From the NCBI RefSeq assembly GCF_018977255.1, contig NW_024704742.1, positions 102,116,001 through 102,180,000 on the forward strand: DNA of 64,000 nt, written 5' to 3'. Below the pieces are notes generated by a model, which saw only the letters and a program-made list of their open reading frames with translations, had not been told where the DNA came from and did not search any database. The position numbers were made by a program, and so were the translations under genes. Shown here piece by piece: positions 1-64,000 of this stretch (its first letter is position 1; each line of letters opens with the position of its first letter). Origin of the DNA: Callorhinchus milii (taxonomy: Eukaryota).

Positions 1-1224
1 AATGAAGTTGAGTTTGCAGCGCTTCCTGCGCGTATGTAGCATGCAGCAATCCAACAAACATTTTTTAATATGGTAAACCAAATCCTGGAAGAGTTGGCGC
101 TTCTGGTAATCATGAATCCAGAGGAGACCCACCTTTAAAGTGAGCGTACACTTTAGTGAGGCGCTTAATAATGGAGTCAACCTGCATTTCAGCACAAAAG
201 AAGATCACTCAACCCATCAAGTTGACGTGTGTCAGTGTGTCAGCTCTACTCTGGGGCTCTTAATTTTAAATCTCTTTTTCTCACAGATTCAAAAAAATGA
301 ACGACTCCTTATTATTTCTGTTTCTCTCTCCCTTCAGTCCCACCACCACCACCCACACACCTCCCCCACCACCGCTAAGATCTCCAAATCACTTTCAGAA
401 TTTAACACTCTACAAGGTCAAACTGTGGAAATATTGTGTTCTGTAAAAATACTTAGAGTGACAAAGCTTCTCACAGTCCATTCCTCAGGACCCCAGTGAT
501 TGAATACTCTAAAATAGCTGAACATATGTTTGTAAAAATAGTAAAAACTGCATTAAAGAATGAAGTAAATTAAAGGCCTGCAAGCAGCCGATGAGAAGTC
601 TTCAGTCAGATAGATAGTTTTCTCAGTACTAATTATAGCATTGGATGCATGGCAACGTTAGTTAGAGAGGTCTTTGGTGAATATTTCAGTAGAGAAGTAT
701 GTGAGGGATTGCAATAATTTTTTCCAATTGTTGGCAGTCATATGTTTCTAATCTGTATGTCGCTACTTTCCTAGAATCTCCATCTCATCTGCTATCATTC
801 AGTGAAAAATCTGACCGTACACAGTGATCAGTCATTGTCAGTGCGTCACTTGGGTGTTAGAACACCATGTGCTCAGGTTGTGGAGGAGGCCATTAATATC
901 CCAGTTATACTGCAGGAGAATGGTGGAAACTGCGGTTATTGTTATTATCAGAACTACTATTATTATTGTTGGTGTGCACAGCCTTAAAGGCATATGCATA
1001 GCACTCTTCACTGGTCTGTGATAGGGCTTGATTGAAATTGCAGGCAAACCAGTCAATAACTATTGACAGGTTGGAAGGACAATTGGAAGTGGTACTTGTG
1101 ATTTGGGTTTGTGAATACGTCGTTTAATTTGCTATGTTAGCAAGATGACAAGTTTCCAATTCAGAAAATCGGTAAAATCTGGCAGGCTAGAGAGCAAAAG
1201 AGGACAATCACAATGTAGGCAGCT

Positions 1225-1415
1225 CTGAAATAGGGATAGGGAGGGGAAAACCAACCAGGGTTTCTGCTCCTGGTCCCTCTTCTGCACCCTCTACTGGTTG
1301 TGCGCATGTGTGGCAACCAGGTGGGGAAAGGTCAGGCTCAGACAGGTACTTGAGTGATTTGCCAACACTCACCGTGGAGACTCATACATGAACAATCGCC
1401 ATTTGGGTGCAGTAC
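1225..1415 (+). mobile_element. Fragment of an ancient SINE-like interspersed repeat (related copies near 3260-3430 +, 8230-8400 -, 39230-39500 -, 58690-58980 -)
   Basis: Recurring degenerate motif gggaggggaaaa..ccagggtt.ctgctcctg.....cacatga..aatggcca is seen several times in the window; matched by eye only. Confidence 0.45.
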
Positions 1416-1429
1416 CAGTGGGCAAACAG

Positions 1430-1650
1430 TGTCCGGTTCAAAGTGCTTCACAGGATTCACTGTAGAGTCTAGTGACTGTGTATTCTGTACCCAAACACGG
1501 CAGCCAAATTGCACACAGCAATGTCCCACAAACACCCATGAAGTGAATGACCAATTTTATCTGGGGCATGTTGGCCAGGACACTAGGAGAAACTCCCTTC
1601 TCTTTTTGAGTCTTGCGATGAGATCTTTAACATCCACCTGGACAGACTGA
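1430..1650 (-). mobile_element. Old Deu-domain SINE fragment
   Basis: Reverse complement contains gtttgtgggacattgctgtgtgcaatttggctgccgtgttt, the central domain shared with the other SINEs here. Confidence 0.7.
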
Positions 1651-3939
1651 CGTGCAAAGAAGTTGAAAGATCAAAAAAGATAGAAAACAGGGAAGAGGAC
1701 AAAATGGAAAGTCACTGGACGATAAAGAAAGTCCAGGTAAAAATTTTGAAGTTGTTTTATTTTGAGTTTAGTTTTAAAATGAGTATTTTGCAATTCCTTC
1801 AGGAGGCAGAGTGAATTTTGCAATGTTAAAGCTACCCAGAAACTTGATTTTCTTTATTACTGTAATATTAACAATTCTTTCAGGATTGGTATATGAGCTG
1901 AGACTGTACAAAATTAGCCATCTTCAGAGAAGAGTGTCCCTGTAGACCTAACAGCAGTTTGAGGGCTAAACATTGGACAACTGTAAAAGAAAATGTTGAT
2001 AAGAATAAAAGAGCTTTTTCTGCCTGATTTGCCTGATGGCTCTGGATTTCAAAATGTTACCTTTTATTCTGTGTGAAAATAGAAAATAATGGCAGAAATC
2101 TTCTGGTATGTAGAGAGGAACTGCCTCCCAATCGGGGTCAGAGCGGGGTCCTGACACACAGATTGGCCTTCCTCCCTCAAGACTGGCAAACATCAATGTT
2201 CGGGATGATTGGCTGTCAATCATTTCAGACACTGAACCTGGCCTTGGGTGACCTCCCAGTTTAGTGGGAAAGTGGGAACAGATGGGACCCAATAAATCGG
2301 GTGGACATAATACAATATGAATGTTTGAACAGTTTCCTTCACCCCTCCCTCTCTGAAGAATAAGCTCTTTTTGGAATCATAAGCATATGAGCTAGAGACA
2401 CCGTTTTTGTGAAATTCATCATTAAAATTATCACATATGAATTCTGTACATTCTGTAGAAGTGACGATGCAGAATTGTGGAACATTTGTAAATTGAGTCT
2501 CAGTTTGGACGGCTTCCAAAGTAAAACTGTAGTTAAGAATTTTTCCATAATTCTGCGTGAGTTTAAATTTTGAGGCGAGATAGTTTCACAGCCATACAAT
2601 TTGATGGAAGTTCAGGTTTATGTATTGTCAGAAAGGAGCGCGGATGGTTTGCCAATCAACGTTGGATCAGTGAGGTCTGATTCGTGATACTTGCAAATTG
2701 GATGAATTGCATTAGTTACTGTTTACGAAATTCTCAACAAATTGCAGACCTCAATTCAACAAAACTTGACAAAATGTCATTAAGACATTGCTAGGCAACA
2801 ACCAACCATTCAGATTGCTGGCCTTTTCTTTTGCCAACTTGAGATTTGTGAGTTGCTGCCTGGGAATTTCACCACCAGTTCCACAAATAATAATTTGTAA
2901 TTCACATAAGTATCACAAATTGTAACCTGATATCCATTTGATCTGGAAAATATGGAATCTGAGTCTATTTATGATTTGGTGAAGCAGTATGGGAGTTGAA
3001 CCAGTGGTCGTCGTTATGTGAAATGATTTATCTGACCGGTGAGTTTCCCATGCTATCTACATTTTGTGGTGAGCTCATTTATATGTTCGAGCTGTTAGTC
3101 CGTTATAATGTTAGTTTTTTCCTTCAAGCTGTTATGCTCTGTGCTGCTGTGGTGGAATTTTCCCGAGTCATTTTCTTGCTATTGTCTTTAAACATCTGCA
3201 ACCAGTTATAGCATGTCTGATTGGTATCATTAACTTAACAAATATACTGGAGGCAGCTCCCATGGACATAATGGATAAAGCTGCAGTTTAAGGACTAGGA
3301 CTCAATGGTTCAAATTTGGATGTTTGTTGGGGTTGCATGAGGAGGCTAAATTGACCCTGGCCATTCCTGGTTTAGGGAGGGGAAATCCAGTTAGGGTTCA
3401 TGTACCTAGTCCCTTTTCAGCATCTCCTATTTGTTGGTTTAAGAGCTCCGTGACGCTGTCTGGCATGAAGGCCACTATATAAATGCCAGTTGGGTGATGC
3501 TCCAGAGAGCAATATGCTCTTTTGGAACCAGGCCCCACCAAGAGGAGGCAGGAGCAAATAGATATATCCCAGTGAAGGGAAAATTAGAGTAATAATTACA
3601 CACTTTTTTAAAATAAAAGTAATAAAAGCTTACCCTTTTATGTTGTTAAAATGTCTCAAAGCACTTCACATGGACTGAGTACAATATACTGTAGAGTGTA
3701 ATAACTGTGTATATGAATGTGACAGCCGATATGAACATGGCAATGTCGCAAATAGCCATGTAGTGGTAATGTTTACCTAAAGAGGCAGACAGGACCCTGG
3801 TTTAAAGTCCCATCTAAACTTCCCCAGTGGTGTAATGGATAAAATTGCAGTTTTTTAAAAAAATAGTTTAATTTTGCAATATGTTCTTTATTTAACCATA
3901 AATTATCTTTCAGTTTCAAACTTTTTAACATAAGGTGCT

Positions 3940-4250
3940 ATACTGGTTCAATTGGTAGCACTCTTGTCTCTGAGTTAGAGCATTATGGCTTCATCCCTGC
4001 GTAGGGACTTTGAGCTCATAGTTTAGACTGACACTCAAATGCAGTGCTAGGGAAACTATATTCCAAAAGAGGAGGGAGATTCTCACAATCTCCCAGATGA
4101 AATTGGTCATTCACTTCTGGGCTGTGCGACATTGTTAAGCACAAATTGGCTGCAGCATTCACTTATGAAATACACTGTAAATCCTGTGAAGCTCTTTGAG
4201 ATGTTCATCAGCATGAGAAGCTGCCACTTCAAATGGAAGGATTATTATTA
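3940..4250 (+). mobile_element. Old tRNA-headed Deu-domain SINE, internally deleted
   Basis: Head ggttcaattggtagcactcttgtctctgagt, central cacaaattggctgc, decayed L2-type tail ending ggattattatt. Confidence 0.65.
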
Positions 4251-4297
4251 CTCTAATAATACGTGCCTTCATTTGGATTTTCCTACCTCATCGCTGT

Positions 4298-4623
4298 GGA
4301 GTCCTGTAGCTCAGTGGTTAGAGCACTCGCTTTGCAAGCGAGAGACCTGAGTTCAATTCCAGGCAGAGGGCGAAACCTTGGGCAAGTTTCCTTACTCCAC
4401 ACAGAGCCTAATAATAATCCCTCCAAAACCCAAAACAATAATAAATCGGTCATTTTCAATCTATGACTGTTTGTGGGACATTGCTGTGCGCAATTGGCTG
4501 CCGCGTTCGCCCACAAATATACAGTCAATTCACTTTACAGTGTGTTCTGTGAAGCGCTTTGGGACGTCCTCCCGACGTGAAAAGCGCTATATCAAATGCA
4601 AGAATTATAATTATTATTATTAT
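4298..4623 (+). mobile_element. Young full-length tRNA-derived (Ala-like) Deu-domain SINE with L2-type 3' tail, short form
   Basis: A box tagctcagtgg, anticodon arm ctcgc-tttgcaa-gcgag (TGC), B box gagttcaattcc, core gtttgtgggacattgctgtgcgcaattggctgccgcg, stem-loop tail and (TTA)n; near-identical copies elsewhere in the window. Confidence 0.92.
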
Positions 4624-6075
4624 CACGCTAGGGGTAAGTGTGTATATGCGGGAGGGGGCGAGGGAGATAATTTATTCCCAATATTGTTTCAAGCATCTTT
4701 CTGAACAACTGGTATAATTTCTTTCTGGATCACAAACCATTTGCCCCTCCAATCTCCCCTCCCTCCATGTGGTGCACTAACATGCTGGGTCACCAACCTA
4801 TTGGTCCATTGCTTTCTTGTTGGATGGAGAAATTATTTATAAATTTTAATAATGCCTTTTGTATGTGTCCATTAAGTTGGCTGCATTGATAGTGATTTTA
4901 CTACTCAATAGGAGCTGCTTATTCAGGTCACTATTTCTTGCCGCATGGTATATAGAAAGGGTCAACTCTATTGATGTTCGTAAATATTCAACACTGGAAC
5001 ACAACTTTCAGGGTCCTTATTATACCTATTTGATTTCAGACAAGATGTATTCTTCTGTAAAGGATTCAGCTCACGTGTACAAGTAATGAAACAATTTAAC
5101 AGCAAATTCTATTCCAATCTAAGCAATAAGAACAAGAAGTGGATTCTCGCTCAAAATTCTACCTTGAACAATGTTGTGAAGGAACTCTCCACACCACTGG
5201 AAAACTAGTGCTGTATTAATACACAGCACTTTTGCAGTGAATGCTTGTAAAAAGTACAGTTTACACTGGAGTTGAAGAGCACAATTCAGAAACAATTCAT
5301 GCAGTAGCTTTGATGTTGAGACAACCTTAAAGAAGTGTTTCCTTCAGGATTTTGATGTGCATCACTGCAATAAACATAGCAGAGTAGCTTATCATGAAAA
5401 ATAATGGGAGAGGTTGTGAGAACTTTTTTTACACACAAAGGATTATTAGGTCATAGAATCCTGAAGCATAATCAATGTTAATAGGGAATTAGATAACTAT
5501 CTAAATGAAGGTTATAATAAGGGTAGGGGAAAGAACAGCCGAGTTGGACTAAATGAAGAACCCTTTCAGAGAACTGGCACAGGCACAATAGGGCAAGCAG
5601 CCTCCTTTGGTGCTGTAAAATGCTATGATGCTGTGATTTTAATAATACAAATCAAAATCTAGCGTCAGTCCCAAATAGTCCCATAAAATTTCTTGAATGA
5701 TCCAATGGACAGCCTCAGGACATTCTTGCGATTGATGTTATTGAATAGCTCGATAGTTTAAAATAAAAATTGTTTTTGTAATGGTGCATGCACATTTACT
5801 AGCTTTGAAATCAGATATTAGTTCTTGAACAGTTACCTGTGTGGTGACCTTGTGATATGTATATTTGGAGAAATTTCACCTGAGTGCAGATTTTGACGTT
5901 TTTCTTAGCATGCCAGAGCAGGCAAATTTTAGATCATTCTTTAAGTGCTTATGTGAGGGAGACGTTTCAGAAGGGTTTGGGAGAGAGGATTAGGATGGAT
6001 GGAGACTCAAACTATAAATACAGACACAGATTAGTTGGGCTGAATGGCCTGTTTCCATGCTGTAGCAGTCAATCA

Positions 6076-6450
6076 TAATAAAATCCTTGCATTTGATATA
6101 GCGCTTTATCACTTCTTCAAGACTTCTTCAAGTGTTTTACAGAATATATTGTAAAGTTGTTGTTGTAAAGTAGATTGACTATGTATTTTGTAGGCGAAAT
6201 GCCGCAGCCAATTGCGCACAGCAGTGTCCCACAAACAGTCGTAGATTGAGTGACCAAATTTTTTTTTGAGGGTTTATTACCTCCGGAATGTGATCCACCA
6301 ATCAACTACCAACCAGTTCCTACTTACTGCTAGGTAAACAGAGGTGTGTGAAGTAAGAAAACTTGCCTAAGGTTTTGCACCGCCCGGGAAATAAACCCAG
6401 ATCCTCTCGCTTGCGAGGTAAGTACTGTAACCACTACCCTGCAAGACTCC
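6076..6450 (-). mobile_element. Full-length SINE of the same family, long form
   Basis: Same head and tail, plus an extra internal segment (ctctgtttacctagcagtaagtagg...). Confidence 0.88.
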
Positions 6451-7721
6451 AGAGTCCTAGTTCTCTGAAAGACTTACTCATTTAGTCCCACTCAGCTGTT
6501 CTATGCAATTTTAGTATGATTTTGAAGCTGAGATTCTTTCAAGAAGTACAGAGAATGGGCTTCAAAATTTAAAAAAGTGTACAGATTATCCTGAATTTGT
6601 TACTTGGAAATGTTAAGAAAATAGTTTAAGTCTCGACCAAGGTGAAATTTTCTGCAAAGCTTCCTGATACAAATCTCTCACTCTTTTGCTGGAAACGATA
6701 TTGCTTCACTTCCAGTGTATAAAAGAGCATGATTGTGCTTTTATTGTGTTGCCTAAATATGAACTGTTTTATTGATAGTCTTGTTCTCATAGAGAACCTT
6801 TAGATTCCTTTTGGTATCTTTCATACAATTTTCAGTGCATCTGTCTGTGCCATCCATCATCAAAAGCCTTTCAGCATCTGATGAGAGAGTGGGTGAACTG
6901 TCAGCCGAGAGTAGTCTGATCGTGTAATTTGTGGACCGGAGTTGGGGGAAAATGCAGGTTGAATAAACAGCCATGGAATTGTTTGCTGTGCAGTGTCTAT
7001 AACTCAGTGTATAATCGATGCCAAATCAGTGCCATTGTAGACGTAGAATGGTGCAACAATCAGATGTCCCTGGCACACAAAAAAGATGGAGAGAAAATAG
7101 GCAGAGACGAGCAGAAAGGATCAGCTCCATCACCTCCCAGAGAAAATTGATCATCACTGTTGTGATGGTAAGATAAAATTCTGTTTATTATTCCTGCTGC
7201 GTGCTCCCCTTCCAAAGACGTGTGACGAGAGAATAAATCAAAGCAATAATAGCAGCTGTGTGTTGATGCAGAATCTCAATTGTTGGATTTTATTAATGAT
7301 GGGTTCTTTTCTTCCCACTTGTGTCACATGCACAAATCCAACAAGAAAACATTTCACTAGCAACATATATGGCCTAATTATTTAAATTGCTCTTCAATTT
7401 ACAGAATTCGAGAATCTCTCTTTAGTTCAGACTGGCCGAAAATATTAATGGCTTCAAATATTTTATTTAACAAGATATATTGATGCCCTAGTATATCCCC
7501 AACTGAAGGAACACACTTAACAAATACAACAAAGCAGCTCAATTATTTTTACAAATTTTTACTTTTTGCTAGGATTTGCTCTAAAGGTGATTTTCGATCA
7601 AATAACAGTGCAGTACAATATTCTTTGCTTTATCCTCTATCTTCTGCTGGGTTATGTTTCCGGGGGTACCAGTCACCTAGTATCTCATCAACATGGCCAT
7701 TTTTCAGTGGTTGAGCCTAGT

Positions 7722-8195
7722 CAACAACAACAACTTGCATTTATATAGCGGCCTTCACGAGGGATAGCGTTTCAGAGCGCTTAACAGTGACAGAGCTTGA
7801 CACTGATTCCGGGGATAGGAGTGAGGTGATCGTAGGCATGAAGAAGAGGAAGGTCTTCAAGTGGGATCTGAAGACAGGGAAGGAGGAGGCGAGGAGGAGG
7901 GATTCAGGCAGAGAGTTCCAAAGTTTTGGGGCATAGTGGCTGAAAGCATGGCCACCAATGGTGGAACGGACGTACAGGAGGTTGGAGGCAGCTGAGCAAA
8001 GTGGAACAGTAGTGGAATGGAGTGTAACCATCGGAGGTGGATCTTGTGATTTGTACATGAGTGTGAGGATCTTGAAATTGATCTGTTCTGTAATAGGAAG
8101 CCACTGGAGCCTGGCAAGAACTAGGATGATGGGGCTATGGAGTTTGGTGTGGGTGACTATATGGGCGGTGGAGTTTTGCATTAATTGGACTAGGT
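7722..8195 (-). mobile_element. Decayed L2 LINE 3' fragment
   Basis: ORF 7741-8181 contains LARLQWLPITEQINFKILTLMYK and FSHYAPKLWNSLP; (TTG)n tail. Confidence 0.85.
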
Positions 8196-11100
8196 AAGGA
8201 GTGAGTTATTTGACCAGTACAATCAAGCCCGGCCTTCTCCTCACTTGTCATCCAAACATTTGTACTTTCATACACTTCCCTAGTTAGGGCCACCAAGGCC
8301 AATTGTAACACTGACTAATGTGCCCCAATTGAGTTCAGCTAGCTCAACACAAGACTGGAAATCAAGCAAGCACTTTTTGGATCTACGCAGTTCAGTTTCA
8401 CACTGTTACAAAAATTGTAGTCAACAGCTAAAGACTGCCAAAGAGGTGTAACCTTTCCTCTCCCATTTGCTGGGCTTCCATTCTCTTGCAGACTGTGAAA
8501 CACAGTTTTGAATGTTAAGGGATACAGGCTTAAGTTAAATTTGGGGATCTAATTTGCAACAATTCTTAATGAGATTTTTATAAGGAATCAGAGTTACACA
8601 AACGGGTATTCCTTCTGATAAATAAGTATGTCATACCAGTCCAAGGGAACTCTGCTCTGACATATTCCACCTCTTAAACAGAATTTTAACGGGGCAATGG
8701 GAATTAAGAAATACAGCAAATTGGACAGTTAAAGTGTGCAAATATGGAGAAGTAACGACAAATCCATGTTGCTTTCACAACTGCAACAGAGTCAGGCCTG
8801 TTTGTCCGGACATCAGATAATATTATAATAATTCTTGCATTTGATACAGCATCTTATCATACCATTGAGCTGTCTCAAAGCACTTCATGGGATTTTACTG
8901 TGAAGTGTAGTGACTGTGTTATTTGTAGACAATGAGAGGAAGCAAACAATGATCTACTAGAATCTGAGGGAAACCATGTGCCATGCGCCAATTTCAGGGG
9001 TATTGTACAAACATATATATTTTGCTAATGCAATTTCAAAATACAATTTGCATTTCCTTCCCCAAATGGCACAAACATAATTAGTGCTTAACAGCAGTCA
9101 GAGTATTACAAAACAAAGACCTCGGGACTTCCTGTCACAAACTATTTGTCAAATCGATTTCAGCTCCAAGCGATAATTCCCAACTTCCCCACCTTCCCCC
9201 AACCCAAACAAAATGGGATTGGCAGGATACAATCTGCATGTCTTGATATCTGTCAAAGAAAAATATACTGGATCTGCTTCTGTTTCTGATCTGTTGATTT
9301 CCTTGTTCATCACTGTATTAACAATTACTTGGGTGACATTTTCTCTGCAGTTGCTGTCAAATGTCTAGGAAGGTTGTCAGCACAGTGTAGGACTGCCAGC
9401 TACAGAAATACAGAATGTTAATTGGTTTGAGCTCTCTGCACTGACATGGGAGCAGGCAATTGTGAACATGGAAATTAAAACTGTTCTGAAATACCACGAA
9501 AACCAGCAGGTAATTACACTCAGTGACATGCAGCACAGGTACACTCACTCAGGTGGGTTTAAATATATCTTACACGTTTCATCTGGAAAGTCAACCTCTC
9601 GACACGAGAGTCTGTAAAGGTTGAATGAGGAATCTCAATGCGAATGTGAGGTGATATTCTCAGCTCAATAGATCAAAAAGGAACACTCGTTTAGTAACGT
9701 GTGTTAAAAAATACAAGGGCAGAAAAAATCTGCAACTGAACTATTAACAAGAAAATAAGCTCAGCTTTAATAGCTGGTCAAACTATTGGGGGAGGGGATG
9801 CTTTAAAACCTTCAGAGCAAATGACAACATGCGAGTGGCTGAGGTAAAGGGAAATTATAACTCTTAAAATCATGTTTGTTTTTACAGAGACCCAAATGCA
9901 ATTTGACCTTGTTGACCCCGAAGTGTCAGAGGAAAGCAATTTTTAATATCAATGGACTCTTGCGAGGAATAGCAACAAAAAAGGAACTTTAATAAAGATT
10001 TTATGATCAATTCTAGTCTCTTACTAAAAGAAAACTAGCTCGAATAACATTGTGTGAAGATACACTTTAGGCAAACAGAAATAACATAATTGGAAATGTA
10101 CAATTCAGTTTTTAAGAAGTTTTAACTTTGTAGCTACTCTAAATATATCGTTGACAACTGTTATTTTCTTTGTCAATTATAAACCCATTTTATTGAACCC
10201 CTTTATTAGGATGTCAATGCTTTAATACTACAACCCCTGAGCCTCCTTTTCTCCAGATTCCATAGTCTGTCCTCATAACTTAGGTGTTTAATACCAGGCA
10301 TTAATATGATCCCAATACCTTTATCCAGGAAAACACTTTACTCCTGAGACCATCACAGAAGATTGACTTGGTTCTGATATTCCATTGCCAGTTCATCCCG
10401 AAAGAGATGCTGCTTCCAATCCCCCCCTCCCTCCCCCCGAGGACAGTTTATCCCAGCAAGTTACTGGCCTCAGAAGAGGAGGAAGTGAAGGTGTTGGAAA
10501 CATTGACTTATCTTTCTTTTTTAGAATGCGGATCATTTCCAGTATTTTCTGATTTTATTCCTTTTATCACTTTGTAAGTAGGTTATGCCAGTGTTATTAC
10601 ACCTGCAACATATTGCTCATGGTGGCTACTGAGGTTGAATGAACTCTTTTAGATTCAGCCTGGACTGTCCTAACCTGTAAAACTGAGATGCAGACCGCAA
10701 AGTGATGCTGAAGAAAGGTATATTCATATATACTGTATGTGGATCCACTTCACTAGGTTAAGTTACATTTACCTGTTTAATGATTGAATTTGACAGTGAT
10801 TCTTGTAAAGTTAATATCCAACTGAATAAAAGTCATGTTTTTCCATTATATTTCGTACTAAAATCTGTAACAAAATAAAAGTACTTGTTTCCTGTATAAA
10901 CCTGTCCATTATATGAGATATTTTTTCTTTTGGAAAGTTATTTGGATTTTATTGGACTAATCTATTCAGTGTCACCCTGCTTTACATTCCGCCTGAGTGC
11001 CCAGATATCTTAGATTGTTTCATTTTGAACAGATGAAAATAACCAAAGATTGACAGGTAAGATACTGAAAAAAGATAGTGCTGCTTCAGATGAAGGTAAA

Positions 11101-11344
11101 ATATATGTCTGCAATTTTCATTAACGCTAAGGCTCCATTGCATAATCTTTGAGCTGTGAAATAAAGCTTGCATGTTAAATGAGTACCTTAGGTATTTGAA
11201 CTCACTCCAGATAACACACACCTGATTCAAGCAAAATTCTAAACCAGCATAAGATTTTTAATATTCTATATTTAACCTGAATAGTCAAAGAATGCATCAA
11301 ATCATGTTATTCTTTGTTCACCCCTATTGGACAGTTTTCAATGC

Positions 11345-11464
11345 TTCCTATTGTATGTAACCACTTCCGATTCACTGCTCTTGTATCTAACCACTTCCCA
11401 ATCACTTCTATTATATCTAACCACTCCCCTTTCACTCCTATTGTATCTAATCATTTCCCATTCG
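11345..11464. repeat. 30-bp minisatellite, about 4 diverged copies (a fifth unit lies at ~11727-11756)
   Basis: Unit ~ctcctattgtatctaaccacttcccattca repeated with period 30. Confidence 0.85.
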
Positions 11465-11834
11465 ATCTTATTTTATAATATTTAAAATGTCAAAGCACTT
11501 TCCATCCTCACATTCACCTACAAAATCGCAAGAGAGATTTGGATTAAGAAGGCCTTTTGGCTTATTTAATCACTTTCATACAGAATATCAATCCTACCAT
11601 GCTCTCATTATAGCACCAAGCTCTGTATTAAATAAGTTCCATGTTTTGGGCTCTAATACCTTTCATGGTGGCCTGTTTCAGTAGTTGAATACTCTCTGTG
11701 TAAAGAAATCCTTCTATTATCCAGATTCCAATGTATCAAACCACTTCCCATTCATTCAACAGCAGCAACAATAACAATTTGCACTTGTATATAGTGTGTT
11801 TCATATATGAGAACATCTCAATAATAATAATTAT

Positions 11835-11998
11835 AAAAATAATAATAATAATCATCATCATCCTTGCATTTGATATTGCGCCTTATCATGTCATTGAGAT
11901 GTCTCAAAGCGCTTCACAGGATATACTGTAAAGTGGATTGACTGTGTATTTTGTGGGTGAAACGCGGTGGCCAATGACGGTGGAGTAAATGACCAATT
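11835..11998 (-). mobile_element. SINE 3' fragment
   Basis: (TAA)n-tccttgcatttgatattgcgccttatcatg...aaagcgcttcacag. Confidence 0.75.
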
Positions 11999-13259
11999 AA
12001 TTATATAGAACTGGAGGATAAGCACAAGCAATGAGGTAGACGCAGTGTGCAAGAAATGGCAGACGGCACAAATGATTGTATTTTTAAACAGAGTTTGAAT
12101 ACCGAAAGGGAGGAAAAAATTAGGAATTTCCTAAAGGGAATTAGGAAAGTTCTAGAGAGCAGGGGCAGAAGTGGTTGAAAGTTCACCCACAAATGGTGAG
12201 ATGGAGAGGGCAGGGGACATAAAGCGGGCACGAGTTGAAGCTGAGGGAGTAAATTGTTGAGCAGGACTGCAGCAAACCGCAAAGGTAAGGTCTTTCCTTT
12301 TTTTCAGGGCACAGCACAAAACAACTTTCTGACTGTGCTTTTGGTTATCTTTCCTCCCCAACCTCCTTGGCCTCCACCCTAGTTCAACTGGTCATCCAGC
12401 ACTGTGAATGTATTTTGGGACACCTATTGTAGAAGGCGGTATATAAATGTGAATTGTAGTGTACTGCAAAACCAGCCTGAAATATTGTGCCATCTCTAAC
12501 CTTTTCTTAACTGATTTGTTCTGTCAGATCATAAAAAATAGGGCCATTTGGTTGGATCAAGCACTCTGGGACACTGCTCTGTATGAGGGGAGCAATATAA
12601 ATTCAAGTTGTTGTTGTTGTATCCACACTCTTGATGCAGTGTTGGTTCTGAATTTCAGCTGAAAAGTGGCTTTAAAAGAAAATCTTGATCCAAGGTTGAA
12701 AAGTCCCACGCTCATCTGTTTCTTAGCATGTAGTGTATCATATATAATCAGTCCCTTGCCAAGGTTCACCCAGAAACAGTAGGACATGTCAAGGAGCTAC
12801 ACAGCACTGTGCTGTAACACAATTGCTGTATATTCCTGTGCTCTTAAAGAATTAATAATCCCTGAATGTTGTTTGATGGTCTCTCTGAAATCAATTAGCT
12901 CGAAATTAATTCTTGGTGCTTTTTCGTTATCTACTGAAAATCTTGAAGTATGGTATATAAAAAAAAGATAACCTGGTGGTGTGTTTAGAGGGTGTCCTAT
13001 AAACATTGATGTTTCAAAATAAAATAACAATACACACATTTGATATAGCACCTTATCAAATCAAAGCATCTTAAAACACTTCACAGAACAAGTTATTTTG
13101 AATTGCAGTGACTGCTAGGTTGACAAATGAAGGCAGCCTGAAGACAGGCAGGCAGTCCAAATGACAGCTTTCATAGCAGACTCTGTCTGGCTGTCTAATA
13201 AACCTGTCATCCCTAAAAATCCACAACATGATGATGCTGGCACTTTGAAGCAGCGTTTT

Positions 13260-14625
13260 AGAATCATAGAATCATAGAATGTTACGGCACAGAAGGAGGC
13301 CATTCGGCCCATCGAGTCTGTGCCGGCCCTTTGACAGGGCAACTGACTTTTATTAACCCCACTCACCAGCTTTCTCCCCATAACCCTGCAAACCTGTCTT
13401 CTCCAGATACCTATCCAGTTCTCTCTTAAAAGCTGTTATCGAATCGGACTTCACTGCCCTTTCAGGCAGATCATTCCAAATTCGAACAACTCGCTGAGTG
13501 AAAACATTTCTTCTAACCTCCCCTCTGCTTCTTTTGGTAGATATCTTAAGACTGTGACCACGAGACACAGACATACCTACCAGCGGAAACAGCTTTTCCC
13601 TGTCTAGCCTGTCGAAATCTTTCATGATCTTGAAGACCTCTATCAGGTCCCCGCGTAACCTTCTCTGCTCTAATGGGAAAAGTCCTAACTTTTCCAGCCT
13701 GTCCTCATAGCTAAGCTTCCCCATTCCTGGTATCATTCTCGTGAATCTCCTCTGCACCCTTTCCAGTGCCTTAATATCCTTCCTGAGGTAAGGTGCCCAG
13801 AACTGGACGCAGTACTCCAGCTGAGGCCTAACCAGTGTTTTGTACAGATTAAGCATAACCCCTACTCTTATACTCTATGCCCCTACTAATGAAGCTCAGT
13901 ACACCAAATGCCCTTTTTACTGCCCTATCTACCTGCTCTGGCACCTTCAATGAATCGCTTACTTGAACGCCCAGATATCTCTGTACGTTCACCCCCTTAA
14001 GATTGAGCTACCAAGCCTATATTGCCTCCTATCATTTTTCCTACCTAAGTGTATCACCTCGCACTTATCTACATTGAAATCCATCTGCCACATGTCAGCC
14101 CATTCCACCATTCTGTGTATGTCTGCCTGCAGTCCGTCACAATCTTCTTCACTATTTACTACCCTACCTAACTTGGTATCATCTGCAAACTTGGAAATAG
14201 TGCTCCCTATGCCCAAGTCCAGATCATTAATATATATTAGAAAGAGCAGTGGTCCCAATACCGATCCCTGGGGGACACCGCTGCACACCTCCTTCCATTG
14301 CGAGAAACACCCATTAACCACCACCCTCTGCATTCTGTCACTCAGCCAGTTCCTAATCCAAACGGCTACTGTCCCCTTAATACCGTGGGCCTCCAGTTTT
14401 TTTATTAACCTCTTATGCGGTACTGTGTCAAAAGCCTTTTTAAAATCCATGTAAATAATGTCCACCGCATTTCCCTCATCAACCCTCGCAGTCACCTCTT
14501 CAAAAAATTCTATTAGATTTGTTAGGCAAGATTTGCCTTTAACAAATCCATGTTGGCTGTCTCTAATTACCTCGTGTTCCTCTAAGTAGAGATTTATTTT
14601 GTCCCGGATTACATCCATTTTATCC
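13260..14625 (-). mobile_element. 5'-truncated CR1 LINE (RT and C-terminal part of ORF2, frameshifted)
   Basis: ORFs 13989-14654 ([34 protein letters not shown]) and 13353-13856 (LYKTLVRPQLEYCVQFW); (ATTCTATG)n tail at 13260-13280. Confidence 0.95.
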
Positions 14626-14846
14626 ATTAGTTGGCTAGAGTTCATTTTCACCATTAACTTTAGAGTACAATAAAGAAAAATCTTGCAATCTAGTGGCTAA
14701 AAATTAAATGCCATATGAAGTGACATATATGAAGGTGTAGTTGGAAATTTCCTTAAACTTATTGCAGTGGACATTTGAATGATTTAAGGAATTTAATTTC
14801 AAGGGGTGAAGGGCATCAGATGATCAATGTGTACTAACATTCCTAG

Positions 14847-15138
14847 GCAAGGCGAAACCTTAGGCAAATTTTGTTACTTCACATGGCTCTGTTTACCTAG
14901 CAGTAAGTAGGACCCCGGTTGTTAGTCGGTTGGTGGGTCATTTTCCGGGGTTAATAAATCCCCCACCCCAGAAAAAATGTGGTCGCTTAATCCACCACTG
15001 TTTGTGGGACACTGCTGTGTGCAATTAACTGCCGTGTTTCGCCCAGGAAATATAGTCAGCCCACTTTACTGTGAAGCGCTTTGAGATGCCTCAACAACAT
15101 GATAAGATGGTATATCAAATGCAAGGATTATTATTATT
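14847..15138 (+). mobile_element. 5'-truncated SINE, long form
   Basis: ggcaaggcgaaaccttaggcaa ... gggacactgctgtgtgcaatt ... aaatgcaaggattattatt. Confidence 0.8.
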
Positions 15139-15494
15139 AACATGTGTAGGATGTAGATTAGCATATGCATTTCCCACATGAGTTCTCCATCAAAGCAGGG
15201 GAAGCCAGTGGAGGCTTGCAAATCTTTCCCCAGCAGGAGGAAACGACTTTGATCTCACAGTCTAGGTTTACACTCCAATACCACACTTGGGGAGGGCTGC
15301 ATTGACTTCAGGTGAGATTTTAAACTGACGTCCTGTCTGCAGGTTAAAGAACCCATGGTACTAATTGAAAAAGAAGAGAGTTTCTCCCAGTGTCCTAGAC
15401 AACAATCTCAAAGATAAAATTGGTCATTCATTTCATGGCTATTTGTTGGACATTGCTGTGCACAAATTGGCTGCTGTTTGAATGATTGCTGTTT

Positions 15495-15800
15495 GAAGCA
15501 GCAGGAAAGCTTGCCGGACAGCAATATCAATGGCAAGCTATGTGGTTTTAGCTGGTTAGACCCCAGCAGTACCTCAACACACACTCTGGGGTCTCCAAGG
15601 CTTGGCTCTTTGCTAACCTGCGCCTAGTACTTTCCGGAATTAGGTAAACAGGATGTGTCCTTCCAGGGAGAGAGTGTGCATTTCATTCCAACAATCTTTC
15701 TCTGGAATTTCCATGTGTAGGTGGGATGCGTGGAAATCTTGGCTTGGATACTCTTAAGCACGATAATGGGTTTTTGCATGTGTCAGACACCCGGCTGACC
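15495..15800 (-). mobile_element. Unclassified interspersed repeat, copy 1 (terminal part)
   Basis: Reverse complement aligns with 40260-40545 from the shared end ggtcagccgggt.tctgacacatg. Confidence 0.75.
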
Positions 15801-15856
15801 AAAAAATAAAGTAAGCAGCTCGCTAACAAAATCTACAGTCACAACACTTTACAGTA

Positions 15857-16384
15857 AATAATAATAATAATCCTTGCATTTGAAATAGCACCTTATCACA
15901 TCTTCTAGACAATAACAACAACAACAAAATTGCATTTATAGAGCGCCTTTCATGTCGGGAGGATGTCCCAAAGTGCTGAACAGTCAGGTGTCGGGGCCCG
16001 AGCATGCAGGGGGGTGGCGTAGGGGTGAGGGAAGGCAGAGAGGTGGGAGGGAGACCAAAGGCATGGTCGAAGAGAAGGGTCTTGAGACTGACCTTGAAGG
16101 AGGCAAGGGAGGAAGCGATGCGAAGGGACCATGAGATGGAGTTCCAGAGTGTGGGGGCAGAGAGGCTGAAAACCCGGCCACGGATGGTAGGGCGGGTCGA
16201 GCGGGAGACATGGAGCAGGCTGCAGCCCAATGAATGGAGAGAGCGGGTAGACGTCTCAAAGCGCTTCACAGAATATACTGAATTGATATATCTTGTGGGC
16301 GAAATGCGTCAATTGCGCACAGTAGTGTCCCACAAACAGTCATGGATTGAGTGACCAAATTATAATTTTTTTTTTGAAGGGATT
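15857..16384 (-). mobile_element. SINE 3' part interrupted by an L2 3' fragment (15911-16247, minus)
   Basis: SINE tail breaks at cttctagac and resumes at tagac-gtctcaaagcgc; the insert has a (TTG)n tail and FSLSAPTLWNSI. Confidence 0.88.
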
Positions 16385-18225
16385 TGAAGGGAGCAGCTTA
16401 ACTACTCACACTCTTAAGATACAGGTGGTTAAGTGTTTGGGAAAAAATTAAAATGGGAGGAAAAGTATTCATCTATAAAAAGTGCACAGGTGAAGGACAA
16501 GCCCTGTACAAGAAATCAGAACAGCCAATTTTCCATTCTTTTGGTAAATCAACCATGAAAATCAACGCTTTATTTTTACATTACAAAATTCATTGCATTG
16601 TGAAACGGAAAGTTCTTTTCTGGGACAAAATTAAGAAAATAACACAACAATGATTATTCCTAAAGGCAACATACTATAGAATTCTTTGTACAACACACCA
16701 TCCTAATTGTCTCTCACATTTTCCCAGCAGCTCATATTCAATTATAGAAAAGCCAAATTTTCATTCACTTTTATTCCTAACTTTGATTGATTCAGAATAG
16801 TCAGCAGTCTATTTCAGGGTTGCTTTGAGCTTTTAACTAATTCCATCCAGTAAACCTGTGAAGTACTGCTTTCCCCTTTCCAGCAAGTAAGGGTAAGACA
16901 ATGGGTACTGTCACTAAATCTCTCAAGCAGTCATGTAGCCAAACCCTTATGTATGAGAAGCAGGTATTGTTTTTGGTATAATTTTCAATTGTTTTAATTG
17001 TGATTGTGAAGCAATCTGCCTCTGTCTCTGCCCAAGTGACAAATTATTCATGTATTACTTTATTGACAATTTCTTTGTCCATTTTGGCCTACTTCCCTTA
17101 TTGTTTCTCTATCTACCCTATGTTCTTTTGCTAGCCCCTTGAAGTGTTTCCTTTTTCTGCCAGACTCAATGGACTCAACATCAGCAGTGGTACAGTATTA
17201 CTTTCAGTAATCCATACAGTCAGTCCTCTGGGGAAAAATTGCAAGTTGCAATAGTTTCAAGATGTTGGCAAGCAAACTATTTGGAGTAAGGAGTAACTTC
17301 AACAAATTGATTCACTTTAGCTGCCTTGAATGAATTGTCTGAATTTAAAAAGCTTTAGTATCAAATGCTCCTCAAGGGCAAACCTCTTAAGTAGATAAAT
17401 AAGTATTCCTTATTTTACCGTGGATTTATTTTTTTACTTAATCTACGGTTTGTTCAGCTTGACTTGGCACAATGGTTACTTTATTTTAAATGTAATTTTA
17501 ATTTAAAATTGTAAACAGAAGATAAAAAAGTACATTTTAAGTTTTAAAGAAATAGAATATTTGAAAATGATATGCACAGACTGCACTGTGTGGTGGCTTT
17601 TTGTTTTGCAGAGATGTTTAGCTGATTTATTGGTTTATGCAGCTGATGGTAAAGAACAGTGTTTTTTCTTGAATGTATGATTGGTACTACTGTCAGTGTA
17701 AGCAGACAAAGCAGAGATATGCTGCTATATTAGCTGCTTGAGAAAAGTTTGCTAATTCCATTCCCTGGAGTCTTGCACGTGCTCCTATGTTCCAATGGAC
17801 TGCAAGGCTGGATGTTACCCAGTGCAAGTACATAACCCGTGGGGACACTTTGACATCTTCATGCCTATATTGATGCATTTAAATGCAATAGATAATACCA
17901 TGCTTATCTCAGGCAGGGGTCTTGATATGCTGGAAACTGAAGAACCACTCTCTGCTTGGCTAACAATGGCACAAAGAGATCCCCAATCTGAGATCCAAAA
18001 CACCCACCATAGAACTTACAAAATCAAGTCAGGGCAGTGGCCATTATTGTGGTGGTGACAGCTATTTGTATAGGCTGTGTCTAATAGAGTCTCTGCTTAG
18101 TGAGGTAAATATTCTGTGCATCCATGCATGATTTGCACACTTGAAATTATTTTGCATGCACCAAGATAGTAAAACAAGAGGACATAGGTTTAGAGCTGAA
18201 AGTGACAATTTCAGGACAGACACCA

Positions 18226-18553
18226 CAACAACAACAACAACAAGATTCCATTTATAAAGCGCCTTTCACGTCAGGAGGACGTCCCAAGGCGCTGCACAGT
18301 TGGGTCATGACCCAAGGAGGGGGGAAATGGTCAGGGTGAGGGGAGGGAAGGGAGGGAGTGAGGAGGGGGGAAATGGTCAGGATGAGGGGAGGGAAGGGAG
18401 GGAGCGAGGAGGGGGAAGAGAGTCGAGAGGGGAGCTGAAGGCTCGGTCAAAGAGAAAGGTTTTGAGACCGGCCTTGAAGGAGGAGAGGGAGGAAGCAAGG
18501 CGAAGGCACTGGGGCATAGAGTTCCAGAGCCTAGGGGCTGAGAGGCTGAAGGC
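18226..18553 (-). mobile_element. Young L2 3' fragment inserted in an old plus-strand CR1 3' end (~18170-18750)
   Basis: Nearly identical to 26717-27043; flanks rejoin as CR1-like FRTDT|RKVFFIQRVINDWN. Confidence 0.9.
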
Positions 18554-19604
18554 CAGGAAGGTTTTCTTTATTCAGAGAGTAATTAATGACTGGAACAGGA
18601 TACCAAGGAAGTGTGGTTAAAGCTAGGACACTGGACACATTTAAAACACAGCTTAATGCTTTGAATGCTGTGACAGAATGGAAGGAATGCAATAAGGATG
18701 GAATCAGATGGGCCGAAGGCCTTATTTGCCTTAATTAATCTTGTGATTGTTTGTTCTAATATGGAATCATGTTCGAAAAACTGTAAAACCTTGAGCAAGC
18801 AAGCGTTGTTGTAATATTAACTGGTAAACTTTCACAAAGAAGCTACTGGAAATAACTGACACAGTGTTATATTACAGGCCACTGCCAAAGGCATATTTCA
18901 AACTGATGTAGGGTTCAACCTCATGCACTAATCATGTTATAAAGGGGAGCCTTGATTAATGTGTGGACACCGCAAACCGCATGTTACAGACAATGTCAAT
19001 TAAATGAACAGACCTTATAACAGACCTTCAACTGTCAGTGTACCTTTCACAACATGTCCTGCATCTGCCAAAGTTAAGATGATAGCCCCTCTATCTTCAC
19101 TGGATCTAATTTACATTTCCATGTTTCAAACAGCAACTGATTGGATAGAATTATTTCCTGTCACTGTTTTTCCAAATCTCAAATGTATTATTGTGCATTC
19201 TCTGGGCCCTGAAGAGCACTAAACCATGACATTCTAGACCTCTGTAACCTTTGAACTTTCAAGTATTGTTGAAGTCACATGAATTATTCCAAGATGGAAA
19301 TTTGCTGATGTTTATGGTGTGCTCCGACTGACCCTGTTGCTGATTGTTCTTTATCAGCATGATATTGGATGAAGAAGACCCATTGGCCCATTTGATCTCA
19401 TCATTCTACCCTACTGTCTTCCAAACACAGACCAACAATAACTTGAACATATCTCTTTTAGAGATAAAAATGGAGGGGAGTGGGAAGAGGTGGCTGAGTA
19501 ATGTGATGTGATAGTTTTCACCAGTAATAATGTAATAAGATAAATATCACATGTGAGAATTGTCACATTCATGTACCCCCTCTCTCATGTGACAAAGAGA
19601 ATTG

Positions 19605-20055
19605 AACCATAGAAATTGACAGCACAGAAGGAGAATATTTAGCCTATTGTAACCGTATTGGCTCTCCAAAAGAGCCATCTTCTTAGTCCCATTTTAGATT
19701 TCTAATTTTAAGACAGTTATCTAATTCCCTCTTAAAGCTATTATAGATTCTACCTCATTCACAGTTTCAGGTATACCATTCCATGTGCTGATAAGCCCGT
19801 GTATATACAAAAAAATCACCTAATCCCTCCCTTTGCTCTTTTGGTAATATTTTAAATCTATATCTTCTCGTTGCTGACTCACTGACCAGTGGAAATAATT
19901 ACAATATCAAAATCCTGTCTAATTTTAAAAACTCTATCAGGTACCCTTTCAATCTTCTCTGTTCCAGGGAGTAAAACCTCTCAACCCTGGTATCAATCAA
20001 TCTGGTGAATCTCCTCTGTGCTCTCTTTTATGGCCTTGACACCCTTCCTGTAATG
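19605..20055 (-). mobile_element. Decayed CR1 3' fragment
   Basis: Degenerate match to 13270-13800 (catagaaatt.acagcacagaaggag...ctggtgaatctcctctg). Confidence 0.7.
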
Positions 20056-20224
20056 GGGTGCATGAATCTTGTGAAATGGATTGATTGTCTGGTGTCAGAA
20101 AGCAAGTCATTTCATGCTGGGATGACACAATATCATGGTATATCAAATCCATATCAGTCCATTAAATTGTATTGTTTTAACTGGAAGCCAGAGAATTAGA
20201 ATGCGATTACTGGTCGCTGAGTAC

Positions 20225-20465
20225 CCCTCAACCTCTGGAACTCCCTCTCTCTATCCGTCTGCCTTGCCTCCTCTCTCACTGTCTTTAAGCTCTGCCTTGA
20301 AACCTACCTGCCTATCAGTCATCTCTCCATTGCCCTCTTCCCCACCCCACCCCCCCCCCCACGTCCCACCTCCCCACCCCGTCTTGGCATCTGACCCCAC
20401 CTTTGTAAAGTGCTCCAAGACATTATCCTATGTGAAGGCCACTGTATAAATGCAAGTTGTTGCTA
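20225..20465 (+). mobile_element. Decayed L2 3' end
   Basis: ctctggaactccctc...ccttgaaacctacc...tataaatgcaagttgttg. Confidence 0.65.
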
Positions 20466-21354
20466 TTAAATACAATACAAAAGTTCTGTTAAGACCAGGA
20501 TAAGCCTTTTTCTAGGGCACAGTCATAGTTAGGAAAAGCATGCATAATGAAAATGTCGATATGTACTTGGGCACTTTTTAAAGTGATTATTTTTACAAAA
20601 AATCATTCAACCATTGAAGATCCTAAAATCAACTTTCATATACTGCCAACAGACAGTTGAGCGGGTGTTAGACAGAATAACATGGGCTGGTGCTGAGAAT
20701 CTGCTAAGGGTACAATGCCTAACATTTGTGGTTCTGTTTAAAACTTCAGAAGTGAGATTGTGTTCTTAACATAACATAACATAACATGTAGGAGCAGGAA
20801 TAAACCATTCGGCCCTTCGAGCGTGCCCCGCCATTCAATCATGGCTGATCTTCTAATCTAACTCCAGCTAATAACCTGACCCTGCCTTATTCCCATATCC
20901 CTTAATCACTTATGCAATAAGAAATCTATCCATCTCAGTCTTGAATATGTTCAAGCAATGTTCTTCCAGTACTAGTCTCTACAGATGTGCATCCTGTCTG
21001 ACCTGCATTGTAGGTTTGCAGAGACTTTGAGATATTGTGTGGTTCGAGTTCTAAATTCAGGATAAATCTGCTTTGATTTCATGTGCTCTGCAAGTGAATT
21101 TTCTGTAGTTCTGAGCTGAAGAAACACAGAACAGCACTCACCAGGGGGCGGGAGGGGAGATTGAAGATGTTGTCCTTAGTAATAGTCTGGATCGGAACTT
21201 AAAATATCTCTCATATAAATACGATGGCCACACACCTGGAGTACTGCGTACAGTTGTGGCTACTGTGACACGCCACTTGTGGTTCAGTCTCCAGTAGCAG
21301 CAGCCACTTACCTCTTTGAGACCCTGTTTACCTACTGGGGGAGGTTAGCAAGGT

Positions 21355-22000
21355 CCCAGAGAGGTTAAATAGCTGCTGCTCAAGCTCCATACTTCCAATT
21401 GCTCAATGGGAAGGGATGTGTGTCCGAGCTGTGGGTAGGAAGATGGTGGCAATGCTCTCACATATTTCATGTTGAGCTGTGTTGCAAACCAGGAAGCTCA
21501 CAGGGAGTTCCTTGTACCTACCATCCAACTAGTGAGGACTCAAACACACATTTGTTGGATGTCAAATAACCAACTGGTGACTATGCTCCAGTTTAGGGGT
21601 AGGTAAGCAGTGTTTTCTTGGAGCTGACCTGACTCCAAGGAGACATGTTTGCAATGCAATACCAGAATCGAGTCAACCCTCTGTGGCAATCTCAGTCATC
21701 CAGTTCCTGAGGTGGACGGGACCTCAGTAATCCAGTGCACTGCTGATGACAGCCAGCCAGCCTGGCTCGTGGGCAGGACTTGCAAGGGCAAACCAGTCAA
21801 TGGGGGCAGGGACTCTTTCTACTCAGCGCTAGTTAACCCGCAAAGGCAAAGCACAAGGAGGTAGGATGGTTTCCTAGTGGAACAAACAGCGTAAAAGCTT
21901 GCCAGACAGTACTCTCAATGACAAGTTATGCAATTTTAGCTGGATAGACTTGAGCTGTACCCTAACTCACCCTCTGGGGACCCCAAGCCGTGACTCTTGC
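21355..22000 (-). mobile_element. Unclassified interspersed repeat, copy 2
   Basis: Reverse complement aligns colinearly with 40430-41040 (ctcaggaactgga..gaga.tgccacaga; acagctca.catgaaatatgtgagag.attgccacca). Confidence 0.75.
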
Positions 22001-22094
22001 CAACCTGCACCTGAAAGGTTACAAAACTAGGTGCTGGCAATGGTCACAAATTGTGGTTGCAGCAATGGATACAGAACTCGATAATGGCAATGGT

Positions 22095-23677
22095 CACACC
22101 TTTGAACCTGTCACCCCCTCCTCTGTCATCACCACCATATCCTCCATGAAGCTCACCACCTGCTCCCTGGACCCCATCCCCACTCCTCTTCTTAAATCCC
22201 AGCTCCACCTACTTGCCCCACTACTCGCCGACATCATCAACCTCTCATTGTCATCTACCCCTCAAAACAGCCAACATCACCCCCACCTTGAAGAAACTTT
22301 CCCCTGACTCACCACAGCTATCCAGCTACTGGCCCATCTCCCACCTTCCTTTTCTGTCAGTATTCTGCCTAAGGTCTTCGAGAGAGCCGTTGCCTCCCAA
22401 CTTCGCTCTTTCCTCTCCTCTCACTCCCTCTATGAGCCCCTCCAATCGAAACTGCTCTGGTCAAGGTCACAAAAGACATCCTGACCACATGTGACCAGGG
22501 CTCCCTCTGCCTCCTCGTCCTCCTCGACCTCTCCACCGCCTTTGATACTGTGGACCACTCAATCCTCCTCCATCGCTTCTCCTCCTACCTCAACCTTCAA
22601 GGTTCTGTGCTTGACTGGTTCAGGTCCTACCTTTCACACTGCCTCCATTTCGTCTCAGCAAATGGCTTCTCCTCCAGCCCCCGCACCGTCTTGTGTGGCG
22701 TTCCTCAGGGTTCTGTCCTCGGTCCCCGCCTCTTCACCCTCTACATGCTTCCCCTTGGTGACATCATCTGCAGGCATGGGGTAAATTTCCATATGTATGC
22801 GGATGACACCCAACTCCAACTCTCCACCTCCACCCTCAACTCCAGGCCTACTGGCATCCTGACCGACCGCCTATCTGACATCAAGTCCTGGACGAGGGAC
22901 AACTTTCTCCAACTGAACCTTGGGCGCTGGCAGCATCAGCATCCACGGCTGCACACTCAACCTCACTAAGCCAGTCAGGAACCTGGGTGTCTTGTTTGAT
23001 CCTGAACTGTCCTTTCTCCCCACATCCGCGCCATGACCGGCACTGCCTACGACCACCTCCGCAACATTGCCAGACTCCACCACTGCTTCACCCCTCAGGC
23101 TGCCTAAACTCCCTCCTCATCGGCCTTCCCAACTCTTCCCTTCACAAGCTGCAGATCATCCCAAACTCTGCAACTTGTATACACTCACGCACCAGGCTCC
23201 GTGACCCCATCACTCCCACCCTCGCCCGACTCCATTGGCTCTCCATCCCTCAGAGAATCGAGTTCAAGATCCTCATCCTCACTTTCAAGGCCATCCATGG
23301 CCTTGCCCCCTCCTACTTCTCTGACCTGCTTACTCCCTACCTATCTACCCGCTCCCTCCATTCAGTGGGCTCCGGCCTGCTCCATGTCTCCCACCCGACC
23401 CGCCCTACCATCGGTAGCTGAGCTTTCAGCCTCTCTGCCCCCACACTCCATCCCACAGTCCCTTCGCCTCTCTTCCTCCCTTGCCTTCTTCAAGGCCAGT
23501 CTCAAGAACCTCCTCTTCGTTCATGCCTTAAGTTGGCTTTCCACCTCTCTGCTTTCCCTCACCCCTACTCCACCCCTCCCCCATGCTCAGGTCCTGACCC
23601 TTGACTGTCCAGCGCCTTGGGATGTTCTCCCGACATGAAAGGCCCTCTATAACTGTAATTTTGTTGTTGTTGTTGTT
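22095..23677 (+). mobile_element. 5'-truncated, frameshifted L2 LINE (RT to 3' end)
   Basis: [34 protein letters not shown] and LARLHWLSIPQRIEFKIL spread over several frames; (TTG)n tail. Confidence 0.93.
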
Positions 23678-26462
23678 GGTCACAAAGAAACTTCTGGCTA
23701 TGTTAACAAAAGTCAGTTCCAACAATGGTCGTAAAACTCGGTTCCAGAAATGATTCCAGCAGATGTAACAAAAATGGTTGGGGCAATGATCACAATTTTA
23801 CTGACCTTTGATAATTTGCCCTACGTAATCTTATTTAAATGGTCTCACAAAACCGGTATTAGAGAATCTCCATCCCACAGATATAAAAATAAATCAGAGG
23901 TTATCAGAGACTGTTGAAATGCTAATTTACAATTTGTACAGTTTAGTTTCCACAGTGAGAACATGTAAGAGATGAGGAAGCAATTCACACCTTTCCTTAT
24001 TAAATTACAGAATGAAGTTTGAAACATTTTAATCTGCCAAAACATCTGAAAATCCCATTTCAATTGACTGGTTGTGTGCAAAATACTGCCAACTTAATTT
24101 TAGTTGAAAAAATGTTTTCAAAAAAAGCCAGCATGCCATTTCGTAAAAGATTATGGAACTTTCGGTTTTGATAAGTTGACATCAAATCCAATTTTATTTT
24201 TCAAACCATTTCCACACTTGGATGAGGAGACCAATGTAGCGCATTGCGTTTCAGTTTATTTTAATTCAATCCTTTGTAGCACACAGGACCTATAAGCACT
24301 TAAACAACCCTGTAGCAATTTGTTTTCACCGTTTGAACAGTCAGATCTTCATACACATTACTTTCTCAGTTTCAGATCAGAATGTGCAATAATATATTCT
24401 GCTGGTGCGCTGTATTTGAAAAATTCAGATAAAACAACTAGTGTTTCCTCTTTTCTTCACAACATGGGGGAAAGAGGAAAGTTGCATTAAACACAATGGA
24501 ACTTGTGAACAGAGATGTGTAGTCACAAGGGACACCACATGGGAACAAATCCATCAACTGGAAACTCTTTAGAAGCTTACAACTATAGTTTGCAACAAAT
24601 CTGTTGATTTTTGAAATGTTATCCTGCAGCAGGATCTGTTCGTGTCTAAAAGTAGCAGCCGCACCTACTTGTTCTGTAGTGATCAAAGAAGAAAAGATTC
24701 TAAACAAAAGATTGCATTGGAAAGCAAAAGTTTAATGAAACCTCTTTAAAGCTAATTAATAAATACCAGCAGCATGAGGTAAGATGCATAATGATGAGGG
24801 GCTGTGGGTTTCATATGCCTGTACTTAGCATCTTGTAAATAGGAATCAACAAGACTATTTCTTTTCCAATCACATGTACGAAGATTAGTTGTCTACTCTT
24901 TGGTGCAGACCTGCTAAACATTTTTATTGGCTCCAGTACAAAGACTGACAGTACCTATAAATCAGCTTTCTCAGGAGAGTGTCTACAGCGTGAGAATACA
25001 AAATTGCCTTCCTGTTTGTAGTGATGCAGAAAATATGTAACTATGAATATTTCCTTACCAGTATTTCAGGACAGTAAACATTCTTCATAGACTGGACCTG
25101 AATTTTAATACTCTTTATCCTCTGGCATTGCTTTACTGTAAATGACCTACAATACCCGCTATGCTTATTAAATCTGCAGTATATCTTTTGGATGCCTATT
25201 AAGTCAATTTTAAACCACTATATCTGTCTTTTTATTTATAATCTCCCTGAACTTGACTATGCCGCGCTGTAATATTAACTCTTTGAGATTCTTAAAGTAG
25301 TAATAGCACTATTGGTCTGTGCAGTTTTTGAATACAGCTCAAAGTTTACATTTATGCACGCTCAGATCTATATAGGTTTTATTTGAAACCTGTCTCCTCC
25401 AAAATATATTGCAGTCTTTGGGTAGGTATGTTTGAATCTATAATTTTGTTGAACATTGTGTCTATCTTCTGCATATAAATAGCTAAATAATGGCTCGCAT
25501 ATTTTCTTTAGTTGGAAGCAGTTAAAACATACGTTGTGCATTTTAAATATGTCGAGCTATTGAAGTGATGTACAGATAAGAGTTTATTTGAATCTGATTT
25601 ACAGCTGCTAAAAGTGCTATGAGTAAGGGATTCAGCATGCTTTAAAGTAAAATTGGAAGTGGGCGTTAGGAGCAATGTTCACACACATACCTGACCAGTT
25701 TATATAATTTTGGAAGAAATATAAGGAGCTGGGAGCTGGCACGGGATGATTTACGATGGGAAAGGAATAGACAGTTTCATTATAGGAAGTCTCCTGGAAA
25801 TTGCTCTTTCGAGCACTTGGACAATGCTTTCAAAAGAACCATTAAAAAAGTGAAGTTACAGTTTTTACAACAGTTACATGAGTTGTGTTGGAGGTAATGA
25901 GTGTGGATCTGGGTACTGGTACAAGCTCGTGCTCTGAATACTAATAGATTTTAATATAATGCCATGTATTATAATAATATATTTTACACTTGTGTTTCCT
26001 TCAAAGTTGGAAACTAATAATGTTTGAGAAATACAATTAGAACAGCTGATGGAGCAATTTGGACTACATTGCATCACCCACAGTTCAGTGGTGCTGTTCA
26101 TGCTGTTCTGCTGTTATTAATGATACTGCACACAAAGACGGTGGGCCCAATTTTCCCTCTTTCAGGATACAAAGTTAAACATTCTTTCACCAGACTTCCA
26201 TCTGTGCACTAACTTGCAATTTCCCAACTTGTATTGAGAAGTGCTCAAGGCACGTTTGAATGGACTGAAATAAGTAAAGCCTGTTTTTAGGATGGGTTTT
26301 CCATGACCAGGGGGGAACAGCTGTGGGGAGCAATTTAGCAGTAATTGTCATTCTTCAGAAAGGTTCAGATTGATAGTATTTTTGGAAATAATTGTGTTTG
26401 TTTTTCCCCTTATACATTTCTCTCCTTTCCTGGAGGTGCTGATTTCGTGCTGGAGTTCAGTG

Positions 26463-26716
26463 CCAGGAGAATCCAGGCCCTCGAGTACCCATCCAAGTCC
26501 CCCACCTCGAGTACCCCATCTCTCATCTTGTCCATTCCCTCACCACCAACTGTCCCCTCTGCATCGGCCTACAAAATGTCTGATCCCTTTCCAGCAAAAT
26601 GCTCACCATCTAAGATCTCATTGTCCCCAAAAACATTGACATCCTCGCCCTCATCGAAACCTGGGTCACCCCATATGACACCTTCTCCCTGACTGAGGCC
26701 ACACCACCCGGCTACA
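26463..26716 (+). mobile_element. 5' part of an older L2 (start of endonuclease), host of the full-length insertion
   Basis: Translates with stops as [46 protein letters not shown]; continues at 30881. Confidence 0.85.
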
Positions 26717-26865
26717 ACAACAACAACAACAAGATTCCATTTATAGAGCGCCTTTCACGTCAGGAGGACGTCCCAAGGCGCTGCACAGTTGGGTCACGAC
26801 CCGAGCAGGGGGGAAATGGTCAGGGTGAGGGGAGGGAAGGGAGGGAGAGAGGAGGGGGGAAATGG

Positions 26866-29800
26866 TCAGGGTGAGGGGAGGGAAGGGAGGGAGCGAGGAG
26901 GAGGAAGAGAGTCGAGAGGGGAGCTGAAGGCTCGGTCAAAGAGAAAGGTTTTGAGACCGGCCTTGAAGGAGGAAAGGGAGGAAGCAAGGCGAAGGCACTG
27001 GGGGATGGAGTTCCAGAGCCTCGGGGCTGAGAGGCTGAAGGCCCGACCACCGATAGTAGGGCGGTTGGGGCGGGGGACGTGGAGCAGACCGGAGCCAGAG
27101 GAACGGAGGGTACGGGCAGGTAGGTAGGGGGATAGTAGGTTGGAGAGGTAGGAGGGAGCAAGGCCGTGAATGGCCTTGTAGGTGAGGATGAGGATCTTGA
27201 AATCAATCCTCTGGGGGATGGGGAGCCAGTGGAGGCGAGCGAGGGTAGGAGTGATGTGGTCCCGAAGCCTGGTGCGGGACAGTACACGAGCTGCAGAGTT
27301 CTGAATGACCTGCAGCTTGTGGAGGGAGGTGGCGGGAAGGCCGGCGAGGAGAGAGTTCCCATAGTCCAGCCTTGAGGTGACAAAGGCGTGAACCAGGGTT
27401 TCAGCAGCGTGAGGGGTGAGGTAGTGCCGTAATCTGGCGATATTCCGGAGGTGATGGAAGGCGGTGCCAGTTGTGGTGCGGATGTGAGGGAGAAAGGACA
27501 GCTCAGGGTCGAACAAAACGCCGAGGTTCCTGACTGGCTTTGAGAGGTGGAGAGTGCAGCCTTGGATGCTGATGGTGTCAGCGCCTGAGGTGCGGAGGCG
27601 CTGACGTGAGCCAATCAGGAGGGCCTCGGTTTTTCGCACGTTGAGCTGAAGAAAGTTGTCTCTCGTCCAGGACTCGATGTCGGACAGGCAGGCTGTCAGG
27701 ACATCGGTGGTCGTGGAGTTGAGAGTAGAGGAGGAAAGGTAGAGTTGGGTGTCATCCGCATACATGTGGAAGTTAACCCCATGTTTGCGGATGATGTCAC
27801 CGAGGGGGAGCATATAGAGGGTGAAGAGGAGGGGACCGAGGACAGAGCCCTGAGGGACACCACATGAGACAGTACGGGGGGTGGAGGAGAAGCCATTCGT
27901 TGAGACGAAGTGAAGACGGTGGGAAAGGTAAGAGCTAAACCATTCAAGGACAGTGCCTTGAAGGTTGAGGTGGGAGGACAAGCGGTGGAGTAGGATAGCG
28001 TGGTCGACCGTATCGAATGCTGCCGATAGGTCGAGGAGGACGAGGAGACAGAGGGAGCCCTGGTCACAGATAGTCAGGATATCATTGGTGACCTTGACCA
28101 GGGCAGTTTCTGTGCTATGAGCAGCACGGAAACCTGACTGAAGGGGTTCAAAAAGAGAATGGGTGGAGAGGAAAGAGCGCAGTTGGGAGGCGACAACTCT
28201 TTCCAAGACCTTGGAGAGAAAGGGGAGGTTGGAGATGGGCCGGTAGCTTGATAGCTGCGACGCATCAAGGGAGGGTTTTTTCAGGGTGGGCGTGATGATG
28301 GCAGTTTTTAATGGAATGGGGACAGAGCCAGAGGAGAGGGACAGGTTTATGATGTCAGTGATGTGTGGGGCAAGAAAATGGAGCTGGGAGATAAGGAGTG
28401 GAGTGGGGATGGGGTCAAGGGAGCAGGTGGTTGGTTTTAGGGATAGGATGAGTTCAGTGACAGAGGGTGGGGAAACGGGTACGAAGGTGTGTAGGGGAGG
28501 ATGGGTAGGAGTCGGAGTGTGGGAGGGAAGGGGTGGGTGGTGGGTGGAAGTTGGAGGGGAAGTGACCGCGGAGCGGATTCCCTTGATCTTGGATTCAAGG
28601 AAATCCAGCATCTCCTCGCAGTGAAGGTTGGAGGAGATGACCTGCGCGGGGTGGCGGGGGGGACGGAGGAGTCGGGATGTGGTGGAAAACAGTAGCCTGG
28701 GGTTGTTCTTCGCCTCCAGGATTATCCTGGAGTAGAAGGACGACTTGGCCGAGGCTAGAGTGGAGCGGTAAATTTTGAGGAGGTCCAGCCAGATTTGTCG
28801 GTGGACCGTTAAGCCGGATTTGACAAAGGTGCGCTCAGCAGCCCGCACCTGGCATTTCAGTGAGCGGAGGTGGGTGGTGTACCAGGGGGAGGAGCGGGAG
28901 TAGGAGACAGTGCGGGAAGTGATGGGGGCAAGAGTATCGAGTGTGGAGGAGAGGATATTGTGGAGGAGGGAGAGAGGAGAAGAGGGGTCGGTGAGGGTTG
29001 AAGGCCAGAGGGAGAGGAGTTCAGAGGACTCCAAGGCATCGGTTAGGGATTGTGGGGGTAACTTCTTCCAAGGGCGGTAGAAGATGGTGGTGGGTCTGGT
29101 GGAGGTGGGGAGGGGGGTGGAGGTGGTGAAGGAGATGAAGTAGTGGTCGGAGATGGCCTTGTCGGTAATAGTGACATCCGAGACACTGAGGCCCCGGGTG
29201 ATCACCAAATCGAGTGGGTGGCCGTGACTGTGAGTGGGGGAGTTTATGTGTAGGGAAAGGTTGAGTGAGGAGAGCAGGGAAGAGAAGTCTGTGGAGATGG
29301 AGCAGGAGGGGGTGAAGTGTAGGTTAAAGTCGCCCAGGATGATGAGGCGATCAGAGGAGAGGCAAAGAGATGTGAGGAGTGTTGAAATGTCAGAGATGAA
29401 GGTGGGAGAGGTTTTAGGGGGCCGGTAGAGGAGGAGGATTTTAAGGGAGAGGAATGAGGGGTGGGAGAGGGTGAGGTGCTCGAAGGAGGGGAAAGAGCCA
29501 GAGGAGTAGGGGGATAGGGCAAGTGGTGTCCTTGAGATAAGGGCAACACCACCGCCACGGCGGTTGGGGCGGGGGATGTGGTGGGAGGTGTAGCCGGGTG
29601 GCGTGGCCTCCGTGAGGGGGAAGGTGTCGCCTGGGGTGAGCCACGTTTCTGTCAAGGCCATGATATCAACGTTCTCATCAAGGATGAGATCGTTGATGAC
29701 CAGGGCCTTGTTGCAGAGGGAGCGGACATTTTGCAGTCCGATGTGGAGGGAGCGGTTGACAGAAGGGTGTGTGGGAGGGGAGGGGGGTCCAGGTTGTGAG

Positions 29801-30291
29801 GCAGGGGTGGGGGAGATGGGGATGAGGGAGGAGAGGTTGACTCCCCGGGTCTGTGTCCGGGGTGGCTGGCGAGAGTGGTGGGGAATGGGGCAGTCGGTGT
29901 GGCTGCTGCTGGACAGCCAACGCCGAGTGCCACGGTGAGCCCGGCGGAGGATTCCCAGACTGGAACAGAGGGAGGTTGTGGGAGGGTCAAGTGGGGATAG
30001 AAGACGAGAGGGACGGAGAGAGAGGAGGAGAGAGCGGGAGAGATGGAGAGGGGGGAGGGTTTGGGGGGAGAGAGGAGGGGGAGGGAGGGAGGGGGTGAGG
30101 GGGCTCGGGTCAAAGCGGCAGCCATAGTGCGCACGCGGGGACCGGGAGCGAGCGGTCAGGTGGATGGCATTATCCCGCAGATTGGGGCATCGAACCCAAC
30201 AGGACCATAGTGGGCTCTGATGTGAGCCCTGGGGGGGGGGGGGGGGGCGCAGTTTTTTTTTTTTTTTTTTTTTTTTTTTGTGCGCGCGCAC
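26866..30291 (-). CDS. L2 ORF2-type protein: APE-like endonuclease plus reverse transcriptase (start codon uncertain)
   Basis: 1141-codon open frame; EN motifs [40 protein letters not shown] motifs [39 protein letters not shown] (27751-27762). The track start is GTG; the first in-frame ATG is at 29661. Confidence 0.92.
30231..30279. repeat. Adjacent homopolymers G17 (30231-30247) and T27 (30253-30279) in the L2 leader
   Basis: Read directly from the sequence. Confidence 0.9.
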
Positions 30292-30346
30292 TCACCTGAA
30301 AACTAATCTATGACGTCGCAGTTCCCCGCTCCGTCCCCTCCCCCTA

Positions 30347-30874
30347 GCTGCACTCGCTCCGGCGTCGAGTTTAAGTACCTGGGTCAGTAGGCCCAGGCTC
30401 CTCCCCGCGCTGTCCTGCTGCCGCTCCCCGACTGGCTGCACTCGCTCCGGCGTCGAGTTTAAGTACCTGGGTCAGTAGGCCCAGGCTCCTCCCCGCGCTG
30501 TCCTGCTGCCGCTCCCCGACTGGCTGCACTCGCTCCGGCGTCGAGTTTAAGTACCTGGGTCAGTAGGCCCAGGCTCCTCCCCGCGCTGTCCTGCTGCCGC
30601 TCCCCGACTGGCTGCACTCGCTCCGGCGTCGAGTTTAAGTACCTGGGTCAGTAGGCCCAGGCTCCTCCCCGCGCTGTCCTGCTGCCGCTCCCCGACTGGC
30701 TGCACTCGCTCCGGCGTCGAGTTTAAGTACCTGGGTCAGTAGGCCCAGGCTCCTCCCCGCGCTGTCCTGCTGCCGCTCCCCGACTGGCTGCACTCGCTCC
30801 GGCGTCGAGTTTAAGTACCTGGGTCAGTAGGCCCAGGCTCCTCCCCGCGCTGTCCTGCTGCCGCTCCCCGACTG
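30347..30874 (-). repeat. Six perfect tandem 88-bp monomers forming the L2 5' end; candidate promoter array
   Basis: Units start at 30347, 30435, 30523, 30611, 30699 and 30787; 60/88 GC and 8 CpG per unit; no differences seen between copies. Confidence 0.95.
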
Positions 30875-30880
30875 TATCCA

Positions 30881-33873
30881 GGCTACAGCTTCTACCACAC
30901 CCCACATCCTAACTGCCATGATGGCAGTATGGCTCCTATCTCCCGGTCCCAGCTCAACCTGTCCCCTTACTCCTGTGGTACCCTCCCTTCCTTTGAGCAC
31001 CTTACACTCTACAATCCCTCCAATCTTTTCCTCAAAATCTTCCTTGTTTATCATTTCCCCAAATCCTCTCCCATGGTCCTCTCGATCATCTCCACTCTCC
31101 TATCTTCCCTCTTCCTCTGCTCCGAACGCCTCCATCACTGCAGTCTATGTCCTCTCCTGCACCAGGCTCCACAGCCCTATCACCCCATTCTCACCCGACT
31201 CCACTGACTTCCCATCACACAGAGGATACAGTTCAAGATCTTGATCGTCACTTTCAAAGCCCTTCATGGCCTTGCTCCCCCCTACCTCTGTAACCTCCTA
31301 AACCCTACTAACCTGCCCGCTGCCTTCGCTCAGCAGGCTCCGGCCTGCTTCACGTCCCCTGCCTTGCCCACCCCACCATTGGCGGCCTCTCACTGAAACC
31401 TGTAGCACCCCAGGTGACACCTTACCCCTCACTGAGACCACACCACCCAGCTGTACCTCCCACCATACCCACATCCCAACCATCATGGCAGTGTTGTGGC
31501 CCTCATCTCCACGGCCACCCACTCAACCTGGTGATTACCTGGGACTTCAGTGTCTCGGATATCAGAGTGACCGACAAAGCCATCCCTGATCACCATTTAA
31601 CCCCCTTAACTCCTCAATCCCTTTCCCCACCACCTCAAATCCACCTTCATCTCCTACCGCCCTTGGAAAAAATCTCCCCACAGTCGCTTTCTGCTGCCCT
31701 GGAGTCATCTGAACTATTCCCCACCTGGCCTTCCACCCACACTGATTTATCCTCCTCACTCACTCTCCTACACAAATCCCTCTCCACCACTCTTGATGCC
31801 CTTGCCCTCCTCACCTTCTGAACTGCCTCCTACTCATGAACCTCATCCTGGTACACCAGCCACTTCCACTCCCTTAAAGGTCAGATGTAGACTGCTGAAC
31901 GCACCTGGCTCAAGTCTGATCTAATGGTCCACCAGCAGATCTGGCTGGACCACATAAAAATGTACTGCTCCACCCTCACCTCTGCCAAATTGTTCTTCTG
32001 CTCCAAGATAATCTTGGAGGTGAAGGACAACTCCAGGCTCCTATTCTCCATCAGCAACCAACTCCTCTGTCCATCCTTCAATCACTTGACCATCTTCTCC
32101 TCAAACTCAGACTGTGAAGAGATGCTAGATTTCCTCGAGTCCAAAATTGAGGGGATCCATTTAGGTGCCTCCACCCTCCCAACCCCCACTCCCTCCCCAT
32201 CACCCCACCACACTCCCGCTGTTACCTATCCCTCCCTCCACATCCTCAAACCTGTCTCCCCTTCCTCTCTCATCACCACCATATCCAGCAGGAACACACC
32301 ACCTGCTGCCTTGACCCCATTCCCACCCCTCTCCTTACCTTCCAGCTCCACATCTTCGCCCCTTTATTCACTGACACCATCAATCTCTCCCTATCATCTG
32401 GCACCATTCCAGTCTCCCTAAAAACAGCTATAATCACCCCCATCCTGAAAAAACCTTCCCTGGACCCATCCCTGCTCTCTAACTACCGGCCCATCTCCAA
32501 CTTCCCTTTTCTTTCCAAGGTCCTTGAAAGAGTTGTTACTTCCCAGCTTAGCTCTTTCCTCTCCTACCATTCCCTTCATGAGCCATTCCAAACAGGTTTT
32601 GTGCTGCTCACAGCACAGAAAATGCTCTGGTCAGGTCATAAACGACATCCTGTCCATCTGTGACCAGGGTTCCCTCTGCCTTCTCATCCTCCTCAACCTC
32701 TCTGCTACCTTCAATACTGTGGACCATTCCATCCTCCTCCACCGCCTCTCCTCTCATTTAAACCTTCAAGGTTCTTTCCTTGAATGGTTCAAGACTGATC
32801 TCTCACACCATCTAATTTGTCTCCGCCAACAGTTTCTCTTCCAGCCCCTGCACAGTCATGTGCAGTGTTCCTCAGGGCTCTGTCCTTGGTCCCTTCCTCT
32901 TCAACCTCTACATGCTCCCCCTTGGTGACATCATGCGCAGACATGGGTTCAACTTCCACATATATGTGGATGACACCCAATTCTATCTCTTTGCCTCCAC
33001 TCTCGATTCCAGGACAACTGATGTCCTGACAAACTGTCTTTCAGACATCGTCCTGGATGAGAGCCAACCTTCTACAACTGAATGACACTGAATGCCTCCG
33101 CACCTCAGGCACTGACAGCATGGATGCACCGATACACACTCCACCTCACCAAACCATTCAGGAACCTGGGCTTCTTGTTCAACCCTTAACTGTCCTTTCT
33201 CCCCCATGTCCATGCCATGACCCGCTCTGCCTCCCCCCACCTCCACAACATTGCCCGACTCCTCCACTGCCACACCCCTCAGACTGCCGAAACCCTCATA
33301 TGCGCATTCGTCACCTCAAGGCTCATCTACAGAAACTCCCTGCTTGTCGGCCTCCTCAACTCTTCCCTCCACAAGCTGCAGATCATCCATATCTCATGTC
33401 CTCTCCTACACCAGGCTCCATGAACCCATCACCTCCACCCTCGCTCAACTCCATTGGCTCCCCATCCCCCAGAGGATAAAATTTCAAAATCCTCGTCCTC
33501 ACTTTCAACGCCCTCCACAGCCTTGTCCCCTCCTACATCTCTGACCTGCTGACCCCCTATCAACCTGTCTACTTCCTCCATTCAGCAGGTTCCAGCCTTC
33601 CCCGTGTCTCCCCTTGACCCGCCCTACCATCGGCAGGCAAGCTTTCAGCCTCTCTGCCCCCATCCCACAATCCCTTCGCCTTGCTCCCTCCCTTGCCTCC
33701 TTCAAGGCACAACTCAAGACCTCTCTACCTCCGCCCTCCTACCTCTCTGCCCTCCCTCATCCCAACCCTGCCCCCCACCCTCCCCACCCACTCTCGGTCC
33801 TTGTGTCCAACTGTTCAGTGCCTTGGGATGTCCTCCCGATGTGAAAGGCGCTTTACAAATGTAATTTTGTTGT
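30881..33873 (+). mobile_element. Remainder of the older L2 host, decayed and rearranged
   Basis: Resumes GYSFYH...[17 protein letters not shown]; later [36 protein letters not shown]; tail ttgttgttg at ~33867. Confidence 0.9.
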
Positions 33874-34102
33874 TGAAAGGCAGTTGGGAGTCAAACAAGA
33901 GACTGAGGTTCCACACTGTCTCTGCAAGGTGGATTGTACATCTATATAGCTCAATCATGCCAGCACCTGAGGTGAGCAGGGCTGACGGGAGCCAAGCAGT
34001 GGGGGTCAGTCTTGTTTACGTTTAACTGCAGAAAGTTAGAGCACATAAAGGACTTAATATTTGGGCTGAATGGCCAGTTTCCATGCAGTATCACTCTATG
34101 TA

Positions 34103-34195
34103 ACACACACAAGATACACACACACACACACACACGGATAACACACACACAAACACATGCATACACATAAATAACACACATAGCTAGCACACACA
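34103..34195. repeat. Imperfect (CA)n microsatellite
   Basis: Read directly from the sequence. Confidence 0.85.
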
Positions 34196-35769
34196 TACTT
34201 GCATACATAAACTTTCCAGCCAGAGTTAATTGGATATCAATCACAAACTGAAATCCTAGTTTATTCCCTATTTAGAGTTTAAGCTAATGTGACACCTTTA
34301 CTGCTGACATGGCTGAGATCTATTAACTCAGTACAGAGGAGAAACAGAAGCTGGGACATTCAGGATCTCTGTGGCACAGTTTCATTCTCTGCAGAGGCGT
34401 TGCCAGCTGAGCCCCCAGAAGCTCTTATTGGTGGGAAAAATAATTTGATGGAGTTTTGAGTTTTTCCTCCTCAAAGATTTTTTAAAAAATGACAAATCCT
34501 TGACCATTAAATTTTTTTTCACAAATTGCAAAGTGTAGGTTGGCCAAATAGTGGTTGTGAGATCAGCAGTCTGTGGACTGTTTCCCCTCTGCCAGCCCTG
34601 CCCCACCTCCCACCGTGACCAACTGAACTAGGCAACTGAACGAAGCATCAAATGGAGGTGAGGTGCTTGAACACAGGATAAAAAAAGTCACGGATTCAAG
34701 TGAAACATGGCTGCTCACATTGGGTGACTTCTTGGCAGCTTATTTAAAAGTGACATTGGTACTTCTAAATATGTTTCTGGCTAGGGAACAGAGCATTGCA
34801 TACAGCGCAAAATTGATGGCATTGGAACACCAGAGGAAGCAGAACCGGTTTAAGTCAGCAAAAAAACTCAGAGTGAAGGTGTTATCCCTTGAAGTGACAG
34901 TCCTAATCTTGGACCAATGGTGGTGTGAGTTGGCTTCAGACTCAACCATTATGCCAAAGTATGTGTGCATGTGTGTCTGGGGTGGAGTGGGATAATTGGC
35001 TAGTTATTAACTCACTATGGTTATTGACTGCCCGTGTCGACCACGTACATCAATTGATAATAGTAATTGTTACCGGTAATAATTAACGCATCATTGGGCA
35101 CATCACGATATTTTTGTCCTGTATTAAAATTATGGAGGCAGATTTGGAACACTGCTGAATATCTGCCGCCCATTGTTTGCTGCAGACTAAATATAGTGCA
35201 TCTCACAGGCAGTCACTAACCCCCATTCACATGGTAAAATGCTGACCCAAATAAAATAATCCAAATCAATTTATTTTCTTCCCTCAAGATATGCAAATGA
35301 TCCCCATTTTCTGAAACTGCAGGTGTACAGAAGAAAAGAAAATACGATGAGAAAATGCACGTTAGTACATTTGCAATGTTTGCAACATTGCAGGTGTTGT
35401 CCAGGTGTTACTATCAATTCAAATTGATTGCTTTGAAGACAAAGATTAATATCTTTGGTAAAGTATACTCTGTGCATGTGAACAAAGTACCTCGGTAACC
35501 ACAGTCTTTTCTGTATTATTCGAATTATGCGTTTATTGGAAGGGAGCCTTTAAAGAGGTTTAATAATAATCTTTTACAAGTCTTATGTTTGGCAGAAGCA
35601 TCTGGTTTGCCAGATGAAATGTAAGGCAATACAATGGTATTGATCATTATGAACCTTCAAAAACTTCATACCTTTGAGCAATTTCAAAGCGCACAATATA
35701 AATTACCGCAGTATTGTGCCTATTTATAAGGCTCGCTAACAAATTCTAGTAGACTATGTGAAGAGGGTG

Positions 35770-36170
35770 TCAGTCTGGATCAGTTGTTATCGATCTGGAC
35801 TCTGAGAAAGAAGACTGAAGGTTCAAGCCTCACATTAAGACATGAGCTCATCTAGACTGATACTGCAATGCAGGTGTTTGGGTAGGGCACTGTATTGTTG
35901 TAGACGTTCCCCTGATGTGAAAGGTGCTACACAAATGTAATTTTTTGTTGTTGTTATTGGAGGTGTCATCCTGTGATTGAGATGTTAAACTGAGGTCCTG
36001 TCTACCCATTAAAGATCCTTTGGCACAATTTGAAAAGAGAGTTGCTCTCGGTCTACTGGCCAACAGCCTTCCCCAAACAAAGTTGATCATTCATCTCATA
36101 GCTGTTTGTAGGATTTTGCTATGTGCAAATAGGCTACCTACAAAATACACAGTCATTGCACTCTACATAA
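35770..36170 (+). mobile_element. Old tRNA-headed Deu-domain SINE containing a short L2 tail insert (~35900-35955)
   Basis: gtcagtctggatcagttg...ggttcaagcc head; gctgtttgtaggattttgctatgtgcaaataggct core. Confidence 0.65.
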
Positions 36171-38129
36171 AGGAATATAAGAGGTTTGGAATAAGAAGGG
36201 CTTTTAACCCATTTGATCTAATTCTTCCAAAATACAGGCTCTGCTATCTTCTCATTAGAATATAACATTAAAGTGCAGCTTGTTAATGAGTCCAGTGTCT
36301 CAGTCCTAGCCATCACTCACAGAACATATTCCTGCTGTTGATTACCTTCTGCTGTCTGTCTTAAAGTTATCAGTTATCATGTGGGGGTTTCGCCCACAAA
36401 AAAATGCAGTCAATTCACTTTATAGTATATTCTGTGAAGTGCTTTGAGGTGTATAGAAGACGTGAAAAGCGCTATATCAAATTCAAGGATTATTATTATT
36501 ATCATCCTGTGCCCTCGGTCCTTCTGTGTATCTGAACATGGAAATCTGATAACATTTGGGGGATCAGGTGCCACTTTTGCAGGCCTTTCCTTCAACAAAT
36601 GGAATGGACGAGTTTTGTTGTACTATAGTCAGCATTGTGTGGTCTATGGGAGGACTGAACGTAATGGTCTGAATGAGCTTTTCTTGTTCCAAATACACAC
36701 TTTGCATAAAGGAATATAAGATTTGGAATAAATCTAAGTCTGTTTATGTACACTTTAGTATTATTATAAACTGAAATATATATGCAAAAGAGATAAAGTG
36801 GGAGAGAAAGATATACATATTCAGATCAAGATTTTCTCAAAAGGAAAATATAGCTCAGTTGGCAGGTCTCACTGTTCCTTCTATTATTGCATAGCATCTG
36901 TTATCTACATTGCCAATCTCCTGTGAAACCTGTGAAACTAAAATAAACATGAGACATTGCATGAAAGGGGAATACATGAATAAGTGTCTCACCCTTGTAA
37001 TCCATGATAGACTACCTTCCCACAAGAAGTAGAATACGTACTTTACAATGTCCTGTGATCCACCAACTCCTAAAGTCAAATGCTAAGAATTGTACCAGAA
37101 GGAATAAGGAGTTGGTATAAAAATGCAATACATGCTCATTTTATCTCCTCTGTCTCTTCTCAGCCTTTTGTGAGGGAAGACCAGAATTGTGTACAAAATT
37201 CACAAATTCAGACTTAATTTGGAAGTTTGTTTTCTGCAGTTCTTAAATCCGGGTCCGGATTTAAGAATTTTTCACAGTTCTGTGTGATCTTAAATTTTAA
37301 GACAAAGTAGTGTTTCAGGCGATGATGGAATTGCATTGCAGATCTCAAGGCTCAATGTAATGCTTTCACTGGTGACCAAATCAGCACTGTTATTTCATCA
37401 AGAATAGACCTGGAGGCAGCAGCCCATGCCCCATTACTCCAGGGTAAAAGGTGTTGAAGCACCAATGCTCTGGGCCACCCTGACACATTTACTGTTGTTT
37501 CTTAACCTACTTACTAAGAGGCAAAGTAGGAACACATTGTGATTCCCTGTTATTATGTAGTCTGTAGTCTGTAGTTATGTGGGAAAACATAGAACAGGTG
37601 GAGGCAATCAAATTTATTTCAGTCAGAAATTCCATTCTGGATTCAACCCATTCTGCAGGATCAGATTGTCCAGATTTGTTATATTCTCGTTGCTTTGAAT
37701 GGTTGTGCAGACTTTGTAACTGAGCCTGCACATTTTGATAAAAACAGATTATATGCTTGTTGACCAGAGGTGAAGGGTACCCCCTTAATGCTGTTGTATC
37801 CAATAATCCTCTTTATGAATTCTGCCAATTCAGTCAGGCGTTTCTGGTGCTGCTGTCACTGCCAATATTTGTAAGTGTTCAGGCTTTCTTTCTTCTGGTT
37901 GACAACATCACTGCTTCAACAAACCATGCAAGCAGCTCAGTAGTCCTTTACTGGAAGGTCCTAGTAACACTGTAAGTAAAGATTTAAGGTACAACAACAA
38001 CTTACACTTTTTTAGCGCCCTCCACACAGGGTAACGTCTCAGAGCACTCAACAGTAGTAGGCCAAGGTAGGCCAAGAGAGGTAGCATAGGGCGGGGGAGG
38101 GGGGTTGGTAATTAGTACATGGCAGGTAG

Positions 38130-38372
38130 TTATGGCAGAAAGATACGGGGACTCCCTTCTCTTTTCAGCTAGTGCCATGGAACTTTAACATCCTCCTGAG
38201 TCAAGACCTCAATTTAATACCGCATCCGAAGGACAGCACTTCCAACAACATAGCGCATCCCCAGCATTGCACTGGAGTGTCAACCTAGATTATGTAAGTA
38301 CAGAATCCTGGCATGAACCCACAATTACAGGACTCAGATGTGGGAGTGATACCATTTGAGCTACACTGACAT
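38130..38372 (-). mobile_element. Old Deu-domain SINE 5' half
   Basis: Reverse complement of the head seen at 49343 (tagctcaaatggtatcactc...ctgagtc...gggttcatgcc). Confidence 0.6.
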
Positions 38373-40259
38373 TAAAAATTATTACCAATTTATAATGATT
38401 TGCATACCAGTAAAAGTTCACTCAGGCCTTCTTTATGAATGAAGTGAATAAAAACATTCCGTCATATTCCTCCCTGATAAGTATTATATCATATTAATTT
38501 AATGTTGTTGGGTTCAAGCTGCTTCAATGCACATATATGAGGGAAGGAGGACAGATGTCATCAAATAAAAAATTGCACGATAGCAAGAACATAAAACATG
38601 CATTAGTACCCCATCCTGCAGTGGGTAGATACAATGTAAGGCACACAAATTTTTGTTCTCACAATGCATCTCATTCCCTGCATTAGGAAAGCAACCATTG
38701 CTGTACCAGCTCTGCATCATTTCTCTGTACTACAATCATTCTCCTTATGGCGTCTGAGAGTAAGATTTTCCAGATTGCACATTCAGAGCAGCTTTCTGCT
38801 GTGGAATCGTCAAACTGTAGATTGAGACAAACAGTTTGTACTTAATTTACATTGTAATTCCTTAACAGCTATCAAAGTAATGAATTCCTTACTCCCCCCG
38901 CGGCCCCCATGCGGAATTTGAGCCCACAAGCCAAGTGTGTCAGGACATTGGGCTGATTAAATTATGTAGCTCTAAATTTTCAATATTTAGAAATAAAAGG
39001 AGTGATTCTAACAAGCAATCATTTTTGTCTGTGCTATTTTTAGATCATTAGATTGAGTTTCCAAGTTGCCCTCCAGTGATTAAAGTCATCTGTTTAATGG
39101 AGGACTCCCAGCACAGCTATGAATTTGCAAGTGTTAGCTTGTCACTTATCTCTTTTTTAAATATATTTTACTCCTCCAATTTTCTTCCTGGATTGTGCTT
39201 TCTTGTCTGAAGGATTGCTCCACTTGTCTTCATCGCCCTGTTATCTCATCCAAGAGGCCATTATTCACATGTGAGTCAATACAATGAGTAACGGCAGGCT
39301 ATTCAGCCATGGAGAATATCTTGGCCGAGTCTGATCTTGCTCTCAACTGATGTCCACACAAGCTCAGTTTGCAGTAGTGGCCATAGTGTCTCTGTGTTCA
39401 GGGACATCCAACTATGTGCTCCAACTGCCCCATATCTGCATAGCCCAGGACAAACTATAAACTTTCAGGTTTGCATGACTCAGTTTCACACTAAAAAAAT
39501 GAATTAATTAACCTGGACGACAGTGATCCTTAACTTTGGAAGATTTTTCATGTCCCACTGCCAATTATTTTGTTTTAGCGTTATAGAGTTAAATTTGACG
39601 CTTCTGTCAATTTACCTAAACAGTTTCTGTCAACAGATTCTGGAATAGCAATATTTAACTATTGATAACTGTGGAAGATTGTGGAACCCTCTTCCTAGAT
39701 TTTACATTTCCAGTTGACAGCGTTACTGCGAGGATCGAAATTATCATGAATTTATATTGGAGCCTATCTATTAAAGTCACCTTGGTACTGCCATAATACA
39801 GTAGTGGCCAATTTATAGAAGAGAATGTCTGAAATAACAATCCCTGTTTATACAAAAAAAATTACTTTATTCACAGGGTGAAAATTCTGACTTGTGTAAT
39901 GTGCTGCTTATCACATTCTTGATAAATGTGGTCAATGACATCAATTGATATGAATAATAATCCTTACATCTGATACAGCACCTTTCAATCAGGAGAACAT
40001 CTCAAAGTACTTCACAGGTTTTACAACACAATGCAAATTTATATAGTGCCTTTCACATCGGGAGAATACCCCAAAGTGACTAGCAGTACTGGCTGGGGCC
40101 CCGAAATGGGGGTGTGAGCTGAGGGCTTTGGGAGGGGAAAGATAACCGATACCACAGTCAAAGAGGTAGGGTTGGGTGAGACCATGGAGGGATTTAAAGG
40201 TAAAAACACAGATCCTGAATTCAATCTGCTGTAAAGTGCAGTGACCATGTATTGATTTG

Positions 40260-41420
40260 GGTCAGCCGGGTATCTGACACATGGTGAAACCCATCACCAT
40301 GCTTAAGAGTATCCAAACCAAACTGAGATTTCCATACATCCCACCTACACAGGAAATTCCAGAGATATTTATTGGAATGGAATGTGCACCCTCTCCCTGG
40401 AGGGACCTATCCTGCTTACCCATTTATAGTAGAGCCAAGGCTTGGGGACCCCAGAGTGTGTTTTGAGGTACTGCTGGAGTCTGACCGGCTAAAACTATGT
40501 AGTTTGGCATTGAGAGTACGATCAGACAAAGTTTCTTGGTGCTTGCTTGGCTATGACCACCCGACCCACTAGTGCTTTAGCTTGTAGGGTTAAGAGGACC
40601 TGAGTATAAAGAGTCCCTGTCCCCAGTTACTAGTCTGCCCTTCTAAGTCCTGCTGATGAGCCATCATCATCAGTGCTCTGGTGCTCTGTGGACCCTCATA
40701 GCTCAGGAACTGGACTACCGAGACTGCCACAGAAGGTGGCAAATCTGACATTCCATTGCCAAACATGTGACCTTGGAGCTATTTTAGCTTCAAGCAGACC
40801 CTGTCAGATATGATCATTTCACATCTGACAAGCACAGATTTAAGCCCTCACTAGAAGTATGGCAGGTACGAGGAACTCCCTCCAAGCTTTCCGGTGGGTA
40901 ATACAGCTCAGCATGAAATATGTGAGAGAATTGCCACCAACTCCCTGTCCACAGCTCAGCAAACATCCCATCCCATTGAGCTTTGGTTCCACGAACTGGA
41001 GATGTGGAACTTGAGCAACAGTTGCTTACCTCTCTGCAAATTATTCAAGATGGAAAAAAAAATCCAAGCACTGGATGTATAAAAACATGCTCATAAATTT
41101 GAACTCCAGCTAATGCCTTCCAGCAGCTGTCACCCCAAGCCTTAAAGATTCTTCATCAAGCTATCTGATGGACATCTGCCTTCAGCATGTTGGAGGACCT
41201 TCACAAGTTAGCTTGTGATGCGCTAGCCACCTTGAGAGTCTTGAGGTCCAAATTCAATGCCGTGTACCAGGCTTACTCAGGCACCAGCTGCTTCATCCAG
41301 GTCATCAAACTAGGGGTCTTGGCAAATAGACTATGTGAAGTCAATTCCTCCTGCAGGATGTTTGGAGACAGGTCAGTGTAGACTGGAACAGTCCCTCCCT
41401 GTGGCCGCTTCCCATGTTTG
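40260..41420 (+). mobile_element. Unclassified interspersed repeat, longest copy; possibly a Tx1/L1-derived relic
   Basis: Matches 15495-15800 and 21355-22000. The Tx1 assignment rests only on weak translated remnants, and the right boundary is uncertain. Confidence 0.6.
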
Positions 41421-41425
41421 CCACA

Positions 41426-41748
41426 AATAATAATAATAATAATAATCCTTGCATTTGATATAGCTCTTTTCATGTTGGAAGGACGTCCCAAAGCGCTTCG
41501 CAGAACACACTGTAAAGTGAATTGACTGTATATTTGTGGGCGAACGGGGCAGCCAATTGCGTACAGCAATGTCCCACAAACAGTCGTAGATTGAAAATGA
41601 CCAATTTTATTATTGTTTTTGGTTTTGGAGGGATTATTATTAGACGTGTGGAGTAAGGAAACTTGCCCAAGGTTTCGCCCTGCCTGGAATTGAACTCAGG
41701 TCTCTCGCTTGCAAAGCGAGTGCTCTAACCACTGAGCTACAGGACTCC
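41426..41748 (-). mobile_element. Young full-length SINE, short form
   Basis: Near-identical to 4298-4623; flanking duplication ccacaa. Confidence 0.92.
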
Positions 41749-44700
41749 ACAATCTGCCTCCCTGCTTGATCCTGGACTTTGTAAATGGGCCAGAGGAAGC
41801 CCCTCCATTGGATTCCCAGGAGTTCCGATCCATAAAGGAAAAAACGTGTAATTTGTAGGTGAACTTAGCAAACAATTTGTGAACGACAATATCCAGCACA
41901 CAGCCATGAAGTGAGTGACCACTTTTATTTGGGGGATTATTGGCCAGGACAACTGAGGGAAACACCCTTCTCATTTCATATAGAGCCACGGGTTCTTTAT
42001 CATCCATCTAAACAAGTAATGCTGATAAATGAAGACACTGGACTGGCTGCAAATGTGACCACCCCTATCTTCTCCAATCCCACACTCTGTCACAGTGTTG
42101 GGCTTGGAGCCAACCCCATTAGTCATTTGTGTTGCGAATACAGGCCCTTCACAGGATAGTGGCTTAACTCTGATTTATATTGAATTTTGCTGAGCTGCCT
42201 CTCATAACTCAGGTGCTTAATTGGTAACATTTAACATGAATCATTACTTGTATAAACATTGTTAATAGTACCACTTGCGATAATTATTTCATAGGAAGAA
42301 TGTCTCTAGGTTTGACCATCTCAGATTCATTGTCGTGAACTCATATAAATTAATTTGTGTGAAAGTGAACTGAATTGAAAACTTCACCAAATGTGTCAAG
42401 ATTTCACCTTCACTGTTCCACATTATGAATTCTTTCAGTGATTGAATCATGCGGTCACTGTTATAGGACTTATACGTTCTTATTCCCATTCACCCAGGTC
42501 ACTTTCCCAATCCTCTAGTTGAAAATCCCCCTATGGTTGGCTCAACTGTGTCAAAATCAGAGCAAGATTCTGCTGACACAGGCTCACTAATCAATAGTTC
42601 TCTGGCAGCTTTTTTCAACCAAATCTGGCAATTTGCCATTGTGAACTACTGTCTTGGGACACTGACATTAACAGGGAATCCTAAAGTACAGAAATGCAAG
42701 AAACATTCAGATAACGGAGGCTCTTCAGCCCATTTAATTTCATCTTTCCAGAATACCCACCCTCCTCTCTTGTCCTGTCTCCAGCATTCCAACAAACTGT
42801 TTCTTAAATGAGTCCAGAGCCCTGGCTTTAGCCACCTTAACCCATTCCAGTCATTAATAATTACTATGTGTAAAGAAATATTTCTTGGTCTCTGTTCTAA
42901 AATTGTCCTCTACAATCAGGAATCCATGCTTTCTTTTTCTGCTGCACAGGACAATACATCGTGGGTTTAGGTTATGTACCTGTAACAAGACTCCTCTGAG
43001 ATACCTAATCATTCCTCATAGCTCATAACACTAGGGATCATCCTCATTGCTCTCCTCTGTGCTGTCTTTAGGGCCTGGGCAGCTCGATTAGATTGCCGTG
43101 ACCTAGTGATGATTGTCTCTGCTCTGATCTGCTCCCATGTTTGCTTCAGCTAGTCAATAGTATTAAGTATTGTAACCAAGTTCAAGCAAGAACCACTGTC
43201 AGTTACATCAACCTCAGAAAGCATTGACCGCGCCAAGAACTTTCTGTAGATAACCTTCAGCCACTTTAATATGCCTTGGCCCATTGGTTCTGAAATCATG
43301 CTTGTGGGGAGGAATGAGTCTCTGATGTTCTGACATTCGATTGCTTTTGTGAAAATCCGGTGACCAGCATTGTCATTGAATGGAGAATTTATGTTTATGC
43401 TTAATCATTTTTCAATTGAACCCGTTGAACCATTCTGTATTGATTTCTCCAGTCAGCCATACATTTTGTTTTCAAAGTAGGTCACCAGAAGTTTTGTTAG
43501 ATCCAAATGTTTTAAGCAGTGTGGAGGTTTGTGTTTATGATGATGACAGGTCTTTTATTCTCTTCTGTACTGTTACACACAAAACTCAACCAATAAGCAT
43601 TCCTTCCCTTTCTTCCTATCTTTTTAATGTTCCTCTTTCAAAGCTAAGCTTTTATCTGGGAATAAGAAATAGGACATTTTAGTTTAATCTATGTTAAAGC
43701 TATTATCTGTATAATAACCACTGTCATTCTCTCACAGCATCACACTCTTACCACTCACAGCAAAAGCTGCAATATTATACAATATTATGATTTTTGAAGG
43801 CTTTAAACATGGTGTTTCTCACCTGCTGAGCGAATACCAACATCTTTTACCGCACTCGTGGTCCCGATAATGGCATATTCTTGTACTTAATGATCTGAAA
43901 CCACTTCTACATCAATTCATTAACATCTTCATTGACTATTTTTCAGAGCCTTTATCATAAGACCATTTTCCAGGTTTTCCTCAAATACTGCACAAAGCTT
44001 ATCTCACTTCAAGAACATCTTGTGGATTTGTGGTTTGGCTGAAATTGAATTACCCTATGTGTCTGCTGCTGCTCATTCCTCTACAGCGAAGTTCAGTGCC
44101 ACAAATTAGTATGTAATAGCATTTAAAAGACAAATGGATAAATATTTGAGGAAAATATTAAAGTGCATGGGAAAAAAGCAGGGCAATAGGGTTAGAGCAG
44201 ACAGCTCTAGTGGAACAAACAACAACAACAACAATAAGATTACATTTGTATAGCGCATTTCACGTCGGGAGGACATTCCAAGACGCTGGAAGTGTAGAGC
44301 ATTTCAGACCTGAACTGGGATCAGCGGGGGAGAAGGGAGGGGAGGGGAAGGGGAGGTGGCCGATGGCATGGTCAAAGAGGAGGGTCTTGAAACAGGACTT
44401 GAAAGAGGCTAAGGATGGGGCGAGGTGGAGTTACTGGGGGTTGGAATTCCAGAGATTGGGGGCAGAGTGTCTGAAGGCTCTCCCGCCAATGGTGGGGCGG
44501 GTAGGTCGGGGGACGTGAAGCAGGCCGGAGCCGGCTGAGTGGAGGGAACGGCGAGTTGGAAGGGGTTAGGAGGTCACAGAGGTGGGGTGGGGTGAGTCCA
44601 TGGAGGGCTTTGTAGGTGAGGACCAGGATCTTGAACTAGATCCTCTGAAGGATAGGGAGCCAATGGAGTCAGGTGAGAATGGGGGAGATGAGGTGACGGA

Positions 44701-44767
44701 GTTTGTTGCGGGAGAGGACACGGGCTGCAGAGTTCTGGATTATCTGCAGCCTGTGGAGGGAGGAGTT

Positions 44768-45260
44768 GATTTCAAGATCCTCATCCTCACCTACAAGGCC
44801 ATTCACGGCCTTGCTCCCTCCTACCTCTCCAACCTACTATCCCCCTACCTACCTGCCCGTACCCTCCATTCCTCTGGCTCCGGTCTGCTCCACATCCCCC
44901 GCCCCAACCGCCCTACCATCGGTGGTCGGGCCTTGAGCCTCTCAGCCCCCAGGCTCTGGAACTCCATCCCCCAGTGCCTTCGCCTTGCTTCCTCCCTTTC
45001 CTCCTTCAAGGCCGGTCTCAAAACCTTTCTCTTTGACCGTGCCTTCAGCTCCCCTCTCGACTCTCTTCCCCTCCTCGCTCCCTCCCTTCCCTCCCTCACC
45101 CTGACCATTTCCCCCTCCTCTCTCCCTCCCTTCCCTCCCCTCACCCTGACCATTTCCCCCCTGCTCGGGTCATGACCCAACTGTGCAGCGCCTTGGGACG
45201 TCCTCCTGACGTGAAAGGCGCTTTACAAATGGAATCTTGTTGTTGTTGTTGTTGTTGTTG
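44768..45260 (+). mobile_element. Young L2 3' fragment
   Basis: Near-identical to the 3' ~490 bp of the full-length element ([24 protein letters not shown]...), with (TTG)n tail. Confidence 0.93.
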
Positions 45261-45286
45261 GGAAGGCCGACAAGCAGGGCATTTGC

Positions 45287-45604
45287 ATAATAATAATAAT
45301 AATCCTTGCATTTGATATAGCGCTTTTCACGTCGGGAGGACGTCCCAAAGCGCTTCACAGAACATACTGCAAAGTGAATTGACTGTATATTTGTGGGCGA
45401 ACGCGGCAGCCAATTGCGCACAGCAATGTCCCACAAACAGTCGTAGATTGAAAATGACCAATTTATTATTGTTTTTGGTTTTGGAGGGATTATTATTAGG
45501 CGTGTGGAGTAAGGAAACTTGCCCAAGGTTTCGCCCTGCCTGGAATTGAACTCAGGTGTCTCGCTTGCAAAGCGAGTGCTCTAACCACTGAGCTACAGGA
45601 CTCC
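45287..45604 (-). mobile_element. Young full-length SINE, short form
   Basis: Near-identical to 4298-4623; flanking duplication cata. Confidence 0.92.
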
Positions 45605-47399
45605 ATAGTCAGCCTGGAGGTGATGAAGGCATGAACAAGAATTTCAGTGGCCTGAGGGGTGAGGTAGTGGCAGAGTCGGGCAATGTTATGGAGGTGAGGG
45701 AAGGCAGAGCCGGTCATGGATTGGATGTTGGGAAGAAAAGACAGTTGAGGGTCGAACAAGACACCCAGGCTCCTGACTGGCTGGTGAGTTGAAGTGTGCA
45801 ATCATGGAGGTTGATGCTGACAGAGCCTGAGGTGCTGAGGCGCTGGCGCGAGCCAAACAGGAGGGCCTCATTCTTGTTCACATTCAACTGTAGGAAATTT
45901 GCCCCTCATCCAGGACTTGATATCCGACAGGCAGTCTGTCAGGACAGCAGTGGTCCTGGAGTTGATTGATACGACGGGTTAATCACCTTCTGTATCTTCA
46001 AATGTACTGGCTAATGTGTCTGTCTATCAGGGTTGTACATACTGTAAAACTGTAGATAAAACAAATGCTCCCATCTGCCTGTTCAGGTGCACGTTAAAAA
46101 TTTCATGGTTCTATCTGAAAAAAGAAGGGAGTTTCTCCTGGTTCCTGACAAACAATCCCCCAGGTATTTGTAGGATATTTCTAGGAGCAAATTGACTGCT
46201 GCATTCCCCTATAAATATACAGTTACTACACTTTACAATAATTTCTATGAAGCATTTTGAGATATTTTAATGACCCCATAATGCGTTGGGTAACTAGGAG
46301 CCGTACAAAGTTTTCTAAAATCGGTTTGAAAATGTAGTGTTTGCTGTGTTAATATTTTGTGATATTTGCTACCAATTTCACTGAATAAAATCATGATTCC
46401 AAAGACTGGCAAATCTATTTTGTCCTGGGTCTTTATAGTTTCCAACCTTCTTTTGAACTTATCAGCCAAGAAAAAGCCCGAAAAGCAAAATAGTCATGAT
46501 TGCAATGGGATTAGAACAAATTGCTCTAGTAAGGGAGCCAACACCAGCACAGACACGATGGTCTGAATGACCTCCTATGGTTGCTGAAGATTTTGTATGT
46601 TTCAAAATCAGTTAATCAAGCTCATGGAATTATGAATAAGAGTCTTACTGTGAGAGTGAACATTTATATTCATCAGTTTTTTCTTTGAAGGCTCATTTTA
46701 TGCATGTTGCTAAAATGTACACAAGAAATAATAGCTGTTGTGCTGCTTGAGATCTCTAAGAGCACAATGTGCTACAAAGACACTCAGGAGAATTAACTGG
46801 AACATCTTAGCAGAGAATTTGCAGTGAATGCCACATTCAGCTTTATTTGTATTTGAACCACTAGTAAAATTGCAAAGCAATCTGTGGCTGGAAAGTTACT
46901 ACCTGTATTTGAGTACAAATACTACATTATCAAGAATATCAATTATCATTGTAACTGGTGATTTTTTTGCAGTTTAAGGAGCTTTTACCAGATATATTTG
47001 ATTTCATCTGGAAATAATTAGTGCTTTGTTTTTCCATTATAAAGACTATGGCTGTGTTGTTTTATGAGAGGTCGCAATGCTTCTGGTATGTAAAGAGGGA
47101 GCTTAATGTAAGATGGAGAATGTTTTTATACAATCCCAGTTTGCTAGTAGCTTGTAAAACATGCAGGAACGAACAGGTCCGTTTCTACTTTTGTTACTGA
47201 ATCAGTGCATTGCTGTGAATGGCTTACACTATTCACATTGTGAATTGGAGCTGTAATTTGCTGTGTGCCCTCCAAGTACTCTGCAGTTGGTTGTTGACAG
47301 GCAAAAATCATTTGGGATACAAGTCTTTGTTTTTTGCTTGATTTTCAGTTTGAATTTTCTTCATATTTGTTTCATGTGTAAACTATTTTCCACAGGGCA

Positions 47400-47478
47400 G
47401 CAAAACCAACAAATGCTGGAATCCACTTCAGGTCAATCAGTCTCTGCAAGCGAATGAGAGATTAATGTTTAGGGCGCA
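47400..47478 (+). mobile_element. Degenerate relative of the left arm of the 54221-54461 element
   Basis: aaaaccaacaaatgctggaatccacttcaggtcaatcagtctctg...gattaatgttt resembles aaaaacagagcgagctgggaaaactcagcaggtcaggcagctcta...gtcaacgttt. Confidence 0.4.
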
Positions 47479-48511
47479 ACAGTCATTGGTTAGAGATGTT
47501 GATCCGCTCCCACTCTGGTTCCATGGACTGTCACAATGGAATCTTGACTCTGCCCAACATGAAAACTCTATGTAAGTGTAAATTATCACTGCTGTATTAT
47601 CGCAGATTTCCAAGAGCAAAGATATAGTGGTAAACATTATGCAAGTACAATCAGATCATTGCATTATTATGAAGCACCATGTTCAAAAATGTACATTTTA
47701 AAATGAGCGCTCTTAGGATTAAATTTTTTTGTGAGATGATGTCATCCACCACATCTGCTATATTGCCTTAAAGTAGAGACATCTTTTATAGCAGATGCAG
47801 TTGGTCTAAATAGTTACTTAACTGGATAAACTCTCTCTGCCCATATTGAAACATGTACCAGATTGATTGGTTTATCCTGAAACGATAATTGTTTTTTCCA
47901 TAGAAACCTTAAAATGTCCATAATCTGATTATTCAGTATCCCCAATCCACCTATTTCTCTCCCTGGCTCACTCAAGTAAAAATATTTTTGTAGCATCACA
48001 AGATCAATATTTCAAATATTTAACTGTAGAATCAACAGTAAAACAGAATTTATGATAAAACAACAAACAGTCATAGGAACATAGGATCATAGGAATAGTA
48101 GTAGGCCAATCAGCCCCTTGAGCCTGTTCTACCATTCTATAAAATCACGGCTGATCTGTACCTCAACTCCAATTGCCACAGAAACTCTTGTCAACTCAGT
48201 ATAGCTTGTATGGGAGTCTGAGGCCTGACATTTCTCAAGCTCTTAGGATCAAGACCATTGTTTTACAATTTTATAAAATTATTCAATTCAGTCTTTATTT
48301 TGAAGCTTTACAAAATGTTTACAGTTCTTTATAAAACATCTATCTTTCTGGCCTAGTTGGTTTGGTCATTTTTTAACAGTAACGTATGGTATCCTTACAG
48401 TAATAGAAGAACTCAATTACCAGAAACTATGTTTCAAATATTTATTTTTAATGTTAATATATTAATGTATAATGATGATAATGTTAATACTATCATAAGC
48501 TGTGTTTTATT

Positions 48512-48744
48512 TTGGGCAAGTTTCCTTACTTCACACACCTGATAATAATCCCTCAAGAAAAAAAATAAATAAATTGGTCACTTCAATCCACGATTGTTCA
48601 TGGGACACTGCTGTGCGCAATTGGCTGCCACGTTTCGCCCACAAATATACAGTCAATTCACTTTACAGTATGTTTTGTGAAGAGCTTTGAGACGTCTAGA
48701 AGATGTGAAAAAGTTCTATATCAAATGCAAGGATTATTATTATT
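48512..48744 (+). mobile_element. 5'-truncated SINE
   Basis: ttgggcaagtttccttact ... gctgtgcgcaattggctgcc ... aaatgcaaggattattatt. Confidence 0.85.
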
Positions 48745-49342
48745 TTGCTATTAACATTATCATATATCAATATATTAATATTAAAATGTAAATATTTGAA
48801 ATTCAATTGTAGGTTTAAAATAATTTTAAAAACTGTGTTTTTGTCCCTTTTCTCTCCCTATTCTCTTCTTTCTATTAATTCTACTCTTTATTTTAACTTT
48901 CAAATAATTCTATATTTGCACATTCCTGGCCGAATGAATTGTAGTGAATTAGTTGTGAATTTTTCGGCTTTAAAAACACTGCTGACTTTAATTTTATCAG
49001 CCTCAGTCGTTTAAGTTGCATTGAACTATTACTATGTCACGCCACATTAGTTATCAGTTTATAGCAGTATTACTGAATACCCATCTCAGTGTAAGTGTAT
49101 GAAATTTAATAGTAATTTCTGTGGCTGAACCAGAAAATATGTGACAACCGTGTGACAAAGAAATCAACACCTGACAAAAATTGCAGAAATTTCCATTATA
49201 TTACAGGGATATTTCGTAGTAATTCTGGCTACTTTAATTCCGAAAGGAATTGAAGAGTAAAGGCGTAAAGAGTCAAATCTTTTCTTTTGAGAGGGTACGT
49301 GGTTTAATTTATGGTATTTCTTAACATATTTCTTATTTGGTG

Positions 49343-49770
49343 TCAGCCTGGCTCAGTTGGTAGCACTATCACCTCTGAGTCAGAAGGTTGTGGGTTCATG
49401 TCCCACATTAGGAATATGAACTCACTTAGTCCAGGCTAATACTCCAACACCATGTTGGGGGAGCACTGCATTGCTGAAAATGCTGTCCTTCAGGTGAGAT
49501 GTCAAACTAAGTTCCTGTCTACCTGTTTCGGTGGATAGTAATGATCCCTATTCAAGAAGAGAAAGCTGTTTCTCCCAGTATCAAGGCCAAGAATCCCTCA
49601 AATAAAATTAGCCATTCATTTCATGGTTGTCTGTGGGACATTACTGACAGCAAATTGGGGTGGCATACACTTACCAAATACAGTCACTGCACTTTATAGT
49701 GTATCCTGTGAAACATTTTGAGACATCCTCCTGACACGAATATTGTAAGGAATATTATTAATAATAATAA
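49343..49770 (+). mobile_element. Old full-length tRNA-headed Deu-domain SINE
   Basis: Head tggctcagttggtagcact..ctgagtcagaaggttgtgggttcatgtccc, long central domain, L2-type tail. Confidence 0.8.
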
Positions 49771-51174
49771 CAACAACAAAATTACTTTTATAGAGCACCT
49801 TTCACGTTGGGAGGATAATAATAATAATAATAGTAATCCTTGCATTTGATATAGTGCTTTTCACGTCGGGAGGACGTCCCAAAGCGCTTCACAGAACACA
49901 CTGTAAAGTGAATTGACTGTATATTTGTGGGCGAACGCGGCAGCCAAGTGCGCACAGCAATGTCCCACAAACAGTCGTAGATTGAAAATGACCAATTTAC
50001 TTATTGTTTTTGTTTTTTGGAGGGATTATTATTAGGCGTGTGGAGTAAGGAAACTTGCCCAAGGTTTCGCTCTGCCTGGAATTGAACTCAGGTCTCTCAC
50101 TTGCAAAGCGAGTGCTCTTACCACTGAGCTACAGGACTCCCATATACAGGATGTCTCAAGGTGCTGGACAGTCAGGGGTCAGGACCTGAGCATGAGTGGG
50201 GGGGGGGGTGTAGGGGTGAGGGAAGGCAGTGAGATGGGAGGGTGACCAAAGGCACAATCGAAGAGGAGAGTCTTGAGACTGGCCTTGAAGGAGGCAAGGG
50301 AGAAAGCGAGGCAAAGAGACCGTGGGATGGAGTTCCACAGTATGGGGGCAAAGAGGCTGAAAGCTTGGCTACTGATGGTAGGGCGGGTCGGGTGGGAGCC
50401 ATGGAGCAGGCCGGAGCCCGCTGAATGGAGGGAGCGGGCAGGTTGGTAGGGAGTCAGCAGGTCAGAGAGGTAGGAAGGGGCAAGGCTATAGATGGCCTTG
50501 AAGGTGAGGACGAGGATCTTGAATTTGATCCTCTGAGGGATGGGGAGCCGGTGGAGTCTGGCGAGGATGGAAGTGATGGGATCATGGAGCCTGGTGTGTG
50601 AGAGTGCACGAGCTGCAGAGTTTTGGATGATCTGTAGCTTGTGAAGTGAAGAGTTGGGAAGGCCGATGAGGATTTCCGTAATCGAGCCTTGATGTGACGA
50701 ATGTGTGGGTGAAGGTTTCAGCAGCCTGAGGGGTGAGGCAGTGGCGGAGTCTGGCAATGTTACGGAGGTCGTGATAGGCAGTGCTGGTCATGGCGTGGAT
50801 GTGGGGAGACAGGACAGTTCAGGGTCAAACAAGACACCCAGGTTCCTGAATGGTTTAGTTAGGTTGAGTGTTCAGCCATGGATGCTGATGCTGATGCTGC
50901 CAGCGCCTGAGGTGCAGAGGCGCTGGCATGAGCCAATCAGGAGGGCCTCCATCTTGCTGACATTCAGCTGGAGAAAGTTGTCCCGCATCCAGGACTTGAT
51001 GTCGGACAGGCAGTCGGTTAGGATGCCAGTAGTACTGGAGTTGAGGGTGGAGGTAGAGAGTTAGAGTTGGGTATCATCCGCATACATGTGGAAATTTACC
51101 CCATGTCTGCAGATGATGTCACCAAGGGGGAGCATATAGAAGGTGAAGAGGAGAGGACCGAGGACAGAGCCCTG
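49771..51174 (-). mobile_element. 5'-truncated L2 (RT to 3' end) with a SINE inserted at 49815-50140
   Basis: gtatcatccgcatacatgtg (YADD) at ~51071; ORF 50179-50757 LHKLQIIQNSAARAL...FKILVLTFKAI. Confidence 0.9.
49815..50140 (-). mobile_element. Young full-length SINE, short form
   Basis: Near-identical to 4298-4623; TSD aggat at 49812-49816 and 50148-50152. Confidence 0.92.
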
Positions 51175-51221
51175 AAATGTGTCATTTAGAGAATGACACA
51201 AAGAGAATATCGAAATGGATT

Positions 51222-51985
51222 TCATAGAATCATAGAATCATAGATTTATATAGCACAGAAGGAGGCTATTCGGCACATCGTGTCTGTGCCGGCTCTTTGA
51301 AAAGAGCTATCCAATTCAATCCCACTCTCCTGTTCTCTCCCCATATACCTGCAAACTTGTCCTCCCCAAATAATTATCTACTTCTCTCTTAAAAGTTGTT
51401 ATTGAATCGGCTTCCACCACCCTTACAGGCAATGCATTCCAGATCCAAACAACTCGCTGTGTGAAGAAATTTCTCCTCACCTCCCCTCTGTTTCTTTTAA
51501 TAACTATTTTAATTCGGTGTCCTCGGGTGACCTTCGGTGACCCACCCGCTAGTAGAAATAGTTTCTCCTTGTTCACCCTATCGAATCCCTTCATAATTTT
51601 GAAAAGTTCTATTAAGTCTCCTTTTAATCTTCTTTGCTCCAAGGAGAATAATCCTAGCTTCTCTAGCCTCCCCCTCTCCGATGCCTTGACATCCTTCTTA
51701 AAGTGGTGCCCAGAACTGAACACAGTTCTAGCTGAGGCCTAACCCACAGTTTATAAAGGTTAATCATAACTTCCTGACTTTTGTATTTCCCTAGTATCCC
51801 GTATGCTTTTTCAGCAGCTTTATCTGCCTGTCCTGCCACCTTCAAAGCTTTACTTATATGGACCCCCAGATTTCTGTTCCTTCACACCCTTTAAGATTGT
51901 ACCATCAGCTTATATTACCTCTCCTCATTTTTCACTTCGCATTTCTCCACATTAAACTTGATCTGCCACATGTCTGCCCATTTTA
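51222..51985 (-). mobile_element. CR1 3' fragment with internal deletions
   Basis: LEKLGLFSLEQRRLKGDLIELFKI, FFTQRVVWIWNALP; (ATTCTATG)n tail. Confidence 0.9.
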
Positions 51986-54220
51986 CGATTTAATTTGATC
52001 ATTTAGAAATTCTGTAATTCCATGTGTTGCATTAGGATATCTGTTAATGCTCTGAAATGGACCCCACTGAATTCATTTTTTTCAATGTATAATTACAAAA
52101 TGAATGTAGAATGGACCATTGTAACTACAGGGCATTGGGACTGAATACGCAACATGGTACTCGCATTTCAGTGCAGGCACTCGAGTGGAACTTATTGAGA
52201 AATTGTTCTACAGTATTTTGTGAAACACTCATGAAACTTTATGAAAGGACTAAAAACAATGAAACTGTTGTGTTTGTTTTGAATTCTCAGAAGAAAGAGA
52301 AGGCGATGCAAAAGTGGCAGCTATTAATGCTTTTTTCCATGAAAGAATTTTAATCATTGTTGATTGCCTCACCCTCTGGTAATGAAAATGTCATTACCAG
52401 CCCTAGGTGACAGATTATAAATGACGCTTTATTTCCATTGCTCTAGTTCCCGGCAGCAAATATGTGGGAAAAGCGATCCAGATTGTCTTAAATATTTGTA
52501 ATGTTTTCTCATCCATCCACTTGTTTCAATCGCCTGTTAAACAAGCAGGAATATCATTCCATTAAAAAGCTTGACGGTCATGGAATGGTTAAAAGCTTGA
52601 AGCTTGATGGAATGGTTAAAAATTGGTACCATTGCGATATGGACTGTGTAATGCATTGTTCAGAATGGGGAAAGTTTGTATGTATAAACGATAGGTATCA
52701 AGAACTATCAAACAGTTCAGAGCTCTTCTCTCTGAAGAAGAGATGGTTGTGAGAGGAGCTGATAGAGGTATTTAACATTATTAAAGGATTCAGTAAGATT
52801 GAGCATCAAAGCCAGATGTTACTCCTATTTTGAAGAAGGTAACAAAAGTGACCCAAGGAACTACAGACCAGTAAGTTTGACGTCCATTGTGGATAAAATT
52901 ATGGAGACTTATTAAGGATAAAATCATGGAGCATCTGGGCAGAAATAAAATCATACATGATAGTCAATATGGGTTCATGAAGGGAAGGTCTTGCCAATCT
53001 AACTTACTGTTTTTCTTTGATGGTGTGACAAGGGAGCTTGATAAGGGTAAGGCTGTGGATGTTGCATATCTGGATTTCAGTAAGGCTTTTGATACAGTTT
53101 CTCTTGAGAGGCTGGTACTGAAAGTAAAGAAAGCAGGAATCAGTAGAGGTATATTACAATGGATACGCAATTGGTTGACCGGAGGAACACAAAGGGTAGT
53201 GATACAGGGAATATCATCATACTGGGAAAATGTTACCAGTGGAGTTCTATAAGTTTTGGGACTTCTTTGTTTAATATTTTTATAAATGATCTGCAACTAG
53301 GAGTCGCAAGCACAGTGGCTAAGTTTGCAGATGAGACCAAGCTAATGAAGGTGGTAGATTGCGAAGCTGAACAAGATAGGTTAAAGAAGGATTTGAACAT
53401 ACTTGGGAATTGGGCAGATCGTTGGCAGATGAGATTCAATGTGGAGAAATGTAAAGTACTTCACATAGGGACAAAAATTCCTGGAAGGGACCATTATTTG
53501 AACCGAAGGAAAGTAATATATATGGAAAATGAAAAGGACCTGGGGATCCTGATTAACAATAAATTGAAGCCCTCCGAACAATGTTCTGTGGCAGTGAGTA
53601 AAGCAAACCAGATGTTGGGATGCATCAAAACATCAATAGCAAACCGAAATAGTGGGGTAATCCCGCCACTGTATAAATCATTGGTGAGACCATACTTAGA
53701 GTACTGTGTACAGTTCTGGGCGGCGCAGTACAAAAAGGATATTGGAGAAATCAAGAAGATACAGAGGAGGGCAGCCAAAATAATTGAGGGAATGGAAAGA
53801 CTGGACTATGAGGAGCGACTAAGTAAATTGGGCATGTTCACACTGGAAAAGAGAAGATTGAGAGGCGACCTGATTGCTGTCTTTAAGATTCTAAAGCGGC
53901 AAGACAATATAGATCATGACAGGCTGTTTTAACTTGTCTAGAATATTAAAACCAGGGGACATGGCCTGGGATTGAAGGGGGTAGATTCAGGACAAATGTA
54001 TCCAAACACTATTTCAGTGAGCGGATAGTGAACCTGTGGAACAGGCTCCCTAGAGTGACGGTTGAAGCAGGAAGTGTTGATTCTTTCAAACACAGATTAC
54101 AGCAACAACAATTTGAATTTATATAGTGCCCTCCATGCTGGACGGCATCACAGCGCACTTTTTAGATTAGATTAGATAGTTTTCTTTTACGAAATAACGT
54201 TATGGGATATAGTACGTAGG

Positions 54221-54461
54221 TACAAATCACAAAATACTGCAGATGCTGGAAATCTGAAACAAAAACAGAGCGAGCTGGGAAAACTCAGCAGGTCAGGCAG
54301 CTCTATGGAGAAAGGAAAGTGAGTCAACGTTTTGGATCCACGACCCTTCTTCAGAACCGTTCTGACGAACGGTCATGGATCTGAAACGTTGACTCACTTT
54401 CCTTTCTCCATAGATGCTGCCTGACCTGCTGAGTTTTCCCAGCTCTCTCCACTTTTGTTTC
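54221..54461. mobile_element. 241-bp palindromic insertion, probably derived from a Penelope-like element terminal repeat
   Basis: Inverted arms 54256-54356 and 54358-54461; 12-bp TSD atagtac(g/a)tagg at 54209-54220 and 54462-54473. Confidence 0.8.
54358..54392 (+). ncRNA. Minimal hammerhead-ribozyme-like motif (type I geometry), possibly decayed
   Basis: gtt-CTGACGA-a-cggtc-atg-gatct-GAAA-cg-TT-gac; a mirror copy on the minus strand (54322-54356) reads CTGAAGA...gatcc-AAAC and lacks G12. Confidence 0.55.
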
Positions 54462-55089
54462 ATAGTACATAGGCAGTTTGGGACAATGGTGCATGCGGCC
54501 ACCAGGAAGGTGGAAGGCAAACTAGATGGACTTTAGCCTTTTTTCGTCTAACCTTTCTTATGTTCTTATATTAATCCATTGTTTGCAGTTGCTGGTAAAT
54601 CAAAAACAAGGGGCATAAATACAAGGTTGCCCGTAGCAGATCTAAAAGGCAGTTTAAGATGAATGTCTTTGTGCAGAGAATGGCAATAAAGTCGGACTCA
54701 ATGCTGGCAGCTGTGGTTGAAAAAGAAAGCAACAACTAGAGGGGATCATCCACATGTGAGGTAGAAGGGCAGAGAGGGGTATGGGAGAGGAGGCTCATGT
54801 GGAGTAAAACATATGTATGGACTAGTTGGGCTGAATAGCCTATTTCAACCCTGTAATGTTCTTTGTAATCCTATAACTAAATGTGCTTCAACTGCATATT
54901 GGATGCAGCAACTGAGAATTCCTCTCGGGTATGTAAAGTTGTTAGCACCAGACTCCACTATTCACTCTTGGAATTTGATTGTGTTTATGGTCACCTGTTT
55001 CCACTTCCCTCACCATCCTGCTCAGTGTCTGGCTCTGTTTCTTTGAAGCACTCTGAGACATTACCATATGAGAAAGGCTTCGATATAAG

Positions 55090-55370
55090 TGTGTAGCTCA
55101 ATGGTTAGAACACTCGCCTCGTAAGCGGGAGACCTGGGTTCAATTTCCGGTAGAGCAAATCCTTGGGCAAGTTTCCTTACTCCACATGCCTGATAATAAT
55201 CCCTCAAGAAAAAAAACGACAATAAATTGGTCACTTCAATCCACGACTGTTTGTGAGACACTGCTGTGCACAAATGGTATCACGTGTTACCCACAAATAT
55301 ACAATCAATTCACTTTACAGTATATTCTATCAAATGCAAGAATTATTATTATTATAAATGCAAGTTCTGG
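55090..55370 (+). mobile_element. SINE of the young family, more diverged, with a deletion in the tail
   Basis: tgtagctcaatggttagaacactcgc...gggttcaatttcc...ttgggcaagtttccttactcc. Confidence 0.85.
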
Positions 55371-57414
55371 TCATTGTTGATAATTCTGATCTGATAACAT
55401 ATAATCACATTTTTCACCCCGCAGTTCTGTTAAATATTCTTTTGATGTTTTAAGAATCAGGATTTACTCTTGAGGGATTATGCAATGCAATTAGTTAGAA
55501 TCCTGGCATTTCATTTCTGGGGCTTGGAATCAAGAATCATTTCAGGCTGTTATTGAAAGAGGTCTGAATCCCATACCTGGCAGTTTAGTGGGGAAGCACC
55601 TATCACCCAGTCTCTAACCTTACTCCTGTGTGCCTGGCCACCCAAGTGGCGGAGGTATTCATTCAAGTCAAGTTCCTAAATGTATTTGGATTGCATTTAT
55701 ATCCCTGCCAATTTCACTATGATAATATATGTATCCAATCCATGATAATAATGTAATGGGAAAGCATAATTGGATTGATACCTAGTTATCCATTAGTTAG
55801 TATTGACCTATGCCTTTAGTAGTCTAGCAGTTGGTATAATACAGCATCTTGCAGTTCAGTTGCAGAGATACATGGTTACTGGCCAGCAGTATTGCCAGGA
55901 GTCCCTGATCACAGTGATGGTAGCGATTGTGTCCTCTGGCATATACTTTAGTCTGTGGTAGTCTTGTTCCAGACAGGACCCATGTTAGTGACAGTCTGGT
56001 ATGTATCTGAGCTCCTCAGAGGCTGGTTCTGGCAAGCAGCCAAGTGCTGACAGCAGCGATTGGGTTGAAAATGTAGTGTGTCTCATGGCAGTATCCTTGA
56101 GTAAAAGTGAAAGCATAGTCAGGAGACAATCAAAACACAGGATTGTCTCAATTATTAGATTGTCTATAACACAATAATGCAATTACGGATCATTTTATGC
56201 CACTAAATAAATTGTGAAACTTCCAGGTTTGATTATGTTTTCACCTTTCATTTAATAATGCTGTCCCATTGGAATAAAAACATCAAATTAAATTTGGAGT
56301 TTTATCTTTGACTTGTTCTGATTTAGAATTAGCTGAAATTATAACTTATTATAATACGTTTGCTTAAATTATTAGCAAACTGTTCATTAAGTTTGAAGCA
56401 AACATCATATGCACAATTAATGATAAGTAAACATCAAGAATGTTTGGTGAAATATTAGGTATTATGCATGAGGGAAATAAGGAACAGACGCCAAGTAGTG
56501 AATCCTTTTAAGCCTATCTGAAGAGCCTGTCTAATGTGACTCAGTAGCTAGTTGCAATCCCAGCAGCTGCTTGAGGTGCTACATAGTCAAGTCTCGCAAG
56601 TTTGCTTGAAGTTTATATTGGGACATTCTCCTAGCAATGATTGGCTCAGTTGCCAGTGCTTCACTCAGTTGTTGCGAAGTCTCCATTGTGAGGTTACTTC
56701 ACTCAACTTTGCAATGCATCTTGGCAACAACAATCATGCAAAGGAGCTTGAGTGAATGTGGCAAACCACATAGTACTGTCCCCAGTCACAGCTAGATTGT
56801 CAGTATGGATAGTTAATAGAACAATGGGAGAATAGAGGGAATTAGATTTAGAATCAAATCAAGAAAATTGTGTGAGTTATTCTCAAGCCACTGTGAAAGA
56901 TGCCCAGAATGTCCTTCAATCATTTCCACTTTCTCACACACTTATATTTAAACTTTTAAATTACCATTCATTGGCATACCTAGACAATCCCAAGGGGATA
57001 ATAATCTATGCTATAACCCTGGGAATTTTGATCTCTTCCAAACCACAGCTCAACTCACTATTATATCTCCCTGTCATTCCTATGGCAACATTAGCTTGAG
57101 GCAATGTCAGTATATTCTTGCAATCTTACAGTCATATGCTAAGGAAAGATTTGTCCAGTACCTGGGGAGATCCATTCCTTTGGATCCCAAGCAATCAGGA
57201 AATTTTTAAATAGTTTCACAGGAATGCAGATGTTGTGCATTGTTGACAGATATTGTCTCAAAATCATTTAAAAAGTAAAATTCTAACATTAAAAAGCTGG
57301 TCTAGTGACTGGGGAGCAAAATTTTGGCCCTCACTGAAAATTAAAACATTGCAGGCAAGTTGATGTGAAAAGTTTGGGAAGAAACCATTCTCTCAAAGTC
57401 AGGGACATTCTCCC

Positions 57415-57677
57415 ACAGTGCACTGTCCCTGTCTTGCCCTCCATTGGTGGCCACACATTCAGCCACTACACGCCAAAACTCTGAAACACTATTCTTCTGT
57501 GCCTCCGTCTTGTCCCCACTTCCCCATCTTCAGGTCGAGCCTAAAGATCTTCCTCTTCGACTGTGCCTATGGTCACTTCCCCCATCCCACCAGCTCGGCG
57601 TTGTGCCGAGCACTGTTAAATGCTCTGGGATACTACCCTATGTGAGGGGCGCTATATAAATGCAAGTTGTTGTTGTT
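57415..57677 (+). mobile_element. Decayed L2 3' end
   Basis: FRSSLKIFLFDCAY; ggcgctatataaatgcaagttgttgttg. Confidence 0.7.
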
Positions 57678-58042
57678 ATCCTTAATGTAAGGACAGTTTC
57701 TAGTTAATGAAGTGCTCCCTGATTATCTCGTATTCGGAATACCTCAAATTTGGTCCCATATTTATTTACAAAAATGTTCACTCTGTGTATTAGATTCTAT
57801 ACAATCTTAATGTTGTTTTCTATTTCAACTCATGCTGTGTCGTTCTTTGATGCTTTCATAAAGTTTGTCATAATAACAAGCATAAAGGAAAACACATGAA
57901 TCTAGAGATGTATATTTAATAGTTCACACTGCTGCTGGTTAAGAACAATTAATAGCTTTCTAGTGCTATCTTAATCCAGCAATAACTTTTCTCTGCCCAT
58001 TCTTCCCTTCCTCTCCTAAAGGTGCTGACAAATTGTTGTAAG

Positions 58043-58366
58043 TAATAATAATAATCCTTGCATTTGATATAGCACCTTATCACGTCTTCAAGACTTCCCA
58101 AAGCGCTTCACAGAATATACGGTACAGTGAATTCACTGTATATTTGTGGGCGAAATGCGGCAGCCAATTGCTCACAGCAATGTTCCACAAAAAGTCATGG
58201 ATTGAGTGACCAATTTTTTTTGAAGGAATTATTACCTCGCGGAAAAACAATCTGCCAATTGACAAACAACCAGGTTCCTATCTACTGCTAGGTAAACAGA
58301 GGCGTGTGGAGTAAGGAAACTTGCCCAATGTTTCGCCCTGCTGGGAATCGAACTCAGGTCTCTCAT
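58043..58366 (-). mobile_element. SINE long form, truncated within the tRNA head
   Basis: Tail, core and long-form segment present; ends at aggtctctc. Confidence 0.88.
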
Positions 58367-58678
58367 TAATAATAATAATCCTTGCATTTGATATAGCGCT
58401 TTTCACGTCTTCTAGACGTCCCAAAGCGCTTCACAGAATATACTGTAAAATGAATTTACTGTATATTTGTGGGCGAACGCGGCAGCCAATTGCGCACAGC
58501 AGTGTTCCACAAACAGTCATGGATTGAAAATGACCAATTTATTATTGTTTTTTTTTGGAGGGATTATTATTAGGCGTGTGGAGTAAGGAAACTTGCCCAA
58601 GGTTTTGCCCTGCCTGGAATTGAACTCAGGTCTCTCACTTGCAAAGCAAGTGCTCTAACCACTGAGCTACAGGACTCC
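58367..58678 (-). mobile_element. Young full-length SINE, short form
   Basis: Near-identical to 4298-4623, with stem-loop variant acgtct-aga-agacgt. Confidence 0.92.
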
Positions 58679-59956
58679 ACAATTCACAGTTCAATGGGTG
58701 CTGAACTCCATCCAACAACATGCCTAAGTGGTCATACTTAATACATGAGTCATGTCAGGGAGTTTCAAATGCCAATTTGACTATGGAGACACTTTCTAAC
58801 ATTGGGCCCTGGATAGTGATCAGAAGCAGGAATCTGGGCTTATTATTCCCTTATTAAGCCTATGGGCATTGAAGTCAATTGTACTATTGCAATTTTTACC
58901 CCTACTGAGTTAAGTTGCTCAATATAGACAGGAGATTGAATCTAGATCTTCCAGTCTTCAGCTCCACTCTTTACATTAACCACTGTGTACATTCGCCCAC
59001 AAATACACAGTCACTCCACTTCACAGTATATCCTGTAAAATGCTTTGGGATATCCTCCTGACATGAAAAGGGCCATACCAAATGCAAGGATTCTTATCTC
59101 CAATCCAGAGCCATGGGACTTGGTCTCTGATGGGATGCCAGGTTTGTGTTGATGTCCTGAGACTCAACACAAACCTGTACATTAAAGATCCCATAGCATT
59201 ATTCAAAAAGAGAACAAATAAAATTAGTTGTTCACCATTAATATCTATACACAAAGATGTTTGAGTATCCAGCAAATCAATATGAAGCAAAATGATTTAC
59301 ATAAGTTATGTTGAATCTACAGCACTGACGTACAAGGAATTTCCAGAAGGAAACATTGTTTACATCGTTGGTACTATACCTGATGATTCCATTGGAGAAC
59401 CACTGAGCCATTGGAGAAGAGGGATCACTTTATTTAGTATCATGCTTGTTCTTCGCTTATAGCCATTACTTGTGTTGTGAGATCTCATATGTTCCTACGT
59501 CAGGGTGAGAATAGTTTCCTCAGACTTTTTTCCCCAGCGCTACAGCCTGCCATCCACCTGTTTCTTTCTAATCTGATTATCTCACAGCTGCTGTACAAAT
59601 TGACACATGTTACAATCCAAAAATAACGCACAATTCCCCTTTGCCTCTTTGGTGTTGTATTTTGAACTTTACAAAACATGTGGATTCCATCCAAGTGTCG
59701 TTTAATAAACAGTTGTCCATCAAAGTAAACTATGCAACCATCTCTTTTTTACATTGGGTCTGTAGGATTGTTATTTGCTGAACACCACACTGGACACATA
59801 CAACTTGCAAATAAGAGAGAGAAAGAAATAGATGGGCATGGGAGGGGGTGAGGAGAGGGGAATAGAATCGGTGGATGCCCACCTGGAGTATAAACACTGG
59901 CATGGACTCCTTGGACAGAATGTTCTGTTTCAATGCTGTAGATTCAATGTAACTTG

Positions 59957-60070
59957 TGTTTCGTCCACAAATATACAGTCAATTCACTTTATAATCTATT
60001 CTGTGAAGCGCGTTGAGATGTCGAGAAGACGTGAAAAGCGCTTTATCAAATACAAGGATTATTATTATTA
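59957..60070 (+). mobile_element. SINE 3' fragment
   Basis: cacaaatatacagtcaattcacttt...gacgtgaaaagcgc...aaggattattatt. Confidence 0.8.
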
Positions 60071-61139
60071 TAAATCATTTTGGCTCATATTGATTTTCTG
60101 GATACTCAAATATCTTTGTGCGCAGATATTAATGGTGAACGACCAATTTTATTTGTTCTCTTTTTGGATAATGCTATGGGATCTTTAATGTACACCTGGA
60201 CAGTACCTCGGTTTAATGGATCATCAGAAAGACAACATAGTGCTCCCCAGCTGGAGGTGGCTCACAGAACCGCCAATAAAGATTCTCCACCACTGGTCTA
60301 GTCTATATGGGTCCTCCTGATGTAATTTGTTGTTGTTGTTGCGCCAGGTCCCAACATGAGGTTTGAACCTGTTACCTTCTGACTCAAAGACAATAGTGCT
60401 ACAAACTGAGCCTGACTTACACAAGAATCCTATTCCTGATGCTTTCCCACATTGTTTAATATTAAATTCCCTCAAACCTTCATTCAATTCCCTCTTAAAT
60501 ACTGATATGGACTTTTATCAAATCAATGGACATTTGTTCCCCACTTTCTTGTCTTTCAACATGTTCCACTCCACATTTAGCCTAAAATCGGCATGATATT
60601 CTAATACCCCATCAGACTGTAATCTTATCGTTTACAAGATGAGAAGAATAATGAATGAAAGGCATATGACAAATATTATCTTATTCTATTCAATGTCTGT
60701 TTATACATTTATTACATGTACACGGAGTACGAAAGCCTTGAAGTGAAATATTCATGTCTAATACATATCTAAATGCTCTGCAGATTTACTATTTCATAAG
60801 TCTGAGGGAATGTATTTCCAAGTGTTGTGCATTAGGGCTTTTAATAGAGAAATTGTTTGTATAAAGTGAAATGATATATACATGAGGGAAAGTTAAACCC
60901 AATCAGTGCTCAGTTGTACATTTCACAGTTGAGCACCTCAACAGTAGAAAATGAGTCTCTTGGCACATTAGAATTTTGCACAGTTCTCTACAGTCAAAAG
61001 CCAAATATCTTGCAGGTTAAAACTAGGTGGGATTTGGGTCTTTTTGACTTAAAATTGAATTCCACATAATCATGTTCTGTCTTAATTTGGAAGTTGGTCC
61101 TTTTTAAAAACCATGGAAAATCAACTTTCACATTAAAAC

Positions 61140-61370
61140 AATTTCCATTTGCATATAGTGTCTTTCATGTTGGAAGGATGTCTCAAAGTGCTTCACAGGA
61201 TTTTATTGTAACATGTAGTGACTGTATATCTTGTAGATAAACATGGCATCCACTTTTCACACAGTAATATCCCACAAACAGCCATGAAACGAAAGACCAA
61301 TTTTATTTTGGGGATTGTTGAGTCAGGACGTCATGAGAAACTTCCTTCACTTTTTGAATCGTGACATAGA
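61140..61370 (-). mobile_element. Old Deu-domain SINE 3' half
   Basis: tctttcatgttggaaggatgtctcaaagtgcttcacagg...cccacaaacagccatgaa. Confidence 0.65.
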
Positions 61371-62859
61371 GTGGAACTATCCCAGTAAAATAAACATAGA
61401 GTCAGACATTTTCAGGAACGGATTATGGGAGAAAAATAGCAAAGTAAAAAAAAGAAGTAATGTAATTCTTTAAAGTATTAAACCAAATGTCAAGCAAAAA
61501 CAACTTGCAGACTCACATTCTGCAGCTTATGTTTTACTGAAGAAACAGAAATAAAATAAAGTATGTCTTTTAAAATGGTACGATCAGGTTCAGAGAGCAA
61601 ATTAATAAGCTTTATTCTTACTCTTAGAAGTTAGGTTGTGGATAAATCCAACAAGCGTGACAGTAATGGCTTTTATTCAGAGATTATGTCTCATCTGTTT
61701 ATCAGAAATGACATTCAGTCACTCTTGATATTCTGTTTCTTCTTGATTAACCTAAAGTTCGATTGAACCTTGTGATCTAAATTCATTGTGCAACACAGGG
61801 ACTGATCTTTAATGTTTGTTAGATGTTCCTTTAGAGGTGTTCTGCATGTGAGATTTTGATGTTGGAATGAAGAAACTGCAAAAGGTAAAACAAGCAGATC
61901 CATAATGAACCATTTCGCTTTCAATCTCATTTACTCTCTTACTGTTCTTGTTATTTTCATTAATATAATGCCACTTATTAATGTACAAAACTGTCCCGAA
62001 CAATTCTTACTGATTTTTCTATCCCGTTTTATTCTCTGTGTTGCTAACTGAATATTTGCTATTCCGGATTTGGTCTGCTGGCGCATTTCTGGTATCTTAC
62101 CCATTTGATTTATCTATCGATAAAGAGAAGGGAGGTTCTCCCAGTGTCTGGCCAAAAATTCCCCCAATAAAAATGGTTATTTCACTTCATGGCTTTTTGT
62201 GGGACGTTGCTGTGTGCAAATTGGCTGCTGCATTTTCCTACAAATATGCATCACTAAATTTCACAGAAAATCGTGTGAAGCATTTTGAGACATGAAAGGT
62301 ATTGTATCAAACAGAAAGAGTATTATTCTTTATTATAATCAATCTGGATCTCTCAGCTCTCTTCTTTTTCTATTTCTTGAACTTATTCCTGTAACTTGAT
62401 GAATTTTACATTTCGCAGTCTTTGATCTCGTAGTCCAGTGTGTTAATGCATCCCAATGACCTCCGAGTTTTGGGCTGTTTCTATCTAACTCTATTTCATG
62501 ATCTACAGTGCTAAGACCAGCTCACTGACTCAGATACCTTTGTGACACCACAGCAACTGCTGCTATGGTGCTTTGCATTGATTTTAAATCATCGACAATT
62601 TGAGTATGCAAGAAATTATTGAGAACCGTGAAAATGAATACCCAAATTTATTTTGCAGTAGAATCACAAAGGTAAGTTCCGAAGCTAATTTTTCACCTAA
62701 CTTGCAAGTTATTTGAAACTTTTGCTGACACAGGGAGACATGGACAGCATTAAAGGGCAACTTCACAAAGACTTCTCTCAGGTTTCACTGACAGTAAGTA
62801 AATTCCTCACATTCACTTGAGCTTTCAAACAGTTCAAATTAATACAAATCCTGTTTATT

Positions 62860-64000
62860 CAACAACAACAGCAGCAACTTGGATTTATACAGCACCCGCC
62901 ACGCCGGATGGCGTCTCAGAGCACTTCACGGTAACGGATTCCGGGGTCGAGCCAGGGGGAGGGGGAGGAAGGTGACCAAAGACGCAGTCGAAAAGAAAGG
63001 TCTTCAGCCGAGACCTGAAAATAGGAAGCGAGAGGACGAGGCGAAAAGAGTGAGGAAGGGAGTTCCAGAGCCTCGTGGCATAGTGGCTGAAAGCACAGCC
63101 ACCGAGGGTGGAGCGGAGGACTTGGGGACAAGGAGGAGGTCAGACCCAGAGGAACGAAAGCAATGGGCACTGCTGTGAGGACAGTGGAGGTCAGAGAGGT
63201 AGGGGGGTGCAGAAGAGTGGAGGGATTTTAAGACAAGGGTGAGGATTTTGAAGTCGATCGTCTCTGGGACAGGCAGCCAGTGCAGTCTGGCAAGGACTGG
63301 GGTAATCGGGGAGCGGAGTTTGGTGCGGGTGAGATTGTGGGTGGCAGAGTTTTGTATGACCTGGATTTTATGGATGGTAGTGGAGGGGAGACCGGTGAGG
63401 AGGGCATTTGAATAATCCAGCCGAGAGGTGACAAAGGCATAGACCAGGGTTTCAGTGGCTTTCGGAGAGAGGTATTGGCGGAGACGGGCGATGAGTCGGA
63501 GGTGGAAGAAAGTGGTGCTGGTGAGGGACTGGATGTGAGAGAGGAAGGATAATTGGGGGTCGAACCTGACGCCTAGGTTGCGTACGGGTTCGGAGAGTTT
63601 TAGGGGAGGTCGGGTAGGTGGAGGAGGTGAGAGCCGTGAGATTTTAGATGTTGACGAGAGCCAAAGATTATGGCTTCTGTCTTGTCAACATTCAGCTGAA
63701 AGAAATTTACGCTCATCCAGCTGCTGATGTCTGACAGGCAGGCTGACAGAACATCAGGGGACTGGGGGTCGCAAAGTAAGGTGGAAAAATAGAGTTGGAT
63801 GTCGTCCGCATCCATTTGGAAGTGTACCCCATGTCTGTGGATGACATCCCCAAGAGGGAGCATATAGATCAGAAAGAGGAGGGGGCCAAGGATGGATCCT
63901 TGGGGTACCCTGCAGGGTGAGAGTGGGAGGAGAAGCCGTTTGTGCAGATGTACTGCTGGCAGTTTGTGAGGTAGGACTCGAACCAGGCAATTGCAATCCC
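62860..64000 (-). mobile_element. L2 LINE of a divergent subfamily (RT to 3' end), running off the window
   Basis: PQGSILGP, MLPLGDVIHRHGVHFQMDADDIQLY, FFQLNVDKTEAIIFG, FSHYATRLWN; (TTG)n tail. Confidence 0.9.

Follow-up and report, generated by a model that had tools for sequence, protein, structure and literature searches.

The window analyzed here, a 64,000-nt stretch of the genome of Callorhinchus milii, carries on its minus strand a young full-length endonuclease-reverse transcriptase (EN-RT) LINE with L2 features, which is inserted within an older L2 on the plus strand (Table 1). The 5' end of the element is a tandem array in which TRF finds a period of 88, 6.0 copies and 100% match over the whole interval; the six units are letter-for-letter identical, as the original prediction from this sequence had described, and each is 68% G+C with 8 CpG (observed/expected 0.80). 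An AT-rich patch had also been noted 31 nt before the next unit, and the TATA-like TACTTAAA lies there at all six sites; every internal junction has GC before and CAGT after the boundary, as the first one does. The further claim that the outer end of the element falls on a unit boundary needs qualification: the array is a whole number of units, but six extra bases separate it from the target-site duplication. Such 5' extra nucleotides are described as common in L2 insertions (PMC4245944).

Table 1. Array-bearing L2 element and its surroundings, in window coordinates.
Feature	Position	Strand	Remarks
Older L2 (69-78% alike), host of insertion	30878..33875	+	5' piece at 26547-26716
7-bp target-site duplication, 5' copy	30881..30887	-	second copy 26710-26716
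Six extra bases between target site and array	30875..30880	-	5' extra nucleotides
Six-monomer 88-bp array	30347..30874	-	unit starts (C, then A) 30874, 30786, 30698, 30610, 30522, 30434
TATA-like TACTTAAA, outermost unit	30810..30817	-	-31 from next C, -32 from next A
TATA-like TACTTAAA, other units	30722-30729, 30634-30641, 30546-30553, 30458-30465, 30370-30377	-	
First internal junction GCCAGT, initiator-like	30783..30788	-	probable dual start at C and A, from 5' ends of 93 copies
Unique leader	30303..30346	-	hypervariable G-rich linker, then CRE-like GACGTCA 30311-30317
Intron-like stretch (GT donor, A run, C run, AG)	30229..30295	-	putative
Single ORF region, APE endonuclease + reverse transcriptase	26866..30125	-	likely start ATG 30125
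3' UTR + (TTG)n tail	26713..26865	-	

The window holds two more young, 5'-truncated copies of the family (97% alike; 18225-18554 on the minus strand and 44760-45255 on the plus strand), and older L2 fragments are numerous in its other parts. A 6-bp inverted repeat with an 8-base loop occupies positions 37-56 of each unit (e.g., 30818-30837, minus strand) and could be the site of a dimeric factor or an RNA hairpin; its loop differs between the two subfamilies considered below, and several of the older changes in its arms would still permit G-U pairs.

The domains of the ORF were assigned by profile match (PF03372, E 1.8e-15; PF00078, E 2e-36). Of 20 full-length copies, 12 have its start ATG in the reading frame of the endonuclease, and in five of these 12 the frame runs on unbroken for at least 1,086 residues; in the window copy this ATG is one base out of the EN-RT frame, a slip in the C-rich stretch before the endonuclease that reflects either a mutation or an assembly error. 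Most full-length copies also have a 12-codon upstream frame ahead of the main ATG (window region 30208, minus strand). The tail is (TTG)n, not poly(A), in all 20 full-length copies. Clear target-site duplications of 6-8 bp are found in a minority of copies (e.g., L035, L037, L047, and L048); most candidates are 4-5 nt long and could be chance, the automated search being unreliable below 6 nt. The L2 label is given by the tail, the single ORF with APE and RT, the missing ORF1 and the C-terminal motifs of the ORF product, which we take to be L2-type, rather than by RT phylogeny.

Between array and ORF lie the unique leader and an intron-like stretch. The linker (30325-30346 in the window; loci L031-L119) varies greatly in both length and sequence, in a family that is otherwise 97-99% alike; among 100 copies its first bases are TAG in 61, CCC in 22, TCG in 13, and other in 4. 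Many copies have GGGGCGG in the linker, which, like GACGTCA behind it, is a putative factor site named here by motif (GC-box-like and CRE-like, respectively), and the G-rich linker as a whole looks like a decayed monomer head. The intron-like stretch has its GT donor in 99 of 100 copies (GTGAGT 79, GTACGT 14, others 6) and its AG acceptor in 80 of 92 readable copies; the older copies L132 and L134 have no GT at the donor place. A genome search with the splice-junction pattern gave no match to a spliced copy.

The 991-Mb genome contains 200 sites of a 22-base leader motif and 528 of a monomer 20-mer, with no control hits, so about 200 copies bear this L2 5' UTR; the first 100 of the 200 leader sites were examined. 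The array is tied to the L2 at other loci as well, which the original prediction had made a point on which it could fail: all 20 loci fetched in full (window copy included) have a complete body with 96.9-99.4% identity to the window copy, and all seven monomer sites that lack an exact leader match still run into the leader. Rounded unit counts in the 100 copies are half a unit or less in 5, one in 57, two in 15, and at least three in 23; only one copy is unit-less. Array length varies between 0 and 24 units, and the 24-unit array, the longest to be seen in full, stands at a locus beyond the 100. Copies of the CCC-linker class have at most two units (22 sampled; four exact genome-wide hits with an internal junction), so that a source with at least three units is not seen for this class in the assembly. 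When 37 copies are aligned over 1,450 bases of the body, 22 variable columns are shared, which are too few and too tangled to trace one-unit copies as sources.

Some insertions are present more than once. The same flank occurs on three contigs (L039, L005, and L010), and other repeated insertions are L040/L107 and L127/L128; the flanks are 100% identical, so that either a segment was duplicated recently in the genome or the assembly has duplicated it. Some arrays are affected by assembly errors (L107; also L039, L005, and L010, which share one flank and differ in linker), and single unit counts are therefore uncertain.

The position at which copies begin was scored in 93 independent copies, seven of the 100 rows being left out (three duplicates, the window copy, one copy beside an assembly gap, the unit-less copy, and a copy that runs off the edge of its locus). 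The 5' ends cluster at the junction: counted from the unit start, 66 of 93 lie at -2 to +2 and 78 at -2 to +6, compared to about 5 and about 10 copies expected from even scatter over 88 positions (5/88 and 9/88). A table of 5' endpoints had been proposed as a check, and it agrees with the predicted starts at junctions. The first base is the C of the junction in 22 copies (and in 9 more that have extra matching bases upstream, mostly within chance), the A in 23, and the G behind it in 12. Roughly half of the starts at the junction fall on the C, which immediately precedes the initiator A. The junction GCCAGT fits the vertebrate initiator BBCABW, as had been pointed out.

The base before an A-start is G in 18 of 23 copies (background 0.27; p 5e-7), whereas a count by eye finds it before just one of the 12 internal truncations that were eligible (Fisher p 1e-4 vs. 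A-starts). Starts with G and A occur in different linker classes and with 1 to 11 units, so the G has been added repeatedly and was not inherited from one source. At C-starts the excess is small (G before 11 of 22, three of the 11 being jump pieces of the kind described below). An untemplated G of this type has been read as a cap mark, a sign of a capped template (PMC6425141), and a C start directly upstream of a YR start is given for 18.1% of zebrafish dual-initiation promoters (PMC6954239); the C-then-A dual start matches the zebrafish pattern and thereby supports a Pol II start. The junction is thus very probably a capped start site, and Pol II would initiate there, judging from the clustered ends and the extra G. 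Internal truncations recur at some phases: 28 three times (L013, L088, and L096), 58-59 three times (L045, L058, and L062), and 48 twice (L063 and L115); these are possible minor starts or RT stops.

The unit boundary of the array lies in phase with the start. In L113, L123, and L132 (in the last for 13 bases) the inner boundary still resembles the start of a unit, and the array is best explained by duplication of the 88 nt at the 5' end, which would be the first 88 transcribed bases. Start and boundary are then in phase because the array duplicates these bases, whatever the promoter does. The whole number of units, which had been noted in the original prediction, is real, but it is better explained by this duplication and by itself is not evidence for such a promoter.

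There are traces of more than one kind of change in array length. One insertion is present twice, 113 kb apart, with 2 units in one copy and 14 in the other and flanks that are 98.5% alike over 601 bp, which, if the assembly is correct here, points to a change of length that followed insertion. Variant blocks are repeated in some long arrays (L016, L028, and L063), and many arrays show no variation at all between their units. Directly ahead of the 5' end, 6 of 97 copies have a piece of at least 8 nt from the first 48 bases of the unit, compared to 0 of 97 controls (p 0.014), and several of these pieces are joined via a shared CAG or AG; such copied monomer pieces fit re-priming of the RT on its own template at the 5' end. 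We infer that whole units would be added if the RT jumped in this way to an internal junction.

A second view of the unit comes from an older subfamily, whose leader is about 78% alike. The 39 best further older matches begin at query positions 11-22, the unit start being at 14, with the qualification that ranking by score favors complete units. Fifteen older copies were read at base level (L132 and 14 of the 39 further loci). Their box is TATTTAAG in 12, TATTTAAA in one, TACTTAAG in one, and TATTAAAG in one, which agrees with the earlier guess that the AT-rich patch is related to TATTTAAA. In the 14 listed copies the older box stands 31 nt before the next boundary and the 23-nt spacer is constant in length. 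The older junction, CCACA, has two different bases and still fits BBCABW, and both of the older A-starts have the extra G.

The TATA box consensus is TATAWAWR, and its best match in the unit is the box site in both subfamilies, with two mismatches in the young unit and one in the old; shuffled units place an equal match at -34 to -28 with p 0.016 (young) and 0.0007 (old). The youngest subfamily thus has the poorer box (C at position 3). Among the older copies the variable cells number 29/345 in the spacer, 3/120 in the box, and 11/480 at positions 16-47, counts that are not independent, since the copies share ancestry, and in which CpG decay inflates the variation of the spacer. Fixed differences between the subfamilies number 2/8 in the box, 4/23 in the spacer, and none at positions 16-47; this block lies downstream of the start and equals the box in conservation. 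The upstream TATA-like box probably contributes to initiation at the next junction, in view of its match and spacing. By itself it does not suffice: in 61 of 100 copies a TA (YR) step follows the innermost box at the right distance, yet starts there number 1/100, so the innermost TATA yields almost no unit-less copies.

The explanation that we favor, with modest confidence, is that the 88-bp unit repeats a Pol II core promoter which extends across the unit's own junction, and that the arrays lose units and regrow. The upstream unit would supply the TATA-like box at -31/-32, and the downstream unit would supply the initiator and a conserved block at +17 to +47. Transcription would start from C or A, in most cases at the junction closest to the unique leader, and the capped RNA, reverse transcribed to its end, would give daughters with a whole number of units, usually fewer than in the source. 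Arrays would be rebuilt by DNA length change after insertion, through unequal exchange or slippage, and probably also by an RT jump from the RNA 5' end back to an internal junction. A composite promoter that needs both sides of the junction fits the box, the 16-47 block, the almost unused innermost TATA and the CCC-linker class together. The original prediction, in which each monomer acts as an upstream Pol II promoter for the next, is partly supported: the junction ends, the link of the array to this L2, the extra G and the older box speak for it, and the near-absence of unit-less copies speaks against the innermost TATA being enough by itself. The loss of a unit in every round is still a prediction.

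A promoter that is wholly internal is possible, though less likely. In each unit the initiator and the +17 to +47 block, helped by the GC-box- and CRE-like leader, would fire at the unit's own first bases, and extra units would only add strength; the box would be incidental or secondary, one-unit copies would be self-sufficient, and the array would come from duplication of the first 88 nt. Most LINEs are described as using internal promoters (PMC2615633), and several features of this family go along with one: the 57 one-unit copies vs. one unit-less copy, the block unchanged between subfamilies, the missing source of at least three units for the CCC-linker class and the inner junctions that are still unit-start-like at the three loci given above. 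A TATA-like match at the canonical distance is, however, unlikely by chance. About half of the starts keep the C before the A, which should have eroded if one-unit copies beginning with G and A had been the sources, and no two independent insertions share a 5' flank (duplicated loci alone match), in contrast to what occasional upstream starts from one-unit sources would produce.

That the 5' end is set after transcription, by RNA self-cleavage or by a stop of the reverse transcriptase at the junction, is very unlikely. Ribozymes are found at the 5' ends of R2 or RTE elements, and such an end would also be sharp and fixed in phase; the unit, with its 6-bp inverted repeat, nevertheless folds no better than shuffles (z 0.31), its five Rfam matches are all far below the gathering scores, and the ends are spread over C, A, and G, with a G at A-starts that fits a cap, a feature missing from cleaved ends; a ribozyme variant of a kind new to Rfam is a slight possibility. 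Least likely of all is that only the one-unit start has meaning and that longer arrays expanded neutrally, as minisatellites, once the element had inserted, with some distortion by the assembly: duplicates of one insertion do differ (2 vs. 14 units; 1 vs. 2 in L040 vs. L107) and many arrays are perfectly homogeneous, but truncations in upstream units (e.g., 1.2, 1.5, 1.6, 1.7, 4.5, and 5.7 units) fit multi-unit RNA templates, and copies with several units likewise have their ends at the junction, where some of them (L002, L009, L049, L055, and L106) show the extra G.

With a promoter that straddles the junction, one-unit copies may be dead ends, although this is somewhat doubtful. A stronger form can be put forward only tentatively: this L2 would have lost its self-contained internal promoter, so that a core exists only across a junction and the one-unit copies, 57 of 100, are silent; at least one unit would be lost per generation, the innermost initiator would have decayed, and the family would persist only through a minority of loci that regrow arrays, partly by in-register RT jumps from the capped end to an internal junction. 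The clustered ends, the extra G and the conserved spacing are observed, whereas we infer Pol II initiation, the role of the TATA-like box and the loss of units. If the stronger form were true, the array would amount to a small LTR-like device that renews itself within a non-LTR element and that arose separately from mouse L1.

The closest known counterpart is mouse L1Md (A, Tf, and Gf), which also has CpG-rich tandem 5' monomers in variable number with a unique tether behind them and 5' ends that cluster at one phase on a Py/Pu initiator. Mouse L1 daughters are reported to have 0.6-1.8 fewer monomers than their donors (PMC10620060; a further source on the monomer cycle is PMC9022269); the mechanism of regrowth is described as unclear, with second-strand priming and unequal crossing-over as the two models (PMC6454616), and duplications of 70-100 bp are reported in other mammalian L1 (PMC5381506). 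The mouse element differs in belonging to the L1 clade, with ORF1 and poly(A), whereas the element here has a single ORF, no ORF1 and a TTG tail; its unit is about 200 bp instead of 88 bp, and its starts fall in a zone of 20-30 bp instead of on two or three bases in phase with the inner boundary of the array. The YY1 core GCCAT is absent from the 88-bp unit (which has no CCAT or ATGG), the place of the mouse-type YY1 site being taken by the TATA-like box at -31. By analogy, the array may work like the mouse L1 monomer promoter without being a member of the mouse L1 family.

Other systems resemble the array in part. The A-module of Dictyostelium TRE5-A is tandemly repeated; TRE5-A is L1-like, targeted to tRNA genes and has ORF1, unlike the L2 element here. 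This module is described as a 200-bp 5' module with promoter activity (PMC3159450). In HeT-A/TAHRE of Drosophila the promoter of an upstream unit is reported to drive the downstream unit (PMC2615633); there the unit is the whole element, in a telomeric array and with the promoter in the 3' UTR, whereas here it is an 88-bp module inside each dispersed copy, and the L2 copies are dispersed single insertions with unrelated flanks. For some ORF1-less LINEs of the CR1 group, the figure legend of a 2026 survey gives 1-5 units of 100-500 bp near the 5' UTR; the survey states that chondrichthyan L2s lack ORF1, and its main text does not discuss a function of the 5' repeats, the words promoter, tandem and monomer being absent from it (PMC13343379). 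These repeats are alike in standing near the 5' UTR of single-ORF LINEs, and they differ, as far as the main text of the survey goes, from the 88-bp unit, the up to 24 units and the start-site evidence described here. A literature search of sources beyond Repbase, Dfam, subscription journals and supplements found no description of a monomer promoter or of a base-precise TATA-Inr junction in an L2. The suggestion that the geometry is new for an L2 may hold for the TATA-Inr junction, but not for the cycle of monomers, which mouse L1 already displays, nor for 5' repeats as such, which have been noted in the CR1 group.

The new part, compared with mouse L1, is the sharper start and the TATA-like geometry. 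How LINEs with monomer promoters avoid exhausting their monomers is a question that dates from the work on mouse L1, and this family brings about 200 young copies, a short unit, base-precise G-marked starts, two subfamilies with different boxes and visible jump products, so that the loss and regrowth of units can be counted and put to the test with small constructs. The array also suggests a function for the unexplained 5' repeats of ORF1-less CR1-group elements across vertebrates, and it suggests that the monomer solution arose more than once.
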